Source of the DNA: a virus
Strand: one strand, 5' to 3'
Length of the DNA: 64,000 bases
IMG/VR virus record: IMGVR_UViG_3300006841_000093
Span: 70,506-134,505 of that record
Under the pieces are notes generated by a model. That model made no database searches. It saw nothing but the letters and a program-made list of their open reading frames with translations, and had not been told where the DNA came from. Positions 1-64,000 of this stretch are shown piece by piece (position 1 is the stretch's first letter; every line of letters begins with the position of its first letter). A program made the position numbers and the translations under genes.

Positions 1-2
1 CA

Positions 3-446
3 ATGAAACGCCGAAGAGGTTATGAGAAACCTGTTATAGTTGAACATAAAGATAATATTGAAACAAAAGAACTATCTTGGCAAGGTTATGATACTGTAAA
101 TTTATCTACTTGTGTAGAGGCGTTTGAATTATTTGATGAAATAGTTAATAGTGTCGGTGATGGAACGTTTACTGCCCCAGAAAAGGGGTATCTTAAAGAA
201 GCACTAATGTTGACAGATAAATGTCTTTGTATTTCACAAGTACCAGAAGAAGAAATAACAGAAGAAGATGAAGTGAATTACATAAAAAGTTCAGAGAAAG
301 CAATAAAACTTTTGGAGACTGTTAAAAAACGAACAGGCATACCATTTGAATATTCGTTTTTGAATGATCTTCAAGTAAAAGTTGCACCTAATGCACAACC
401 ACGAAAAACATTTACACAATTTTCAGGAGAAATGTATGGCCTCTGA
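3..446 (+). CDS. hypothetical protein (head region)
   Basis: ORF track; codon usage like neighbouring genes; no recognised motif. Confidence 0.6.
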   Translation: MKRRRGYEKPVIVEHKDNIETKELSWQGYDTVNLSTCVEAFELFDEIVNSVGDGTFTAPEKGYLKEALMLTDKCLCISQVPEEEITEEDEVNYIKSSEKAIKLLETVKKRTGIPFEYSFLNDLQVKVAPNAQPRKTFTQFSGEMYGL

Positions 447-1572
447 TAGCCTATTAACAGTAATTCAAGGACTAGTCAAGAGAGATGGTCGAATTGCAAA
501 AGAAGACGCCAAGAAAGCTAAAGAAGCAGTAAAGGCGCAAAAAGAACAAGAAGATGAAGAAGATGAGGATGAAGAACCAGTAGGAGAACCTGCTGATAAT
601 CAACCGCCTGCAGATGAGCCACCACCTGAAGAGGGTGAAGATGAAGAAGGTGAAGAAGAGGACGAAGAAGAGGGTGATTATGATAATAAAGTTTCTGGAC
701 CCGATCCTGCATTAGTTCAACAAGTTTCCCAAATAGTTATGCAACAAATACAAGATATGTTGCAGGCAGCAGACGATGCTCAAAAAGATAGAACAAAAGA
801 CGATATTAAACTTTCTGGTAAGAAAGAAAAAATAGATACTAAACCCAAAATGGAACAAATAGTAACAAGGAGAGAAAGAATGAATTTCCAAGAAGCAATC
901 CGTTTGGCCGTCACGGACACACATCTAGAAGAAGGTTATGAATCTGTTGTCCTTGATATTCTAGAAGATGAAGGTATAGATGGCCCTTTAGGTTATGAAC
1001 CATTTTTTGAAAAAGGTAAATTATATGTAGAAAAAGGTTCAGAAAAGAAAGCCGCAAAGGTACTTAAAAACTCTAAAGATATTCGAAAAGTTCCTAAAAT
1101 TGTAGGAGAAGAATTATCAGAAGAAGAGTATCTTCAAATGGAATCAGTAGCCGTTGATGGTAGACTAAAAGGATTTAGAGAAGCCCTTAAACGTTTAACT
1201 TATGAAAAAATTAAAGCAATGAAGGCTAAAGAAGAAGTCAAAAAAGAACATTTGAATGCAGGTCTTGGAAAAGAAGGTGTTGAAAAAGATACTAAAGGTG
1301 ATGGAGATGAATATCAAAAGTTCTTCAAAGCAGCACTCAAGAAGTTTGGGGTAGATGAGCCTGATCAACTAGAAGGTGATAAGAAAAAAGAATTCTTTGA
1401 TTATGTTGATAAAAATTGGAAGGCCGATAATGAAAAGCCTGAGCCAGAAGATAAAAAAGAAGAAGTTGATATCGAAGAAATGAGAAATATTCTTCAAAAT
1501 ATGGATATTGATCAACTAACTGATGATATCATTGAGAAAGCCACAAAACTTGTCCAAAAGGCAAAAAAATGA
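436..1572 (+). CDS. acidic prohead core/scaffold-like protein with a possible internal in-frame start at 880
   Basis: RBS GGAGA before ATG 436 (preferred to the track start at 382); very E/D-rich low-complexity segment; many (L/I)xE motifs; internal AAGGAG...ATG at 880. Confidence 0.55.
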   Translation: MASDSLLTVIQGLVKRDGRIAKEDAKKAKEAVKAQKEQEDEEDEDEEPVGEPADNQPPADEPPPEEGEDEEGEEEDEEEGDYDNKVSGPDPALVQQVSQIVMQQIQDMLQAADDAQKDRTKDDIKLSGKKEKIDTKPKMEQIVTRRERMNFQEAIRLAVTDTHLEEGYESVVLDILEDEGIDGPLGYEPFFEKGKLYVEKGSEKKAAKVLKNSKDIRKVPKIVGEELSEEEYLQMESVAVDGRLKGFREALKRLTYEKIKAMKAKEEVKKEHLNAGLGKEGVEKDTKGDGDEYQKFFKAALKKFGVDEPDQLEGDKKKEFFDYVDKNWKADNEKPEPEDKKEEVDIEEMRNILQNMDIDQLTDDIIEKATKLVQKAKK

Positions 1573-2780
1573 AGAGATTTGGAGAGTACATCTCAAACCA
1601 AGATGAAAAAGTAGCTCCATCAATAGAAAAGACAGTAGAAAAGAAATCTATTGATGAAGCTGCTTCTCTTGGAGATTTATTAATTGGTTTAGCTGCTGCG
1701 GGTGGAGCCGCGGGTTTTAAAGCTGCTTGGAATAAATGGGCTCCAACTAAGGGAGCAAGGGCAAAGAGAAAAGAAAAAGCCGATGATAAAGAGGAACGAA
1801 GACAAGAAAAAATTGCAAAGGCAAAGAAGAAGGGGAACGAAAAGAAGTTAAAAAAATTAATGTCTCCTGATGAATATAAGAAATATGGTGATGAAAAAAC
1901 ACAAAAGAAAAAAGATGATCAAAAAGCCAAGTTAGATAAAAAGGGTGAAAAAGAAAGAGGTGGAATTGAAGATCCTAAAGATGCTGAAGCATATTTCAAA
2001 AAACATGGTGAGGCGCCAAGAGGATGGAGAAACGCCGCTGCAGATGGTGAAGCTCCAGAGTTGATGACAAGAGCCGATTATGCAAAAGAATTAAAACGGC
2101 GAAGGAAAATTAACACAAAACAAGAACCAGACAAGAAACCTGAACCAAAAGATAATACTAATGATTCATTTAAACCGGAGGGGGATATGGCTCTAAAAGA
2201 AAGTCCAGAACTTCAAGCAATTATGTCTTTAGATGATGAAGGAATAAAAGCCGATATCAATCGTAAAGGTCAAGTGGTTGTTAAGAAAAAAGATTTAAAG
2301 AAAGCCGAAAAGAAACTGAAAAAAGAATTTGGTGGTAAATTCAAATCATTATTACCAAAACTTGTAGGTGAAGAAGTTCTAGAAGATGGAACTGATGCAA
2401 TGATAAATCAATATAAAAAAGATACTCCAGGACAGAGAACTGCATGGGAAGTAGTATCTAAAGCTCGTGCAAAAATAATTGAAGCGGTTGACGCCGAGGC
2501 AGCAAGAGAATTATACTTATTCATGCAAAATGAAAGATCTTTAATGAGACAAAAAGACTCTATCATTAAGAATATTTCAAATAAAATGAAGAGTGGTAAA
2601 TATGATCATAAACAAGCACCTAAACTATGGATGTATTGGGTAGATAATGGCGCAAAAGAATATGATAAATTGTACAGCTCTCCAGGCGTGAAAACTTTTG
2701 ATAAAGATACAAAGATGTCGGTGGCTATTCAGCTAGGTGATGAATATAAAGCCGAAATCGAATTAGGAAATTACAGTTAA
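1569..2780 (+). CDS. head-associated multi-module protein with a possible internal start at 2187
   Basis: N-terminus MKRFGEYIS; K-rich modules separated by xLE/IxE motifs; internal GGAGGGGG..ATG at 2187 in frame. Confidence 0.55.
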   Translation: MKRFGEYISNQDEKVAPSIEKTVEKKSIDEAASLGDLLIGLAAAGGAAGFKAAWNKWAPTKGARAKRKEKADDKEERRQEKIAKAKKKGNEKKLKKLMSPDEYKKYGDEKTQKKKDDQKAKLDKKGEKERGGIEDPKDAEAYFKKHGEAPRGWRNAAADGEAPELMTRADYAKELKRRRKINTKQEPDKKPEPKDNTNDSFKPEGDMALKESPELQAIMSLDDEGIKADINRKGQVVVKKKDLKKAEKKLKKEFGGKFKSLLPKLVGEEVLEDGTDAMINQYKKDTPGQRTAWEVVSKARAKIIEAVDAEAARELYLFMQNERSLMRQKDSIIKNISNKMKSGKYDHKQAPKLWMYWVDNGAKEYDKLYSSPGVKTFDKDTKMSVAIQLGDEYKAEIELGNYS

Positions 2781-2788
2781 GGAATCTA

Positions 2789-3043
2789 ATGGAAAAAAAT
2801 GATAATTACTTTGATAATAAATCAGAGGCCGAGAAGTTAAGAAATGTTGCATCTATGGTCAATGATATTGTAAATACTAAACCTGATGATTCACTTGAAG
2901 TAAAAGAGTCAGATACCGAAACTAAAGAAGAATTGCCTGAAGTAGATCCTGTAGTAGATTTAGTAGGTAAAGCAATATCTACACATAATCCAAATAGAGG
3001 AGCATTCTTTCAAGGGGTACAAAAACAAGGAACAACGAAATGA
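2789..3043 (+). CDS. hypothetical protein
   Basis: ORF with AAGGA RBS. Confidence 0.6.
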   Translation: MEKNDNYFDNKSEAEKLRNVASMVNDIVNTKPDDSLEVKESDTETKEELPEVDPVVDLVGKAISTHNPNRGAFFQGVQKQGTTK

Positions 3044-3222
3044 CACAGTATAATTATGAATTAGATCTCGTTAATGAGCGTCTAAAACAGATTGATGACA
3101 TCATGGAAAAGTTTTCGGGGTTTCCTGAAGTTAAACAAAAATTACAAGGTGCGAGAGACGCATTAGTAGAAAGCGAAGAAGAAATTATGACATATTATGA
3201 TCTTACAAGTTTAGAGAAGTAA
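3040..3222 (+). CDS. small helical hypothetical protein
   Basis: ORF coupled to the upstream gene (ATGA overlap). Confidence 0.6.
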   Translation: MTQYNYELDLVNERLKQIDDIMEKFSGFPEVKQKLQGARDALVESEEEIMTYYDLTSLEK

Positions 3223-3229
3223 ATAAGTC

Positions 3230-3236
3230 ATAAATA
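3230..3236 (+). promoter_or_regulatory. T4-type late promoter (ATAAATA)
   Basis: ATAAATA matches the T4 late TATAAATA core, upstream of a structural gene; gp33 is present in the window. Confidence 0.5.
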
Positions 3237-3270
3237 TTATAATAACAACTCAATTTAATAGGAGAAAAAC

Positions 3271-3894
3271 ATGCCTTTATGGGGAACAGCTCATGCATCG
3301 GCAACAAACAAACCCAAGTTTTTGCCAACTGATGAGGATTCAGATTATGCCAGAGCAGACAGCTATGCAACACAAGCTGGATGGGTAATGCAACCAGGAC
3401 ACGTTTCATCTGGAAATGACAATACAGCTGCAGATCCGGAAGTTTTAGTTGCAAGTGGTGGTCTTGCAGGAGCAGACGCGACTAGTGGTCTTAGAGCACC
3501 AACTATTACATCAATGAGATTTGTCAAAGGAACAACTGCTACTACAGATTTAACTGCCGCTGATTCAACAGCAAGAGTTCGTGTTGAAATCACATGGGAT
3601 GAGGAAGTAACTGTTGCAGGTACACCACAAGTTGTAGTTGCTAATAGTAACGCCTCAGGTGGTGGATTTGGTAACTATACACTTAGTTATATTGCATCTG
3701 GTTCAACTGCAAATAGAAAACTATTTGAAGCAACAAGTCAAAGTTTGGGTAATACTGATGTTCTGACATTAGGTGGATCAAACATTACACTTAATGGTGG
3801 AACAATTTCTGATACAGTAGTAGGTGGAACAACTCTTGCTGCATCATTAGTACTTTCCGGTCTTTCAGCAGTTGCAGTAACAATTGCATCATAA
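3271..3894 (+). CDS. virion structural protein
   Basis: MPLWG N-terminus typical of marine T4-like virion proteins; G/T/S/A-rich beta-type sequence; strong AGGAG RBS. Confidence 0.65.
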   Translation: MPLWGTAHASATNKPKFLPTDEDSDYARADSYATQAGWVMQPGHVSSGNDNTAADPEVLVASGGLAGADATSGLRAPTITSMRFVKGTTATTDLTAADSTARVRVEITWDEEVTVAGTPQVVVANSNASGGGFGNYTLSYIASGSTANRKLFEATSQSLGNTDVLTLGGSNITLNGGTISDTVVGGTTLAASLVLSGLSAVAVTIAS

Positions 3895-3900
3895 TAATTA

Positions 3901-4161
3901 ATGTTTGGAGTTAAAATGGCAAAAAGTTTATTAAAGAAGGCTAAGAAAGCCTCTAAAAGTGTGAAGAAGGAAGTTAAAAAGGAAGTACACAAACTTACTA
4001 ATAAGCCCTCTTCTGCCAGAGATCATATAGAATCCCTTTCAAAACAACGCAGAGATGCGGCAGTTATATGGGGGATGATTCAAAATGGAAACCATAGTGA
4101 TTCAGAGATCAAAAAAATGGTTGAAGAAAAAGGTTTTCATACACTATTAGGTGAATTGTAG
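3901..4161 (+). CDS. hypothetical basic protein
   Basis: ORF track. Confidence 0.55.
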   Translation: MFGVKMAKSLLKKAKKASKSVKKEVKKEVHKLTNKPSSARDHIESLSKQRRDAAVIWGMIQNGNHSDSEIKKMVEEKGFHTLLGEL

Positions 4162-4182
4162 TCTAATAGTTTTTTTACAGAG

Positions 4183-4271
4183 TTACGTCTAGAGCATTCC
4201 CTTCCGCAAGAATGTGGAGCTCTAGCGTAATGTCTTTAACGGTGGCGAGTCCCGTCACATAGCCGTAGGAG
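4183..4271 (+). ncRNA. candidate structured 5' leader RNA
   Basis: TTACGTCTAGAGC (4183-4195) pairs with GCTCTAGCGTAA (4219-4230); second hairpin GTGGCG/CGTCAC directly before the AGGAG RBS. Confidence 0.45.
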
Positions 4272-4276
4272 AAAAA

Positions 4277-4720
4277 ATGGCTGATAAGAAAATTACCGCA
4301 CTTAATGCTTCAACCGCATTAAGTACTGATGATCTTTTACACGTAGTTGATGATCCAAGTGGATCACCTACTAACAAGAAGATCACCGCCGCGAATGTGT
4401 TCAACAAGATCCCAACATGGATCGCATTTGCTGGAACACCTCAAGCACTTTCCGGTGCTGGAGCCGCAAATCTCACCACAGCAATTACTAACTGTACCTC
4501 TACTGGTGCAGCACAAGTAGTTAGCCTTGCTGACTCAACACAAGCAGGTCAAGTTAAAATCATCACACATACTGTTGATGGTGGAGATGTGAGAGTTACA
4601 CCAACTACTTTAGATGGTGGAACTTATGCAACTCTTGATGCTGTTGGTGATACTGTTGTTCTACTTTGGAACGATAGTGCATGGCAGATTATCGGTGGAA
4701 ATGGTTACGCAGTAACTTAA
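4277..4720 (+). CDS. virion structural protein (fibre/baseplate-associated type)
   Basis: MADKKITAL...[10 protein letters not shown]-terminal motif typical of phage fibre proteins. Confidence 0.65.
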
Positions 4721-4739
4721 TCCATAGTTTTTTAATGTG

Positions 4740-4766
4740 GAGTAGGTCGAAAGACCTACTCTTTTT
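4740..4766 (+). terminator. intrinsic terminator
   Basis: GAGTAGGTC-GAAA-GACCTACTC perfect stem followed by TTTTT. Confidence 0.85.
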
Positions 4767-4781
4767 GATGATAGGTTTATT

Positions 4782-5039
4782 ATGGCAAAAGAAATGACAA
4801 TTAGTATTACAGAATTAAAAGCAGAAAAAGCAAAACTTGAAGGAGATCGTGCAGTTCTAGGTGAAAGAGTTGTAGCACTTAATGCAGAACGAGATAAATC
4901 TCAACAACAATTAATAATGATTGCAGGAGCAATTCAAGCAATCAATCAACTTATTGAGAGACATGATCCAGAAGTAGTCGAGCTTGGTAGTGATTTATCA
5001 GATGAAAACCACGGACCTGGCCCCGATGAAGAAAAATGA
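4782..5039 (+). CDS. coiled-coil hypothetical protein
   Basis: heptad pattern. Confidence 0.6.
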   Translation: MAKEMTISITELKAEKAKLEGDRAVLGERVVALNAERDKSQQQLIMIAGAIQAINQLIERHDPEVVELGSDLSDENHGPGPDEEK

Positions 5040-5434
5040 TATTTGATGATCTAAATGATGATAATTTCCTCATGTATGCCATGAAGGAATATAATGATGT
5101 ACAATGTACAGATATTGAAGAATTTTATGATGACTTAAAGAAAATTAAGTATATCAAGAGACTCTTTAATATTTACAAAAATAATGGTCAATTAAAGGAA
5201 CGATTAATTCTTAATCACCTTATAGTATTTTACAATGTTTTTTCAGTACAGGCAGGCACACGAATATTGTTTTATAAGATTGAAAAAGACTTTTGGCCAA
5301 TGTTAAAAACATTCTTAATTTTCTTGGATCGAATGCCTGAAAAGATAGATTCGATTAGGGGTGAAACAATACTAACATCCAATATTAAACTGGACGATGG
5401 TATTGTTACTCGATTAAGATCAATAAAGGTTTAA
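5036..5434 (+). CDS. conserved T4-like hypothetical protein
   Basis: FDDLNDDNFLMYAMKEY...DLKKIKYIKRLF...ERLILNH pattern recalled from T4-like phage genomes. Confidence 0.7.
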   Translation: MIFDDLNDDNFLMYAMKEYNDVQCTDIEEFYDDLKKIKYIKRLFNIYKNNGQLKERLILNHLIVFYNVFSVQAGTRILFYKIEKDFWPMLKTFLIFLDRMPEKIDSIRGETILTSNIKLDDGIVTRLRSIKV

Positions 5435-8176
5435 ATGGGCGTAATCACTGGAGCAGCAAATTTATATTTTATCTATAAATTTATAAGGATTCTTACTACT
5501 CCTTTTAATAAGACTGATGCGTTTAAATTGGGAATTGTAGATGAAAATGGTAAAATTCTCAAGAAAAAGGCAAAATTAAAAACTGATGAAGAAAAAGATG
5601 CCTATACCATGATGCATCGATTGGTATGGAAACTAAAACGATTAATGGAGAAAATTCCATTTGGTAAATCACGTTTAGCATCTTACGCCGCCGCTCTTTG
5701 GTTGATTAAAGAAAACAAAGAAGATAATATTTCAGAAGAAGAATTACAAGAATCATTTTTGTCCTTCTTAGAAACTGATTGGGAAAATGATGCACTCATT
5801 CTCAAAGAAAACTACGAAGGTGATTTAGATAAAAAAACATTTGAAGATTTAAAAGAAGGTCATAAGAAGGTAAAATTACCACCACACCTCGCAAAATTCT
5901 TTGACAAAAAAGGTAATCTAAAAAAGGATGCAGCAGATCGTGTCCAAAAAGGTAGAGCACAAAGAGGTGTAAAAATAACAGATAGAACTCCCGATTGGAT
6001 GTTTGAAATAGCACCGCCTGGTTGGGAAGGTACTGTTAAAGCAATGAAAAAGAAAAAAGGAATAGATAATCCTTATGCACTCGCATGGCATATGCATAAT
6101 AAAGGAATGAAACCACACATACCAGAAGAATTGGGAGGAATAATGGGTCAAGCTTTTCAAACCTATCTTGATGAAAAACGAAAATCTTTAAAAAATACAA
6201 AAGATGTTGGAATGGAATGTCAAGAATGTGGTAAAAAATTTAGAGCCAAATTATCTACATTAGAATATGGTAAAACTAAATGTCCAAAATGTAAGAGTAC
6301 AGATCTAGATTTTCAATTTGGTGAGCAAGTAGTAGAGGGGTGGAAAATAGTAGAACATAAGGGTACTAAACCCCATAAACATCCACATGAAGATGATGAA
6401 GAAATGGATGAAAAGAAAATAATGAAATTAAAAATTAAACCAAAGAAGATTAAAAAGATGAAGGACTTGAGACTTTATGCCCCCTCTAAGAAGAAAAGTA
6501 GTTCACCTTCTTCATCTCCCCACACTCCAGCGTATGGTATATCAAGAAAAGGTGGATTTGGTGCTGGTAAAGGATATGGCACAACTTTCTCAGGAAAAAC
6601 ACGTTCACCTATTATGTTTGGTGAAGAAGAAATTAATGAAAAGGAAGTAGCAGTACAACCAACAGTAGATAATCTTAAACAGATTGTAAAGGACAAACAG
6701 AATGCAGTGTTCATGTTTAAGGATGGTAAAGCAAGAGTTGATCTTTTCTCTGCATCTGCTTTAATGGGAGTATATAATGCATTAAAACCCGCCACAAGAA
6801 AGAAGTTTGAAACAATGATTAAGACCAAAGGTGGTTTTATGAAATCGGCAGAATTTGCATTCAAGATGGCGAAAGAAGAAGTAGATCCTCACGCAAAAGT
6901 AATGGCGAAAAAAGGAGATAGTCCAGAAAAGATTAAAGACATGCATCCAGAAATTACGGATGATGAACTAGAAAAACTGTTTAAAGAGGAATTTAATATT
7001 AAACCTGAAATACCAAAATTTAGTCAATTCTTAAAAGAAGGACGACCATCATTAGATCCCGATTATGTACCTTCGGCCACTTTAACTGATAAAATGAGAG
7101 CAAAGCTATTATCTACACAGAAAAAGCTTTATTCATCAAAAGACATCGAATCAATGGCCCGGAAGTATAAACAAAAACTTGTCGGAGATCCTGTTGGTGG
7201 AAAATCATGGGGAGGAGATTGGGAAATCGTATTAAGAAATGGTGTAAGTTTATCGTATGAATACGGTCCAAATTCTACTTATATTAAAGGGTGGAAGTTT
7301 GATAGAAAAGCAATACAGAAGTATATTGGTAAATATGCAAATGAGCATGAAACTCCAAGAGACTATGCACCAATGGGAGGAAAAGTTCTAGTCGGTGGTC
7401 TTGAAGCGGCTTTTGAAGTAATTTCTGAGGCAGCAGGGTTTCATAATTATCCAAAAAGAAATAAAGTGGGTGATGAAATAGAAAAACTTGCAAGTAAAGG
7501 TGGAGCGGAAGCAGATAAACTTTTCGTAATAGCTACTGCATTACAGAAAGGTAGAATTCCAAATAAATTTATTAAAGAACTTAGCCCTAAGAGGAAAAAA
7601 GAAGTTCATGCTATTATGAAAGATTTTAAATGGAAAATATTACCAGAAGAAGATGAACTTAATGAACGGAAATATAACTGGGCCGTTATTGATACCGCAG
7701 ATAAAAATAGAGTTCAAGCACTCACAAGTGATGAGAAAGGAGCCCGTGATTCTGTCAAATCTTCTACTATTTCAAAACATGATTATCATTATGGGAAAGA
7801 TCCTAAAACTCTGAAGGTTGTTAAACTTAAAAAGGCACATAAAGATAATGATATTGGAGATCCATTAAAAGAAGAAGCACCCGCAAATAGTGTAGCAGGT
7901 GGAAACGTTAATTTAGATCCCTTTAAGAAGAAAAGGAAAAACGCAAAAGTAGAAACAGAATCTTTTGCAGGACAAAAGGTATTCGTAGTTACTCCAGATG
8001 TATATTATCAATCACGATTGGGAAAATCTAGATATTTGAGATATGAAAAATTCGTTGGAAACGATAAATTAGGAGAAGCAATCCGTCAATACGGAAGAGA
8101 AAATCCTAAAGCAGCAATTATTTTAAAGAATTCAGTAAACGGAGCTATGTTATATTTAAAATATGGAAAGAAATAG
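5435..8176 (+). CDS. 913-aa mosaic head-associated polyprotein-like protein
   Basis: conserved T4-like N-terminal domain (YKFIRILTTPF...DAFKLGIVDENG), CxxC...CxxC zinc ribbon, several small modules separated by (L/I)xE motifs. Confidence 0.65.
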   Translation: MGVITGAANLYFIYKFIRILTTPFNKTDAFKLGIVDENGKILKKKAKLKTDEEKDAYTMMHRLVWKLKRLMEKIPFGKSRLASYAAALWLIKENKEDNISEEELQESFLSFLETDWENDALILKENYEGDLDKKTFEDLKEGHKKVKLPPHLAKFFDKKGNLKKDAADRVQKGRAQRGVKITDRTPDWMFEIAPPGWEGTVKAMKKKKGIDNPYALAWHMHNKGMKPHIPEELGGIMGQAFQTYLDEKRKSLKNTKDVGMECQECGKKFRAKLSTLEYGKTKCPKCKSTDLDFQFGEQVVEGWKIVEHKGTKPHKHPHEDDEEMDEKKIMKLKIKPKKIKKMKDLRLYAPSKKKSSSPSSSPHTPAYGISRKGGFGAGKGYGTTFSGKTRSPIMFGEEEINEKEVAVQPTVDNLKQIVKDKQNAVFMFKDGKARVDLFSASALMGVYNALKPATRKKFETMIKTKGGFMKSAEFAFKMAKEEVDPHAKVMAKKGDSPEKIKDMHPEITDDELEKLFKEEFNIKPEIPKFSQFLKEGRPSLDPDYVPSATLTDKMRAKLLSTQKKLYSSKDIESMARKYKQKLVGDPVGGKSWGGDWEIVLRNGVSLSYEYGPNSTYIKGWKFDRKAIQKYIGKYANEHETPRDYAPMGGKVLVGGLEAAFEVISEAAGFHNYPKRNKVGDEIEKLASKGGAEADKLFVIATALQKGRIPNKFIKELSPKRKKEVHAIMKDFKWKILPEEDELNERKYNWAVIDTADKNRVQALTSDEKGARDSVKSSTISKHDYHYGKDPKTLKVVKLKKAHKDNDIGDPLKEEAPANSVAGGNVNLDPFKKKRKNAKVETESFAGQKVFVVTPDVYYQSRLGKSRYLRYEKFVGNDKLGEAIRQYGRENPKAAIILKNSVNGAMLYLKYGKK

Positions 8177-8186
8177 GAAATAAAAT

Positions 8187-8570
8187 ATGGCAGAAGGGAA
8201 GGAGCTCCAAGATGTTAAGCTCGAAGTCGGTCTGTTAAAAAATGAGGTCGAAGCCAGAGGAAAACAAACAGAGGTTCTTCTTTCTAAACTTGATCTCACC
8301 ACAGACAAACTTCAACAGCTTACAGTACAAATAATAAAGTTAAATACTCGACAGGAAGATCATCTCAAACATGATACTACTGTGCGTGATGAACTAAAAA
8401 TTCTTCATACAAGAATTGGTGATCTTCATGATAAGCAATTATCTGCACAGAAAGAAATAGAACACAGACTTGATCGTTTAGATCAATATAAATCAAAACT
8501 TATGGGTATGATTGTTGTAGTGGGAGGTGCACTTGGTGTAACTGTTACACTTGCACTACATTTTCTATAA
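8187..8570 (+). CDS. coiled-coil protein with C-terminal membrane anchor
   Basis: long heptad repeat then hydrophobic LMGMIVVVGGALGVTVTLAL. Confidence 0.65.
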   Translation: MAEGKELQDVKLEVGLLKNEVEARGKQTEVLLSKLDLTTDKLQQLTVQIIKLNTRQEDHLKHDTTVRDELKILHTRIGDLHDKQLSAQKEIEHRLDRLDQYKSKLMGMIVVVGGALGVTVTLALHFL

Positions 8571-8581
8571 AGAAAGGTAAT

Positions 8582-8860
8582 ATGAAAACTTTTAAAGAAT
8601 TAACAGATGAATTAATTTCACGTTGGAGTGAGGCCGTAAAGAGAAAGGTAGTATTCAGAGGTGGAAAACGACAGGTGAAAAAAGTTACCGATAAAGCGGG
8701 ATTTAAAATGGTAGGTGGTAAAGAAGTTAAAATGGATGCTAAAGAAAAAATGAAACGTAAAAAGGGTGCCAAAATTGCTGCAAGAAAAGCAAAAAGTAAA
8801 AAAGGAGTAGCAGCAAAGAAGCGTCTTAAGTCATTGAAAAAAGGTGGACATATAAAATGA
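8582..8860 (+). CDS. prohead core protein gp68-like basic protein
   Basis: MKTFKE start; KRKVVFRGGK...RKKGAKIAARKAK...KKRLKSLKK resembles the basic C-terminal region of gp68 in T4-like phages. Confidence 0.55.
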   Translation: MKTFKELTDELISRWSEAVKRKVVFRGGKRQVKKVTDKAGFKMVGGKEVKMDAKEKMKRKKGAKIAARKAKSKKGVAAKKRLKSLKKGGHIK

Positions 8861-9114
8861 AAACGTATTCAAGGTTTAAAGAAGGTTCATTAGACGACAA
8901 ACTTGATAAGTACGTTAGTAACGAAATCAAGAAAAGGAAACTCGCAAGATTTCCTGTGAATGCTACTGATGACTACCAAATGAAAAAGAAGAAACCTGCG
9001 TTTACTTTTCCATCACCAACAGGCGAAATGATAATTAAAGTGTGGTTAAGACCTATGGCAAAACCCGCAAAGAGCCATACAAAAGCATTTAATTACGAAT
9101 TGGATGATAAGTAA
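8857..9114 (+). CDS. hypothetical protein with CTS-like N-terminus
   Basis: MKTYSRFKE. Confidence 0.55.
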   Translation: MKTYSRFKEGSLDDKLDKYVSNEIKKRKLARFPVNATDDYQMKKKKPAFTFPSPTGEMIIKVWLRPMAKPAKSHTKAFNYELDDK

Positions 9115-9968
9115 TGTTAACCCTAAAAGAATATGCTGTATACAGTACTTCAGATTATGTATTCACATGGGATGATCACATACCGATATCTGGTCCTATG
9201 TTAAAAAGAATCTGGCCAAATTCAATTCGTGCCACAGTCTTTCATGCTACTGATTTAAAAGGACTTCATTCATTGATAAGAATGGAAGGAAGTAAAAAAA
9301 CTATTTCTGCATTTTTCTCAATGATGGGAAAATATATGGGAACTGGTGTAGCTACAGGAGGGGGTATCGTTGCAGAGTTAGAAGCCGATGTTCTTGTATC
9401 TGCAAGAGATGATATAATGAGTAAAGTAGATAAAACGGGTAGAAGATGGGTTACATTAGATTTCTTTTCATCTGCCGCAAGAAACTACTTAGGTCGTGAC
9501 CGATTCGCTATGGTAGAAAAAGAGTTTTTATCATTAAAACAATACTTAGTTTCTAAACATGTAGATAAAAATCTTTATAATCAAAATATGTGGAAAGATG
9601 TCTGGAAAGAAATGAAAGATTATCTAAAATATGATGGTAGAAAAATAGCTGCGGTGATAAAAGATTATTTTGATGGTGTAGAGAAAATTCTTAAAAGACA
9701 TGAAGATATAATGGGTAGTATTATGTATGGTTATGCAAGATCAAAAAGACAAACTGATAATTCATGGGATGAACAAATAGTCAATAACTTCACGATTAAG
9801 AAAATTCATGTTCTTGAAGTAAAAGGCTATGAAGATGCAGATTATGTATATCATGATGAAATAAAAGATATTGGAAGACCAATTAAGAAATGGGATTCTG
9901 ATGTAGATTTGGAAATGTATACAAGACAAGTCGTTGCAAAAGAAGTACCAGCAAGGAAAAAGAGATGA
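9114..9968 (+). CDS. putative ADP-ribosyltransferase-fold protein (paralog 1)
   Basis: TVFHAT, TISAF and WDEQIV motifs; paralog of 11152-12042. Confidence 0.45.
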   Translation: MLTLKEYAVYSTSDYVFTWDDHIPISGPMLKRIWPNSIRATVFHATDLKGLHSLIRMEGSKKTISAFFSMMGKYMGTGVATGGGIVAELEADVLVSARDDIMSKVDKTGRRWVTLDFFSSAARNYLGRDRFAMVEKEFLSLKQYLVSKHVDKNLYNQNMWKDVWKEMKDYLKYDGRKIAAVIKDYFDGVEKILKRHEDIMGSIMYGYARSKRQTDNSWDEQIVNNFTIKKIHVLEVKGYEDADYVYHDEIKDIGRPIKKWDSDVDLEMYTRQVVAKEVPARKKR

Positions 9969-10537
9969 TATCTTTCAAAAAATATTCAGATATTTCAACT
10001 AAGGTAGCAAAGAAATTAAAACTTTCAAAAGATAAGGCTCTTGAACTTATTGTGAAAGCACAACAAAAAGGTTATGATCCTTTAAAGTGGCAAAGAAATC
10101 TATCAATATTAACCACTATGTCTGCTGAATATGATCCAGAGATAAAGGAAAAAACAATGTCATCAAGACAAAAACTTCAACAGATGCAACACTATTGGGA
10201 TAATCTTTGGCACATGGCATCAGATGTAGTAAAAAAGAAAAACATGTTTATGAGATTTGGTATTAAAAATATTAAATTGGGTAAGGGTGGAAGAAAGATA
10301 TTATCATTTGATGAAGATAGAGATTATAAAGCAGAATATAAAAAATTCCAATCATCTAAAAAGATGAAGAAATATAGAGCAGAATTAAATAAATACAATC
10401 GAGATAAGGGAACTTATGGAAATGGTGATGGTAAAGATGCATCTCATAAAGGCGGAAAGATTGTGGGAATGGAAGACCAAAGTGTTAATAGGGGTAGAGC
10501 AGAAAAAAGTAGATTAGTAGGATCAAAGAGAAAATGA
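9965..10537 (+). CDS. protein with C-terminal HNH-like domain
   Basis: RDYKAEY...GDGKDASHK...SVNRGR resembles minimal HNH-like phage domains. Confidence 0.5.
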   Translation: MISFKKYSDISTKVAKKLKLSKDKALELIVKAQQKGYDPLKWQRNLSILTTMSAEYDPEIKEKTMSSRQKLQQMQHYWDNLWHMASDVVKKKNMFMRFGIKNIKLGKGGRKILSFDEDRDYKAEYKKFQSSKKMKKYRAELNKYNRDKGTYGNGDGKDASHKGGKIVGMEDQSVNRGRAEKSRLVGSKRK

Positions 10538-10592
10538 TGGGGCTGACTTACCAAAGGCCAACCCCTGACAGTTTTTCATGCCATAGGTATTT

Positions 10593-10769
10593 ATGAAAGA
10601 AGAAAGATTAATTTCAAGTATAGTTATGATAACTTTTTTAGGATTGTGGTTTATAGTTTTATTTACATTTGGATTACTTGTATATCAAACATCATCATAT
10701 CAAGGTCAAGTTGATGAACTTATAAAAGAAAATGCCAAGATAACAACATTATGGATGGAAAAAAATTAA
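10593..10769 (+). CDS. small membrane protein (58 aa, absent from the ORF track)
   Basis: MKEERLISSIVMITFLGLWFIVLFTFGLLVY...; its stop overlaps the next ATG. Confidence 0.55.
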   Translation: MKEERLISSIVMITFLGLWFIVLFTFGLLVYQTSSYQGQVDELIKENAKITTLWMEKN

Positions 10770-11155
10770 TGAAAACATTTTCTACATATATCTTTGAAAG
10801 AATATCAAAGTCAGATTTAGATCAAGTAGAAAAATATGCAGATAGATTATTTGCAGCAGTTGGAATAGATGTTGAATTTACTAGACATTTTCATGATAGA
10901 GTGAACGATGAACGAAATAAGAAACCAATCAATTCAGCGGAGTTGGTTAGATTATTTCGTTTAACATACAAGAAGTATGGTAAGAAAATTGCACAGATGA
11001 ATCCAGATGCAGAAGCAGTCATTACAGATATGGAAACAGATGTTAATATGCCATTTGTAATCAATCTTGATAAAGGTGGAATGTTAGATCTCGTTGCAAA
11101 AACAGTAATGAGAAAGAAAGATTTTAAAACTAGTAGTCAGAAATTAAGGGTATGA
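10769..11155 (+). CDS. putative RelE/RegB-like (BECR-fold) ribonuclease with CTS-like N-terminus
   Basis: start MKTFSTYIFE at 10769; VEFTRHFHDRVNDER resembles T4 RegB LKYSQHLLDRAIQR; C-terminal AKTVMRK. Confidence 0.4.
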   Translation: MKTFSTYIFERISKSDLDQVEKYADRLFAAVGIDVEFTRHFHDRVNDERNKKPINSAELVRLFRLTYKKYGKKIAQMNPDAEAVITDMETDVNMPFVINLDKGGMLDLVAKTVMRKKDFKTSSQKLRV

Positions 11156-12042
11156 AATCATTTAGAGGATATTTACAAGAACGTGCACCGGCGTGGACAG
11201 AAAGTTTGTCTACTGCGTTGTTTGATCTTACACGAACACACTACATGATACCATTATCACCTTCAATCTTGAAGAGGATATGGCCTAAACTGCCTCGTAC
11301 AACTGTATTTCATTTAACAGATCGAGTTGGTGTTCAACATTTAAAAAAGATGCAGGGGGGCAAAAGATCAATTTCAGCATTTTGGAATATAACTGCTAGA
11401 GCCATTGATGATGGAATCAGAACAGATGGTGGTTATGTTGTAGAATTAGAAGGAGATATTCTTGCGGCGAATCCCGATGATATAATGAGTCAACCGGATA
11501 AAACAGGAAGAAGGTGGTTAACTTTAAGTACATTACTTGATCCTGTTGATAAACATGGTATGGGTGGTGGAGTAAAACTCAAGAGAATGGAAAATGATAT
11601 AGAAGAAATGATGATAGAAATTATTATGAAATATGCAGATGATCCGATACACATGCCGAATGTTAAGAATTCTTGGATTGCTCTTGGTAAAGAATATGGA
11701 AGCAGAAGTCCAGAAGATAATAAAATTAAAGGTCAGATCATAGGAGATTATATCGATGGTATGGAAGGTGTTATGAAAAAGCACTCTAAACAATTAAAAT
11801 CGGTACTTTTAGATTACTCTAAGAAAAAAATACAAGAACCGGATGAAGATAGTGGAGATACACCAGAATGGGATGAAGTAGTGGTTAATAATTTTAAAAT
11901 TCAAAGGATTCATGTTACTCCCGAATTTTCATTAGACTTTGAGGGTGATAAAGATATATATGGATTTCCATTTGAACTATATCATGAAACAGAAGAAATG
12001 GTAGATTACATCAATAGAACAGTACAACCTATAAAGATATGA
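11152..12042 (+). CDS. putative ADP-ribosyltransferase-fold protein (paralog 2)
   Basis: MKSFRGYLQE start; TVFHLT, SISAF and WDEVVV motifs. Confidence 0.45.
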   Translation: MKSFRGYLQERAPAWTESLSTALFDLTRTHYMIPLSPSILKRIWPKLPRTTVFHLTDRVGVQHLKKMQGGKRSISAFWNITARAIDDGIRTDGGYVVELEGDILAANPDDIMSQPDKTGRRWLTLSTLLDPVDKHGMGGGVKLKRMENDIEEMMIEIIMKYADDPIHMPNVKNSWIALGKEYGSRSPEDNKIKGQIIGDYIDGMEGVMKKHSKQLKSVLLDYSKKKIQEPDEDSGDTPEWDEVVVNNFKIQRIHVTPEFSLDFEGDKDIYGFPFELYHETEEMVDYINRTVQPIKI

Positions 12043-12048
12043 TAAAAG

Positions 12049-12411
12049 ATGATCTCATTTACTGAAAAAGCCGCTAGTAAAGTATTAAGTATTATGGATG
12101 AACAAAAAGTAGATGATGACACAAGAGTACGAGTTGGTGTTAAGGGTGGTGGTTGTTCGGGATTTACTTATACAGTAGATTTCGATAGTAGGAAGAATAG
12201 GTTTGATTTAGAATTTGAATCTTTTGGACTTAATGTATTAGTAGATAAAAAAAGTCATTTATATATTAAAGGTACAGAAATTGATTGGTCTAATGAATTA
12301 AATGATCGTGGATTAAAATTTAATAATCCATCTGCAAAAGGTAGTTGTGGATGTAGAACATCATTTATGCACGAAGGAGTAAATGGAGCAAAAGAGCCAA
12401 GTTGGTTGTGA
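12049..12411 (+). CDS. iscA: Fe-S cluster assembly A-type carrier IscA/HesB
   Basis: RVGVKGGGCSGF and CGCRTSF motifs. Confidence 0.92.
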   Translation: MISFTEKAASKVLSIMDEQKVDDDTRVRVGVKGGGCSGFTYTVDFDSRKNRFDLEFESFGLNVLVDKKSHLYIKGTEIDWSNELNDRGLKFNNPSAKGSCGCRTSFMHEGVNGAKEPSWL

Positions 12412-12793
12412 ACTTAAAATAACAGAAAAAGCCGCTGTAGAATTTAAACAAATGTGTATTGGTGAAGATAAACATTGGGCGGATTCATATTTAAGGATAG
12501 GAGCAAATTCAGGCGGATGTTCTGGTTGGAAGTATAGTTTAGATTATGAAGATACAGTAGATGATTCTACTGACTTGATTTTTGAACAATATGGTGTTAA
12601 ACTAGTAGTTGATGAATACATACTTAACGATATAATTGGTGATGTAGAAGTAGATTATAAAATAGGAAATTTAGTAGAACAAGGATTTATATTTAAAAGA
12701 CTTAAATATGAACATGTCTGCGGGTGTGGAGAAAGCTTCACACCAATAAAGGATATTCCTGCAGATGGTAAGCAGAATTTAGGTTGGAAATAA
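12383..12793 (+). CDS. iscA: second IscA/HesB-family protein
   Basis: LRIGANSGGCSGW and CGCGESF motifs. Confidence 0.88.
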   Translation: MEQKSQVGCELKITEKAAVEFKQMCIGEDKHWADSYLRIGANSGGCSGWKYSLDYEDTVDDSTDLIFEQYGVKLVVDEYILNDIIGDVEVDYKIGNLVEQGFIFKRLKYEHVCGCGESFTPIKDIPADGKQNLGWK

Positions 12794-12794
12794 A

Positions 12795-13187
12795 ATGGCA
12801 TATTCAGATAAGGTATTAAAGCATTATGAACGACCAAGTAATGTTGGTAGTTTGGATAGTGGGAGTAATTCTGTGGGCACTGGCCTTGTGGGTGCTCCAG
12901 AGTGTGGTGATGTAATGAAACTCCAAATCCAAGTAGACGATAAAGGAACAATAGTTGATGCCAAGTTTAAAACATTTGGTTGTGGGTCGGCTATTGCTGC
13001 GAGTTCATTAGCAACAGAGTGGATTAAAGATAAACCACTTGATGAAGCAGAAACAATTAAAAACACAGAGATAGTTAATGAACTATCTTTACCTCCAGTT
13101 AAAATACATTGTAGTGTTCTTGCTGAAGATGCAATTAAAGCTGCAATCAAAGACTATAAGAGTAAAAATGGCTATGAGAACGTTTAA
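12795..13187 (+). CDS. iscU: Fe-S cluster scaffold IscU
   Basis: GAPECGDVMKLQI, FKTFGCGSAIA and LPPVKIHCSVLAEDA motifs. Confidence 0.97.
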   Translation: MAYSDKVLKHYERPSNVGSLDSGSNSVGTGLVGAPECGDVMKLQIQVDDKGTIVDAKFKTFGCGSAIAASSLATEWIKDKPLDEAETIKNTEIVNELSLPPVKIHCSVLAEDAIKAAIKDYKSKNGYENV

Positions 13188-13812
13188 ATCATTCTTGACA
13201 GAAGACATATCAGCAGTAACAAAAGAATTTACAGAACTTTTAGTTGATAATGTATATTCTCAATATGTAAAACAATATAGTAAACATTCAGAAAAATGTG
13301 TAGGTTGGTTAGATGGAGAAGAAAATTCTCAATTAAGACTTCAAAAAATATATGAAGGTGGAATCGGTGACAATGATTCTATTTTAGATGTAGGTTGTGG
13401 AGTGGGTCATCTTCATAGATACTTAAAAGAACAGGGGTGGAACGGAAAATATTTAGGATTTGATCCAAATAAAAAAGCAATTGATTTGATTGATGAAAGT
13501 ATCAATGCAATACATGGTACAATAGAAGATTTGGATGAAACAAAATATGATTGGGCTATTTCAAATGGTGTTTTTAATTTAGGATTAAAAGAATCACATA
13601 CATTTTGGATTATTGAAAATATGGTAAGACTTACCAATAAAGGAATTATATTCAATATGTTACAAGCACCATACGAAGATTCACAATATGAGGCATATAA
13701 TCCAATGTGGATTCATTATAGATTACAAGAACATAATCACAAAAGAATAGAAATTGTTCAAAATTATATGGATAAGGATCAAGAATTTACTGTTTATTTT
13801 TATAAGGTATAA
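13174..13812 (+). CDS. class I SAM-dependent methyltransferase with CTS-like N-terminus
   Basis: ILDVGCGVGH motif I; likely start MRTFKSFLTE at 13174. Confidence 0.8.
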   Translation: MRTFKSFLTEDISAVTKEFTELLVDNVYSQYVKQYSKHSEKCVGWLDGEENSQLRLQKIYEGGIGDNDSILDVGCGVGHLHRYLKEQGWNGKYLGFDPNKKAIDLIDESINAIHGTIEDLDETKYDWAISNGVFNLGLKESHTFWIIENMVRLTNKGIIFNMLQAPYEDSQYEAYNPMWIHYRLQEHNHKRIEIVQNYMDKDQEFTVYFYKV

Positions 13813-14328
13813 ATGGATAAAAAATTTAAACATTATATAGTAGAATTCGATACACCACAAATTTATTGTGATATGGATGGAGTGTTAGCAGATTTTGAAA
13901 AGGGAGTAAAAAATATGATTGGGGGCAAATTTTCTGATGCTAGATGGGCAGAATTACCAGATGATTTTTTCTTACAATTAGAACCAATGAAAGACGCACA
14001 AAAATTGTGGGATTTTATTGGAAAATATGATCCACTTATTTTAACTGCCGTTCCAAGATCCTCTAGAGGACCTATTGCGGCAAGGGCAACAGAAGATAAA
14101 ACTAGATTTATGAAAAGGTGGTTTGGTGTTTCTCCCAATAGGATGTATCCTGTCATGAGAGCGGATAAAATGAGATTCGCAAAAGATGGTAGAGATGGAA
14201 GACCCAATTTACTCATTGATGATCACTCTAAGAATATTGCACAATTTAGGGCCGCTGGGGGTATAGGAGTACATCATCTAAGTGCAAGTGGAAGTATTAA
14301 ACAACTGAAAGACATTGGTTATAAGTGA
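13813..14328 (+). CDS. HAD-family 5'(3')-deoxyribonucleotidase-like protein
   Basis: IYCDMDGVLADF and LLIDDHSKNI motifs. Confidence 0.85.
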   Translation: MDKKFKHYIVEFDTPQIYCDMDGVLADFEKGVKNMIGGKFSDARWAELPDDFFLQLEPMKDAQKLWDFIGKYDPLILTAVPRSSRGPIAARATEDKTRFMKRWFGVSPNRMYPVMRADKMRFAKDGRDGRPNLLIDDHSKNIAQFRAAGGIGVHHLSASGSIKQLKDIGYK

Positions 14329-14334
14329 GGTGAA

Positions 14335-15171
14335 ATGATATCTTGTTCTGCAAGAAAGATGGTCCAATTTCATATTAGAGATTGGTTGGATTTACAACGT
14401 AGTTATGCAAAAATACATGGTGGAATAGAGTTTGAATTTGAAGACATAGATTATGCATTCGGTGTAGTGGAAGGATTTTCTACACTATGGGGAGGCAGAG
14501 CACAAATGGCCGGGCACGGCGATTTGGAACTTACTAAGGTAGATGAATATTGGTTATATGATCATAATATTGGTGTAAAGTTACCTTTCACCACAAAAGT
14601 ATTTAGTGATGAATTGTACAATAAAAGTCTAGATATCCTGAAATGGTATCATCGAAAAGGTAACGCAATCATTACTTACCACGATGAACTTGGAAGAAGA
14701 ATTAAGGAAGATTTTCCAGATTATAAAATAGAAGCAAGTTGTATACAAGATATTAATAATATTGAAAAATGGAATGAAAAGATTTCATTAGGAATTTATG
14801 ATGAGATTGTTTTACCTATACATTTAAATGATGATATAGAATTTCTTAAAAGTATTAAAGAGAAGGAAAAACTCAGACTATTTCTTAATGTAGAATGTTC
14901 TTATAATTGTCCACAAAAAGTTTGTTATGGTGTGACCTCAAAAATTAATGCAGGTCTACGAGAACAGGGTACCATGTTGTGCAGTCTTTTGGATTTTGGT
15001 ATGCCACGTACATTTTATAATGATGAAATTGATTGGAGCACTTTTTATTTTGATAAACAACTATTTGATGGGATGGGTATTGATAAATACAAATTAGTTC
15101 CCCCTATTGAAAATGCACAAAGAATACCTCTTATGTTAGAAAAAAATAAGGATATGAGGCGTGGGGATTAA
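14335..15171 (+). CDS. peptidase U32-like (TIM-barrel, Cys-cluster) protein
   Basis: LRLFLNVECSYNCPQKVC...LCS pattern as in phage U32-like proteins. Confidence 0.45.
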   Translation: MISCSARKMVQFHIRDWLDLQRSYAKIHGGIEFEFEDIDYAFGVVEGFSTLWGGRAQMAGHGDLELTKVDEYWLYDHNIGVKLPFTTKVFSDELYNKSLDILKWYHRKGNAIITYHDELGRRIKEDFPDYKIEASCIQDINNIEKWNEKISLGIYDEIVLPIHLNDDIEFLKSIKEKEKLRLFLNVECSYNCPQKVCYGVTSKINAGLREQGTMLCSLLDFGMPRTFYNDEIDWSTFYFDKQLFDGMGIDKYKLVPPIENAQRIPLMLEKNKDMRRGD

Positions 15172-15195
15172 ACAAATAGATAATTAAGGATTTCA

Positions 15196-15540
15196 ATGGA
15201 ACATTTATTTACGTTTGATGAATTAATGATGATGGGGCTTGTCGTTTTTTCTTCATTTTGGATCTTTCTATTTAATTATAGACAAGACAACAAAGACAAA
15301 TATGCGGGGGCTAAATCATTAATCGTATTAGACTTATTCATTAATATGGGAATGTCTGTTACGGGGTACTTATTGGTATCAGTAGTATTCAAAAATGTTC
15401 CGCAACTCGCACAATATGAAAGTTATAGATATCCGATTGGATATTTGTTTGGACTCACTTCTAATGTAAGTATACCAATAGTTTTAAAGTGGTTTCAAGA
15501 ACAAATAACTAAAAAACTTAGAGAAGCAGGAAAAAAGTGA
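15196..15540 (+). CDS. membrane protein
   Basis: three hydrophobic segments. Confidence 0.65.
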   Translation: MEHLFTFDELMMMGLVVFSSFWIFLFNYRQDNKDKYAGAKSLIVLDLFINMGMSVTGYLLVSVVFKNVPQLAQYESYRYPIGYLFGLTSNVSIPIVLKWFQEQITKKLREAGKK

Positions 15541-15548
15541 GGTAGATT

Positions 15549-15986
15549 ATGGCAAAACAAGACAAAGAACATCAACATGAAGAAACCTTAGTAGAGTTAG
15601 AACCAGTAAAAGCGATTGAGAGAGAAACTAAGAATCTAGTTGCATCTAGTAAGGTTTTTATTTACTTAATTATTGGACTATTAGCATATTTAATATTCTT
15701 GGTTATTCCATCTATTGAAGAAAAAGTTACATGGATGGAGAAAGACTTAAATTCTGTTTTAGTACAATCAGAACGATTTAAGAAATCTACTAGAGTATTT
15801 GCAAGAGATAATCAATGTGCATCTTGTCATTTAAGCCCCGATTATCTACTCCACAACTTACTCACCAAATATCCTAGTTTTTCTGATATTAAAGCTTTCA
15901 TGCAAGTAGGACATCAAAGGTATTATACAATGCAAACTCCGATTCCAGATGATGAATTACTAGAAATATATCGGGCACTACAATGA
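15549..15986 (+). CDS. membrane-anchored protein with a CxxCH heme-c motif
   Basis: one TM helix followed by CASCH. Confidence 0.5.
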   Translation: MAKQDKEHQHEETLVELEPVKAIERETKNLVASSKVFIYLIIGLLAYLIFLVIPSIEEKVTWMEKDLNSVLVQSERFKKSTRVFARDNQCASCHLSPDYLLHNLLTKYPSFSDIKAFMQVGHQRYYTMQTPIPDDELLEIYRALQ

Positions 15987-17074
15987 TAATGTTTGGAAAA
16001 GTAATTGTATCATTAGTATGGGTAGTATGGATAGTTATAGTTGGTTCTACTGCTGAAGGACAAAATGTAAGTCCAGAATATATTCCCACATATAGTACAA
16101 CTTACGATAGGGTAAAGGCAAGAGGATATGTCATTTGTGGAACTAATGATGAGTTTCCAGGCTTTTCTCAAGAAATGATACTTGGTGGTGGTGGTGAAGA
16201 AAGGTGGGAAGGTTTTGATGTTGATCTTTGTCGAGCAATTGCAGCAGGAATATTTGGAGATCCAGATGCTATAGAATTTGAAATAGTCAATGGAAAAACT
16301 AGATTTGAATTTTTGTTAGATGGAACGATAGATGTACTTTCAGCAGCAACGACATATACCTATACAAGAAATGTACAGAAAAAATTAGAATTCATGCCCA
16401 CAACCTATTACGATGGTCAAGGATTCATTGTAAGAAAAACTCTTGGTGTATCTTCTGCGAAACAGATGGAAGGTGCAAGAATATGTTTTAGTTCATCTGG
16501 AACTGCTGCAAAAAACATAAAAGATTTCTTTAAATTACATGAAATAAATTACATACCAGTCCCCGTTCCCTCAAATGAAAAAACAAGAAACGTTTACAAG
16601 AGGGGTGACTGTGATATGTATGGAACAGATAGATCAGGATTAGCATCAAATAGATTAAGTTTTAGTGATCCTGACAGACATTTGATTTTACCAGAGATAA
16701 TTTCAAAAGAACCTCTTGGTATGGTAGTTCGTTATGGAGATCAGAAATGGTCAGATATAGTTCGATGGACAGTTTATGTATTGTTCATTGCAGAAGAAAT
16801 TGGATTAAATTCAAATAATATTGATGATTTTGAAAACAATAGTGATCCAAATGTACAACGATTTATGGGTGAATTAAATGGAACAGATCATCCTCATCTT
16901 GGATCTAAACTCGGTTTGGGCAAAAACTGGTCATATAATATTATTAAGTTAGTAGGAAATTACAAAGAAATATATGAACGAAATGTGGGGGTAAATACTC
17001 CTATTGGACTAGAACGTGGTTTGAATAAATTATATACTCATGGAGGATTATTGTACGCCCCGCCTCTTAAGTAA
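15983..17074 (+). CDS. aapJ: general L-amino acid ABC transporter substrate-binding protein (AapJ/BztA-like)
   Basis: signal peptide; GFDVDLCRAIAA, TYTYTRN, YYDGQGF, LPEIISKEPLG and VGNYKEIYERN motifs. Confidence 0.88.
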   Translation: MIMFGKVIVSLVWVVWIVIVGSTAEGQNVSPEYIPTYSTTYDRVKARGYVICGTNDEFPGFSQEMILGGGGEERWEGFDVDLCRAIAAGIFGDPDAIEFEIVNGKTRFEFLLDGTIDVLSAATTYTYTRNVQKKLEFMPTTYYDGQGFIVRKTLGVSSAKQMEGARICFSSSGTAAKNIKDFFKLHEINYIPVPVPSNEKTRNVYKRGDCDMYGTDRSGLASNRLSFSDPDRHLILPEIISKEPLGMVVRYGDQKWSDIVRWTVYVLFIAEEIGLNSNNIDDFENNSDPNVQRFMGELNGTDHPHLGSKLGLGKNWSYNIIKLVGNYKEIYERNVGVNTPIGLERGLNKLYTHGGLLYAPPLK

Positions 17075-17085
17075 AGGAATAACAC

Positions 17086-17679
17086 ATGGGCCACGTTACC
17101 CGCTTTTCTAAACCAGAATACGGAACTGGAAGAAAAAAACATTTCGAAGATGTTCCAGAAAATAGAACAGCAGTAGATAACATTCTGCGAGTCAATCATG
17201 GTAATCAAATGAGACTAGGATTGATGGCAGATGCAAAAGCTAATATTATGATTACTGTTGCATCGATAGTATTTTCAATAACTATTGCAAATTTAGATAA
17301 TGAAGTAATGCGTTATACTCTTCTAACATTTGCCGTTGGTAGTTTTTTCTCTTTGTTATTTGCTATATTTGCAATTATACCAAATACAGACTATCCTAGA
17401 GTAAAATGGTCTAAGGAAATTGATAGAGATTCACCTATATTCAATCCGTTGTTCTTTGGTCACTTTGCACATTTGGATATAGATGAATATAAAGAAGATT
17501 ACGCAGAAATTTTAAGTACTGATGACAGTATATATGATTCAATGGCAGGAGATATCTATGGTCAAGGAAAGATACTTGCATTAAAGAAATATAAGTATTT
17601 GAAATGGTCATATAACTGTTTTCTCACAGGAATGTCATGTGCAATTATAACATTTGTAGTACAACATGTAATTTTATAA
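17086..17679 (+). CDS. Pycsar-effector (PycTM/DUF5706)-like membrane protein
   Basis: MADAKANIMI motif, two TMs, FFGH, and ILALKKYKYLK followed by a TM. Confidence 0.7.
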   Translation: MGHVTRFSKPEYGTGRKKHFEDVPENRTAVDNILRVNHGNQMRLGLMADAKANIMITVASIVFSITIANLDNEVMRYTLLTFAVGSFFSLLFAIFAIIPNTDYPRVKWSKEIDRDSPIFNPLFFGHFAHLDIDEYKEDYAEILSTDDSIYDSMAGDIYGQGKILALKKYKYLKWSYNCFLTGMSCAIITFVVQHVIL

Positions 17680-17686
17680 AAATGAA

Positions 17687-18010
17687 ATGAAATTAGGTAT
17701 CAATAAAACGATTAATAGACATTGGAGAGATTGGGCAGGATTAGTTTATCTATTCATTTGCCTGATAGATTTTTTTGTTGCTCCTTTGATATGGAATCTT
17801 AAAATGGAAGCTTATTGTTATGATATAAAGATGACAGCACTTGAAAAAGGTTTGGATGGTAGTGAATGTGATATTACTAGGTGGACTCCTTTAACATTAG
17901 GAGCAGGGGCAATGTTTCACTTATCATTCGGAGCTATATTAGGTGCAACTGCTTGGAAGAAAAAAGAAGAACTGGAAGCTCATCATAATAATAAGTCTGA
18001 TACTACTTAG
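17687..18010 (+). CDS. putative holin (GTA-type 3TM-like)
   Basis: WRDWAGLVYLFICLIDFFVAP...WTPLTL..GAMFHLSFGAILG pattern. Confidence 0.6.
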   Translation: MKLGINKTINRHWRDWAGLVYLFICLIDFFVAPLIWNLKMEAYCYDIKMTALEKGLDGSECDITRWTPLTLGAGAMFHLSFGAILGATAWKKKEELEAHHNNKSDTT

Positions 18011-18812
18011 TGGATGTTCGATAACGAATTGGTTTATATATAAAGATGGAGAAAGTGGAAATCGAGATACATTACCAGTAACATTAGATTCCCTTATTGA
18101 AATGGGTGAATATTCTAAACTGATTTATACAAATAAGGGAATATTTGCTGATGGTACAGTATCGCCTGAAGAACCAGAATTCTATGGTTTGAATAGGATG
18201 ATCGCAGATCAACACCGCGTTAAAAAAGATCAATTTTCTTATTTTGTAATACAAGAGGATGGTGTTACTATTCTCATCTTTAGAGGAACATCAAATTGGA
18301 AAAATGTATTATCGGATCTTGATGCAAGACCATTTATTGATGACAATTTAGATACAAAACTTCATAGAGGTTTTAGAGATGCGGCTGAATCTATTTATAG
18401 TGACATTAAAAGAAATTATGAATTAGATCACACAGTATTTTTGACAGGACATTCACTAGGTGGTGCAATAGCACAAATCATAGGATTATGGTTACATTCG
18501 ACAGGGAGTCACAATGTTCAAATTTATACTTTCGGAAGCCCAAAAGTCAGTACTACATTTACTTTTAACGAACCCAATCATTGGCGGGTGGTTGATAGGA
18601 GCGATCCTGTGCCTTTTCTGCCTACTCTTCCTTATGTTCATTCAGGCGTGGTGATTGATATTGATACATTATCATGGAGTGAAAATCATGAGGAAAGAGG
18701 AATTTTACAGACAGATGCTTTAGAACATTCTGTTAAGGACTACCTTGATATACTATATAATCATTCAGAATGTGATGCTGAATGTAGAGGCTCTAGGGAC
18801 ATAAGAGAATAA
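17943..18812 (+). CDS. lipoprotein lipase, class 3
   Basis: GTG start after GGAG; lipobox LSGC; IFRGT, HRGF and TGHSLGG catalytic motifs. Confidence 0.85.
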   Translation: MQLLGRKKKNWKLIIIISLILLSGCSITNWFIYKDGESGNRDTLPVTLDSLIEMGEYSKLIYTNKGIFADGTVSPEEPEFYGLNRMIADQHRVKKDQFSYFVIQEDGVTILIFRGTSNWKNVLSDLDARPFIDDNLDTKLHRGFRDAAESIYSDIKRNYELDHTVFLTGHSLGGAIAQIIGLWLHSTGSHNVQIYTFGSPKVSTTFTFNEPNHWRVVDRSDPVPFLPTLPYVHSGVVIDIDTLSWSENHEERGILQTDALEHSVKDYLDILYNHSECDAECRGSRDIRE

Positions 18813-18842
18813 ATATTACAAAAATAAACAAAAGGGGAAAAA

Positions 18843-19715
18843 ATGGCAGAAGAAATGATGGATTTCGGATTTAGTGCCGTAACCGCAGATGAATATGAAA
18901 AAGACCAGACAGATGGTGAAAATACTGGACTTGGAGGGGCTGCCAGTCCTGAAGCACTTGCTGCATTAGATTATAAGATTGAACAAATTATAGGTCATTT
19001 ATCAACTAAAGCAGATGAATCAAGTAGTAGTGATTTTGGATTTACTCAAGAGGATAAAGATAAACAAGAGGGAAAATTACAAGATATTGAAGAAAAAATT
19101 GATAAGATTCTTTCATTAGAATTAGATGAAGAACGAGCACAAACTACAGCAGATATTCTTTCACAATTAAATGATGCAACTGGAGATTCTAGAACAGCTT
19201 CAGCAGAAGCAAAGAAGTCAGTAGGAAAACAAGATGAGATCATGAAGTTCCTACAAGATATGTCACCAAAGGTTGATAAGATTCTTAAACTAGAGAGTCT
19301 TGAAAGTCTTCTAGAAGGTACTTCAGGTAAGTTAGATAGTTTATCAGAAGTCGCAGGAGCAGTACAAACTGTTTCGGCTGATCCTCCCGATTTATCACCA
19401 ATCGTAGAAAAATTAGAATTCATGGATAAAGATATCCAAAAGATTCTAAAGATGGAACAGTTAGAAGCTGTTACTGCACTACAAAAATCCTCTCATGATA
19501 TGACATCATTAGCAAAAGAACTCGAAGAAAGAAAAAAGGATATAGATATTAAATATAAAGCTCGTATGTTAGCAGTAGAAAAGTTAATTCTTCCTTTGAT
19601 AGAGAACCTTCAAAAAGATGGAAATACAAAAGAATATATTAGATGGCCAAATAGAATACCTATCTTAGAAGCTCAAAAACAAAAAATTATACAAGTTACA
19701 AGGTCTGAACTATGA
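18843..19715 (+). CDS. coiled-coil protein with internal repeats
   Basis: repeated (I/V)(D/Q)KIL(S/K)(L/M)E; conserved ends DFGFSAV and KEYIRWPNR. Confidence 0.65.
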   Translation: MAEEMMDFGFSAVTADEYEKDQTDGENTGLGGAASPEALAALDYKIEQIIGHLSTKADESSSSDFGFTQEDKDKQEGKLQDIEEKIDKILSLELDEERAQTTADILSQLNDATGDSRTASAEAKKSVGKQDEIMKFLQDMSPKVDKILKLESLESLLEGTSGKLDSLSEVAGAVQTVSADPPDLSPIVEKLEFMDKDIQKILKMEQLEAVTALQKSSHDMTSLAKELEERKKDIDIKYKARMLAVEKLILPLIENLQKDGNTKEYIRWPNRIPILEAQKQKIIQVTRSEL

Positions 19716-20455
19716 GATTTGGAGATTTAAAACAAGAACTTTTAGAAGGTGTATATGATCCTGGCATTTTTAAAGCATTCTTCTTAGCAGGAGGTGCGGG
19801 AAGTGGTAAGTCATATTCAGCAGAAAAAGCAACTGGATCAGCTGCAGGAAAATTTTCTTGGGATTCTTCTATGGAGAAGATTACTCCTGGTAAGGTCGGT
19901 CCTTTTGGATTGAAAGTAGTCAACTCTGATGAACAATTAGAATATGGTTTGATGAAAGCAAAGATGTCTTCTAATATGAAGGCATATACTGATGATGATA
20001 CTACAAGAAAAGAACTGATTAGAGCAAAAGCCAAAAAGAAGACAGCAAAAAAAGAACAGTTATGGGTCAATGGAAGATTAGGATTAATCATTGATGGTAC
20101 TGCTAAAGATATAACTAAACTTAGTATAAAGAAAAAAGCACTAGAAGATGTTGGTTATGATACTCACATGATATTTGTTAATACTTCCCTTGATGTTGCA
20201 ATTCAACAAAATAATTCAAGAAAAAGAAAACTTCCTGATGAAATTATTAGACAAACATGGAATGAAGTTCAAGGAATTAAAAATGAACTTGCTAATCTAT
20301 TTGCTGGAGGATTTGTTGAAATTGTTAATAATAGAGCAGGAGAAGATGTATTTCGAAAATCATTTGTCGAAGTAGGTAAACTTATAAAACGCCCACCAAC
20401 TAAACCTGCCGCAAAAATGTGGATCGCTCAAGAACTAGAACAGAAAAAGAGGTAA
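19712..20455 (+). CDS. P-loop kinase (zeta-toxin/AAA_33-like) with CTS-like N-terminus
   Basis: AFFLAGGAGSGKS, VNSDE and LIIDGT motifs; MRFGDLKQELLE start. Confidence 0.75.
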   Translation: MRFGDLKQELLEGVYDPGIFKAFFLAGGAGSGKSYSAEKATGSAAGKFSWDSSMEKITPGKVGPFGLKVVNSDEQLEYGLMKAKMSSNMKAYTDDDTTRKELIRAKAKKKTAKKEQLWVNGRLGLIIDGTAKDITKLSIKKKALEDVGYDTHMIFVNTSLDVAIQQNNSRKRKLPDEIIRQTWNEVQGIKNELANLFAGGFVEIVNNRAGEDVFRKSFVEVGKLIKRPPTKPAAKMWIAQELEQKKR

Positions 20456-21064
20456 TTGCCTATGGTAGCCTTCTCACATTTGTCTATGGTTGCATTTGTG
20501 ATTTTGGGTTTGTCTATGGTTCGATTGATGATAAATTATAGTTCGTTATTAGCAAAAAATTACAATGATAGTCCAGATGATGATGTGTTCTTTTACTGGC
20601 CACATACAGCAATGAGTCTTATAACTTTTTTTACTATTATATTATTTTGGTGGACTTCATATCCTTTAAGAGATTTGACTTATTATCCAAACGAAGGATG
20701 GAATTTATTCACGTTTATATTGTATCTTTCTGTACCATTTTTGTTTTTTATGGTTACTGAAATAATTGCTCCACAACCTGACACATATAAAGATATAGAA
20801 GTTGATTTAAAAAAATATTATTATGACAATCATAAAGTTATATTAGGCTTGGCAGTAGTATTACAAGTTTGTCTCCTTGCGAATCTTTTTGTATTCTTTA
20901 AAGGAGAATTAATGTCAATGAAAGTAATAGGAAGAGTTATTATGTTATGTATTATGACTCCAATGGTATTCATTAATAATAAAAGATTACATGAAATTGG
21001 TATGACTATATTCTTTTTAGGATTCATTTATACCATAATAAAGTATCATATCTTTATGGTATAA
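20456..21064 (+). CDS. polytopic membrane protein
   Basis: about six hydrophobic segments; TTG start. Confidence 0.6.
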   Translation: MPMVAFSHLSMVAFVILGLSMVRLMINYSSLLAKNYNDSPDDDVFFYWPHTAMSLITFFTIILFWWTSYPLRDLTYYPNEGWNLFTFILYLSVPFLFFMVTEIIAPQPDTYKDIEVDLKKYYYDNHKVILGLAVVLQVCLLANLFVFFKGELMSMKVIGRVIMLCIMTPMVFINNKRLHEIGMTIFFLGFIYTIIKYHIFMV

Positions 21065-21067
21065 CCT

Positions 21068-21313
21068 ATGGTTTACATTGTACGCAAATGGACTGTTGCT
21101 ACTGTTCAAGTTATATATTACATTCCCGATTATCTACATATCCTCAATGAATTCGCTTGGCAAACTGAAGATCGCCTTCCCGAATATCCACGTATAACCC
21201 AATTTTTAGATTATTGGGATAAACACATTGACGGCCCAATCAAAGAAGCATACATTTATGATCATGATGAATCAAAAATAAGGCATGTAGATAGAAGATA
21301 CAAAATCAACTGA
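21068..21313 (+). CDS. Usg-like family protein
   Basis: YYIPDYLHILNEFAWQTED..PEYPRI.QFLDYW...IDGPI matches the Usg pattern. Confidence 0.7.
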   Translation: MVYIVRKWTVATVQVIYYIPDYLHILNEFAWQTEDRLPEYPRITQFLDYWDKHIDGPIKEAYIYDHDESKIRHVDRRYKIN

Positions 21314-21314
21314 C

Positions 21315-21342
21315 TTGACTTATCATCATTTCGTGGTATAAT
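21315..21342 (+). promoter_or_regulatory. sigma70-type promoter for primase (apparently leaderless)
   Basis: TTGACT-16 nt-TATAAT with TGG just upstream of -10; ATG lies 7 nt after the -10 box. Confidence 0.8.
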
Positions 21343-21348
21343 TATAGT

Positions 21349-22374
21349 ATGAGTTTATACACAGATCAAAAATACGTGGGATTACTCTCACCTCGCCTAG
21401 ACTTATTCAAACAAGTACGCCAAAATTTGTGGAATTCTCGATGTCCTATTTGTGGTGATTCCTCAAAAAATAAATCCAAAAAAAGACTGTATATTTATGA
21501 AAAGAAACAGAGCTTATTTGTAAAATGTCATAATTGTGGTTATGGATCTAATCTTGGAAATTTTATAAAGGAACTTGATCCTCATTTACATGGTCAATAT
21601 GTAGTAGAAAGATATGGTGAAGGAACTAAACACATGGTATTTGGTAAAAAGGAAAAAATACCAGAATTTAATTTTGAGAAACCAAAGTTCAAACCACAAC
21701 CTACAAAGATAAATTTACCCTCAATAGATGAACTTGATGGAGAACATTTTGCTCGTAAATATTTTGAGAGTAGAAAAATTCCAGAAAGTTTTAAGGATAA
21801 AGTTTACTTTGCTGAAGACTTTAGAGAATGGGCACAAGAGATATCCAAAATAGATTATTCTAATTTGGGTAAAGATGAACCAAGAATGGTTATTCCTTTT
21901 TTTGATATGGAAGGAAAACTCATCGCAGCTCAAGGTAGAGCATTAGGTAAATCTGAACTTAGATATATCACAGTTAAGGTTGAAGAAAGCTATCGTAAAA
22001 TTTATGGACTCGATAGATGGAATCCTGAAGACACTACATATATTACAGAGGGGCCAATAGATTCTATGTTTCTTCCAAATTGTTTAGCGGTTGCCGGAGG
22101 TGATCTACAAACAATAAAAATGGATAAGGAACAGACTGTATTAATATTCGATAATGAGCCAAGAAACGAACATACTGTTAAAAAATTAATGAAAGCAATT
22201 GATGATGGTTGGTCTGTTGTCATTTGGGGTAAGGAAAGAAAATTCAAAGATATTAATGATTTAATTATGAGTGGGCTGTTAACTGATGAAATCTTGTTTA
22301 TAATAAATAAAAGAACGATGAGGGGATTAGAAGCAGATTGGGCAGCTAGAGAGTGGAGAAATGTCCAATACTGA
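21349..22374 (+). CDS. 61: DNA primase (T4 gp61)
   Basis: CPICGDS...CHNCG zinc-binding domain; TOPRIM ITEGPIDS, FDNEPRN and KDIND motifs. Confidence 0.95.
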   Translation: MSLYTDQKYVGLLSPRLDLFKQVRQNLWNSRCPICGDSSKNKSKKRLYIYEKKQSLFVKCHNCGYGSNLGNFIKELDPHLHGQYVVERYGEGTKHMVFGKKEKIPEFNFEKPKFKPQPTKINLPSIDELDGEHFARKYFESRKIPESFKDKVYFAEDFREWAQEISKIDYSNLGKDEPRMVIPFFDMEGKLIAAQGRALGKSELRYITVKVEESYRKIYGLDRWNPEDTTYITEGPIDSMFLPNCLAVAGGDLQTIKMDKEQTVLIFDNEPRNEHTVKKLMKAIDDGWSVVIWGKERKFKDINDLIMSGLLTDEILFIINKRTMRGLEADWAAREWRNVQY

Positions 22375-23191
22375 AACTATTACGATTGATGAAAGTGGTG
22401 AACTCCATGAGGAAATCCAAGTACACGAACATGGATTTGTAAAACTCTTGGATGTAATGGGGAATGATGAAGTAGAGAACGCCGCAAGAATTAGTTATGG
22501 AGAAGGAACAAGAAAAACAAGTCAGACACGTAATCTAATACGTTACTTGATGAGACACAAACACACCTCACCCTTTGAGATGTGCGAGGTCAAGTTCCAT
22601 TTGAAACTCCCAATATTTGTTATGCGCCAGTTAGTCCGTCATAGGACGGCAAATCTGAACGAGTACTCTGGAAGATACTCAGTCATGTCAGATGACTTTT
22701 ATTTCCCCAAAGGGAAAGAATTAAAACCTCAATCAACATCGAATAAACAAGGTAGAGAAGATGGCGAATTACGCAATCCAGGAGAAATTCAATTTGAAAT
22801 ATTTCGAATTTTTGATGGTGCGAAGAACGCCTACCACAATCTATTAGATTGGGATCTATCAAGAGAGTTAGCACGAATAGTACTTCCCGTGGCTAACTAT
22901 ACTGAAGTTATATGGAAAATAGATTTACATAATTTTTTCCATTTTTATCGCTTGAGGGGTGATGACCATGCTCAAGATGAAATACAACATTTTGCAGATG
23001 CTATGTGGCAATTAGTTGAACCACATTTCCCTATATGTTGTGAAGCATTTACAGATTATGTGTTAGAAGCAAAGACCTTTTCTAAGAAAGAAATGGCAAT
23101 AATAAAGGACAATCTAAATGGAAGCTGGGTGATGTCAAAGTATGGATTGTCAGAACGAGAATCAAGAGAATTTTTAGACAAATTAAAATAG
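22361..23191 (+). CDS. thyX: flavin-dependent thymidylate synthase
   Basis: AARISY, HTSPFE and RHRTANLNEYSGRY signature. Confidence 0.96.
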   Translation: MSNTETITIDESGELHEEIQVHEHGFVKLLDVMGNDEVENAARISYGEGTRKTSQTRNLIRYLMRHKHTSPFEMCEVKFHLKLPIFVMRQLVRHRTANLNEYSGRYSVMSDDFYFPKGKELKPQSTSNKQGREDGELRNPGEIQFEIFRIFDGAKNAYHNLLDWDLSRELARIVLPVANYTEVIWKIDLHNFFHFYRLRGDDHAQDEIQHFADAMWQLVEPHFPICCEAFTDYVLEAKTFSKKEMAIIKDNLNGSWVMSKYGLSERESREFLDKLK

Positions 23192-23204
23192 AAAGAAAGT
23201 AATC

Positions 23205-25169
23205 ATGCTACCTACCGAATACCAACAATTTATTCACTTATCAAGATATGCACGATGGGATTATATCAAAGGAAGAAGAGAAACATGGGATGAGACTGTT
23301 GAACGTTACTTTGATTTTTTTAAAGGACATTTGAAAGAAACGTGTGGTTATGATCTAGAAAATGGTGAAAGAGTAGAGTTGGAAAATGCAGTCAAGGAAT
23401 TAAAAGTAATGCCTTCAATGAGATGTTTAATGACAGCTGGACCAGCGTTGGAGAAAGAAAACGTTGCGGGCTACAACTGTAGCTATGTTAAGATAGACAA
23501 CTTACGTTCATTTGATGAAATACTCTATGTACTGATGAATGGTACGGGTGTGGGATTTTCAGTAGAAGAAGAATATTGTAATAAACTACCACAAGTTCCT
23601 GATGAACTATACGAAACAGAAACTACTATAGTTGTAGCAGATTCTAAGTTAGGTTGGGCGAGAGCATTTAAAGAACTGATTTCATTACTGTATGGTGGAC
23701 ATATACCTAAGTGGGATATAAGTAAAGTTAGAGAGGCGGGAGCACCATTAAAGACTTTTGGAGGTAGAGCTTCAGGACCTGAACCCCTTGTAGACCTTTT
23801 TAATTTCACAACTAGTACAATTAAAAACGCATTAGGAAGAAAACTTAAACCAGTAGAATGTCATGATATAGTTTGTAAGATAGCAGAAATTGTTGTAGTA
23901 GGTGGTGTACGAAGATCGGCTCTCATTAGTCTTTCAAATCTTAATGATAGAGAAATGAGATTCGCCAAACATGGTGAATGGTACAAAGATAACGTACAGA
24001 GAGCACTCGCAAACAACTCAGTTAATTATAAAGAGAAACCAGATGTAGGAACTTTCATGAGAGAGTGGTTATCACTCTACGATAGTAAGTCTGGAGAGCG
24101 TGGTATTTACAGTAGTTTAGCAAGCAAATCCCATGTAAGTGAACTAAATAATAGAGAAAAGGATAAAGATGGCACATACATTCAAAGAAGATTGGCAAGA
24201 GATGATTTTGGCACAAATCCTTGCAGCGAGATCATTTTACGATCCCGAGAATTCTGCAACTTGTCCGAAGTCGTCCTCAGATCCAACGATAATTTGCAGT
24301 CTATCAAAGACAAAGTTAGGGTTGCAACTATCCTTGGCACATTCCAATCTACTCTCACAAACTTCAAATACCTCTCTAGAGAGTGGCAACGAAATTGTGA
24401 AGAAGAACGATTACTTGGAGTTAGTCTCACCGGAATCATGGATAATTCCTTAACGAATGGGTCAAAAGATAATATAAAAAAGACATTAAATGAACTTAGA
24501 GATATCGCAGTAGAAACAAATAAAGAATATGCGAAAAAACTTGGAATCGAAAGAGCCGCCGCCATTACGTGTGTCAAACCTAGTGGTACTGTATCTCAGC
24601 TCGTTGATTCTGCTTCTGGTATTCATGCCCGCCATAATCCTTATTATATTAGGACAGTAAGGGCCGATAATAAAGACCCACTCTGTAAAATGATGAAAGC
24701 AGAGGGGTTTCCACATGAGCCTGATGTAAGTAAGCCTGAACATACTACTGTCTTTTCATTTCCACAAAAAAGCCCAGAAGGGGCGGTTTGTAGAACAGAA
24801 ATGACTGCATGGAAGCAGTTATCCTTATGGCACACCTACGCCAAAGAATGGTGTGAACATAAACCAAGTGTTACTGTCTCTATCAAGGAAGATGAGTGGG
24901 TAAATACAGCGGCTTGGGTATATGAAAATTTTGATGACATAAGTGGTATTAGTTTTTTACCATTTAGTGATCATACATATAGACAAGCACCGTACCAAGA
25001 TTGTACAGAAAAAGAGTATAAAGAACTATTAGATCAGATGCCAAAAGATGTAAATTGGGCATCTTTAGCAGATTACGAAACTCAAGACTATACTAGTGCT
25101 AGTCAAGAGTTTGCGTGTACTTCAGAGAAAGGTTGTGAAATAGTAGATATTTCACCTGCAGTCTCATAA
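23205..25169 (+). CDS. nrdJ: class II (adenosylcobalamin-dependent) ribonucleotide reductase
   Basis: MPSMR, YNCS, GGVRRSA, TNPCSEI and TCVKPSGT motifs; about 650 aa; no adjacent small subunit. Confidence 0.9.
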   Translation: MLPTEYQQFIHLSRYARWDYIKGRRETWDETVERYFDFFKGHLKETCGYDLENGERVELENAVKELKVMPSMRCLMTAGPALEKENVAGYNCSYVKIDNLRSFDEILYVLMNGTGVGFSVEEEYCNKLPQVPDELYETETTIVVADSKLGWARAFKELISLLYGGHIPKWDISKVREAGAPLKTFGGRASGPEPLVDLFNFTTSTIKNALGRKLKPVECHDIVCKIAEIVVVGGVRRSALISLSNLNDREMRFAKHGEWYKDNVQRALANNSVNYKEKPDVGTFMREWLSLYDSKSGERGIYSSLASKSHVSELNNREKDKDGTYIQRRLARDDFGTNPCSEIILRSREFCNLSEVVLRSNDNLQSIKDKVRVATILGTFQSTLTNFKYLSREWQRNCEEERLLGVSLTGIMDNSLTNGSKDNIKKTLNELRDIAVETNKEYAKKLGIERAAAITCVKPSGTVSQLVDSASGIHARHNPYYIRTVRADNKDPLCKMMKAEGFPHEPDVSKPEHTTVFSFPQKSPEGAVCRTEMTAWKQLSLWHTYAKEWCEHKPSVTVSIKEDEWVNTAAWVYENFDDISGISFLPFSDHTYRQAPYQDCTEKEYKELLDQMPKDVNWASLADYETQDYTSASQEFACTSEKGCEIVDISPAVS

Positions 25170-25188
25170 CAATTAATAGGGGGTTCAC

Positions 25189-25377
25189 ATGTCACTTAAA
25201 GATAAATTTGATGTGTGGTATGAGGATGTTAAAGATAAAGTATATTTTACTTTTCACAGAGACAAATTAGAGAAAGATCAACTCTATGAGACTAGGTGGG
25301 TATGGTATCATACTGTGCTAGTCGTAGAGTTAGCTATAATAATACTGTTATTGCTTTATATTGGATTTGCGATATGA
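25189..25377 (+). CDS. small membrane protein
   Basis: C-terminal TM segment. Confidence 0.55.
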   Translation: MSLKDKFDVWYEDVKDKVYFTFHRDKLEKDQLYETRWVWYHTVLVVELAIIILLLLYIGFAI

Positions 25378-25946
25378 AAAAGATTTTGATGATGTTTATT
25401 ATTGTATTTTTGTTTATGTTCCTACCTTTTATATGGGCAGAACATGGAACAAAACATATTAGTGATTTTGATAAAGTACCTGATGATGGTTGGCCAAGTC
25501 AAGTCATTTATGACACTACAAACGTATGTTACAATGGAACATTAAGGTGGGTTGCGATGGGAAATCCTAACCTTTTAAATCAACCGCCACCTTATCACAT
25601 TGCACGTATGATGTTGGTTCATTGTTTTTGTGTAATAGATAAAGTTAGAACAGAGTATAAGTACAAAGCGTATGTTGATTTTATCGCAGAAGATAATAAA
25701 CTCGCACCAACACTTATACCAAAATTGTTTATGGGAAAATCATTAGAGTGTATAAGAGATTTTGGCACTCTACAAGGATTAGTTATTTTAGATGAAGACG
25801 CTCTAAAAGCGTTTGATGAGTACGCGGAAGATAATGTAACAAAAGTTGAAAAGAAGGATGATTCATCTGTCAATTCCGGGAAGTCAGACTCACCAGAGCA
25901 ACCAGAGGAAGTACCTACAGGGGATTCGCCTATAATAAGTTTTTAA
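25374..25946 (+). CDS. secreted hypothetical protein
   Basis: MKKILMMF signal peptide from ATG 25374; C...CFC...C cysteines. Confidence 0.6.
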   Translation: MKKILMMFIIVFLFMFLPFIWAEHGTKHISDFDKVPDDGWPSQVIYDTTNVCYNGTLRWVAMGNPNLLNQPPPYHIARMMLVHCFCVIDKVRTEYKYKAYVDFIAEDNKLAPTLIPKLFMGKSLECIRDFGTLQGLVILDEDALKAFDEYAEDNVTKVEKKDDSSVNSGKSDSPEQPEEVPTGDSPIISF

Positions 25947-25954
25947 AGGAAAAA

Positions 25955-27022
25955 ATGGAAAAGTTTAAATTATTTGCGTTATTATGCTTTTCTATATTAG
26001 TATTCTTTTTCAATCCGGCACAAGCTATTGAGAAAGAAATAATCGAAAGGGTGAAAAAATCGGTAGTATTGCTATCGGTAAACAAACTAAAAGATCCATC
26101 ACCAACTTCACCAAATTCATTGTGCTCTGGCACTTCCATCAATGAAAAAGGTAATATACTAACCAACTTTCATTGTGTGTATGGTCAGAAAACAATCAAT
26201 TTATATTATTGGGATGAAGATGATTGGACAGAATATCAAGTAAAAGTAATAGGGGAAGATCCATTAGCCGATCTTGCTGTACTTGAAGTAATTGGACTTA
26301 AAAGAAAAGTTCCATACTTAGAATTTATAGATTCTGAAGAGATATATACAGGACTAGAAGTATATGCTTTTGGACACCCTATGGGAATGGCATGGAGTCT
26401 GTCAAAAGGTATTATTTCTAATAATGATAGATATGCCAGACACCCCTACATCAAATCTATCCAAGTAGATGCCGCAATAAATAAAGGAAACTCAGGCGGT
26501 CCTCTAATTAATGAAAAAGGTGAAATCGTAGGAGTTGCTACTTTGATGGTATCTAGAACAAACTCAAATGCAGGAGTCGGTCTAGGAGTCAGAGCCGATA
26601 TTGCAGAAAAATCACTCGCTGAAATGTTATTGTCGGGAAAAGTAGATCGCCCAGCACTAGGTGTTATGGTTATTGCATTAAATGGTAAAGACAATCAACG
26701 AAAAGAACTTTTGAAAAAACATCCTAATATAAATACCACAATCCCAAACAGTTTCGGATTAATGATAAGTAATGAAAATAAACCAACTAATCCGATACCG
26801 GAGGGGTTAAAGCCGTGGGATACTATTATAGGAATTAATGATGTTCCTATTAATACTGATGTTGAATTGGCAGATCAATTAATAAAAAACAAAATTGGTG
26901 AAAAAATTATTATCAATATTATTAGGGATAAACGTTTTATGAAGATTGGTAACATTACTTTAAAAGTATTTCCTGTTCCAACAGATAAAATGTATAAAGA
27001 TCATGTTATTAACGGAAACTAG
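25955..27022 (+). CDS. HtrA/DegP-like serine protease with PDZ domain
   Basis: signal peptide; LTNFHCV, DLAVL and DAAINKGNSGGPL motifs. Confidence 0.93.
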   Translation: MEKFKLFALLCFSILVFFFNPAQAIEKEIIERVKKSVVLLSVNKLKDPSPTSPNSLCSGTSINEKGNILTNFHCVYGQKTINLYYWDEDDWTEYQVKVIGEDPLADLAVLEVIGLKRKVPYLEFIDSEEIYTGLEVYAFGHPMGMAWSLSKGIISNNDRYARHPYIKSIQVDAAINKGNSGGPLINEKGEIVGVATLMVSRTNSNAGVGLGVRADIAEKSLAEMLLSGKVDRPALGVMVIALNGKDNQRKELLKKHPNINTTIPNSFGLMISNENKPTNPIPEGLKPWDTIIGINDVPINTDVELADQLIKNKIGEKIIINIIRDKRFMKIGNITLKVFPVPTDKMYKDHVINGN

Positions 27023-27040
27023 GAGAAAGGCGTTGGAGAT

Positions 27041-27226
27041 ATGCCAGTAGACATAATCTGGGAAGATGGAAATGCAACAATAGTAATACAATGTGATGGA
27101 TGTGATAAAGAATATGAAATTTTTACAAGTGATACAGAAGGATTAGAAGTATGTTCTTTTTGTGGACACTACCTTGAAATAGATAGTGAATCAGGAGAAA
27201 CAGATGATGAAGATAGCTGGGATTGA
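27041..27226 (+). CDS. small zinc-ribbon protein
   Basis: CDGC...CSFC. Confidence 0.65.
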   Translation: MPVDIIWEDGNATIVIQCDGCDKEYEIFTSDTEGLEVCSFCGHYLEIDSESGETDDEDSWD

Positions 27227-27785
27227 TTATTCATTAACTTCACCAGCGATTTGTGTATATAAGGATGAAAATGGTGGACATTTTGACTTTGATAGGTGTG
27301 TGTTTCATTATCTATCTAATAATGAAAAACAACAACAACTTGCCGCCAGGACTGGGTTAAAAAACTTAAGAGTTGATTCCTATCCTGAATGGCAATCTGA
27401 AGAAGAACGACATGAAAAACTCGCAACTTGGGCATATAACATTGTTCAAGGTTGCGAGGAAGTGTTTCTTGAAGGATATGCGTTTGCTACTTCAGTACAA
27501 GCCGGTGTTCGTTCAATGGCAGAGAATACAGGATTGTTAAAACATAAAATGTGGAAAAATAAACTTAAATTTCAAACATATCCCCCCACAGTTATCAAGA
27601 AGTTTGCTACAGGCAAAGGTAATTCTAATAAAGAAAAAATGTATGAAGCCTTTGTCGATGAACTTCTTACCCCCACAGATCTAAAAGAACAATTAACTCC
27701 TAAAGCAAAGAAAATAATCAATCCTATTAGTGATATAGTGGATTCTTATTTTATAGCAAAAGCGGGAGCTGAAGGTTTAATATGA
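27204..27785 (+). CDS. RuvC-like nuclease/resolvase
   Basis: IAGIDYSLTSPA, VFLEGYAF, KFATGKGN and DIVDSY motifs; RBS supports a start at 27204. Confidence 0.8.
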   Translation: MMKIAGIDYSLTSPAICVYKDENGGHFDFDRCVFHYLSNNEKQQQLAARTGLKNLRVDSYPEWQSEEERHEKLATWAYNIVQGCEEVFLEGYAFATSVQAGVRSMAENTGLLKHKMWKNKLKFQTYPPTVIKKFATGKGNSNKEKMYEAFVDELLTPTDLKEQLTPKAKKIINPISDIVDSYFIAKAGAEGLI

Positions 27786-28042
27786 CCGATAAAGAAAGAA
27801 AAAGAATTGCCAATCGGAAATATTACGAAAAGAACAAAGATCGTCTTGCCGAGAAATGGAAACATGATGACAAACGAAAAGAGTATCTAAAAGAGTATTA
27901 TGTAAGGAATAAAGATACTATTCTAAAAAGAGCAAAAGATTGGAATGAACGTAACAAAGAAGCAAGGAAATTAATTACAGAAAGAGATAAAAGAAATAAA
28001 TTAAAAACTCTTTGGGAAATTGAAAAACGTGAAAGGTTATAA
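27782..28042 (+). CDS. basic helical hypothetical protein
   Basis: repeated KxYY.xNK motifs. Confidence 0.55.
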   Translation: MTDKERKRIANRKYYEKNKDRLAEKWKHDDKRKEYLKEYYVRNKDTILKRAKDWNERNKEARKLITERDKRNKLKTLWEIEKRERL

Positions 28043-28698
28043 TGGAATGGAACTCAAAAGAATTTTTCCCTACTTTATTTTATGAATTTAATTTTAGTGA
28101 AGAGGAAATTCAACCTTTACTAGATGAAATGGAGGAAAAGAAAAAGATAATAAAATACAAGTATATTCATGAATATGCAGTAGATCGTGAAGATAGAGTA
28201 ATAGACTATTGGACAGATCACGCAGGACCCTGTATTATTGATGGATTTGAAAATATAATTAAACCCGCCATTGAAAACGTATTTCATCCACATATAAAAG
28301 CTCACATGATAGCATATTGGACTGCAATATATGCTGAACAAGGTTATCATGCAACACATCAACATGTGGCACACCCCTGGGAATCCATTGGACCGAATAT
28401 GTCTTCAGTCTTTTACTTATCAGATATTGGAGTAACACAATTTTATAATCCTGATCAAAATAGCAATGATCCTGACATTTTTATGCAATCTAAAATAGGA
28501 AAATTAGTAATGTTTCCGGCTCACATTTTACATAGAGCGCCCCCACATATGAATCCTGATGAAGAAAGAATAGTAATGTCAGCTAATTGGAGAGTGTCGG
28601 AAGCATATATGGGAGGATATTGGAAGGCAAGAGATTTGGTAGTTCCTTTAAATGCACAACATAAAGAATTTAGAACTAAGGAAAAGCCTTTTACATAA
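28042..28698 (+). CDS. putative 2OG-Fe(II) oxygenase
   Basis: HATHQH, LVMFPAHILH and ERIVMSAN motifs. Confidence 0.75.
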   Translation: MEWNSKEFFPTLFYEFNFSEEEIQPLLDEMEEKKKIIKYKYIHEYAVDREDRVIDYWTDHAGPCIIDGFENIIKPAIENVFHPHIKAHMIAYWTAIYAEQGYHATHQHVAHPWESIGPNMSSVFYLSDIGVTQFYNPDQNSNDPDIFMQSKIGKLVMFPAHILHRAPPHMNPDEERIVMSANWRVSEAYMGGYWKARDLVVPLNAQHKEFRTKEKPFT

Positions 28699-28707
28699 TA
28701 AATATCA

Positions 28708-28932
28708 ATGAATGTAAAAAAGTTTAAAGAACTTATTGAAACAACAGAATTTGTTGGAAGTACAGATGATTATCTCATCCACAAATTTACAGATGGTGGA
28801 AACTATTTAATTATAGATATCTATGGAGACTTTCTAATCTTAGAGAGAGATAAAATAGAAAGTGTATTTACAAAAATTTGGGATGACCTTTACGGGCCAA
28901 TAACGGAGGAAGTTCCACACATACTAAATTAA
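28708..28932 (+). CDS. hypothetical protein
   Basis: ORF track. Confidence 0.5.
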   Translation: MNVKKFKELIETTEFVGSTDDYLIHKFTDGGNYLIIDIYGDFLILERDKIESVFTKIWDDLYGPITEEVPHILN

Positions 28933-28943
28933 AGGGGGAATAC

Positions 28944-29132
28944 GTGGGGTGGAAACATGAATATACATGGGAGACATTGTTTCATTTCATTTGTGGAGAA
29001 TGTAAGAACTGGTGGAGTTACGCGGGAATTATAGAGAAAAAAATAAATGGTAGACCAACATCAATGACTTGTCCACATTGTGGATATAAAACAGATATTA
29101 AAATGAAAGAGGGGTTTAAACATAATGGCTAA
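28944..29132 (+). CDS. small zinc-finger protein
   Basis: CGEC...CPHC; GTG start. Confidence 0.6.
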   Translation: MGWKHEYTWETLFHFICGECKNWWSYAGIIEKKINGRPTSMTCPHCGYKTDIKMKEGFKHNG

Positions 29133-29274
29133 AAAAGCAAGAGGATGGTCGGCTGTTGAATATAAAAAAAAGAATACCAGCAAGAAGAGAACTAGTATAG
29201 GAAGATCTACAAGTTCCAGACCAAAAAACAAATATAAGAAAAGGGGATGGAAGAAATATCGTGGTCAAGGATGA
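29125..29274 (+). CDS. small basic protein ending KKYRGQG (absent from the ORF track)
   Basis: MAKKARGW...KKYRGQG, 49 aa; C-terminal motif recalled from marine T4-like phages. Confidence 0.6.
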   Translation: MAKKARGWSAVEYKKKNTSKKRTSIGRSTSSRPKNKYKKRGWKKYRGQG

Positions 29275-29361
29275 AGATGGAAAATATCATTATATACCAC
29301 CAGATTCTTTTGAAATAGTAACAACATTAATACGTAAATATAAAGATGAAAACGGAATGGG

Positions 29362-29712
29362 ATGGACTCAATACACAGTAAAAATAAAATCAAAAAAGAA
29401 ATAATAATTCTGAATTTAGTTTGTCTTAATTTAATCCAAATAATATTATGTGTTACTATATTCTTATTGATGACTTCTTGTGCTGTAGAACCTGAAGACT
29501 GGACCAAAGTTAAGCCTCCCCCACAGACACTAGGATTAGAACGGGCAGGATTTTTCAATATTGGTGATTCATTATATTCTCAACATTGTGATCCTAAAGG
29601 TAATCAAATTTGGATGAGATGGGATGAAAATAAAGAATTGTGGAAAAAAGTAAAATATAATACTTTAGGATGTAGAGATGGCGAAAGTGCAACAGGACCA
29701 GACTCCTCCTGA
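29362..29712 (+). CDS. putative lipoprotein
   Basis: hydrophobic stretch then MTSC lipobox; start position uncertain. Confidence 0.5.
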   Translation: MDSIHSKNKIKKEIIILNLVCLNLIQIILCVTIFLLMTSCAVEPEDWTKVKPPPQTLGLERAGFFNIGDSLYSQHCDPKGNQIWMRWDENKELWKKVKYNTLGCRDGESATGPDSS

Positions 29713-30040
29713 AGAAGGTGGTGTAGTAGAAAAAGCAAGAAAAGGTGCTACGGGTCGTGGACTCAAGAGAGTAAGAGAACCTAATAAACCAAGTAAGTTT
29801 GCTGTAATCTTACATAATGATGATTATACACCAATGGAATTTGTAGTATTTGTTCTACAAGAAGTATTTCATCATCCATTTGACCGAGCTGAAAGAATAA
29901 TGTTAAGTGTACACAATGATGGTATGGGAGTTGCAGGAATATATCATTTTGAAATAGCAGAACAAAAAGCGTATGATACAGCTTTAGAAGCAAAAGATAA
30001 TCAATATCCATTAAAAGTAACCGTTGAGGAGATACAATGA
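29678..30040 (+). CDS. clpS: ATP-dependent Clp protease adaptor ClpS
   Basis: VILHNDDYTPMEFVV...MLSVHNDG.GVAG...YPLKVTVE. Confidence 0.95.
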   Translation: MAKVQQDQTPPEEGGVVEKARKGATGRGLKRVREPNKPSKFAVILHNDDYTPMEFVVFVLQEVFHHPFDRAERIMLSVHNDGMGVAGIYHFEIAEQKAYDTALEAKDNQYPLKVTVEEIQ

Positions 30041-30231
30041 TTGACTATATTATAAACATTCTAAAAGGAATATTTAAAAAAGAGAATAAAGATTATGTCT
30101 TAGAAGAAAAAACTGTGGAAAGGAAGCCCAAAGAAATTAAAGTTGGAAAGAAAAAACAACAAGCAAAAAAGAAAACCACAAAAAAGAAGACCACTAATAA
30201 ATCCAAGAAAAAAGGAATGAATTTTACATAG
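30037..30231 (+). CDS. hypothetical basic protein
   Basis: ORF track. Confidence 0.5.
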   Translation: MIDYIINILKGIFKKENKDYVLEEKTVERKPKEIKVGKKKQQAKKKTTKKKTTNKSKKKGMNFT

Positions 30232-30249
30232 TGGATTCAGAAAGGTAAA

Positions 30250-30633
30250 ATGCCAAACGTTGTTCACAAGCATATGATTATGAGAGCAGAAGTGAACGAA
30301 CCATTAATTACTCCAACTGAAACTAAAAAATGGCTACGCGATTTGGTGAAAAAAATAGACATGAATATCTTAGGAGGTCCATATTCATCTTATGTGACTA
30401 AAGAAGGTAATCGTGGTGTAACTGGAATAGTGATGATAGAAACATCACATATAGCAATACACATTTGGGATGAAGAAAGACCCGCCTTAGTACAATGTGA
30501 TGTTTATTCTTGTGCAGATTTTTCTCATGTTGAAGTTGTACAATCATTGGCTCAAATGGAGCCCACAAAAGTTGATTATTTACTACTTGATAGAGAACCA
30601 AATATGAAATGGAGTGGATCATGGCAATGGTAA
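30250..30633 (+). CDS. speD: S-adenosylmethionine decarboxylase-family (pyruvoyl) proenzyme
   Basis: GVTGIVMIETSHIAIHIWDE and DVYSCADF motifs. Confidence 0.8.
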   Translation: MPNVVHKHMIMRAEVNEPLITPTETKKWLRDLVKKIDMNILGGPYSSYVTKEGNRGVTGIVMIETSHIAIHIWDEERPALVQCDVYSCADFSHVEVVQSLAQMEPTKVDYLLLDREPNMKWSGSWQW

Positions 30634-30762
30634 AAAAGCAAAGCTCTTTTGGAGATTATTTTGATGCTCAATATGATAGATTGAGAAAAATGTTGGACAA
30701 TAAGAATGCTCAACAACAAACAGAATGGTTAGAAGATTGGGTAAAGAGACAAGAAGAAAAAG

Positions 30763-31191
30763 ATGGATGAAAAAACTCTTCTTGAAATACGTGAAGCTAT
30801 GAACATTCAGTTTCGTTATAAACTTTATAGATCTCCTGAATTTCCCTTCCTAGCATCTATGGGTATAAATCATATCATACAAGGATTTGAAGCACCAGAC
30901 GAAAAAGAATTTGTTGGAATACTACACCTATGGTATGAAAACAATTCTGGAGAAATATCTTATCAAACTAAAGATCAACATTTTTTAGCCGGATATTGGA
31001 AACACGAATGGTATGATCATCCTCAAGATGCAATCAAATTAGCAATGTATATTTCTAAAGCTAAACCTTACGATGAAAATAAACTTGTACAAATACACAT
31101 GAATTATACCAAAGAAATAGCAGATAGAGTAAGTGAAAAAGCAAGAATGAAAATATTAGAAGAAGAATCTAATGATTTTTGGTTAAATTAA
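30763..31191 (+). CDS. hypothetical protein
   Basis: ORF track. Confidence 0.6.
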   Translation: MDEKTLLEIREAMNIQFRYKLYRSPEFPFLASMGINHIIQGFEAPDEKEFVGILHLWYENNSGEISYQTKDQHFLAGYWKHEWYDHPQDAIKLAMYISKAKPYDENKLVQIHMNYTKEIADRVSEKARMKILEEESNDFWLN

Positions 31192-31198
31192 TAAACAC

Positions 31199-31227
31199 TT
31201 GACTTTTCTACAATTATCATGTATAAT
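31199..31227 (+). promoter_or_regulatory. sigma70-type early promoter
   Basis: TAAACAC-TTGACT-17 nt-TATAAT. Confidence 0.85.
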
Positions 31228-31250
31228 AGTGGTAATATTAAATAAATAAT

Positions 31251-31505
31251 ATGAGTAAGTATAGAGTATGGGATGATATCCCTAGAGATGTAGTTTGTTG
31301 TAACAACTGTCATCATATACAATGGCTCGTAGATATAGGTGGAGGTATTAGATGCACTCACCCAAAAAACGAGTATAGATTCTTTCGTGAAGCGAGATGG
31401 GGAAAACCTGATTTGATCAACGACAAGACAAGACCACGAAAACCTGTAATTCCAGGCATCGGAGAGTCTTGTGAGAATTTTATACACAAGGACGATTTTG
31501 GGTAG
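31251..31505 (+). CDS. Cys-rich hypothetical protein
   Basis: CNNC...C...C. Confidence 0.55.
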   Translation: MSKYRVWDDIPRDVVCCNNCHHIQWLVDIGGGIRCTHPKNEYRFFREARWGKPDLINDKTRPRKPVIPGIGESCENFIHKDDFG

Positions 31506-31957
31506 AGATAATACAACTAAATGGTTTATATTTTTGTCAGCAATAGCTGCTGGCTTAATTCTTGGTCAAGTATTGGCCGTTTATACATTATGAGGAAAAT
31601 ATGGCAAGTATAACAGAGATCCGAGCAATGGGATCGATATTAGAAAGAAAGAGTAGAGGTAGAATTTGGAATAATGATGCTTCCTCTAGTCAACAGAAGA
31701 AAAAGAAACACAAGAAGTCAAAAGAACATTATCGCAAGGATTGGGATAAAGATCTTTGGGATTGATATCTCAGAAAGGGGGGTTTTTTGAGAGGAAAACT
31801 TTTCGGACATTGGATGCAGATAGAATGGATCGCTTTAGTGTGTTTATTCTATTATGTTTTCTATTTAATTTTTTGGTAATCTTTTTATTTTCAATTACCT
31901 TACTTCTTTTAATTTGACCGGTGTTACACCCGTATTTATACAATTGCGTTTTTAAGA

Positions 31958-32359
31958 ATGAAGTATCTAATTATATTAACATTAGTAATTACTGGATGTG
32001 TAGGATATTTTAAACTGCCTGATGACTGGGAGTGGAGTGATCCTTTAAGGCAAAATGTTAAATGTGGTAAAGATGAACATTGTTTAGATTTGACAGAGAG
32101 AATGGGCGGATTTGAAGGAACAATCTTCAAAGAATTAGAGCCTATAAAGGGATGGAGACAAATAGGATGTATTCACTCTAAGCAATTAGATCCTACAACA
32201 ATAATTGAACAAATGTACTGTGAATATTGTAATAAGGAAGATCATCAAATGTGGATGGTCTATGATTACAAACTTGAAGAGTGGACTATGGATGACCAAG
32301 AATGGCTTAATGTTTGTGGTACTCCTCATCCAACATTTAACAAAGAAATTAATAGATGA
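31958..32359 (+). CDS. lipoprotein
   Basis: MKYLIILTLVITGC lipobox. Confidence 0.65.
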   Translation: MKYLIILTLVITGCVGYFKLPDDWEWSDPLRQNVKCGKDEHCLDLTERMGGFEGTIFKELEPIKGWRQIGCIHSKQLDPTTIIEQMYCEYCNKEDHQMWMVYDYKLEEWTMDDQEWLNVCGTPHPTFNKEINR

Positions 32360-32521
32360 TTGAAGCTATAGTATGGTTTCTACCATGGCTTACAGAAGCA
32401 TGGTTGTGGGAGAACTCAGTAAAAATTGCAATAGTAGGTACATTAATATTTCAGAAACCTCGTAACTGGTGTGTTGATTATGATTCACAAGGTTACGATA
32501 CTTTATTTTATTGTTTGTAAT

Positions 32522-34132
32522 ATGAATATTATTATAGTAGGTGGTGGTACTGCAGGATGGATGACAGCAACCACACTATTAAGTGAATTTCCTAACAAAA
32601 AAATTACACTTGTAGAATCCCCAAATATTTCTAATATAGGTGTAGGAGAAAGTACTGTTGCGGGTGGTCAAAGTGGTTTTCAAGGTATTGCTAATTGGTT
32701 AAATTTGGTAGGAATTAATGATCTTGATTTTATGCCACATTGTGATTCTATCTACAAATTAAGTATAGCATTTAAAGATTGGTATCGTAAAGATTCGGGG
32801 ACATTTCATTATCCTTTTGGTCAGCCAAGAGTTCTACCTAATATTGGATTGGATGATTGGTATTTTAAAAAAATATTTTTCCCCCAAGCTTCCCCCACAA
32901 GTGATTATGCAAATAATTTTTTCCCAGGCATGGTACTTGTAAATCAAAACAAATCCCTCTTTACTGATAGTTTCAATTCTAATTCTGATCATTCAGAACT
33001 AAATGAAATAAACGATGAAGTTCAATTACATTCAAGATATTCTTATCAATTTGACGCCACTAAATTCGGTATATGGTTAAAAGACAATTACTGTAACAAA
33101 TTCAGTAACTTTACACATATTCTAGGAGAAGTAGAAAAGGCTTCTTTGGATGATAATGGAATTAAATATCTAATATTAGATGATGGACGAAGACTTAAAG
33201 CAGATTTATTTATAGATTGTACTGGATTTAAATCTTTATTATTAAAAGAATTTGATGTTCCATTTATACACATTGATAATTATCTTACAAATAATTTGGC
33301 ATGGGCCACAAAAATTCCCTATAAAGATCCTGAAACTCAAATTGTAAATTATACAAATTGTACAGCTATAGACAATGGATGGGTATGGGAAATACCTTTA
33401 TGGTCTAGAATGGGGGCGGGTTATGTGTTTTCTGATGAATTCGTTACTAAAGGACACGCTTTATGTGAGTTTAAAGCAGAACTACAGAAAAAGGGATATG
33501 AAGATGTCGAAGAATTAGATTATCACCTGATTTCAATGCGATGTGGCATTCATTCAAAATTATGGGTTAAAAATACATGTGCAATTGGTTTGTCTGCTGG
33601 GTTTATTGAACCATTACAATCTAATGGACTACATTGTACATATCAATTTCTATTTAACTTATGTCGTATATTAGAAAGAGATCATGTAAGTGAATGGGAT
33701 AGAAAAGAATTTACTACCAAGTGTCATGATGACTATTATGGATTTGCGGCAACAGTAGTAACTAATTATGCCCTTTCCCATAGAGATGATTCTAAATATT
33801 GGAGAGAAATACAAAATAAAAAATGGCCAGAAGAACTTTTTTCTCCTAATTGTAATGATTTATCGGGAAAATTTCATCAGGCATATAGAGATAGACAATT
33901 TAATAATCAATTCAATTCATATAGTCCTGTTCATATACTAGCGGCTGGCATGAATTGGAATCCTACAGATGTACATTCAATAAAATATGGTGGTGGTAAC
34001 TTAGATATTATGAAAAAAATAGCTTTTATTCATGCCATGAAACTTGAGGAAAGACAAAAAAATTGGAGAAATCAAATTAAAGATTTTCCAAGCCCTTATC
34101 AATATTTAAAGAAAAATATCCATGAAAGTTAA
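32522..34132 (+). CDS. tryptophan halogenase (PrnA)-like flavin-dependent enzyme
   Basis: IIVGGGTAGW, GVGEST, FIDCTGF, WVWEIPL and GFIEPLQS motifs; start at ATG 32522. Confidence 0.9.
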   Translation: MNIIIVGGGTAGWMTATTLLSEFPNKKITLVESPNISNIGVGESTVAGGQSGFQGIANWLNLVGINDLDFMPHCDSIYKLSIAFKDWYRKDSGTFHYPFGQPRVLPNIGLDDWYFKKIFFPQASPTSDYANNFFPGMVLVNQNKSLFTDSFNSNSDHSELNEINDEVQLHSRYSYQFDATKFGIWLKDNYCNKFSNFTHILGEVEKASLDDNGIKYLILDDGRRLKADLFIDCTGFKSLLLKEFDVPFIHIDNYLTNNLAWATKIPYKDPETQIVNYTNCTAIDNGWVWEIPLWSRMGAGYVFSDEFVTKGHALCEFKAELQKKGYEDVEELDYHLISMRCGIHSKLWVKNTCAIGLSAGFIEPLQSNGLHCTYQFLFNLCRILERDHVSEWDRKEFTTKCHDDYYGFAATVVTNYALSHRDDSKYWREIQNKKWPEELFSPNCNDLSGKFHQAYRDRQFNNQFNSYSPVHILAAGMNWNPTDVHSIKYGGGNLDIMKKIAFIHAMKLEERQKNWRNQIKDFPSPYQYLKKNIHES

Positions 34133-34394
34133 AATAATTAAATTATCAACTGGAGAAGAATTAGTATCTAGATGTGTAGAAAAAGAAGATGAAGTTATTT
34201 TAAATAAACCTATGACTTTACAAGCTGTCCAAACTAACCAAGCTAATCAAGTGGGAATGGCACTCATGCCTTGGCTGATGGCAGGAAAATGTGAAGAAGT
34301 GGTTATTAAAAAGAGTTTGATTATTGCAGTAGATGAACCCAAAGATCAAGCTGAAAAGAATTACTTATCAAATGTGACAGGATTATCATTATAG
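34122..34394 (+). CDS. conserved Sm-like-fold phage protein
   Basis: IIKLSTGEELV...L.PW pattern common in T4-like phages. Confidence 0.6.
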   Translation: MKVKIIKLSTGEELVSRCVEKEDEVILNKPMTLQAVQTNQANQVGMALMPWLMAGKCEEVVIKKSLIIAVDEPKDQAEKNYLSNVTGLSL

Positions 34395-34808
34395 ATGAAA
34401 ATTTTAATAATGGGAATGCCCGAAACAGGGAAGAGTACATTAGCAAACCAGATATGTCTTGAACTAAAAGCAAAACTTCTCAATGCAGATCAAATAAGAG
34501 AAAAATTTGACGATTGGGATTTTACTGAAAGGGGTAGAATAAGACAAGCATATCGTATGAGAGATTTAGCAATCTTCTGTGATACAAAAGATGGTTATGT
34601 TGTATGTGATTTTATTTGTCCAACTCCTGAGACAAGGAAGATTTTCAATGCCGATTTTACTGTATGGGTAGATACTAAAGGTACAGATAAATATGATGAT
34701 ACTAATAGATTATTTACTCAACCAGAGACTTATGATTTCCGCGTGACAACCAAAGATGCACAATTTTGGACTCCAAAAATATGCCGATTGATAGAGAAAA
34801 CAAAGTAA
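34395..34808 (+). CDS. adenylylsulfate kinase-like P-loop protein
   Basis: GMPETGKSTLA, LNADQIR and DFICP motifs. Confidence 0.7.
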   Translation: MKILIMGMPETGKSTLANQICLELKAKLLNADQIREKFDDWDFTERGRIRQAYRMRDLAIFCDTKDGYVVCDFICPTPETRKIFNADFTVWVDTKGTDKYDDTNRLFTQPETYDFRVTTKDAQFWTPKICRLIEKTK

Positions 34809-35365
34809 TTTTTATTCATGTTCCTAGATGTGCAGGAACTTCTATAATTAAAGCAGTCAATAATGAATTTGGAAAGATGGATCATATTGGTCATCACTTT
34901 TGGGAAGATTATAAACCTTACCTAAGTGAATGGGATTGGAATGATTACACTAAGTTTTGTGTATTTCGTGACCCCTTAGAAAGATTCCTATCTGCATATC
35001 GATATGCCCAAATGGAGAGATCTTTTTGGCACGACAGAGACACACAGAAACATCATGATTATGATATATGTAAATCGGTTGACATTAATGTGTTAGCTAG
35101 ATTACTAGAAAAAGGAACATCACTATGGCATGAGTCTTGGGCTCCTCAATCATCTTGGATAAATGGATTAAGAGATAAGATAATTTTAAAATTTGAAAAT
35201 ATTCAACAAGAAATTAAAAAGATTTATCCTAATCTTGAAGTTCTTTGGAAAGTAAATTCTTCAAACAAATACGCCATGACTATACACCCCAATGATTATA
35301 CTAAAAATTTCCTTAGAGAGTATTATCAAAAAGATTATAAAATATGGGAAAATCTTAAAAAATAA
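34781..35365 (+). CDS. sulfotransferase family 2-like protein
   Basis: IFIHVPRCAGTSI, FRDPLERFLSAY and HxxPQ-like motifs. Confidence 0.8.
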   Translation: MPIDRENKVIFIHVPRCAGTSIIKAVNNEFGKMDHIGHHFWEDYKPYLSEWDWNDYTKFCVFRDPLERFLSAYRYAQMERSFWHDRDTQKHHDYDICKSVDINVLARLLEKGTSLWHESWAPQSSWINGLRDKIILKFENIQQEIKKIYPNLEVLWKVNSSNKYAMTIHPNDYTKNFLREYYQKDYKIWENLKK

Positions 35366-35373
35366 ATATTATT

Positions 35374-35835
35374 ATGAAAAAAAAACTTTATGTAGATATA
35401 GATGGTACGATATGTACTTTACACAAATCCTTTGATATAAAAGATTACACAAAAGGTGTGAATGTGCCCCGTGCCGATACGGGTCAAATAGCAGCATTCG
35501 ATTTTGAAGATTTACTAAACATCTATAAAGATATAAAACCTTATTATGATAGAATTGAACATATTAATTCTCTATATGATGATGGTAAACATAATATTAC
35601 TTATTGGACTGCTAGAGGATATAGACATACACAATTAATGAAACGTGCTGGTAGTGGATCAACAGATCATATAGCAGAAAAGGCTGCTTTTTATGAACTT
35701 ACTGAAAAACAACTTAAAGAGTGGGGTTGTAAGTATCATGAACTTCAAGTTGCTACTAAGCCTGTTTGGGATTTATATATTTGTGATAAATCTATACACT
35801 CAGATGATTATTTTTCAAAAGTATTGAATGGGTGA
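35374..35835 (+). CDS. HAD-family phosphatase-like protein
   Basis: YVDIDGTIC, YWTARG and KP..DLYICDK motifs. Confidence 0.75.
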   Translation: MKKKLYVDIDGTICTLHKSFDIKDYTKGVNVPRADTGQIAAFDFEDLLNIYKDIKPYYDRIEHINSLYDDGKHNITYWTARGYRHTQLMKRAGSGSTDHIAEKAAFYELTEKQLKEWGCKYHELQVATKPVWDLYICDKSIHSDDYFSKVLNG

Positions 35836-36232
35836 AAAGAATATAGTATGGAAGGGTGATTTCGAAATAGACCTTGTTAAACAAGATAGTTTAACAGTAA
35901 TGAGACATCACGCAGATCAACAAATAAAGAAACTTCAAGAACACGCAGTTCTATTGGTTGATCAAGTAAAAGAAATTATTGAAAGAGTGAGGTTAGCAGA
36001 ACTCATAGCAACAGCAGAGTATGGATTTAAACCTATACCTCTAAAAGAATATTATCTCTATGAAAAGGATGATAAGTTGGTACTAACATTAATCAGCCCA
36101 GATGAATGGGATTCACCTTATGGAGAATGTATTGCTACAGTAAGACAACTAGGAGATTCAACATGGGAACAGATAACATCAGAAGTCACAGAGACACAGC
36201 AGCAACAATCGAAGTACTCAGAGAACAAATAG
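35828..36232 (+). CDS. DUF2452-like protein
   Basis: A.YGFKPIP.K.YYLY....LTLISPDEW pattern. Confidence 0.55.
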   Translation: MGEKNIVWKGDFEIDLVKQDSLTVMRHHADQQIKKLQEHAVLLVDQVKEIIERVRLAELIATAEYGFKPIPLKEYYLYEKDDKLVLTLISPDEWDSPYGECIATVRQLGDSTWEQITSEVTETQQQQSKYSENK

Positions 36233-36372
36233 AAGTTTTCAGATCGAGAATTGAAGAACATGATACGGGTCATTTGTACACTACAATTTCGACCCTAGAA
36301 CACAGAATTGAAGAATTAGAAAAAGAATCAAAAGAACTAATCAACAAAGGATATATGTCGAGTTATGAATAA
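36163..36372 (+). CDS. small helical protein (paralog of 37223-37378)
   Basis: AGGAG RBS; IEVLREQIEVF...HDTGHLYTTISTLEHRIEEL. Confidence 0.6.
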   Translation: MGTDNIRSHRDTAATIEVLREQIEVFRSRIEEHDTGHLYTTISTLEHRIEELEKESKELINKGYMSSYE

Positions 36373-36643
36373 AGACCCAAAATACCCAGCTTGGTTGATT
36401 AAGTATTGTGGATCTTGAAACTATAAACCTCAGGCGGAAAGTCTTTCTGCTGAAATGAAGGCATTAGGTTTCAATGTCATAATACAAGAAGGTGATACTG
36501 GACAGTTTGAACTGTTTAGTCATAAGGGAACGAATTATAATTATAACGCCGAGAACTGGATTTCGTATATGAAAGAAGGTGATGGTGTTCCAAAGTTTTT
36601 TACATTACGTGATGTGGAAAAGAAATTATCTAATCTGATATAA
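36365..36643 (+). CDS. SelW/SelT/SelH (Rdx-family) selenoprotein with in-frame UGA at 36416-36418
   Basis: MNKDPKYPAWLIKYCGS-U-NYKPQAESLSAEMKALGFNVIIQEGDTGQFELF...; CxxU motif and GxxGxFE of the Rdx family; in frame with the track ORF at 36455. Confidence 0.85.
36430..36453 (+). promoter_or_regulatory. bacterial-type SECIS-like hairpin
   Basis: TCAG-g-CGGAAA-GTC-TTTCTG-CTGA stem starting 11 nt after the UGA; loop G lies 22 nt after the UGA. Confidence 0.6.
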
Positions 36644-36649
36644 AATAAT

Positions 36650-36883
36650 ATGATTACAATAAACATAGGACCAAAACAAGACCCCAAACGGGCAATACAA
36701 AAATTAAAGAATAAAGTAATAACAGAAGAGCTTTTTATTGAACTCAAACGCAGAAGACACTATCTTAAACCCTCTGCCCGAAAGAAACTTAAGAGAGAAG
36801 AAGCTGCTAAACAAAGAGTTAAAGATCAAAATAAGGCTCTCCGTAGAGCAGAACAACAATACAACGAAAACTTACAACGATGA
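36650..36883 (+). CDS. rpsU: 30S ribosomal protein bS21 (phage-encoded)
   Basis: AIQKLKNKV...ELKRRRHYLKPSARKKLKREEA matches the bS21 signature. Confidence 0.85.
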   Translation: MITINIGPKQDPKRAIQKLKNKVITEELFIELKRRRHYLKPSARKKLKREEAAKQRVKDQNKALRRAEQQYNENLQR

Positions 36884-36978
36884 AACATCATAATATAATA
36901 ATAGTTACCTTGATATTGATATGTTTTTCTCTTGTGGTAACGTGTTCACATTTATTAGTAGATTCTTATGGTATATAA
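36880..36978 (+). CDS. 32-aa membrane peptide
   Basis: MKHHNIIIVTLILICFSLVVTCSHLLV; ATGA-coupled to rpsU. Confidence 0.4.
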   Translation: MKHHNIIIVTLILICFSLVVTCSHLLVDSYGI

Positions 36979-36987
36979 AAGGAGGAT

Positions 36988-37221
36988 ATGACAGCAATAG
37001 TATATTCAGGCACTAACTGTGTTTGGTGTGATAGAGTAGTAAATTTATTAAAAGAATATGGCGAAGAGATTACTAAAATTGATCTTGATAGCAAAGAAAA
37101 AGTAAAGGAAATGCAAGAAGCATGTGGAAAGAAAGTCAATACTGTACCTCAAGTAATCATCGATGGAGCACATATAGGTGGTTACACAGAAACAGAACGA
37201 TACATTAACCAACGGAAATAG
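36988..37221 (+). CDS. grx: glutaredoxin
   Basis: CVWC, TVPQVII and HIGGY motifs; AGGAGG RBS. Confidence 0.92.
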   Translation: MTAIVYSGTNCVWCDRVVNLLKEYGEEITKIDLDSKEKVKEMQEACGKKVNTVPQVIIDGAHIGGYTETERYINQRK

Positions 37222-37222
37222 A

Positions 37223-37378
37223 ATGGATAAAGCGATACAGACATACATTTCGGTACTCAAGGCCGAGATAGCACATTTGAAAACACTACTTGAACCAACT
37301 GAAGATAAACGATTAACAGGAATTCCTGATACGATTGTCACACTACAACGGCGTGTCAAGGAGTTAGAAAATGGATAA
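37223..37378 (+). CDS. small helical protein (paralog of 36163-36372)
   Basis: ISVLKAEIAHLK...TGIPDTIVTLQRRVKEL. Confidence 0.55.
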   Translation: MDKAIQTYISVLKAEIAHLKTLLEPTEDKRLTGIPDTIVTLQRRVKELENG

Positions 37379-37559
37379 AAATGTAGAGAATGTGGTGTCT
37401 CAATTACGAGCACGAGAAGAACGTGGACTAAGTAAATATGGTGTGAATACTGAAAGAACTGATCTTTCTACCCTAGAATGGTTACAACACCTACAAGAAG
37501 AGCTCATGGATGGAGCAGTATATGTAGAGAAAATTAAACAAGAACTCCTTGAAAAATGA
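37371..37559 (+). CDS. conserved phage protein
   Basis: RGLSKYG...WLQHLQEELMDGAVY pattern. Confidence 0.65.
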   Translation: MDKNVENVVSQLRAREERGLSKYGVNTERTDLSTLEWLQHLQEELMDGAVYVEKIKQELLEK

Positions 37560-37957
37560 GTAAAATTACTGGATTTGGTATGTTACATGTATCATTAATA
37601 GATTCAAAAAAACCTACTACACAACTGTTAGGGAGATTTCAGCCCTGGCATGATGGACACACAGAACTCTTCAAAAAAGCACTTTCCTATACTGGACAAG
37701 TTGCTATTTTGCTCAGAGAGCTGGATAAAAACGAAGACAATCCATACTCATTAGAAGACAGAATAGTACAAATCAATGAAGCCCTCAAAGACTACATAGG
37801 ACAATATGAGATATATCCTATGCCTAATATTACACATATCACCTATGGTAGAGATGTCGGTTACACCATAAAAGAAGAAGTATTACCCCAAAATATACAA
37901 GATATATCAGCCTCTAAAATACGTAAAAAAAGAAAGATGTGGAGGGCATCTTGTTAA
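37556..37957 (+). CDS. cytidylyltransferase-like (HxGH) protein
   Basis: LGRFQPWHDGH, ITYGRDVGY and ISASKIR motifs. Confidence 0.8.
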   Translation: MSKITGFGMLHVSLIDSKKPTTQLLGRFQPWHDGHTELFKKALSYTGQVAILLRELDKNEDNPYSLEDRIVQINEALKDYIGQYEIYPMPNITHITYGRDVGYTIKEEVLPQNIQDISASKIRKKRKMWRASC

Positions 37958-38241
37958 AACCCTTTCAGATAATATGGGAACTGATAGAGTTTGGACTACA
38001 AGCTTTGTTCTTGTGGGTACTAGCAATTATCTTGTGTGTGGGGTTAATAGCGGGTGTAATATATAACAAAAAACAACAAGAACCTCAAGTAGAATACATC
38101 TATGAGAAGGTGGAAATAATAAAAGAAATAGAGAAAACTCTAGAAGATAGAGAATTAATATGTACTAGAATTGAAGGTTGTGAAACCTTTAAAAATGCCA
38201 AAACCCCAGAAGAATACTGTCCAACGTGTGAATACAAATGA
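37939..38241 (+). CDS. membrane-anchored hypothetical protein
   Basis: TM segment plus C-terminal CxxC. Confidence 0.5.
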   Translation: MEGILLKPFQIIWELIEFGLQALFLWVLAIILCVGLIAGVIYNKKQQEPQVEYIYEKVEIIKEIEKTLEDRELICTRIEGCETFKNAKTPEEYCPTCEYK

Positions 38242-38537
38242 GCTATAGACCATTACCAGAATACCTAACAATAGAAAATTCTCCGATACAGGGATTAGGA
38301 GTGTTCGTAAAAGAATCTATCAATCAGGGTGTCATGATAGGTAAGATACACATACCAGACCCCAATCAAGAGGGTGAATATATAAGGACTCCATTAGGTG
38401 GTTTCGGTAATCATTCTGATGATCCTAATTGTAGCAAAGTACTAATGGAAGATGGTTCATGGTGGATATTCGCCAATAGGGATATAGTAGGTGGTGAAGA
38501 ATTAACATGGAGTTATACTCTATATGAAATCACATGA
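38238..38537 (+). CDS. SET-domain protein
   Basis: S.IQGLGVF, NHSDDPNC and RDI..GEELT.SY motifs. Confidence 0.88.
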   Translation: MSYRPLPEYLTIENSPIQGLGVFVKESINQGVMIGKIHIPDPNQEGEYIRTPLGGFGNHSDDPNCSKVLMEDGSWWIFANRDIVGGEELTWSYTLYEIT

Positions 38538-39246
38538 TCCAACCATTTTCATCGCAGCTCCGTTTGGTAATTACCTTAGAACAAGACATACAACTTCAGT
38601 ACATGGTACATTTACCTTAAATCCTCAAGGAAATAGATTCTGGGCAGTCCTGAAGTCTCTCAGATATACAAAAGAGGGGTGGACTAACAAACTTGGTCTA
38701 CCTAATCCTGGTCTTGTCAAAGGTCTATATAACGCCTCTAGAAATGACGTAATTTCTATTGCAGAAGTCAATAGAAACGAGTTTCAAGAGATGAATAAAA
38801 TCATCCCCCAAGCAACCTCAATAGAACTAAATCTTTCGTGTCCTAACTCCAAGTTCTTACCGTGGGATTTCATCAATCAATGGCCTAATAAGGATCGTAG
38901 ATGGTGTATCGCCAAGATGTCTCCACTCACCACTCCAGAAGAGATCGAATACGTAGTAAATCAAGGATTCAGACAACTACATTTCTCAAATACCTTACCA
39001 CATAAGAAGGGTGGACTCTCAGGAAAGACTCTCATTTCATATACCAAGAGACTAATCAATCTAGTGAGAACAGACTTCAAATCAATAAATATAGAGATAA
39101 TTGCGGGTGGTGGAGTGACCACAATTCAAGATATAGAAGAATATCTAAATGAAGGAGCTGACCATATCTCAATAGGATCTGGTTGGTTCAGACCCTTAAA
39201 AATGAGAAAACTAGTTAATGAAACTTATAGTATCTTTAGAGGATGA
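38524..39246 (+). CDS. pyrD: dihydroorotate dehydrogenase-like protein
   Basis: IELNLSCPN, FSNTL, GGLSG and IIAGGGV...GADHISIGS motifs. Confidence 0.85.
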   Translation: MKSHDPTIFIAAPFGNYLRTRHTTSVHGTFTLNPQGNRFWAVLKSLRYTKEGWTNKLGLPNPGLVKGLYNASRNDVISIAEVNRNEFQEMNKIIPQATSIELNLSCPNSKFLPWDFINQWPNKDRRWCIAKMSPLTTPEEIEYVVNQGFRQLHFSNTLPHKKGGLSGKTLISYTKRLINLVRTDFKSINIEIIAGGGVTTIQDIEEYLNEGADHISIGSGWFRPLKMRKLVNETYSIFRG

Positions 39247-39880
39247 AGAGTCATTCAAACTAGCAAAAAAGCTAGCAGATTATGTAGATGGATTCAAATT
39301 GAACCATATACTGTGGGAAAGATTAAAATACAGAGGATGGAAGAAGAAAGAAATATTCATTGATTTCAAACTCTGGGACACACCTAATACAGTAGTCTCC
39401 GTTGTGGAAAGATTGATCGAAAGCTCAGTCACCATGACAACCATTTCCACGTTCAACAACGATGTCGTTTTCGATAATCTACAGCAGTTCAAATCTGAGA
39501 TAAAACTACTAGGTGTTACCTACCTTACTTCATGGACTCCACAAGACCAATATGCAATATGCAGACAGATGCCAGATCCTATGTGGGAACAATCACTCAG
39601 AAGAATCGAAGGTTTCTATGGACTAGTCTGTTCTCCGAAAGATCTCCCAGATATCGATTACATAGATTTCGAACATAACTTCCAACGAGTCTGTCCAGGC
39701 ATAGGTCATAACAATACTGGTCAACACCGTACAACTACTCCACGACAAGCTTTTCAATTAGGCGCAGATTATATCATACTAGGGCGCACTGTGACCAATT
39801 CACCGAATCCCATACAAACAATACAAAACATTACAAAGGAAATCGATGAGTCTCAAAAAACTCAAACAACTAACAATTAG
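39218..39880 (+). CDS. pyrF: orotidine-5'-phosphate decarboxylase
   Basis: IFIDFKLWDTPNTV, VCPGIG and GADYIILGR motifs. Confidence 0.9.
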   Translation: MKLIVSLEDEESFKLAKKLADYVDGFKLNHILWERLKYRGWKKKEIFIDFKLWDTPNTVVSVVERLIESSVTMTTISTFNNDVVFDNLQQFKSEIKLLGVTYLTSWTPQDQYAICRQMPDPMWEQSLRRIEGFYGLVCSPKDLPDIDYIDFEHNFQRVCPGIGHNNTGQHRTTTPRQAFQLGADYIILGRTVTNSPNPIQTIQNITKEIDESQKTQTTNN

Positions 39881-39955
39881 AGGAATAGTAATGCACCTCC
39901 CAATACTCATAATTACAGCATTTTTCACTTACATAACCATAGACCTAATATTACG

Positions 39956-40231
39956 ATGAAATACAAATATAACTACGAAAACGCAACAGAGAAGAGAGAA
40001 TCACAAGCCAAGTATGGACGAATGGATGATATACCACACGATTCTCCAGAGAAACACCCTGAACATCTTAATGAACACCAATTACTCCAAGAAATACAAC
40101 ACGAAGCACTGTATGGAGAGGCTAAAAAAGTACAAGAATTACTACTCAAATGGCCGGAATATAAACGAGAAGATCTCAGAAAAATGTTAATAGGCTCCGT
40201 AGAAGAACATGGAAGGACACTATTGATATGA
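39956..40231 (+). CDS. hypothetical protein
   Basis: ORF track. Confidence 0.55.
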   Translation: MKYKYNYENATEKRESQAKYGRMDDIPHDSPEKHPEHLNEHQLLQEIQHEALYGEAKKVQELLLKWPEYKREDLRKMLIGSVEEHGRTLLI

Positions 40232-40428
40232 TACTAATTCCACAGACATACATCATCGCCATAGGACTCTCACTCATGGGGTACTTTGCCATCACCTACC
40301 CAGAACTGTGTCCAGAAGAGTATGCCACTAAAGGTGAAACCCTCACAAAATACTGTAGATTCGACCATCATCATAAAGAATGGATACTGAAAGAAGGAGT
40401 AAAATATGAAGAAAAAGAAGACGGGTAA
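40228..40428 (+). CDS. small membrane protein
   Basis: N-terminal TM segment. Confidence 0.5.
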   Translation: MILIPQTYIIAIGLSLMGYFAITYPELCPEEYATKGETLTKYCRFDHHHKEWILKEGVKYEEKEDG

Positions 40429-40555
40429 ACGCAAGTCTAAATCTTGGCGTAGACGAATTCCAAGATGTACACTATGTACACCTTTCCGATGGATGGGTAA
40501 TACCAAGACACGATTTAGACATTCAACTAGGAAACAAATGTTAAAAGGTACATGA
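40406..40555 (+). CDS. small basic CxxC protein (absent from the ORF track)
   Basis: AAGGAG RBS; MKKKKTGKRK...CTLC... Confidence 0.45.
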   Translation: MKKKKTGKRKSKSWRRRIPRCTLCTPFRWMGNTKTRFRHSTRKQMLKGT

Positions 40556-40935
40556 TAGATTATACTAAGACTTCCTCTAAATTATATCATATCAATCCAC
40601 ATTATCTCCGTAAGTTAGGATTGGAACGATATGGTAAAGGGGGAGTAGGAAGACATAGGGATAATGCCTATGATGGTAAGGAAGAAACATCCCATTTGAC
40701 TAGGGAAGAAAGAGAAGCAAGGTATGATGAATTAAAAGAGAGTATAGAGACTTGTGGTTTTAACGAAGAATACCCTATACTGATTATGTTAAGGAGAGAG
40801 GGTGGTGAAGACCGAATATTCGAAGGTCATCATAGACTGAATATAGCTATAGAGTTGGGATTAGAGACTGTTCCTGTGAGGTTTATTGAGTGGCAGAAGG
40901 AATATAACGCAAAAGGTAGGTGGGTGGATAAATGA
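40552..40935 (+). CDS. ParB/sulfiredoxin-like domain protein
   Basis: LKESIETCGF...PILI...IFEGHHRL.IA.ELGLETVPV. Confidence 0.8.
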   Translation: MIDYTKTSSKLYHINPHYLRKLGLERYGKGGVGRHRDNAYDGKEETSHLTREEREARYDELKESIETCGFNEEYPILIMLRREGGEDRIFEGHHRLNIAIELGLETVPVRFIEWQKEYNAKGRWVDK

Positions 40936-41012
40936 CATTTAAATCGGGTGGCACTAGTCGTCTTAGGGGGTTATTTTTGGAGCAAAATTTTTTGACACCC
41001 CTACGAAATGAC

Positions 41013-41283
41013 TTGACATTGACCTAAGTGTGTGATATAATAGAGAGATGACGATACTATATAGAGACAGAGAAGGCCTATGGTGTGTAACGTGTCATAG
41101 ACAGACTGTGAGTGGATCAGACCGAAGGCAGATCCCCATAGGACACCCGCTAGCGCCTTCTCGACCCCTCTTGACATTTCAGGAAAGGGTGGTATAATGA
41201 GGTGTGAAGCCGAAAAGATTAATGAAGACACATAAAAAAAGATTGAATAAACTCTTGACAAATCCCACTCTCTGTGGTATAAT
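41013..41283 (+). promoter_or_regulatory. three tandem consensus sigma70 promoters
   Basis: TTGACA/TATAAT pairs at 41013/41036, 41171/41193 and 41255/41278 (spacers 17, 16 and 17 nt). Confidence 0.88.
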
Positions 41284-41340
41284 AGTACCTGAGAATGAGA
41301 GAGGATCAAATGAAATGACATAGATTGACCATTAGAAATA

Positions 41341-41710
41341 GAGGGTAGGGATTCTCTGGCTACCCTCCGCTAGTCACCTACAGAGTACCCGTTGTGGTGT
41401 GTGTTCGACTAAGGGACACACGTAAGACACAGAGTAATGGGGGTGTAGACGGCCGATGTGACGGCGCTGAAGATGAGTGTCAGGGATCAGAGAGTGGGAA
41501 CAAGCCACTCAGACAGACTCTACGAGATGTTTCTTCCTTGATTGTCTGTCGAACAGATCAGGGTACGGCCTACCCTGTGAGGTGGGAATGTCCTAGTACA
41601 TGACTCCCGGAGACCTGCGACATCACTGCAGAGCCCGCATAACAAAAACTGTACTACTTAAATCTTTATTCTTATTGTTTCCCCTGTGTCAGAGATGGCA
41701 TGGGGGTTTT
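41341..41710 (+). ncRNA. large structured ncRNA candidate
   Basis: GC-rich and free of long ORFs; at least six stems (41341-48/41360-67, 41373-77/41458-62, 41399-406/41414-21, 41492-97/41505-10, 41512-18/41544-50, 41559-65/41571-77); terminator-like hairpin at 41681-41710. Confidence 0.6.
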
Positions 41711-41727
41711 CTTATATGGAGTGACTA

Positions 41728-41907
41728 ATGAAAAGAAAGAACGAAGAAGACTGGGATGATATCCAAGAAGCTCTAGGCAAGGTTTCGTATGACTTTGTGC
41801 CAGAGCAAGAGAGGAACTTTGATGCACAGTACAGCCCATCACCTTCCACGCACAGATACGTGGGTGAGGAGTGTATAGGGGGTGTGTGGTATAAGGTGTA
41901 CCAGTAG
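41728..41907 (+). CDS. small hypothetical protein (59 aa, absent from the ORF track)
   Basis: GGAG RBS; MKRKNEEDWDDIQE... Confidence 0.5.
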   Translation: MKRKNEEDWDDIQEALGKVSYDFVPEQERNFDAQYSPSPSTHRYVGEECIGGVWYKVYQ

Positions 41908-42238
41908 GGACTGAAGGGAGTTTCTGGAGCAGTTGACCACCAATCGCAGTGTTGGTGGGGTGTGTGGTGTTGGGGTGGTGGATCTTTAGCGGTTGTTTTA
42001 TAACAGATTAAAAAGCACCCTTGAGGACTCCAAGACGGGTTTACCCGATGGTCGTTTTATCTGGAGGTGAAATGTTTTTCTAACGGTCCACCCCACAAAT
42101 TAATCGGACCCATATATATTAATAATGGGTCAAGTGAGAGTATACTAGTTTAAACTCAAATGGGCTGCTGACCCTTGACCTAAACCGGTTACTAGGTATA
42201 TCCAGCCGCTTGACCCACTTTATCACAAGAAAGGAATA

Positions 42239-42487
42239 ATGTCACAATACAGAAAATGGGATGAGTCTCGTTCACCACAATGGAAGTACCTATTACAGAA
42301 GGAATCAGAGAAAAGGAGAAAGACACGAAAAGAGATTGAGATGGAACGAAGGGAGAAAGAAAAGAGTGAACATTCTAAGCCAAAGAAACATTCCGAATAT
42401 AGGAAAGAAAGAATAAAAGAGAATATAAGAAAAGTTTCTAAACAAGAATTAGAAAGAAAATTATTAGGGGCACAGAAAAAATCATGA
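42239..42487 (+). CDS. basic hypothetical protein
   Basis: AAGGA RBS. Confidence 0.5.
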   Translation: MSQYRKWDESRSPQWKYLLQKESEKRRKTRKEIEMERREKEKSEHSKPKKHSEYRKERIKENIRKVSKQELERKLLGAQKKS

Positions 42488-43566
42488 CTAGTGAAGAATT
42501 ACATACCTACCTAATGGAACTTAAGAATAAGAATGTTCAGAGTCCAGATATTGTAACCTACAAAGAAACAATAAGAGAAGCCCTAGACCAGTACAGGACT
42601 ACGATTCCACGCACTAACCTAATGTTGAATGAACAGGGTGGAGTAAACAAGAATGTAGTCTTTTATTCTTTTATGGAAGCTCCAAATAAGCCAGCTATAG
42701 GAGATCATGAATTAAAAAGAATGAGGATATCCTGGAGAAGTCTGAGGAAGTTTAATAAAGATATTGAAGTTCGATTCTGCTATGATGGAGATGATGTACG
42801 TTGGACAGAATTATGTGATGAGTTTGATATTAAGATGTTTGGTTTCTCTGATACTTTTAAAGGTACTGAACCTAATGCATGGTGTATTCATCGATGGTAT
42901 AATATGTCACAATGGGCGGATGAAGACTTGAATCTATTGTATATGGATGCCGACACATACTGTCATGGAGATATTGGACTGTTATTCGACATATACAAAC
43001 GTGATCCCGTATACGGACGAGAGGAACTTGGATTTCGACATGATCCGAATCTTGGATGTGCCGGAGAAGACCCACGATTCTATTTGGATTTGTTGGATGC
43101 TTCTATTATGTCTCAAGGTGGTAAGACAGAGGTACAGAAGTATTGTTTAGGTGTGATATTACTGAATCAGAGTGTACACAAGTTGTTTACGCCAGAAGTT
43201 ATGGAATATTACACAGATTTATTGGAACGGATTCGTACATTCAAAGTATTTTACAGTATTCCCAATTACAGGATAATGGATGAGTTCGCTTTTTGGATTC
43301 TGATGAGTAGGTGGAGTATTAGGACTAGTTTATTTGGGGATCAAGATGTTTCTCAAACCTTCTTGGAAAAGAAACATGAGAACCATTTTAATCCGATTGT
43401 TCTCCATTATACAACATACGCCGAGGAGAAGTTTGCTGATTGGGCACCAGAGTTCTATTGTCTGAGTAGGAGTCTTGAAGAAAGGGAGTTTGCTGATGTT
43501 GCTGCGGGTGGTATCTATAATGTAACTCCTCTTATGAGGGAAGAATTGGCTATGTCCATGTGGTAA
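42484..43566 (+). CDS. glycosyltransferase-like (GT-A, DxD) protein
   Basis: LLYMDADT motif, GVILLN, DEFAFW and VLHY. Confidence 0.6.
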   Translation: MTSEELHTYLMELKNKNVQSPDIVTYKETIREALDQYRTTIPRTNLMLNEQGGVNKNVVFYSFMEAPNKPAIGDHELKRMRISWRSLRKFNKDIEVRFCYDGDDVRWTELCDEFDIKMFGFSDTFKGTEPNAWCIHRWYNMSQWADEDLNLLYMDADTYCHGDIGLLFDIYKRDPVYGREELGFRHDPNLGCAGEDPRFYLDLLDASIMSQGGKTEVQKYCLGVILLNQSVHKLFTPEVMEYYTDLLERIRTFKVFYSIPNYRIMDEFAFWILMSRWSIRTSLFGDQDVSQTFLEKKHENHFNPIVLHYTTYAEEKFADWAPEFYCLSRSLEEREFADVAAGGIYNVTPLMREELAMSMW

Positions 43567-43567
43567 A

Positions 43568-43729
43568 ATGACCGAAACTGAAAAAAATTTAAAATTTAAA
43601 ATTGAAAAGATAGAAAAACGCTTGGAAGAATTAGAGAGAAGAGTAAATGAATTAAAATGGCTATGGGATGTAAAAGAAATAGAAGATAGAGGCAAAGAAC
43701 GAGTGCAAACAATCTATATTGAGAAATAA
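43568..43729 (+). CDS. small coiled-coil protein
   Basis: IEKRLEELERRVNEL. Confidence 0.5.
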   Translation: MTETEKNLKFKIEKIEKRLEELERRVNELKWLWDVKEIEDRGKERVQTIYIEK

Positions 43730-43730
43730 T

Positions 43731-44576
43731 ATGACTTATGAATATGAAGGTGACGGTCCAGTAGAAAATAAAGTAAAATTTTGGTCTGTAGTGCCTGGTG
43801 TTGAGGAATGGGCGCCTATTGAACCGGCAAGTAAATTTATTCCCAAATGGTGGAAAGGAGTTCCAGCTCATTCTGATACTTCTGGTGTTCCGGCTATAAA
43901 TGGTCCTCAATATTCCGATTCCGGAACGCCTCAATTTGAAACCAATCTACAAACAAGAGCTGATGGTACAATAAAACTTTGTCCTGCTATTCACGATTGG
44001 TTTAATACAGGTTGGGTACTTCCAATGTGGTGTGATCTTCATATAGAACTTTTCGAAGATGGAGCTCTTGGTGCACCTGGAGGTAAACAGTATACCTTTA
44101 GAACACCTCATCCAGATTTTCAAGGTGGACTGATGGACAACATTACATATATCACATGGTTGCCAAAAGAACAACAAGAAAATGGAGCAGTTGGATTTGT
44201 AAACCTTGAATGCCCATGGCGTATGAAGACACCTGCTGGAATATCTTGTTATCAGTTTCCTATGTATTATCATTTCAATCAAGATTTTGAAGTACCGCCT
44301 GGGCCAATATGGACTGATGTCTATACACAAGTCAATCCACAAATAATACTCAAACGATATGGTAAGATTACAATTAAACGTGGTACTCCACTATGTTTGT
44401 TCATACCCTATGAAAGATGTTCTGCTGATAACCTTGAGATGGAAATAGTAAAACGTGGAGAAAAAGAAATCGAGTGGGAACATTCGACAGATAGAATGAT
44501 TCAAACTAAATTCAAGGGAGCTTATTATCAAATGCAGAAAGAAGCCAAAAAAGCAGGATGTCCATATCATCAATAG
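43731..44576 (+). CDS. conserved phage protein (beta-barrel, dUTPase/DUF6065-like)
   Basis: TIKLCPAI...GWVLPMWCD...PWRMKTPAG...IKRGTPL..FIPY. Confidence 0.55.
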   Translation: MTYEYEGDGPVENKVKFWSVVPGVEEWAPIEPASKFIPKWWKGVPAHSDTSGVPAINGPQYSDSGTPQFETNLQTRADGTIKLCPAIHDWFNTGWVLPMWCDLHIELFEDGALGAPGGKQYTFRTPHPDFQGGLMDNITYITWLPKEQQENGAVGFVNLECPWRMKTPAGISCYQFPMYYHFNQDFEVPPGPIWTDVYTQVNPQIILKRYGKITIKRGTPLCLFIPYERCSADNLEMEIVKRGEKEIEWEHSTDRMIQTKFKGAYYQMQKEAKKAGCPYHQ

Positions 44577-45301
44577 ACAAACCTAAAGTTTATGAAGAAG
44601 GTCATACCCATTTAGATTATGTCAGAATGGAGACTGGCCAAACTCTTATAGTGTTTGAAGCTCCACAAGATATAGTTCTCACTATGAATAAACTTTATGA
44701 GAAATATGTATCTGAAGGAATGCTCTATAATATGAGTAATAGACTTCTAGGAAAAATTGAAGATGAATATTCCTTATATCAAAGTTCTTCTTTTTATAAA
44801 AATGATGATACAGAGAAAGTAGATAATCATAACTTTCTACCAGAGAATGTTCATCAATGGATAAAGGATAGAATTCATGATTATCTCCATATTTTAAGAA
44901 TAGACTATCAAGGAATAAAAACAAATTCCTCTTGGATCAATGATATGAAAGTGGGTGAATATAGTCCTGTACATAACCACAATGGAGGAACAGGCACATC
45001 AAAATCACCGCTAGAGAATATGGTTCATAAAATAGGATTAATAGGTCTAATGGGACTAAAGATTCCAGATGATATGGGAGATGAGATTACAAGAGAAAAT
45101 AATCCACGCAATGGATTTACTGAATTCTTTGGAGGGGGTCACGGAAAAATGTTTGCAAATTTTTCCACTCTAATAAGATTACATGAGGGGGCATTTGTTG
45201 TTCATCCTTATGATGTGATTCACACAGTATATCCTCATTTTAATAAAAACGAAACACGTAGAACATTTACTACGAATATAGATGTTTACCCTATAGGATA
45301 A
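44558..45301 (+). CDS. putative 2OG-Fe(II) oxygenase
   Basis: SWIN, EYSPVHNH, HPYDVIHTVYP and RRTF motifs. Confidence 0.75.
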   Translation: MSISSIDKPKVYEEGHTHLDYVRMETGQTLIVFEAPQDIVLTMNKLYEKYVSEGMLYNMSNRLLGKIEDEYSLYQSSSFYKNDDTEKVDNHNFLPENVHQWIKDRIHDYLHILRIDYQGIKTNSSWINDMKVGEYSPVHNHNGGTGTSKSPLENMVHKIGLIGLMGLKIPDDMGDEITRENNPRNGFTEFFGGGHGKMFANFSTLIRLHEGAFVVHPYDVIHTVYPHFNKNETRRTFTTNIDVYPIG

Positions 45302-45307
45302 AATATT

Positions 45308-45925
45308 ATGATAGAATATGAAATAGAAATGGAAGATACAAATAAAGAAGTACCGCCCCCTAATGCTCCGCCACCCGTGTTACCTCCAGATGGTGAAATG
45401 TTTATGAGAGGTCATCATGTCTTTATGGGTGAGGTGACACAAGAATCAATGAAACCTTTGATTGATTGGATCATTGCCGAAAATTATAATAAACCTATAG
45501 TAAAGAAGAGAGAACTAACTTTGGGGATATGTTCTCCGGGCGGGGATCTCAATGCTTGTTTTGCTTTAGTGGATATAATGAAAGGTTCAAAGATTCCTAT
45601 TAAAACAGTAGGTCTAGGAATGATAGCATCTTGTGGACTACTTATGTTTTTATCGGGCACTAAAGGCCGGAGAATACTTACCCCAAACACTTCAATCCTT
45701 TCACATCAATATTCATGGGGAACATATGGTAAGGAACATGAACTATTTGCCGCAGTTACAGAATATGATTTGACTACAGAGAGAATACTTAATCATTATA
45801 AAAAATGTACTGGCTTGGATGAAAAGAAAATTAGAGAGTATTTACTTCCCCCACATGATGTTTGGCTTAGTGCTCAAAAAGCAAAGAAATTAGGATTATG
45901 TGACTCAATAAAAGCAACCTACTAA
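45308..45925 (+). CDS. clpP: ClpP-family protease subunit
   Basis: ICSPGGD, IASCG (Ser), LSHQ (His) and DVWLSAQKAKKLGLCD motifs. Confidence 0.92.
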   Translation: MIEYEIEMEDTNKEVPPPNAPPPVLPPDGEMFMRGHHVFMGEVTQESMKPLIDWIIAENYNKPIVKKRELTLGICSPGGDLNACFALVDIMKGSKIPIKTVGLGMIASCGLLMFLSGTKGRRILTPNTSILSHQYSWGTYGKEHELFAAVTEYDLTTERILNHYKKCTGLDEKKIREYLLPPHDVWLSAQKAKKLGLCDSIKATY

Positions 45926-45979
45926 TGGAGATAAAATAAATATAAGTAGAACAAAAAAGCGAAAAGAAAGGACGAAGGA

Positions 45980-46675
45980 ATGAAACCAGACTACGTTGAA
46001 GATCAAGTTTCACCTGAATTTGTTGATGCAGTTATAAAATATATTGATGACTCAGAACTTGATAAAGTTTCTTACGATTACTATCTTAATATAGTAGAAG
46101 AAAAATATGGTTTGCAAGGTCAAGAAGCAAAAGACGAACTAGAAACACTTAATAGCACTTTTGAGGGTGGTGGGAGGTGTGGGAGGCCAATATCACTAAT
46201 ACCTACCTTAAGATTTAAACATTGGGAGTTTCATGAAGAAGAAAATGAAATTGAAAAAATGATTTCACAAACAATGTTTAAAAAATCTGTAACTGTAAAT
46301 AATGTATATGGATTTGATCTTGACTTTAATAACATGACTTGTTCCCTAGCAAAATATATGCCAGAAGAAAATGCTCATTTTGATTGGCATGTTGATGGAC
46401 ACATGACATTTCAAGATCCATTCGCGAGAAAATTATCTTTTACTGTTTGCCTTCAACCTGCGAAGAAAGGTGGAAAATTTTTTCTTCAAGAGGGGTGGGA
46501 AGTCTGGCCTAAATCTACAGACATTAAAGAATTAACACTTCCTATTCAAGAGGTAGAACAAACGCCCGGCAAAGTAATAGCGTTTCCTGGTTATTATAAT
46601 CATTGTGTTACTCCAGTAGAAGAAGGTGATAGATATGCATTAATTGCGTGGACATACGGACCGGAATGGAGATAG
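45980..46675 (+). CDS. 2OG-Fe(II) oxygenase (P4H-like), tandem copy 1
   Basis: WHVD, RKLSF, HCVTPV and RYAL..WTYGPEWR. Confidence 0.88.
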   Translation: MKPDYVEDQVSPEFVDAVIKYIDDSELDKVSYDYYLNIVEEKYGLQGQEAKDELETLNSTFEGGGRCGRPISLIPTLRFKHWEFHEEENEIEKMISQTMFKKSVTVNNVYGFDLDFNNMTCSLAKYMPEENAHFDWHVDGHMTFQDPFARKLSFTVCLQPAKKGGKFFLQEGWEVWPKSTDIKELTLPIQEVEQTPGKVIAFPGYYNHCVTPVEEGDRYALIAWTYGPEWR

Positions 46676-46676
46676 T

Positions 46677-47318
46677 TTGTTAAAACCTATGATATGGGAA
46701 GATAAGGTATCTCAAGAATTTGTTGATATAACTATAAAATATCTTGAAGAAGACGCCCCTCTTGGAGACATAGATTATGATCCCTATGTAAAAACAACTG
46801 ATGAAAAATTTCGCGATGATATATCTACAGGATATAGAGATAGAAATTGTGGTATGAAATGTAAAAATCGCGTATGGCATTTTCACGAAGAAAAAAATGA
46901 TACTGAAAGATATATCTCAAAGACCATGTATATGTTAACATTAAAATCTAATAATCATTTTCAGTATGATCTCGATTATAATAATATGATTATACAATTA
47001 GCAAGGTGGGATGAGGGTGAAAGTTATTTTCATTGGCATGCAGATGGTCATATAAATTTTGAAGGAGTAAATAGAAAATTAGCTTTTAGTCTTTTTCTTA
47101 AACCTGCAGCCAAGGGTGGAAAACTTTTAGTTAATACTATAAATCAATTTATAGAAACAGAAGATGTTAGTTCACCTTCTGTATTTGTTGAAGAAATAAA
47201 AGAAGAACCAGGAAAAGTAATTGCGTTTCCTGCATACTGTAATCATTGTGTAACTCCTGTTGAGAGGGGGGATAGGTATTCTTTGGTCGCTTGGATTTTT
47301 GGACCGGAATGGAGATAG
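46677..47318 (+). CDS. 2OG-Fe(II) oxygenase, tandem copy 2
   Basis: TTG start after GGAG; WHAD, HCVTPV and WIFGPEWR. Confidence 0.88.
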   Translation: MLKPMIWEDKVSQEFVDITIKYLEEDAPLGDIDYDPYVKTTDEKFRDDISTGYRDRNCGMKCKNRVWHFHEEKNDTERYISKTMYMLTLKSNNHFQYDLDYNNMIIQLARWDEGESYFHWHADGHINFEGVNRKLAFSLFLKPAAKGGKLLVNTINQFIETEDVSSPSVFVEEIKEEPGKVIAFPAYCNHCVTPVERGDRYSLVAWIFGPEWR

Positions 47319-47319
47319 T

Positions 47320-47934
47320 ATGTTAAAACCTATTTTTTGGCACGATACTCTTGAAGAAGATTTTAGAAATAGAGTTATAAAATATATTGATGATGAAGTA
47401 GATCTTTATAGCTCTACTGCCGGTTATTATGATGATGGTACTCCACGTTATGACAAATGTAGTATGACCGCAAAGATTAAGATATGGAATTTTCATGAAG
47501 ATGAGAATGATATAGAAAAAGAGATTGGTAATGTTATGTTTAAATTGGCAATCAAAGCTAATGATTTCTTTGACTTTAATCTTAATTACAATAATATGAT
47601 TTTACAATTAGCAAAATTTGAAGAAAGTGAAAACGCACATTTTGGATGGCACGCAGATGACCATATAAATTTTGAACAAGATCATAGAAAATTATCCTTT
47701 AGTGTCTTTCTTAAACCAGCGAAAAAAGGTGGTAATCTTTTAGTTCAAGATGGATGGGAAATTTTACCAAATGAAAACAATACTGAACTACCTTATTTAC
47801 CTTCAACAAAAGTTGAAGAAACTCCTGGCAAGGTTGTAGCATTTCCAAGTTATTGTAATCATTGTGTAACCCCTGTTGAAGAGGGTGATAGGTATTCTTT
47901 GGTTGCATGGATTTTCGGCCCAGAGTGGAGATAA
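47320..47934 (+). CDS. 2OG-Fe(II) oxygenase, tandem copy 3
   Basis: ATG 47320; WHAD, HCVTPV and WIFGPEWR. Confidence 0.88.
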   Translation: MLKPIFWHDTLEEDFRNRVIKYIDDEVDLYSSTAGYYDDGTPRYDKCSMTAKIKIWNFHEDENDIEKEIGNVMFKLAIKANDFFDFNLNYNNMILQLAKFEESENAHFGWHADDHINFEQDHRKLSFSVFLKPAKKGGNLLVQDGWEILPNENNTELPYLPSTKVEETPGKVVAFPSYCNHCVTPVEEGDRYSLVAWIFGPEWR

Positions 47935-48043
47935 CGAAAATTATATATAGAGTAATATTTGATAATTATGATCCTACCAAGTGATGACCCCTTTTGTCAT
48001 TATCCTTTTAATCCCATAAGAAAGGAGATCCTTTTAAATTCCA

Positions 48044-48220
48044 ATGAGACAATTTGAGGTGGACTACGAAACCACCCTTCCGCCATGGCACACAGGTCAT
48101 GAGAAGGTTGAGGCGGAAGACCTAAATTCTGTTAAAGAGAAGTTTGACAGAAAACATGAGGCGGCACGTATATACAAAATAACTGAAGTGTTATACGATC
48201 AGAGACTTGTCGCTAGTTGA
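48044..48220 (+). CDS. small hypothetical protein (58 aa)
   Basis: clean ORF below the track cutoff. Confidence 0.45.
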   Translation: MRQFEVDYETTLPPWHTGHEKVEAEDLNSVKEKFDRKHEAARIYKITEVLYDQRLVAS

Positions 48221-48253
48221 CAACAAAATACTTGGAAGAAGTTCATTTAACAA

Positions 48254-48284
48254 GGCGCTCTCTACCATAGGAGTAGGGGGCGCC
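48254..48284 (+). other. 12-bp GC-rich hairpin without a U-tract
   Basis: GGCGCTCTCTAC-7 nt-GTAGGGGGCGCC. Confidence 0.7.
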
Positions 48285-48317
48285 CTCTGCGATCAATCCC
48301 ATAGTCTAGGAGAATGA

Positions 48318-48485
48318 ATGACTAAACCTATAGAAGAAAGACATACAGAAATTTCAGAAGAAGATTATGAAAGATATGCATCTGAATATAATAAGCAAGA
48401 TGCAAAATTATATAAGTGGAAAGAGAGGTATTATAAATTTGAGGAAGATTATAATCTTACAGACGAGCAAGTAGCACCAATATAA
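48318..48485 (+). CDS. small acidic protein (55 aa)
   Basis: AGGAG RBS. Confidence 0.5.
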   Translation: MTKPIEERHTEISEEDYERYASEYNKQDAKLYKWKERYYKFEEDYNLTDEQVAPI

Positions 48486-48506
48486 CTTTTATACAAGGAC
48501 ACTCCC

Positions 48507-48683
48507 ATGACCTTTCAAGTTAATCTGACCCGTTACCAAGTTGAAACTGCATCAGAACAGTTTGCTTCCCACATTAAAGAAAAAGTAGAAGACGTATATC
48601 AACGATATGTCAGAGAAAATATTCCTTGTGAATTTTACGAAGATGGCATAGTGCAAAAGGAATACAAACCCAATCTCTCATAA
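48507..48683 (+). CDS. small hypothetical protein (58 aa)
   Basis: AAGGA RBS. Confidence 0.5.
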   Translation: MTFQVNLTRYQVETASEQFASHIKEKVEDVYQRYVRENIPCEFYEDGIVQKEYKPNLS

Positions 48684-48700
48684 ATATATGAAATAAACAC

Positions 48701-48730
48701 TTGACATTTGTTACCATTTCGTGTTATAAT
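48701..48730 (+). promoter_or_regulatory. sigma70-type early promoter cassette
   Basis: TAAACAC-TTGACA-18 nt-TATAAT-ATACCTGAAACTTGAGAGAG. Confidence 0.85.
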
Positions 48731-48756
48731 ATACCTGAAACTTGAGAGAGATCAAA

Positions 48757-49278
48757 ATGAAGATTAATATTAAAGCGAGAATGATTGACACTAAACTCAG
48801 AGTCGCCCTCTATGCGATGACTGAGTTTGCGATGTCTAAGTTAGTTCCCTCCAATCGATTGAGAAATAATGTTTCCATCAATGTTCACCTAAAGCATCAC
48901 TGCGAAGGTGGAGAAGCTATGTTGGAAGATTATGCCAATCCCTACCGACCAAGAGATTTCAAAGTTATCATTGATCATCATCGAGCAGAGATAGATGATT
49001 ATGGTAGAGAGCGTGATGCTACTGAATGGGCACACGAAATTCTCAGAACATTAGCCCACGAAATGGTTCATGTAAAGCAATACCTTACAGGAGAACTAAT
49101 GATGAGAGCAAAGGGGCTTTGTTGGAGAAAAGATGTTTTGACAAGTGATTCAACAACCTACGAAGAATACTTTGAACTCCCCTACGAAATTGAAGCATAC
49201 GGCAGAGAAAAAGGACTGTTAGCAATGTTCCTAATCAGATGGACTGAGATTGAAAAAGAATTAGGAATTAATTTCTAA
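48757..49278 (+). CDS. zinc metallopeptidase-like protein (HExxH)
   Basis: LAHEMVHVKQY...YFELPYEIEAY. Confidence 0.85.
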   Translation: MKINIKARMIDTKLRVALYAMTEFAMSKLVPSNRLRNNVSINVHLKHHCEGGEAMLEDYANPYRPRDFKVIIDHHRAEIDDYGRERDATEWAHEILRTLAHEMVHVKQYLTGELMMRAKGLCWRKDVLTSDSTTYEEYFELPYEIEAYGREKGLLAMFLIRWTEIEKELGINF

Positions 49279-49285
49279 TAAACAC

Positions 49286-49314
49286 TTGACATCCTGACCC
49301 AGTTGTGTTATAAT
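49286..49314 (+). promoter_or_regulatory. sigma70-type early promoter cassette
   Basis: TAAACAC-TTGACA-17 nt-TATAAT-GGACCTGTAAAATGAGAG. Confidence 0.88.
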
Positions 49315-49355
49315 GGACCTGTAAAATGAGAGATTAACTTTTAACGAGAGATATT

Positions 49356-49652
49356 ATGAGTGTAGCGAGAGAAATTCTAAATCAACTTGGCGGAAACAAA
49401 TTCCGTGTTATGACTGGCGCAAAAAACTTTATGGGTTTTTCCGAAGGTCTTGTGATGAAGATTGGACGAAACAGTTCAAATTCAAACTATCTGAAAATCA
49501 CATTGAACTCGATGGATTTGTACGATATGGAATTCGCCAAAGTTTCCCGAATGGGTGAGAAAAAATCTATCACAGAATATAACAATGTTTACAATGATTC
49601 TATGGTAGAAGTTTTTGAGAAACATACTGGAATGTACACGAAATTATTTTAG
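49356..49652 (+). CDS. conserved phage early protein
   Basis: ILNQLGGNKFRVMTGAKNF...DLYDMEF...FEKHTGMYTKL. Confidence 0.7.
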   Translation: MSVAREILNQLGGNKFRVMTGAKNFMGFSEGLVMKIGRNSSNSNYLKITLNSMDLYDMEFAKVSRMGEKKSITEYNNVYNDSMVEVFEKHTGMYTKLF

Positions 49653-49660
49653 GAGATATT

Positions 49661-49873
49661 ATGAATAATATGAAAACCAAATTAGAAGAACTCAGAATAA
49701 TTCAAGAGAGACTTGAAGAAGCTGAGAGAGTAGTTAATGACTTTAGAAGTCGCAAGTGGGATTTGGTTACTGAGCTCAAAAACTTAGGTCACGATTTCAC
49801 AGCAACAACAGAGGGTATGGATGTAGTATTGTCTGCATCACCTTCTTTTAATTGGAGTAGAGATAATGTGTAG
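49661..49873 (+). CDS. hypothetical protein
   Basis: AGGAG RBS. Confidence 0.55.
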   Translation: MNNMKTKLEELRIIQERLEEAERVVNDFRSRKWDLVTELKNLGHDFTATTEGMDVVLSASPSFNWSRDNV

Positions 49874-50026
49874 AATAAGATGTTTTTATGAAGGATTTGA
49901 AGAAGGCACTTATGGTTGGGCAGAAATGATTATGTCCTACGATGATGACATTGCCGGATTTATTAAACATTGGAGTTGTGGTGGCAAAAGAATGGTTATC
50001 ACAGAACATATTGAGATAGGGTAAAA

Positions 50027-50281
50027 ATGGAGAATAACGAAACCTACTACATTGCAAAATTGTCTAAGAAGGGTGAACACCTTTCATCAGAAATACATAA
50101 GACATTAGAGGCAGCAAGATTGTGGGCGATGAAAGAAACCAAGTTGTTAGTCTCAGATACTTTTCTGAGAAAATGTAAAGCTGATGATGTTGTTGTTGAA
50201 ATCGATGAACACTTTTTTGGTTATGAGATTTCAGCAGAAGAATTAATTAAAAATTCAAAAAAAGTTTTAATAAACACTTGA
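50027..50281 (+). CDS. hypothetical protein
   Basis: ORF track. Confidence 0.55.
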   Translation: MENNETYYIAKLSKKGEHLSSEIHKTLEAARLWAMKETKLLVSDTFLRKCKADDVVVEIDEHFFGYEISAEELIKNSKKVLINT

Positions 50282-50306
50282 CATTTGGACGGGTTTTTGG
50301 TATAAT
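50278..50306 (+). promoter_or_regulatory. sigma70-type early promoter cassette
   Basis: TAAACAC-TTGACA-17 nt-TATAAT-AGTTATGTAAGATGAGAG. Confidence 0.88.
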
Positions 50307-50388
50307 AGTTATGTAAGATGAGAGTTGGGTAGCCCCCTTCATTCCCCCTCAACGAAAGGCGCAGGAGGGAAACTCTCGAAACCCTTTA

Positions 50389-50589
50389 ATGAGAGAAAAA
50401 ATGATTGTTGATAGAGAAAGCGAATTTGGTGGAATTGATTTGAGTCTAAACAGAAGTTTAGAAGAATTAATCAGTTCTTATTTTGAGGCTCACGGAGCCG
50501 GAATAGAGTTGGATGAAGATACTCGTCCTGAAGAATTAGATGCCTACTACGCATTAGAAAATTACCTTGCAGATATGGGGGCAATATGA
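50389..50589 (+). CDS. small acidic protein
   Basis: ORF track. Confidence 0.55.
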   Translation: MREKMIVDRESEFGGIDLSLNRSLEELISSYFEAHGAGIELDEDTRPEELDAYYALENYLADMGAI

Positions 50590-50819
50590 GAATTATCTTG
50601 AATGGAAAAGTTGCCAAGAATGTAACAGTTACAAAACATGAAGGCAAATATATTGGTTATAGTTTACGAAACAATAGCGGAAAGAAATGGTCTTTGGTTC
50701 GTAATCGTAAAGATGACAGATATCTTGGAGTTGTAAATCACGGCTCGATGTATAATCACAAGTTTCGTGGTTATGAATGGTTATCTGATGAAACTGGAGA
50801 TTTAGTAGGAGTTTGTTAA
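50586..50819 (+). CDS. hypothetical protein
   Basis: ORF track. Confidence 0.55.
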   Translation: MRIILNGKVAKNVTVTKHEGKYIGYSLRNNSGKKWSLVRNRKDDRYLGVVNHGSMYNHKFRGYEWLSDETGDLVGVC

Positions 50820-51181
50820 TTATGAGAAATGAAATTGAAGTATTATTAGAAGCAATGAGAGATGATTATAAACGATGGACTTATGCCGCTAAAGGTAGAG
50901 GATCGTTTTCTAATCCAGATATTGAAAAAGAGATGACCGAAAATTATTGTAATGGACTTGAAGTTACCGAAGGTAGTCGTTATTGGAAGATTACTGGTAC
51001 AAGTGGTAGTGGAGCTCAAAGATCAGTTAAAGGTTTTATTTGTAAAGCCGGAGATAAAAAATTCCTAGAAGGCGATATGTTGAAGCCCGCAGGTTGGGCG
51101 GCACCCGCTAGAAACTTTGCCAGAGGCAATGTACTTACTGGCAAAGGTGTTAAAATGGTTCGTTGGACTGGGATAGGTTAA
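50813..51181 (+). CDS. conserved phage early protein
   Basis: G.RYWKI...SV.GFI...GDMLKPAGW.APARNFARGN pattern. Confidence 0.7.
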   Translation: MLIMRNEIEVLLEAMRDDYKRWTYAAKGRGSFSNPDIEKEMTENYCNGLEVTEGSRYWKITGTSGSGAQRSVKGFICKAGDKKFLEGDMLKPAGWAAPARNFARGNVLTGKGVKMVRWTGIG

Positions 51182-51182
51182 T

Positions 51183-51365
51183 ATGATAGGTAGTGTGAAA
51201 ATTGTTGGAATAAGTTTTTTACTTTTTATGTTAGCTACTTATATCTCATTTCAAATGGGATGGAGTTTTTGGCATTACGAATTTATTAAGTTTTTAAGAT
51301 ATATAGAATTACCATACGAAGGTTGGTATTTTTTAGATAGATATATTTACAATGGAGCATTATAA
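51183..51365 (+). CDS. small membrane protein
   Basis: N-terminal TM segment. Confidence 0.5.
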   Translation: MIGSVKIVGISFLLFMLATYISFQMGWSFWHYEFIKFLRYIELPYEGWYFLDRYIYNGAL

Positions 51366-51372
51366 GCCTAAG

Positions 51373-51615
51373 CGTTCCGAGTAGGGGGTGGTGGAAATGG
51401 TTCAGAGATAGTATCCGTTAGTATACGGCTCTACTAGGGGTAACTCCCCCCAATGGTGCTCTGAGGTAGGAACGTGATGTGGATTGGTTACAATCCTTTT
51501 GAATGTGAAAACACAAGGATTGTTCACGCAGGGTAGAAATTGTCTGGTCGTGAGACAACAGGATTTTGTTACTATGGTGACGAAGTACAAGGATCAATCC
51601 ATGGCTTCTTTTTTT
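51373..51615 (+). ncRNA. structured ncRNA candidate (two domains)
   Basis: CGTTCC/GGAACG (51373-78/51468-73), TCAGAG/CTCTGA, CCGT/ACGG, GGATTG/CAATCC, GTC-GTGA-GAC and TGTG-AAAA-CACA; ends in a T-run. Confidence 0.55.
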
Positions 51616-51636
51616 AATTTTGTTATGAGAGAAACA

Positions 51637-52548
51637 ATGAAAAATATTATTTACAGTTTATTGATTACAACAATGATGGCATCTTGTGGAGATGCACCAG
51701 AAGAATATTCTGATTCAGATACAAATTCTTCATCTTCTAACAAACTACATTATATTGATATTTCAAATGCAAGATCAGTATTCATTAGTTCTTCCAATTC
51801 TAATAGTAGATCATCTTCAAAAGAATATGGTGGTAAAGCAGAAGATAAAATATTTAAAATTACAGATGGTGGACTTGAAGAAGTTAAATTTTTAGACTCT
51901 GACAATAAGACACATACTATTACTAAATCTCCAATAGCTATAGATGTTGTTGATGAAGATTATATAATTTTTAGTTTTGGAAGTAGTATTGATAATCCCA
52001 CATCTTGTTATCTTACCAATAAAGAAACTGGCTTAGTTTATCAATTAGGAGTATCACTCCACGAAGATACTTCAGAAGCTAAATGTCCATTACCTCAAAG
52101 TAATAATTCAAAAGATAAAAAGATTTTAACAGATAATAATAGTAATTTATATTATCGTAGTTATGGATGTGGTGATGGTTCTTGTTATATTATTAATAAA
52201 GTAAACTATAGTGATCCTAAAAATATTGTCCACGAACAAATTACTAATAAAGAAAGTGTACATAATTTTGTAGTAGATTATAAAGGCAATATTTCATATA
52301 ATGAATTATCTTGGATAGGGTTTGATGGAGAAATTAAATATAATAATACAGATGTAAATTTAACAAGTGGTTATTATAAACTTTATCAAGAAGATAAGTT
52401 AATACTATTTGATCCTATGGGAAATGGTAAATACTTAATTGATAATGGTAAAGAGTTAGTTACTAAAGAATTAACAAAAACTTTATTAATAAGTTTTCTT
52501 TTAGAAGTAAAATGTAAACACACTTTCGAATGTTTAACGGAGAAATAA
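51637..52548 (+). CDS. lipoprotein
   Basis: MKNIIYSLLITTMMASC lipobox from ATG 51637; the track extension to 51484 runs through the structured RNA. Confidence 0.65.
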   Translation: MKNIIYSLLITTMMASCGDAPEEYSDSDTNSSSSNKLHYIDISNARSVFISSSNSNSRSSSKEYGGKAEDKIFKITDGGLEEVKFLDSDNKTHTITKSPIAIDVVDEDYIIFSFGSSIDNPTSCYLTNKETGLVYQLGVSLHEDTSEAKCPLPQSNNSKDKKILTDNNSNLYYRSYGCGDGSCYIINKVNYSDPKNIVHEQITNKESVHNFVVDYKGNISYNELSWIGFDGEIKYNNTDVNLTSGYYKLYQEDKLILFDPMGNGKYLIDNGKELVTKELTKTLLISFLLEVKCKHTFECLTEK

Positions 52549-52549
52549 A

Positions 52550-53143
52550 ATGGCTAGGAAAAAAATAGAAGTAAAAAGAAAACCACTTAAGGTGAAAAAG
52601 ACTCGTAAACTTTCAGAAGAACATAAAGAGAAGTTACGAGCAAGACTTGCCAAAATGAGGGCAAATAAAAAACCAGCAGAGTATAAGAATATAGCAAAGT
52701 CTGTTCTCGCAAAACCCGATGATGATAAACTATCTTTGAAAAATGTTAAAGCATGGATTAAAGAAACTAAAGAAGCAGTATCATCACACTTAAAAAATTC
52801 AAGAGGTCGTAGTTTGACACCGCAAGTAAAACAACGTGAATTGAATTTAGCAGATAGTAAAAAAGCGTATATTAGATATATGGAACACTACTTGAAATCT
52901 GGAGATTGGATTTCCGATTTTATGGGGCCACAAGAAAACGAAAAGACAACATGGAAATGTGTCGCGATGGCATATCATTCAGATGGAACTCCAAAGCGTG
53001 ATGTGGGTGTATTTTATCCAGATATTAATATGGTATGGAAATCAGATATGATTGAAGCAGATTATGTACCTACAAAATCTGAACTTCATCATCTATCAAA
53101 AACAGTTGCAATAACAGATAAACAATTTACAGCAGATTTATGA
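52550..53143 (+). CDS. conserved T4-like hypothetical protein
   Basis: basic N-terminus; YIRYMEHYLKSGDW...AY..DGTPKR pattern. Confidence 0.65.
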   Translation: MARKKIEVKRKPLKVKKTRKLSEEHKEKLRARLAKMRANKKPAEYKNIAKSVLAKPDDDKLSLKNVKAWIKETKEAVSSHLKNSRGRSLTPQVKQRELNLADSKKAYIRYMEHYLKSGDWISDFMGPQENEKTTWKCVAMAYHSDGTPKRDVGVFYPDINMVWKSDMIEADYVPTKSELHHLSKTVAITDKQFTADL

Positions 53144-53424
53144 TTTGTTCTTATTGTTATAAAACACAGATTGCAGTAAAACATGATGTTGGACATTGGT
53201 GGAATAATCCAGAAGATTCAGTTTATGTTTGTTCAGATGATTGTTATACTAAACTAGAAAAACTTGTCAAAGATGGAACATGGATGGATCACAAGCCAGA
53301 AGCTATCTTTGGTAAGAAGAAACATAAAAGCCCTAGTTTTGATAAACCTTCTCCTAGAGATAAGGGGCCGAAGTCAGTAACAGATAAACAATTTTCAGCT
53401 GATTTGGGAAAGTTCATGACTTGA
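53140..53424 (+). CDS. zinc-finger hypothetical protein
   Basis: CSYC...CSDDC; its C-terminus duplicates that of the upstream gene. Confidence 0.55.
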   Translation: MICSYCYKTQIAVKHDVGHWWNNPEDSVYVCSDDCYTKLEKLVKDGTWMDHKPEAIFGKKKHKSPSFDKPSPRDKGPKSVTDKQFSADLGKFMT

Positions 53425-53448
53425 CTTTTTAAATATACATGTTATAAT
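53421..53448 (+). promoter_or_regulatory. sigma70-type promoter
   Basis: TTGACT-16 nt-TATAAT with extended TG. Confidence 0.8.
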
Positions 53449-53461
53449 AAAAGATATTACA

Positions 53462-53567
53462 AATACCACAGGGGTAATCGTGGGGGTTTTCTCCGCCTGA
53501 TTAATATTAATTAGGTACATAGACCCGTTCTCTCACCACGAAAGCAAAGTTGCTCTCCTGTGGTATT
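53462..53567 (+). ncRNA. rod-like RNA with a central bubble
   Basis: AATACCACAGGGG/CTCCTGTGGTATT closing stem, TCGTGG/CCACGA inner stem and GCCTGATTAAT/ATTAATTAGGT apical stem. Confidence 0.55.
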
Positions 53568-53603
53568 ACTATATATAGAGAGAAATATAAAATATGGAGA
53601 ATT

Positions 53604-54755
53604 ATGGTTAAAGCAGTGAACATCGATGAAAGCCCAAATACTTTAGGAAACCCCCCAAAACAATCTAAGTCAGATCTTCAGATCGAAAACCCCGATGCTG
53701 ATGTAGAATTTGTTGTCAATACTGATAATGATAATTTACAATTAGATGCTGTATCATCTAAAGCTATTGGTGGTACAGAATTAATGAGGGATTGGTTATT
53801 TGGAGAATTAGATAAGAGAGAGCCTGGAATAAGAGATAAGTTTCAATTCATTAGTACTAGAGTTAGAAAGTTAGAACCAAATAAACAAAGAATTCTTTGG
53901 ATTCATGATTTGGCAAATGATCCAGAAGTACAACTTTTAAAAGATCCAGAAAGTTGGAAACAATTTGAACGAATAGTTTTTGTCAGTCATTGGCAACAAC
54001 ATCAATTTAAAGTGCTTCTAGGTTTTCCTTATGAAAAAGGTGTAGTAATTCAAAATGCAATTTATCCTATTCCAGCACATGAAAAGCCAAACGATGGTAA
54101 GATCAATGTGTGTTATTTTTCTACACCACATAGAGGAATGGAATTACTTTTGAATGCGTGGGAGTTCATGAGGGAAGAACTTAAGGAAGGATTAAATGCA
54201 GAGTTAAACATTTATTCAAGTTTTAAGATTTATGATCGTGGACATTTAGATGAACAGTTTAGACACATTTATAAACGTGCAAGAGAAATGGATGGTGTTA
54301 ATTATCATGGTACTGTTTCTAATGATGATATTAGAAAGATGTTGCCTAGTCAACATATTATGGCATATCCAAGTATCTATGAGGAAACAAGTTGTCTTAC
54401 TTTAATTGAAGCAATGAGTGCAGGATGTTTAGGTGTAGTTCCTAATCTTGGTGCATTGCCCGAAACAGGAGCAAACTTCCCGTGGATGTATGGTTACGAA
54501 GAAGACGCAGATAAACATTGTCAAGTACATGGACATATTTTGGGAAGAGCTATTGGACATTTTTGGGATGATGATGTACAAAATCTTTTGAAGATACAAC
54601 GAAGTTATTTTGATATGTTTTATAATTGGGATTTACGTGGTGGACAATGGTTACAATTTTTACACGCTATACAAGACACGCCTGAGGTGGAACAACAAAA
54701 AGCAGAAATTAGAAAAGAAGTAGAAGAGGAAGCTGAGTTTGAAATAATTGAATAA
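53604..54755 (+). CDS. glycosyltransferase (GT-B, family 4-like)
   Basis: GGTE, WIHDL, STPHRG and YEETSCLTLIEAMSAG motifs; GGAGA RBS at 53604. Confidence 0.88.
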   Translation: MVKAVNIDESPNTLGNPPKQSKSDLQIENPDADVEFVVNTDNDNLQLDAVSSKAIGGTELMRDWLFGELDKREPGIRDKFQFISTRVRKLEPNKQRILWIHDLANDPEVQLLKDPESWKQFERIVFVSHWQQHQFKVLLGFPYEKGVVIQNAIYPIPAHEKPNDGKINVCYFSTPHRGMELLLNAWEFMREELKEGLNAELNIYSSFKIYDRGHLDEQFRHIYKRAREMDGVNYHGTVSNDDIRKMLPSQHIMAYPSIYEETSCLTLIEAMSAGCLGVVPNLGALPETGANFPWMYGYEEDADKHCQVHGHILGRAIGHFWDDDVQNLLKIQRSYFDMFYNWDLRGGQWLQFLHAIQDTPEVEQQKAEIRKEVEEEAEFEIIE

Positions 54756-54756
54756 T

Positions 54757-56046
54757 ATGAAAGAACTTGCCTCTGAAGATATTTTAACGTTGTGGAGTAA
54801 TACAAAGTTACAAACAGGAGTATATGTCCATAGCCCCTTTTGTAAAGAACAATGTACCTATTGTACTTATAAAGGTACTATGTTTGAAAAAGATGCTTTC
54901 CATCGTTATTATACAAAATATCTTCCTGATATGATTAAGTTTTATGAACCAATATTAAGTTCGAATCTCATCCGCAATTATTTTTGGGGTGGTGGAACTC
55001 CAACATTAATGTCTGCAGAAATAATGAATAATATATTTGAGCTTATTCCTAATTTCAAACAAACGAAAAGAAAGTTAATGGAATTCCACATGGCAGATTG
55101 GAATAAGGAACAATTAGATGTAGTAAAAGAATATAACTTCAATACAGTAGTGGCGTGTGTTCAAAGTTTTGATAAAGAGGTAGTAAAGCAACAAAAAAGA
55201 AGAACACCAAAAAATGATACTATTATTTTTGATTTTATAGACTATGCAAATTCATTAGGATTATTTACAATGTCGGATGTTATCTTTTTTTATACAGGAA
55301 ACTTAAATAAAGATTTGGATAGACTTTCTTCAGATATACAAAAATTAGCAAACCACAATATATCGGAAATAACTATACAAACAATTCATGGTGAAAAGGG
55401 TGTACATCGTGAACATGAAGGTGGACAATTTGATGCAGAAGTTTCAAAAAGAATAACTAAATTTTTAAATGATAATAATCAATATTGGGCTGCAGGGTGG
55501 GAAGATGAAACAGAACCCCCATACGATTATTATTGTGATAGACAAGGAAGAAAACATAGAAAAGAATTGAAGGTGTATAAAAAAGAAATAGATTGGGATG
55601 AAATGTCACAACAAGATATACACCTTGACGGATTGTATACTAATCCAGCAATGTTATTATCTACAAATTATAATGTATTAGGAATTGGATCTTATAAAAA
55701 TTATAAACACACATTTTCTAGAATAGGAGATGAATTAGAATACATTGAAGATGGTGATACTTATAAACCTAAATGGGTTTGTACTTATGATAAAAAAGAT
55801 TGGCCTATGGAGAAATTAGTAGGTGACTTTTTTAAAAAATTAAGTAATACTATAGGTGATCCTCCAGATGGAATAGATTTTACCTTTGGTTCATTTGTAG
55901 ATCAGTCTTATGAAGATAATCGTGATAAGAAAAAAATTGAAAGAAAATTAATGGTAGATTATCGTTGGTTGTCTGGAGAATCATTTGTTCATATAGATGA
56001 ATATATACCTAAATTAAAAAAAGTAGTAGATGGCACAGTTAGTTGA
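54757..56046 (+). CDS. HemN-like radical SAM protein
   Basis: YVHSPFCKEQCTYC and FWGGGTPT motifs. Confidence 0.88.
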   Translation: MKELASEDILTLWSNTKLQTGVYVHSPFCKEQCTYCTYKGTMFEKDAFHRYYTKYLPDMIKFYEPILSSNLIRNYFWGGGTPTLMSAEIMNNIFELIPNFKQTKRKLMEFHMADWNKEQLDVVKEYNFNTVVACVQSFDKEVVKQQKRRTPKNDTIIFDFIDYANSLGLFTMSDVIFFYTGNLNKDLDRLSSDIQKLANHNISEITIQTIHGEKGVHREHEGGQFDAEVSKRITKFLNDNNQYWAAGWEDETEPPYDYYCDRQGRKHRKELKVYKKEIDWDEMSQQDIHLDGLYTNPAMLLSTNYNVLGIGSYKNYKHTFSRIGDELEYIEDGDTYKPKWVCTYDKKDWPMEKLVGDFFKKLSNTIGDPPDGIDFTFGSFVDQSYEDNRDKKKIERKLMVDYRWLSGESFVHIDEYIPKLKKVVDGTVS

Positions 56047-56863
56047 TTTTTCTCAAATCTTTATCGGTTCATATATGTCCGCATCCAAATTTGCTACTGT
56101 AGATATGGATGTAATTAGACCTGCGGTATTAAATACATTACGAATGTATAGAACCAAATTTGTATCTGAGTTTGGTGAATTAATTTTATGTTGTGATGAT
56201 CGAAAGACATGGCGTAAAGATATATTTCCAAACTACAAGGCGTCTAGGAAAAAGACTAGAGCGGCCACTTCAATAGATTGGGATAATCTTTACGAATCTT
56301 TAAATCAATTAAAAGAAGAATTAATAGAATGGTTTCCTTATAAATTAGTTCAAGTAGAGAAGGCAGAGGCAGATGATATTATCGCTGTATTAGTAGAATT
56401 AATAAATGAAAGAAGTTTGATATTATCAAGTGATAAAGATTTTGTTCAATTACATGGTTTTAATGTTAGACAATATTCCCCTATGCAAAAGAAGTTTGTA
56501 GAAGGAGATGCTAAGTGGAATCTTCATGAAAAAATTATAAAGGGTGATGTTGGAGATGGTGTTCCAAATATTATGAGTGATGATAATGTATTTATAGATG
56601 AAGGAAGACGCCAGAAACCAATAACCAAGAAGAAAGTAGATGCTTGGTATGAACTAGATCCAGATATGTATTGTAGTAGTGAGATGTTAAGAAACTATAA
56701 TAGAAACAAACAGTTAGTTGATTTGGGTGAAGTACCTTCATCAATTCGTATAAATATAACTAAACAATTTGAAACTATTGCAGTTGGTGATAGAAAAAGA
56801 TTACTCACATATTTTATAAATCATAGATTGAAAAACCTTACAGAAAGTTTATCGGAGTTTTAA
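56030..56863 (+). CDS. rnh: RNase H / 5'-3' exonuclease (T4 rnh)
   Basis: LVDFSQI, WRKDIFPNYKASR, EADDIIA, SSDKDF and GDVGDGVPNI motifs. Confidence 0.95.
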   Translation: MAQLVDFSQIFIGSYMSASKFATVDMDVIRPAVLNTLRMYRTKFVSEFGELILCCDDRKTWRKDIFPNYKASRKKTRAATSIDWDNLYESLNQLKEELIEWFPYKLVQVEKAEADDIIAVLVELINERSLILSSDKDFVQLHGFNVRQYSPMQKKFVEGDAKWNLHEKIIKGDVGDGVPNIMSDDNVFIDEGRRQKPITKKKVDAWYELDPDMYCSSEMLRNYNRNKQLVDLGEVPSSIRINITKQFETIAVGDRKRLLTYFINHRLKNLTESLSEF

Positions 56864-56866
56864 TTT

Positions 56867-57289
56867 ATGGCGATAAGAAGTATTCCATTAATTTTTGAAG
56901 ATGTAGCAGCTGCGAATTCCATTGAGGCTAGAAAGAAAGTCTTATTGGAAAACGAATCAAATCCTCTAAAGGACTTATTAAAATATGCCTTTCATCCAGA
57001 TATAAAATTTGCTCTACCTTCTGGAGAGCCACCATACAAATGTGTAGGATCTCCTGATGAGTATAATCCCACATATCTATATCCCAATATTAGAAAATTT
57101 TATCTATACATTGAAGGGGGTCATGACGGACTTACTCAATTAAGAAGGGAGTCACTTTTTATTCAGATGTTAGAGGGATTACATCCCAAAGAGGCTAAAG
57201 TAGTAATTCAAGTTAAAGATAAAAAGTTAAAGTATAGAGGTTTAACTTATAAATTAGTCAAGGAAACTTTTCCAGAAATATTACCATAA
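56867..57289 (+). CDS. conserved T4-like hypothetical protein
   Basis: LP.GEPPY...RRESLFIQMLEGLHPKEA pattern. Confidence 0.7.
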   Translation: MAIRSIPLIFEDVAAANSIEARKKVLLENESNPLKDLLKYAFHPDIKFALPSGEPPYKCVGSPDEYNPTYLYPNIRKFYLYIEGGHDGLTQLRRESLFIQMLEGLHPKEAKVVIQVKDKKLKYRGLTYKLVKETFPEILP

Positions 57290-57621
57290 TGATAGATGTA
57301 AATAAATTTGAAAATAGGATAGTTAAATTTAAGCGTATATCTGAAGGGGTTGAAAAGGTTAGTCACGCCGAAATTAGGCGTATAGATTATGATACTTCTT
57401 CAGCTATGCCACGTTCTGTCACAGCAAGATTTGTTGGGCCACCATTAAATGCAATAATGACTTTAAATTACGATGAAGAAAGAAAAACATTTAGAGGTGG
57501 ATTAGGACCTGATATTATTGAATCGGATTTTAATATTGAAGAATATATTAAAGATTCTCAATTAGGTTCAGGAAACGAAACTGTTGTCAGAAGTCGCCGA
57601 AGGGGTCGAGCGAAATTCTAG
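57289..57621 (+). CDS. hypothetical protein
   Basis: ORF track. Confidence 0.55.
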   Translation: MIDVNKFENRIVKFKRISEGVEKVSHAEIRRIDYDTSSAMPRSVTARFVGPPLNAIMTLNYDEERKTFRGGLGPDIIESDFNIEEYIKDSQLGSGNETVVRSRRRGRAKF

Positions 57622-57648
57622 GAACGTTAACCCAATAGTAAGAGGACT

Positions 57649-58263
57649 ATGAAGAAAATTATTTTACTTCTTATTTTATTCATTGCTTCTGTTGGAATGA
57701 CAGGATTTTCAGGAACATCTCCTAAAGGAGATTTCTATTACATGCATCCACAAAATACAACAACAAGTGGATTAATTGAAATAGCAGAAAACGTTATTAG
57801 TAAAAGTTTAGTAATAGACGATAAAGAAGTTACATGTATGGCAAAGAATATTTTCTTTGAAGCCGCAGTCGAAAGTACGGCAGGGAAATTAGCTGTAGCC
57901 CATGTAACATTAAATAGAGTTGATTCAAAACATTTTCCAAGTTCAGTTTGTGAAGTTGTTTATGAAGGACCACATTATACCGGAGCAAATGGTCAACTTT
58001 ATCCTGTAAGGGATCGTTGTCAATTTTCGTGGTATTGTGATGGTAAAGGTGATGATCCAAGAGAAGGATCAAGGTTGTGGGAAGATGCACAAGAGTTGGC
58101 AAAATATGTTTTATTGAGATCAGAAGAATTGCCAGATATTACAGATGGTGCACTTTTTTATCACGCTAGTTATATTAATATTCCTAATGGGTGGAATAAG
58201 AAAAAGGTAACTACAAAGATAGATACACATATTTTTTATAGGCCAAATAGTATGAGATTGTAA
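57649..58263 (+). CDS. cell-wall hydrolase (SleB/Hydrolase_2)
   Basis: signal peptide; CMAKNIFFEA, VAHVTLNRV, CQFSWYCDG, GALFYHA and HIFY motifs. Confidence 0.9.
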   Translation: MKKIILLLILFIASVGMTGFSGTSPKGDFYYMHPQNTTTSGLIEIAENVISKSLVIDDKEVTCMAKNIFFEAAVESTAGKLAVAHVTLNRVDSKHFPSSVCEVVYEGPHYTGANGQLYPVRDRCQFSWYCDGKGDDPREGSRLWEDAQELAKYVLLRSEELPDITDGALFYHASYINIPNGWNKKKVTTKIDTHIFYRPNSMRL

Positions 58264-58265
58264 TT

Positions 58266-58853
58266 ATGTTTTTTAGTCATGCAAGTCAGTTGAATATATT
58301 TTTTTTCGATAGTGATCCGTCAATGTGTGCATTTGCACATTGTGATGAACATATACATGAAATGATTCCTGTATACTCTCAGATATTATCTAATGCACAT
58401 CACATCTTAGATCCAGAAGGTGAGATTATTGAACACATTAAACCTTTAGACCCAGGCTTTCCGAATGTTCAGATGGAAGTTCAGGTAGCTTGGGCTAAAG
58501 ATGCAGAGAGTAACTATCAATGGTTACATGATCTTTGGTTTTGGATGAACAAAGAATATTGGTATCGTTTTGATGGAATGCACGAAGATTGGAATACGTT
58601 GTATAATAAGTTAAGTCATACTCCCCAAAATATTCCCGATAGTAATTTCACTTCCCCCTCCTCATTAGTTCCAGAAGAATTTAAAGAAACTAAATTAGAA
58701 GATGACTTACAAAACACTATTGCTGGATATAGAAATTTTTATCGATGGTGGGTTGATAATAATGATTGTAAATGGAGTGCTCCAGAGGGAGCAACTAGAA
58801 CAGCACCAGATTGGATTATAAGAACAGAGGAAACGATAGATGCCAACGTATGA
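58266..58853 (+). CDS. pyrimidine-dimer DNA glycosylase (DenV)-like protein, degenerate
   Basis: NIFFFDSDP..CA..HCDEH...SQILSNAH and ...YRNFY... pattern. Confidence 0.6.
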   Translation: MFFSHASQLNIFFFDSDPSMCAFAHCDEHIHEMIPVYSQILSNAHHILDPEGEIIEHIKPLDPGFPNVQMEVQVAWAKDAESNYQWLHDLWFWMNKEYWYRFDGMHEDWNTLYNKLSHTPQNIPDSNFTSPSSLVPEEFKETKLEDDLQNTIAGYRNFYRWWVDNNDCKWSAPEGATRTAPDWIIRTEETIDANV

Positions 58854-59130
58854 TTATCAATGTTCAGAATGTGGACATACATTTGAGGAGACTTTAAAAA
58901 TAGCAGATCGTAATGCGCCCTGTGAAACTCCTTGTCAACAAGATATACCTCAAACCAAACACATGAGTATTAAATGTAATGGTGAAGTAACACAAGTTAT
59001 GCATGCTCCATATTTTGGTTATGATAATATAAAAACTAAACATTCACAAAATAATAAAGTTCCAAGTTGGTATACAGATAAAATAAAGGATCTTAAAAAA
59101 TCGAAGAGATTTCCTGGCAATACATTATGA
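58840..59130 (+). CDS. FmdB-family zinc-ribbon protein
   Basis: MPTYDYQCSECGHTFE. Confidence 0.85.
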   Translation: MPTYDYQCSECGHTFEETLKIADRNAPCETPCQQDIPQTKHMSIKCNGEVTQVMHAPYFGYDNIKTKHSQNNKVPSWYTDKIKDLKKSKRFPGNTL

Positions 59131-59801
59131 AAAAGTTTATACATCTTGCCAATAGACCAGAATTGTCTTTTGGAATGAGGACTGAAAATCACAATGGAAA
59201 GAGACATTATGTTACCCCTGAAGGTGGACTATATCCATCAATCACAACAGTACTTGGCGAGTTGTCCAAAGCTGCAATACAGGCTTGGAGAGAACGCGTT
59301 GGAGAAGAAGAGGCAAATAAAATTTCGGGAAAAGCTTCCCGTAGAGGAACAAGCGTACATTCTGTCTGTGAATCCTATATCAAAAACGAAGACGATTTCA
59401 TTGATGGACAAACGCCCAACATTATTGAATTATTCAAAACGATTGAACCGTTCTTTGAAAGAATCAATAACGTTCACGGAGTTGAATTAGCATTATATTC
59501 GGATCATTTTGGGATCGCAGGGAGAACAGATTTAATTGCAGAGTTTGATGGTACGTTATCGATAATAGATTATAAGACAAGTAATAAGGCAAAGAAGAAA
59601 GAGTGGTGTGAAAGTTATTTCGCTCAAGGTGCATTTTACGGAGTTGCATACGAAGAACTCACAAAAATTCCTGTACCACAAGTTGTAATAATTATGGCAG
59701 TTGAAAATGAAGCACCACAATTATTTGTAGAAAAAAGAGATGATTGGATTGATAAGATTTGGGAAGCCAAAAAATTATATTATGAGTCACATCTTTTGTG
59801 A
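59127..59801 (+). CDS. PD-(D/E)xK exonuclease (T4-like phage type)
   Basis: YPSITTVL, RGTSVH and AGRTDLIA...IIDYKTS motifs. Confidence 0.88.
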   Translation: MKKFIHLANRPELSFGMRTENHNGKRHYVTPEGGLYPSITTVLGELSKAAIQAWRERVGEEEANKISGKASRRGTSVHSVCESYIKNEDDFIDGQTPNIIELFKTIEPFFERINNVHGVELALYSDHFGIAGRTDLIAEFDGTLSIIDYKTSNKAKKKEWCESYFAQGAFYGVAYEELTKIPVPQVVIIMAVENEAPQLFVEKRDDWIDKIWEAKKLYYESHLL

Positions 59802-59802
59802 C

Positions 59803-59809
59803 CTAAATA
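59803..59809 (+). promoter_or_regulatory. probable late promoter of the tmRNA gene
   Basis: CTAAATA immediately before the acceptor piece. Confidence 0.5.
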
Positions 59810-60073
59810 TTATTGAAGCTGTTGAAGTTTCTGAATAGCAGGTAAGACACCGGTGCGATTCCGGTCAGCTCCACCAAGAGTTCACTATCACATTTTGTGA
59901 ATTGTTGATGGGGCTGTAATAGAATTCGATTGGTTGTGATGTCAGAGAAAGAGGTTTCAATTAAACATAATCGCAAATAATAACGATTATACACCTGCAT
60001 ATGCATACGCAATCGCTGCGTAAGATATAGCCGAGTTGTGGCCGTCACTTGGGAACAGAAGCACGGTCAGCTA
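59810..60073 (+). ncRNA. ssrA: circularly permuted (two-piece) tmRNA
   Basis: T-arm ACCGG-TGCGATT-CCGGT plus CAGCTCC-A-CCA (ends 59876) lies upstream of the 5' end GGGGCTG (59910); 7-bp acceptor stem with G3:U70; tag 59973-60023 ANNNDYTPAYAYAIAA*; pseudoknot CCGAG/GGCCGT/CTTGG/ACGGTC. Confidence 0.92.
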
Positions 60074-60092
60074 ATTTTAATAGGAGTCAATT

Positions 60093-60362
60093 ATGTCAGA
60101 TTATAAAAATGGTTACAGATCAGAAGTAGCAAGATATATAAGAATACCTATTGAAAGAAAAGAATACGAAGAATATGTAGAGACAAGAGATTTGGTAGAC
60201 TTGGCCGGTAGAATTGAAAGGGGTGAACCACATGAAGTTAATCCTAACTATGGTGGACAAGGATATACATATCTTTATCCTGAAACAAAAGATTTAGGTA
60301 GATTAAAAGTAACCCCTGTAGAAGATACATGGAAATTAGAATGGGAGAATCTTCATGGCTGA
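60093..60362 (+). CDS. hypothetical protein
   Basis: AGGAG RBS. Confidence 0.6.
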   Translation: MSDYKNGYRSEVARYIRIPIERKEYEEYVETRDLVDLAGRIERGEPHEVNPNYGGQGYTYLYPETKDLGRLKVTPVEDTWKLEWENLHG

Positions 60363-60855
60363 ATATAAAAATGACGAACCTTGTGAATTTGTATATAGAG
60401 TTGAAACAGTTTCGAAAGTAGTAGATGGAGATACATTAGATTGTGTCTTTGATTTGGGGTTTGATGTTATGGGTAAATTTCGTGTGAGATTGTTAGGTAT
60501 AGATACACCCGAATCTAGGACAAGAGATCTAGAAGAAAAATTCTATGGTTTAAAATCTAAGGAAGCTCTCAAGTCATGGGTACATTGGGCAATCATGTCA
60601 GATAGAGATGATATTGATATACAGATTAGATGTCCAGAAGCAGACAGTAGAGGAAAGTTTGGAAGAATACTAGGCGAGATCTGGATTAATTGTACTTCAG
60701 AAGGTGAACATAGTGGATGGACAAACATAAATAAATGGATGTGTGAGAATGGTCACGCAGTGGGATATCATGGACAAAATAAAGATGATGTTCAAGATGC
60801 TCACATGGCTAATAGAAAATTACTGAATGAGCAAGGAATAGTATATAAAGGATAA
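60355..60855 (+). CDS. thermonuclease (SNase)-family nuclease
   Basis: VVDGDT, VRLLGIDTPE and GKFGRILG motifs. Confidence 0.9.
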   Translation: MAEYKNDEPCEFVYRVETVSKVVDGDTLDCVFDLGFDVMGKFRVRLLGIDTPESRTRDLEEKFYGLKSKEALKSWVHWAIMSDRDDIDIQIRCPEADSRGKFGRILGEIWINCTSEGEHSGWTNINKWMCENGHAVGYHGQNKDDVQDAHMANRKLLNEQGIVYKG

Positions 60856-60856
60856 T

Positions 60857-61126
60857 ATGGCAAATCACATTGAATCTATAGAAGTAAGAAAAAGACGAGC
60901 ACAATGGGCAAGGATTTCTTTATCTTGGGCTGTCGTTGGAACATTTTTAATATTATTATATTTGTTGTTTTTTTCTGATGCTGTTGCAGATAATCACATG
61001 CAACTGATAAACATTCTGGTAGGAGCCTACGTGGCTGTGCTAGCGAAGTCAACCGATTTCTGGTTCAAGGAGAAAGACGATCCTGAAACTAAGGAAGGGG
61101 AAGAGGCATTAGCAAATGGGCATTAA
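60857..61126 (+). CDS. two-TM protein (holin-like)
   Basis: two TMs; LVGAY...DFWF. Confidence 0.5.
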   Translation: MANHIESIEVRKRRAQWARISLSWAVVGTFLILLYLLFFSDAVADNHMQLINILVGAYVAVLAKSTDFWFKEKDDPETKEGEEALANGH

Positions 61127-61340
61127 AATGAATAACTCTATGGTCTTCATGGAGAATATTGAGAACTTGGTTCAACAAACTAAGATGACCTATATAGATG
61201 CTGTTATGCATTACTGTGAAGAAAATAAATTAGAACCTGAAACCGCCGGTAAAATGATCGGTGGTAAACTAAAACAAAATATTCAGGAGGAAGCAGAAGA
61301 CCTTCATCTTATTGAGAGGACTTCTAAACTTCCACTATAA
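61116..61340 (+). CDS. 33: late-promoter transcription co-activator (T4 gp33)
   Basis: IENLV...TYIDAVMHYCEEN.LEPE...KLKQNIQEEA..L...SKLPL; located next to gene 32. Confidence 0.88.
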   Translation: MGIKMNNSMVFMENIENLVQQTKMTYIDAVMHYCEENKLEPETAGKMIGGKLKQNIQEEAEDLHLIERTSKLPL

Positions 61341-61345
61341 CATAC

Positions 61346-61373
61346 TTGACAAATAAGGAAAGTGTGTTATAAT
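61346..61373 (+). promoter_or_regulatory. sigma70-type promoter for gene 32
   Basis: TTGACA-16 nt-TATAAT with extended TG. Confidence 0.85.
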
Positions 61374-61445
61374 ATAATTATATGTAAGTGAAATAAATCG
61401 CAATACAATTAATACAACGCTATACGAATAATACGAAAGGAAAAT

Positions 61446-62342
61446 ATGTCGTTTGCAGATATGAAGAAAAAACGTGGAGATAAACTCCAATCCCTCCTAA
61501 AAGAAACCGCAAAAATTAATACCCCAACCAGAGGTCAAGGTGATGATGATCGTTTCTGGCGTCCAGAATTGGACAAGTCTGGAAATGGTATGGCAGTAGT
61601 TCGATTCCTGCCCGCACCTGATGGTGAAGACTTGCCGTGGGCAAGAACTTGGAATCATGGATTTCAAGGTCCAGGTGGATGGTATATCGAAAACTCTTTA
61701 ACTACTCTTGGTCAGAAAGATCCAGTTAGTGAATATAATTCACAACTTTGGAATTCTGGTATTGAGGCAAATAAAGATATTGCTCGTAAACAGAAACGTA
61801 GACTTACTTACATTTCTAATGTTTACGTTATCAAAGACCCCGCCAATCCTCAGAACGAAGGCACAATTCGTTTGTATAAGTTTGGTAAGAAGATTTGGGA
61901 TAAACTCAATGATAAGATGAATCCTCAATTTGAAGATGAGACTCCAGTAAATCCATTTGATTTATGGGAAGGTTGTAATTTCAAAATCAAGATTCGTAAG
62001 ATGGATGGTTTTTCCAATTATGATAAGAGTGAATTTGAAACTCCTTCTGCACTTCATGAAGATGAAGCCAAGATGGAAGAAATCTGGAAGACTGAACATT
62101 CTTTGGAAGAGTTTACTGATGAAAAGAATTTCAAGTCTTATGCAGAGTTAAAAGAGAAGATGGAACGTGTACTCGGATTAACAACTACTGTATCTGAAGA
62201 TGTTCCGTTTGATGGTGGTAAACCTATGACTCCTACTCAAGCAGCTGTTAAACCACCTGTAACTGAGACTCCAGTTGTAGCAGAAACTGCAGGAGATTCT
62301 GAAGAGTATTCCTACTTTGCAAAATTAGCTGAGCAAGATTAA
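61446..62342 (+). CDS. 32: single-stranded DNA-binding protein (T4 gp32)
   Basis: DDRFW, AVVRFLP, GPGGWYIENS, KFGKKI, PFDLWEG and NYDKSEF motifs; acidic tail YFAKLAEQD. Confidence 0.97.
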   Translation: MSFADMKKKRGDKLQSLLKETAKINTPTRGQGDDDRFWRPELDKSGNGMAVVRFLPAPDGEDLPWARTWNHGFQGPGGWYIENSLTTLGQKDPVSEYNSQLWNSGIEANKDIARKQKRRLTYISNVYVIKDPANPQNEGTIRLYKFGKKIWDKLNDKMNPQFEDETPVNPFDLWEGCNFKIKIRKMDGFSNYDKSEFETPSALHEDEAKMEEIWKTEHSLEEFTDEKNFKSYAELKEKMERVLGLTTTVSEDVPFDGGKPMTPTQAAVKPPVTETPVVAETAGDSEEYSYFAKLAEQD

Positions 62343-62475
62343 TGTCTAGTGAAAATAATACTATGTATGGATTTTTATTTTGTGTTTTTGTGGTTAGTTT
62401 ATCTGTAGCATGTTGGGGTTCACCTGATTTGATTGATGCTTTGATATACAATCTTTCAGATGGTTTTTATAAACC

Positions 62476-63999
62476 CTAATCAAGTGTACTAGGAATATCA
62501 GATTGATTTGGTGAAATTGGAGAAGGTGGGAGCATAAAGCCGGGACCTTGATTTTGATTTATTTGAGTTGTAGATGGTGAATTTACAACAATCGGTGCTC
62601 CGCCTCCTTCAGTTAATTGGTTACTTTCTCTTTGTAATCCAGTAAGTTCTTGTCCTGTTTGCATAGAGGATAAAATTTGTGTACCAGCCTTGAAAACTTC
62701 CATAGCTTGATTATCTACAACCATTTCATCTTTGTGTAATTTATATGTGCCGGTTGCTGGAACCATACCGCCAGTTTCAAACTGACCCATTATAGGTTCC
62801 ATTTTGTAAATACCTCCCGCCAAAAGTTTTTCTGAAGATATTCCTGAAAGTGAATCTTTAAGTTTTGCAATTGCAGCAGGATCAATTGACTCGGCAAATT
62901 CATTTATGGCTTTTCCTGCTTTAGCTGGATCTGCATCATCAAAAGCTCCGAATGCATTTGCAAGACCCATAATTCCATCAGAAGCGTCTTTTAGACCTGG
63001 TCCTATTTTGGCAAATTTTTGAAACTTTTCAACGGGGTCTTCTTTCTCACTACTGAACATATCTCCAAAGGCACTAGCCATTTTACCAATAGCTCCACCA
63101 CCACCGAAGGCTAGTAATCCAACACCTAGTTTCTTGATGCCGTCTCCAACTATTGCAAAGTTTGATCCATCTATTGTTCCGAATTTTTCAACAGACATTG
63201 CAACTTCTGATAATCCTTTTGGATCATTAAGTAATGCGGCTAATGCTCCACCAGCACCAAAGGCTAATAATCCTACACCCACTTTTTCCATTCCAGTACC
63301 AACCATTGATAGATTATCTCCGGCAATCTGACCAAACATTTCTACACTATTAGCTACACTTTTTAATCCTCCTTCTCCTGGATCTAGTAATGCTGCTAAT
63401 GCTCCTCCCATTCCAAAGGCTGCTAGTCCAATACCAATATCTTTCATACCGTCACCTACGGCAGAGAGATTAGCCGAATCAATTGCACCAAACATTTCTA
63501 CAGATTTGGCTATACTTTCAAGTTCTGCAGTAGTGGGCATAAAGGCCGCACCTACAGCGGCACCCGCTCCAAATAGTGCAAGAGCTATAGCCATTGCAGT
63601 TAATCCTGCCGCGACTGCCAACATATTTCCGGCACTAAGTGCGGCTAATCGTTCTATTCCAGTAACTACACCATCTATTATAGTTACTATTGTGTCACCA
63701 ATTGTTTTAATTAAATCACCAACAGCCCCTATTACTTTACTTACTGTATCACCAATAGAATTAATAACATCCGAAATAGCCTTTCCTATTGATTCTATAA
63801 TGCCACCGATATTTGTAACAACTGCTATTATAATATCACCGACAACCTGAATAGCCTTACCTACTTCTTTGATTACTACTTCTACAGTTTTTAATAATTG
63901 TTGTATAGTTTTGTTAAGTGTTGGATCTGTAATAATATCTTTTATTATTTTGAATACTTTTACAACTACAACACCAATTGCCTTTACAATTTTTTCTAT
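62476..63999 (-). CDS. tape-measure/baseplate-hub-like tail protein, 5'-truncated by the window edge
   Basis: frame stays open from 63999 (IEKIVKAIGVVVVKVF...) into the track ORF; helical A/G/I repeats; F..GG.V...G C-terminal motif. Confidence 0.6.
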   Translation of the reverse strand: MEKIVKAIGVVVVKVFKIIKDIITDPTLNKTIQQLLKTVEVVIKEVGKAIQVVGDIIIAVVTNIGGIIESIGKAISDVINSIGDTVSKVIGAVGDLIKTIGDTIVTIIDGVVTGIERLAALSAGNMLAVAAGLTAMAIALALFGAGAAVGAAFMPTTAELESIAKSVEMFGAIDSANLSAVGDGMKDIGIGLAAFGMGGALAALLDPGEGGLKSVANSVEMFGQIAGDNLSMVGTGMEKVGVGLLAFGAGGALAALLNDPKGLSEVAMSVEKFGTIDGSNFAIVGDGIKKLGVGLLAFGGGGAIGKMASAFGDMFSSEKEDPVEKFQKFAKIGPGLKDASDGIMGLANAFGAFDDADPAKAGKAINEFAESIDPAAIAKLKDSLSGISSEKLLAGGIYKMEPIMGQFETGGMVPATGTYKLHKDEMVVDNQAMEVFKAGTQILSSMQTGQELTGLQRESNQLTEGGGAPIVVNSPSTTQINQNQGPGFMLPPSPISPNQSDIPSTLD

Positions 64000-64000
64000 G

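Follow-up and report, generated by a model that had tools for sequence, protein, structure and literature searches.

Bacterial SECIS elements, by the criteria applied in bSECISearch-type predictions, are stem-loops within the open reading frame whose apical loop has a G about 16–37 nt from the UGA. The element of Escherichia coli fdhF has a bulged U17, a G23-U24 loop and an 11-nt spacer. Bacterial SelW-like (Rdx) selenoproteins are about 70–90 residues long, contain a Y-C-x-x-U-N-Y-K-P motif and adopt a b1-a1-b2-b3-b4-a2 fold, and their genes have a hairpin that starts at nt 18 and ends in a G-U-rich apical loop. Among the selenoprotein families of marine metagenomes, SelW-like is the most abundant, and few or no viral sequences appear among the selenoprotein families in marine trace-element survey data (PMC9402790). 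The only viral selenoproteins in a review of recoding are the poxvirus glutathione peroxidases (PMC8310308). Our literature searches, which left most subscription journals outside their coverage, found no published selenoprotein encoded by a bacteriophage, in agreement with the preliminary description of this locus, which knew of little on the subject.

Here we describe a SelW/Rdx-like gene with an in-frame TGA in a marine T4-like phage. The window, meaning the whole stretch of 64,000 nucleotides that was analysed, covers positions 70,506–134,505 of IMG/VR record IMGVR_UViG_3300006841_000093. The complete record is a 134.5-kb genome of 34% GC, rated complete, which encodes a major capsid protein of T4 type (449 bits), a T4-type primase and a ribonucleotide reductase. 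The gene product shares with bacterial SelW-like proteins the length, motif and fold given above, and the hairpin has the same start and the same kind of loop. It differs in being carried by T4-like phages and in belonging to a separate clade, where the motifs G-Q-F-E-L-F and K-F-F-T-L stand in place of the bacterial G-G-V-F-D-V and G-R-F-P. The subclade of the window phage also has an N-terminal extension that bacterial SelW-like proteins lack. As in fdhF, a stem-loop with an apical G-U lies within the reading frame directly 3′ of the UGA after a short spacer, and reliance on trans-acting SelB, tRNA-Sec, SelA and SelD is inferred for the phage. The phage spacer is 14 nt long and its loop G-U falls at nt 26–27, one codon further than in fdhF (nt 23–24). 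The phage loop has only three nucleotides (GUC), and an A is bulged at the base of the stem, whereas the bulged U of fdhF sits in the upper stem.

The poxvirus enzymes, from molluscum contagiosum and fowlpox viruses (PMC8310308, PMC1802603), resemble the phage protein as virus-borne, host-derived redox selenoproteins that use host Sec machinery, and the fowlpox SECIS lies within the coding region, like the phage hairpin. They belong to eukaryotic viruses and combine a eukaryote-type SECIS with a GPx fold, whereas the phage combines a bacterial-type SECIS with a SelW/Rdx fold. The closest cultured phages are HTVC008M, Mosig and Melnitz (PMC9004378), which are like the window phage in capsid sequence (64–70% identical), genome size (~135–147 kb), low GC, a two-piece tmRNA and the presence of bS21. 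They differ in having no selenoprotein homolog by tblastn, and their hosts are SAR11 and OM43. What is new at this locus is the kind of carrier, a phage, and the distinct clade; the selenoprotein family and the recoding signal are known.

The features of the gene are collected in Table 1. Sequence and translation bear out the frame given in the preliminary description: the ATG at 36365 opens 17 sense codons, the TGA takes the place of residue 18, and 74 further sense codons run to the TAA. The 92-aa read-through product contains the motif Y-C-G-S-U-N-Y-K-P-Q-A-E. The program-made list of open reading frames keeps only the second half, as had been observed, in the form of a 62-aa remnant that starts at the internal ATG (Met31). 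Independent public runs include contigs that span the site, one of 3.4 kb in one run and several with 0 differences in another. No variant of the TGA occurs in any of them, so the codon is not an assembly error.

Table 1. Features of the selenoprotein gene, in window coordinates.
Feature	Position	Strand	Details
SelW/Rdx-like selenoprotein CDS	36365..36643	+	92 codons including U18, plus TAA 36641-36643
Redox motif C15-G-S-U18	36407..36418	+	proposed Sec codon is TGA 36416-36418
SECIS-like hairpin	36431..36452	+	stem 36433-36440 / 36444-36451 (8 bp), loop GUC 36441-36443
Internal ATG (Met31)	36455..36457	+	just 3′ of the hairpin; gene-caller start of the 62-aa ORF

The gene is part of a long series of small, co-directional and tightly packed genes, and its start codon overlaps the stop of the ORF before it (36106–36372). 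The clustering with bS21 and glutaredoxin that had been remarked on is borne out: bS21 follows directly downstream (36650–36883; Pfam E 4.5e-10), and glutaredoxin lies two genes downstream of the selenoprotein gene (36988–37221; E 1.3e-12). Scans for promoters, terminators and T4 late-promoter motifs returned matches at chance level only. The metatranscriptome contigs are uninformative on expression. In one run, a contig of 164 nt lies upstream (36078–36236) and none lies over the gene; a second run has no contig at the locus.

We put the probability at roughly 85% that the UGA is decoded as Sec by host SelB and Sec-tRNA(Sec) within a 92-residue Rdx protein. No selenium, proteomic or transcript data are available; that Sec is inserted, that the host is Sec-competent and what the protein does are all inferred. 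On this reading, the gene would encode a thioredoxin-fold Rdx (SelW/SelT/SelH) protein of 92 residues whose active site is C-G-S-U. In the infected cell, host SelB and Sec-tRNA(Sec) would bind the hairpin that begins 14 nt after the UGA, selenocysteine would be delivered at that codon, and translation would continue to the TAA at 36641. The phage would contribute only the mRNA signal, with tRNA-Sec, SelA, SelB and SelD supplied by the host.

The preliminary description placed the protein in the Rdx (CXXU) group, and the read-through product does match Rdx models, with single-sequence scores that fall below the model cut-offs. Pfam Rdx (PF10262) gives 22.4 bits against a cut-off of 22.6 (E 1.4e-4), TIGR02174 gives 20.4 against 34.2, and NF041051 (SelT/W/H) gives 32.7 against 88 (E 6.7e-8). 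E-values for the NCBIfam SelT/SelW/SelH models are 6.7e-8 and 4.7e-4, all under their cut-offs. PHROGs has no family for the product. Membership is clear at the profile level, where hhalign aligns a phage-only with a cell-only profile at 99.1% probability (E 9e-19). A joint profile of phage and cellular sequences matches eight solved Rdx proteins, the best being 2fa8 (E 5.8e-9), and these include mouse SelW (2npb) and MIEN1 (2ljk). The homology spans the TGA: in the solved proteins, the column of the U contains the second Cys of the CxxC motif, and C15-G-S-U18 aligns with Y-C-T-Q-C of 2fa8 and 3dex.

The structural comparison is equally clear. An AF2 model of the product (pLDDT 84, pTM 0.73) has the thioredoxin-like order b1-a1-b2-b3-b4-a2 and places CxxU in the b1-a1 loop, between strand E10–14 and helix H21–33. 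VIA-align superposes 72–74 residues of the model on 3dex, 2ojl, 2fa8, 2oka, 2obk and 2p0g with Z of 8.5–9.2 and an rmsd of 2.3–2.4 Å; thioredoxins and MIEN1 form the next tier with Z of at most 5.7. Foldseek also ranks the same Rdx entries first, with weak E-values (~0.02). Profile and structure comparison together establish the product as a divergent member of the Rdx/SelW family.

We assessed conservation of the UGA with a codon-neutral scan, in which a degenerate DNA pattern held the flanking codons fixed and left the site codon as NNN. The scan covered IMG/VR, a metagenome collection and one genome per GTDB species. Among the homologous loci listed, TGA occupies the site in 158/158, far more than chance would give, and TGG in none of the 158. 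By source, these comprise 12/12 viral loci (the window included), at least 119 metagenomic loci (all of those listed) and 27/27 loci from GTDB genomes. The pattern demands N-Y-K-P-Q/E-A-D/E after the site codon, and distant Cys forms would escape it. Protein searches carry no such requirement, and they too found no Cys form in the phage clade. A Sec-less variant in the database (P0045) is absent from viral contigs both by pattern and by protein.

The codons on either side of the TGA are also constrained. Upstream variation is almost entirely synonymous (TAT/TAC, TGT/TGC, GGN, TCT/TCC), and purifying selection acts on the 17 N-terminal codons and on both flanks of the TGA. These observations bear on whether the gene is simply broken, a former CxxC Rdx gene that acquired a nonsense mutation and is now decaying. 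Gene callers and PHROGs do fail to recognise the full-length gene, as they might with a pseudogene. The conservation of the TGA nonetheless excludes decay: the same codon is present at every listed locus in sequences that have diverged to ~30–50% identity, its flanks are under purifying selection, a co-varying hairpin lies downstream, and the codon does not vary between independent assemblies. We give this explanation virtually no credence.

A protein search with Cys replacing U retrieved 119 relatives, most of which begin at the Met after the hairpin. Database proteins with Met31 as their first residue number 81 of 132. One of the representative hits, P0123, a repetitive protein of 1112 aa, is an unrelated match. 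In those database proteins that cover the site, the residue is W in 34, R in two and S in one; another has a one-codon deletion, and none has C. Trp or Arg homologs had been named as grounds for rejecting a selenoprotein, and the 34 W proteins could be taken to mean that TGA is read as Trp, through genetic code 4 or a suppressor tRNA. The DNA points the other way. For 11 of the 34, an identical 40-residue core is found in DNA loci that have TGA, and 3 of those 11 proteins also translate their true terminal TGA stop as W. On the strength of these matches, the W residues are an artefact of table-4 gene calling on short, AT-rich contigs, and Trp or Arg at the site is not the rule.

The decoding capacity of the phage genome further weakens a Trp reading. 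TGA serves as a normal stop here, ending 47 of the 137 ORFs on the plus strand that reach 100 aa. The tRNA set consists of Asn(GTT) and Tyr(GTA) alone, accompanied by one permuted (two-piece) tmRNA. The use of TGA as a stop and the small tRNA set together exclude a general TGA=Trp code. Neither the genome nor 27 related contigs contain a suppressor tRNA, and no other in-frame TGA with coding evidence on both sides and a hairpin occurs in the 134.5 kb. With TGG at no listed locus, we consider decoding as Trp very improbable.

The same searches define what a Sec-decoding phage would need from its host. The 134.5-kb genome has no tRNA-Sec and no match to selA, selB or selD; the 27 related contigs have no tRNA-Sec either, and no SelA, SelB or SelD nearby. 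A sub-threshold tRNA-Sec match (RF01852, 34 bits) is an ordinary long-arm tRNA-Tyr(GTA). The preliminary description had suggested looking for selC, selD or further UGA-containing genes elsewhere in the genome, and this search came back empty. Its inference that the phage depends on host recoding machinery is strengthened by the same absence: since the phage has no tRNA-Sec, SelA, SelB or SelD, Sec decoding would have to use the host's machinery, and the host, which is unidentified, is inferred to be a Sec user.

Alternation between Sec and Cys had also been proposed as a check, and here the outcome is divided. Cys occupies the same column in solved Rdx relatives, as alternation predicts, but no Cys form was found in the phage clade. 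Classical Sec/Cys alternation is therefore visible only at the family level.

A hairpin after the UGA with a loop G 22 nt downstream was part of the original proposal and is present. Counted from the U of the UGA, the stem pairs nt 18–25 with nt 29–36 around a G26-U27-C28 loop, so that the stem begins 14 nt and the GUC loop 22 nt after the UGA. An optional closing pair, C36431-G36452, would leave A36432 bulged. The local hairpin has a folding energy of about −8.5 kcal/mol; in its 66-nt context the value is −17.4 kcal/mol, with z = −2.6 against shuffles. The shape agrees with the bacterial SECIS criteria stated at the outset, and SelB binding is untested. Rfam at gathering thresholds reports no SECIS family here and has no matching bacterial SECIS model.

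Among 71 distinct phage-type sequences, the stem is nearly invariant and what variation exists preserves pairing. The pair 21/33, which joins an Ala wobble position to a Ser wobble position, is AU in 51 sequences, GC in 12, GU in seven and AC in one, and this covariation within the phage clade is significant without correction for phylogeny (Fisher p = 4.6e-8). Codons inside the stem are fixed (Glu GAA 71/71, Leu CTT 71/71, Ser AGT 65/65), whereas outside it the same amino acids and the neighbouring codons use several synonymous codons. The register is identical in SelW-like genes of Gammaproteobacteria and SAR324, where the stem again runs from nt 18. The loops of these cellular genes are G/U-rich around nt 26–27, and the letters of the stem and the residues they encode differ from those of the phage.

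We then counted pairs across 116 distinct sequences of the phage-type, gammaproteobacterial and SAR324 groups, aligned without gaps. Standard pairs fill 96.4% of cells against 80.1% after shuffling, a level that 0/500 shuffles attain, and covariation scores 0.505 against 0.194. Changes on both sides are found in 4/7 pairs, one of which is AU in 65 sequences, CG in 44, UA in seven and unpaired in 0. Sliding the 3′ arm by 1–3 columns reduces pairing to 19–58% and the covariation score to at most 0.156. These statistics carry no phylogenetic correction, and the slid controls retain the relatedness of the sequences. An unconserved hairpin would have counted against a selenoprotein, and the hairpin is instead conserved and co-varying, with compensatory change in those four pairs. 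The substitution pattern thus implies selection on the hairpin structure and not on sequence alone.

A structure under selection could still serve a purpose other than Sec insertion. The UGA may be a real or leaky stop, used with the hairpin for termination-reinitiation or near-cognate read-through; the products would be a 17-residue peptide and a protein of 62 residues that starts at Met31 or, in Sec-less hosts, a read-through protein with Trp or Cys at the site. The Met31 codon lends this some weight, as it is ATG in 69/71 phage-type sequences and Ile or Leu in cellular SelW genes, which puts a start codon just after the hairpin in the phage genes only. The lack of a Cys variant in the phage clade is compatible with it too, as is the fact that the nearest cultured relatives infect SAR11 and OM43, SAR11 being reported to lack selC. 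The 17 N-terminal codons, however, are under purifying selection and form b1 and the CxxU loop, which the fold needs. In position and shape the hairpin matches the SECIS of cellular SelW genes, and the cultured SAR11 and OM43 phages do not have the gene at all. By eye, there is also no Shine-Dalgarno-like sequence at the usual distance before Met31. We therefore regard a Sec-independent use of the UGA as unlikely, though not ruled out, and retain Sec decoding as the preferred reading.

The homologous loci fall into types that differ in their carriers. Loci with the motif G-V/I-F-D-V are cellular and carry the classic bacterial SelW-like sequence. Their GC content is 42–59%, those with a name belong to MAGs of Gammaproteobacteria (Pseudohongiella, OM182, Azotimanducaceae and others), and a flanking ORF similar to any phage protein was found in 0/45. 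Loci with G-Q-F-E-L-F have a GC content of 30–39%, and nearly all of those with enough flank are bordered by homologs of the window phage's genes. The phage-type gene sits in at least 4 different gene neighbourhoods, and its loci yield at least 76 distinct proteins, some only ~50% identical to that of the window. A tree built by a quick method from 80 columns unites the phage sequences with five cellular ones that are nearly identical to each other, and sets this clade (support 100, stem branch length 2.15) apart from all other SelW-like genes. The five cellular sequences have plainly cellular neighbours, and one lies on a contig that belongs to a SAR324 single-cell genome. Because phage-gene homologs flank these loci and the window genome has T4-type genes, the G-Q-F-E-L-F group is a phage clade and not a cellular contaminant.

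By capsid sequence, the cultured phage nearest to the window phage is HTVC008M of Pelagibacter (70%), followed by Melnitz of OM43 (66%) and the pelagiphage Mosig (64%). A preprint reports no selC in 135 complete Pelagibacter genomes (10.64898/2026.04.03.716425), so Sec insertion would be impossible if the phage infects SAR11. By tblastn, a homolog of the selenoprotein gene is absent from ~50,000 deposited phage genomes, HTVC008M, Melnitz and Mosig included. Absence from cultured SAR11 and OM43 phages is expected if the gene persists only in phages whose hosts can decode it. Searches of GenBank phages by DNA, by tblastn of bS21 and by blastn of the tmRNA also gave no match. Melnitz infects OM43 but has a two-piece tmRNA of alphaproteobacterial type, and host transitions between classes have been inferred (PMC9004378). 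The tmRNA of Melnitz, set against its host, makes the two-piece form an unreliable host marker here.

The closest cellular homolog belongs to the SAR324 single-cell genome, which has both tRNA-Sec (56 bits) and SelB (360 bits) over the cut-offs. It is the only one of 88 genomes of its phylum with the phage-like version; 28 other genomes of that phylum have ordinary SelW-like genes with one in-frame TGA each. The SAR324 genome has no T4-type capsid gene, and its tmRNA is one-piece and not permuted, so there is no direct link of infection between SAR324 and the phage. We infer that this sub-lineage of phages infects a Sec-competent host, possibly SAR324-like, and that genes have passed between that host and these phages in a direction that is unresolved.

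The protein is likely to act as a selenol/thiol oxidoreductase in the glutathione/glutaredoxin redox network during infection. This is inferred, and the role of the family is unsettled even in cells. Such redox chemistry is suggested by the combination of a thioredoxin-like fold with CxxU. The glutaredoxin gene two places downstream would suit a connection to glutathione but is weak evidence, since relatives have other neighbours at this place. Sec is strictly retained and Cys was seen in none of the phage sequences, which suggests that it is the selenium chemistry that selection maintains. The initial reading of the locus as a phage-encoded Sec redox protein is supported: all the tests named as able to refute it were run, and none overturned it.

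A broader interpretation is possible and is offered tentatively. These marine T4-like phages could harbour and spread selenoprotein genes without having been recognised for it; in the phage clade Sec and never Cys is kept, and selenium chemistry would matter during infection. The gene could mark a switch from SAR11 or OM43 to a Sec-using deep-ocean host such as SAR324, and the one SAR324 copy may itself be phage-derived. If Sec decoding is confirmed, an RNA signal of ~20 nt would suffice for phages to exploit host UGA recoding, and phage annotation pipelines would systematically shorten such genes or mistranslate them via table 4. The gene would also be a marker of a Sec-using host, making host prediction testable for abundant uncultured marine myophages. 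With Sec strictly kept in over 70 distinct phage sequences, nature would then offer an experiment on why the poorly understood SelW family prefers selenium to sulfur.

The putative selenoprotein gene of the window phage is preceded by an ORF with a DUF2452 match and followed by genes for a phage-encoded ribosomal protein, bS21, and a glutaredoxin (table). In related phage loci (L003, L009, L010, L020, L040, L069, L101, and L113) the SelW-like gene does not adjoin bS21 and glutaredoxin as it does here, and is instead found near tRNA-Asn(GTT) and a homolog of an AsnRS-like ORF. The window phage's own AsnRS-like ORF lies approximately 36 kb ahead of the window start in the genome. Judged from these sequences, the SelW-like gene is inferred to have changed position within these related phage genomes.

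Features in the window and at the SAR324 locus L148
Feature	Position	Details
Halogenase-like ORF	32471-34132	553 residues
ORF with DUF2452 match	35828-36232	E 1e-6
Putative selenoprotein gene	36365-36643 (+)
Internal ATG	36455-36457	directly 3' of the hairpin
bS21 gene	36650-36883	start 6 nt past the putative selenoprotein stop
Glutaredoxin gene	36988-37221	next after bS21
Ocean-VII RNA motif	41474-41514	RF03092, 68.5 bits, above cut-off
Circularly permuted (two-piece) tmRNA	59784-60114	Rfam RF04321, 88.8 bits
Phage-like gene copy	L148, 2056-2271 (-)	SAR324 single-cell genome

The same window carries an ORF that, by eye and without comparison by any tool, looks like a flavin-dependent (tryptophan-type) halogenase, with the dinucleotide-binding motif GGGTAGW at its start. 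Two RNA elements lie elsewhere: an Ocean-VII motif of no known function, and a tmRNA whose tag, as predicted by ARAGORN, begins ANNNDY. No similar tmRNA was found in deposited phage genomes using blastn.

Relatives lacking U are rare and are read here from database protein sequences alone. Database proteins P0055 and P0130 have R at the U site and P0042 has S, while P0045 (102 aa, on 18 contigs) reads CGSYYKP and is shorter by one codon; if real, it represents a lineage in which Sec was lost and Cys was not gained. The internal ATG is present in 69 of the 71 distinct phage-type genes, whereas cellular SelW genes encode Ile or Leu at this position. It might give rise to a 62-residue product independent of Sec, or may merely supply a hydrophobic residue of the helix.

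A phage-like copy in a SAR324 single-cell genome (L148) sits amid ordinary cellular genes, including those for a TetR-like regulator, a UbiB-like kinase, and adenylate cyclase, and no other genome of the 88 from the SAR324 phylum carries a copy of this kind. This lone copy in cellular surroundings suggests, at the level of sequence, that one SAR324 lineage and these phages have exchanged genes. Loci L022, L045, L096, and L098 likewise hold phage-like copies in cellular surroundings. SelW-like genes occur in 29 of the 88 genomes (including L178-L188). Every one of these genes contains a single in-frame TGA and has its hairpin in register with that of the phage gene, and all of them would come out truncated from standard gene callers.
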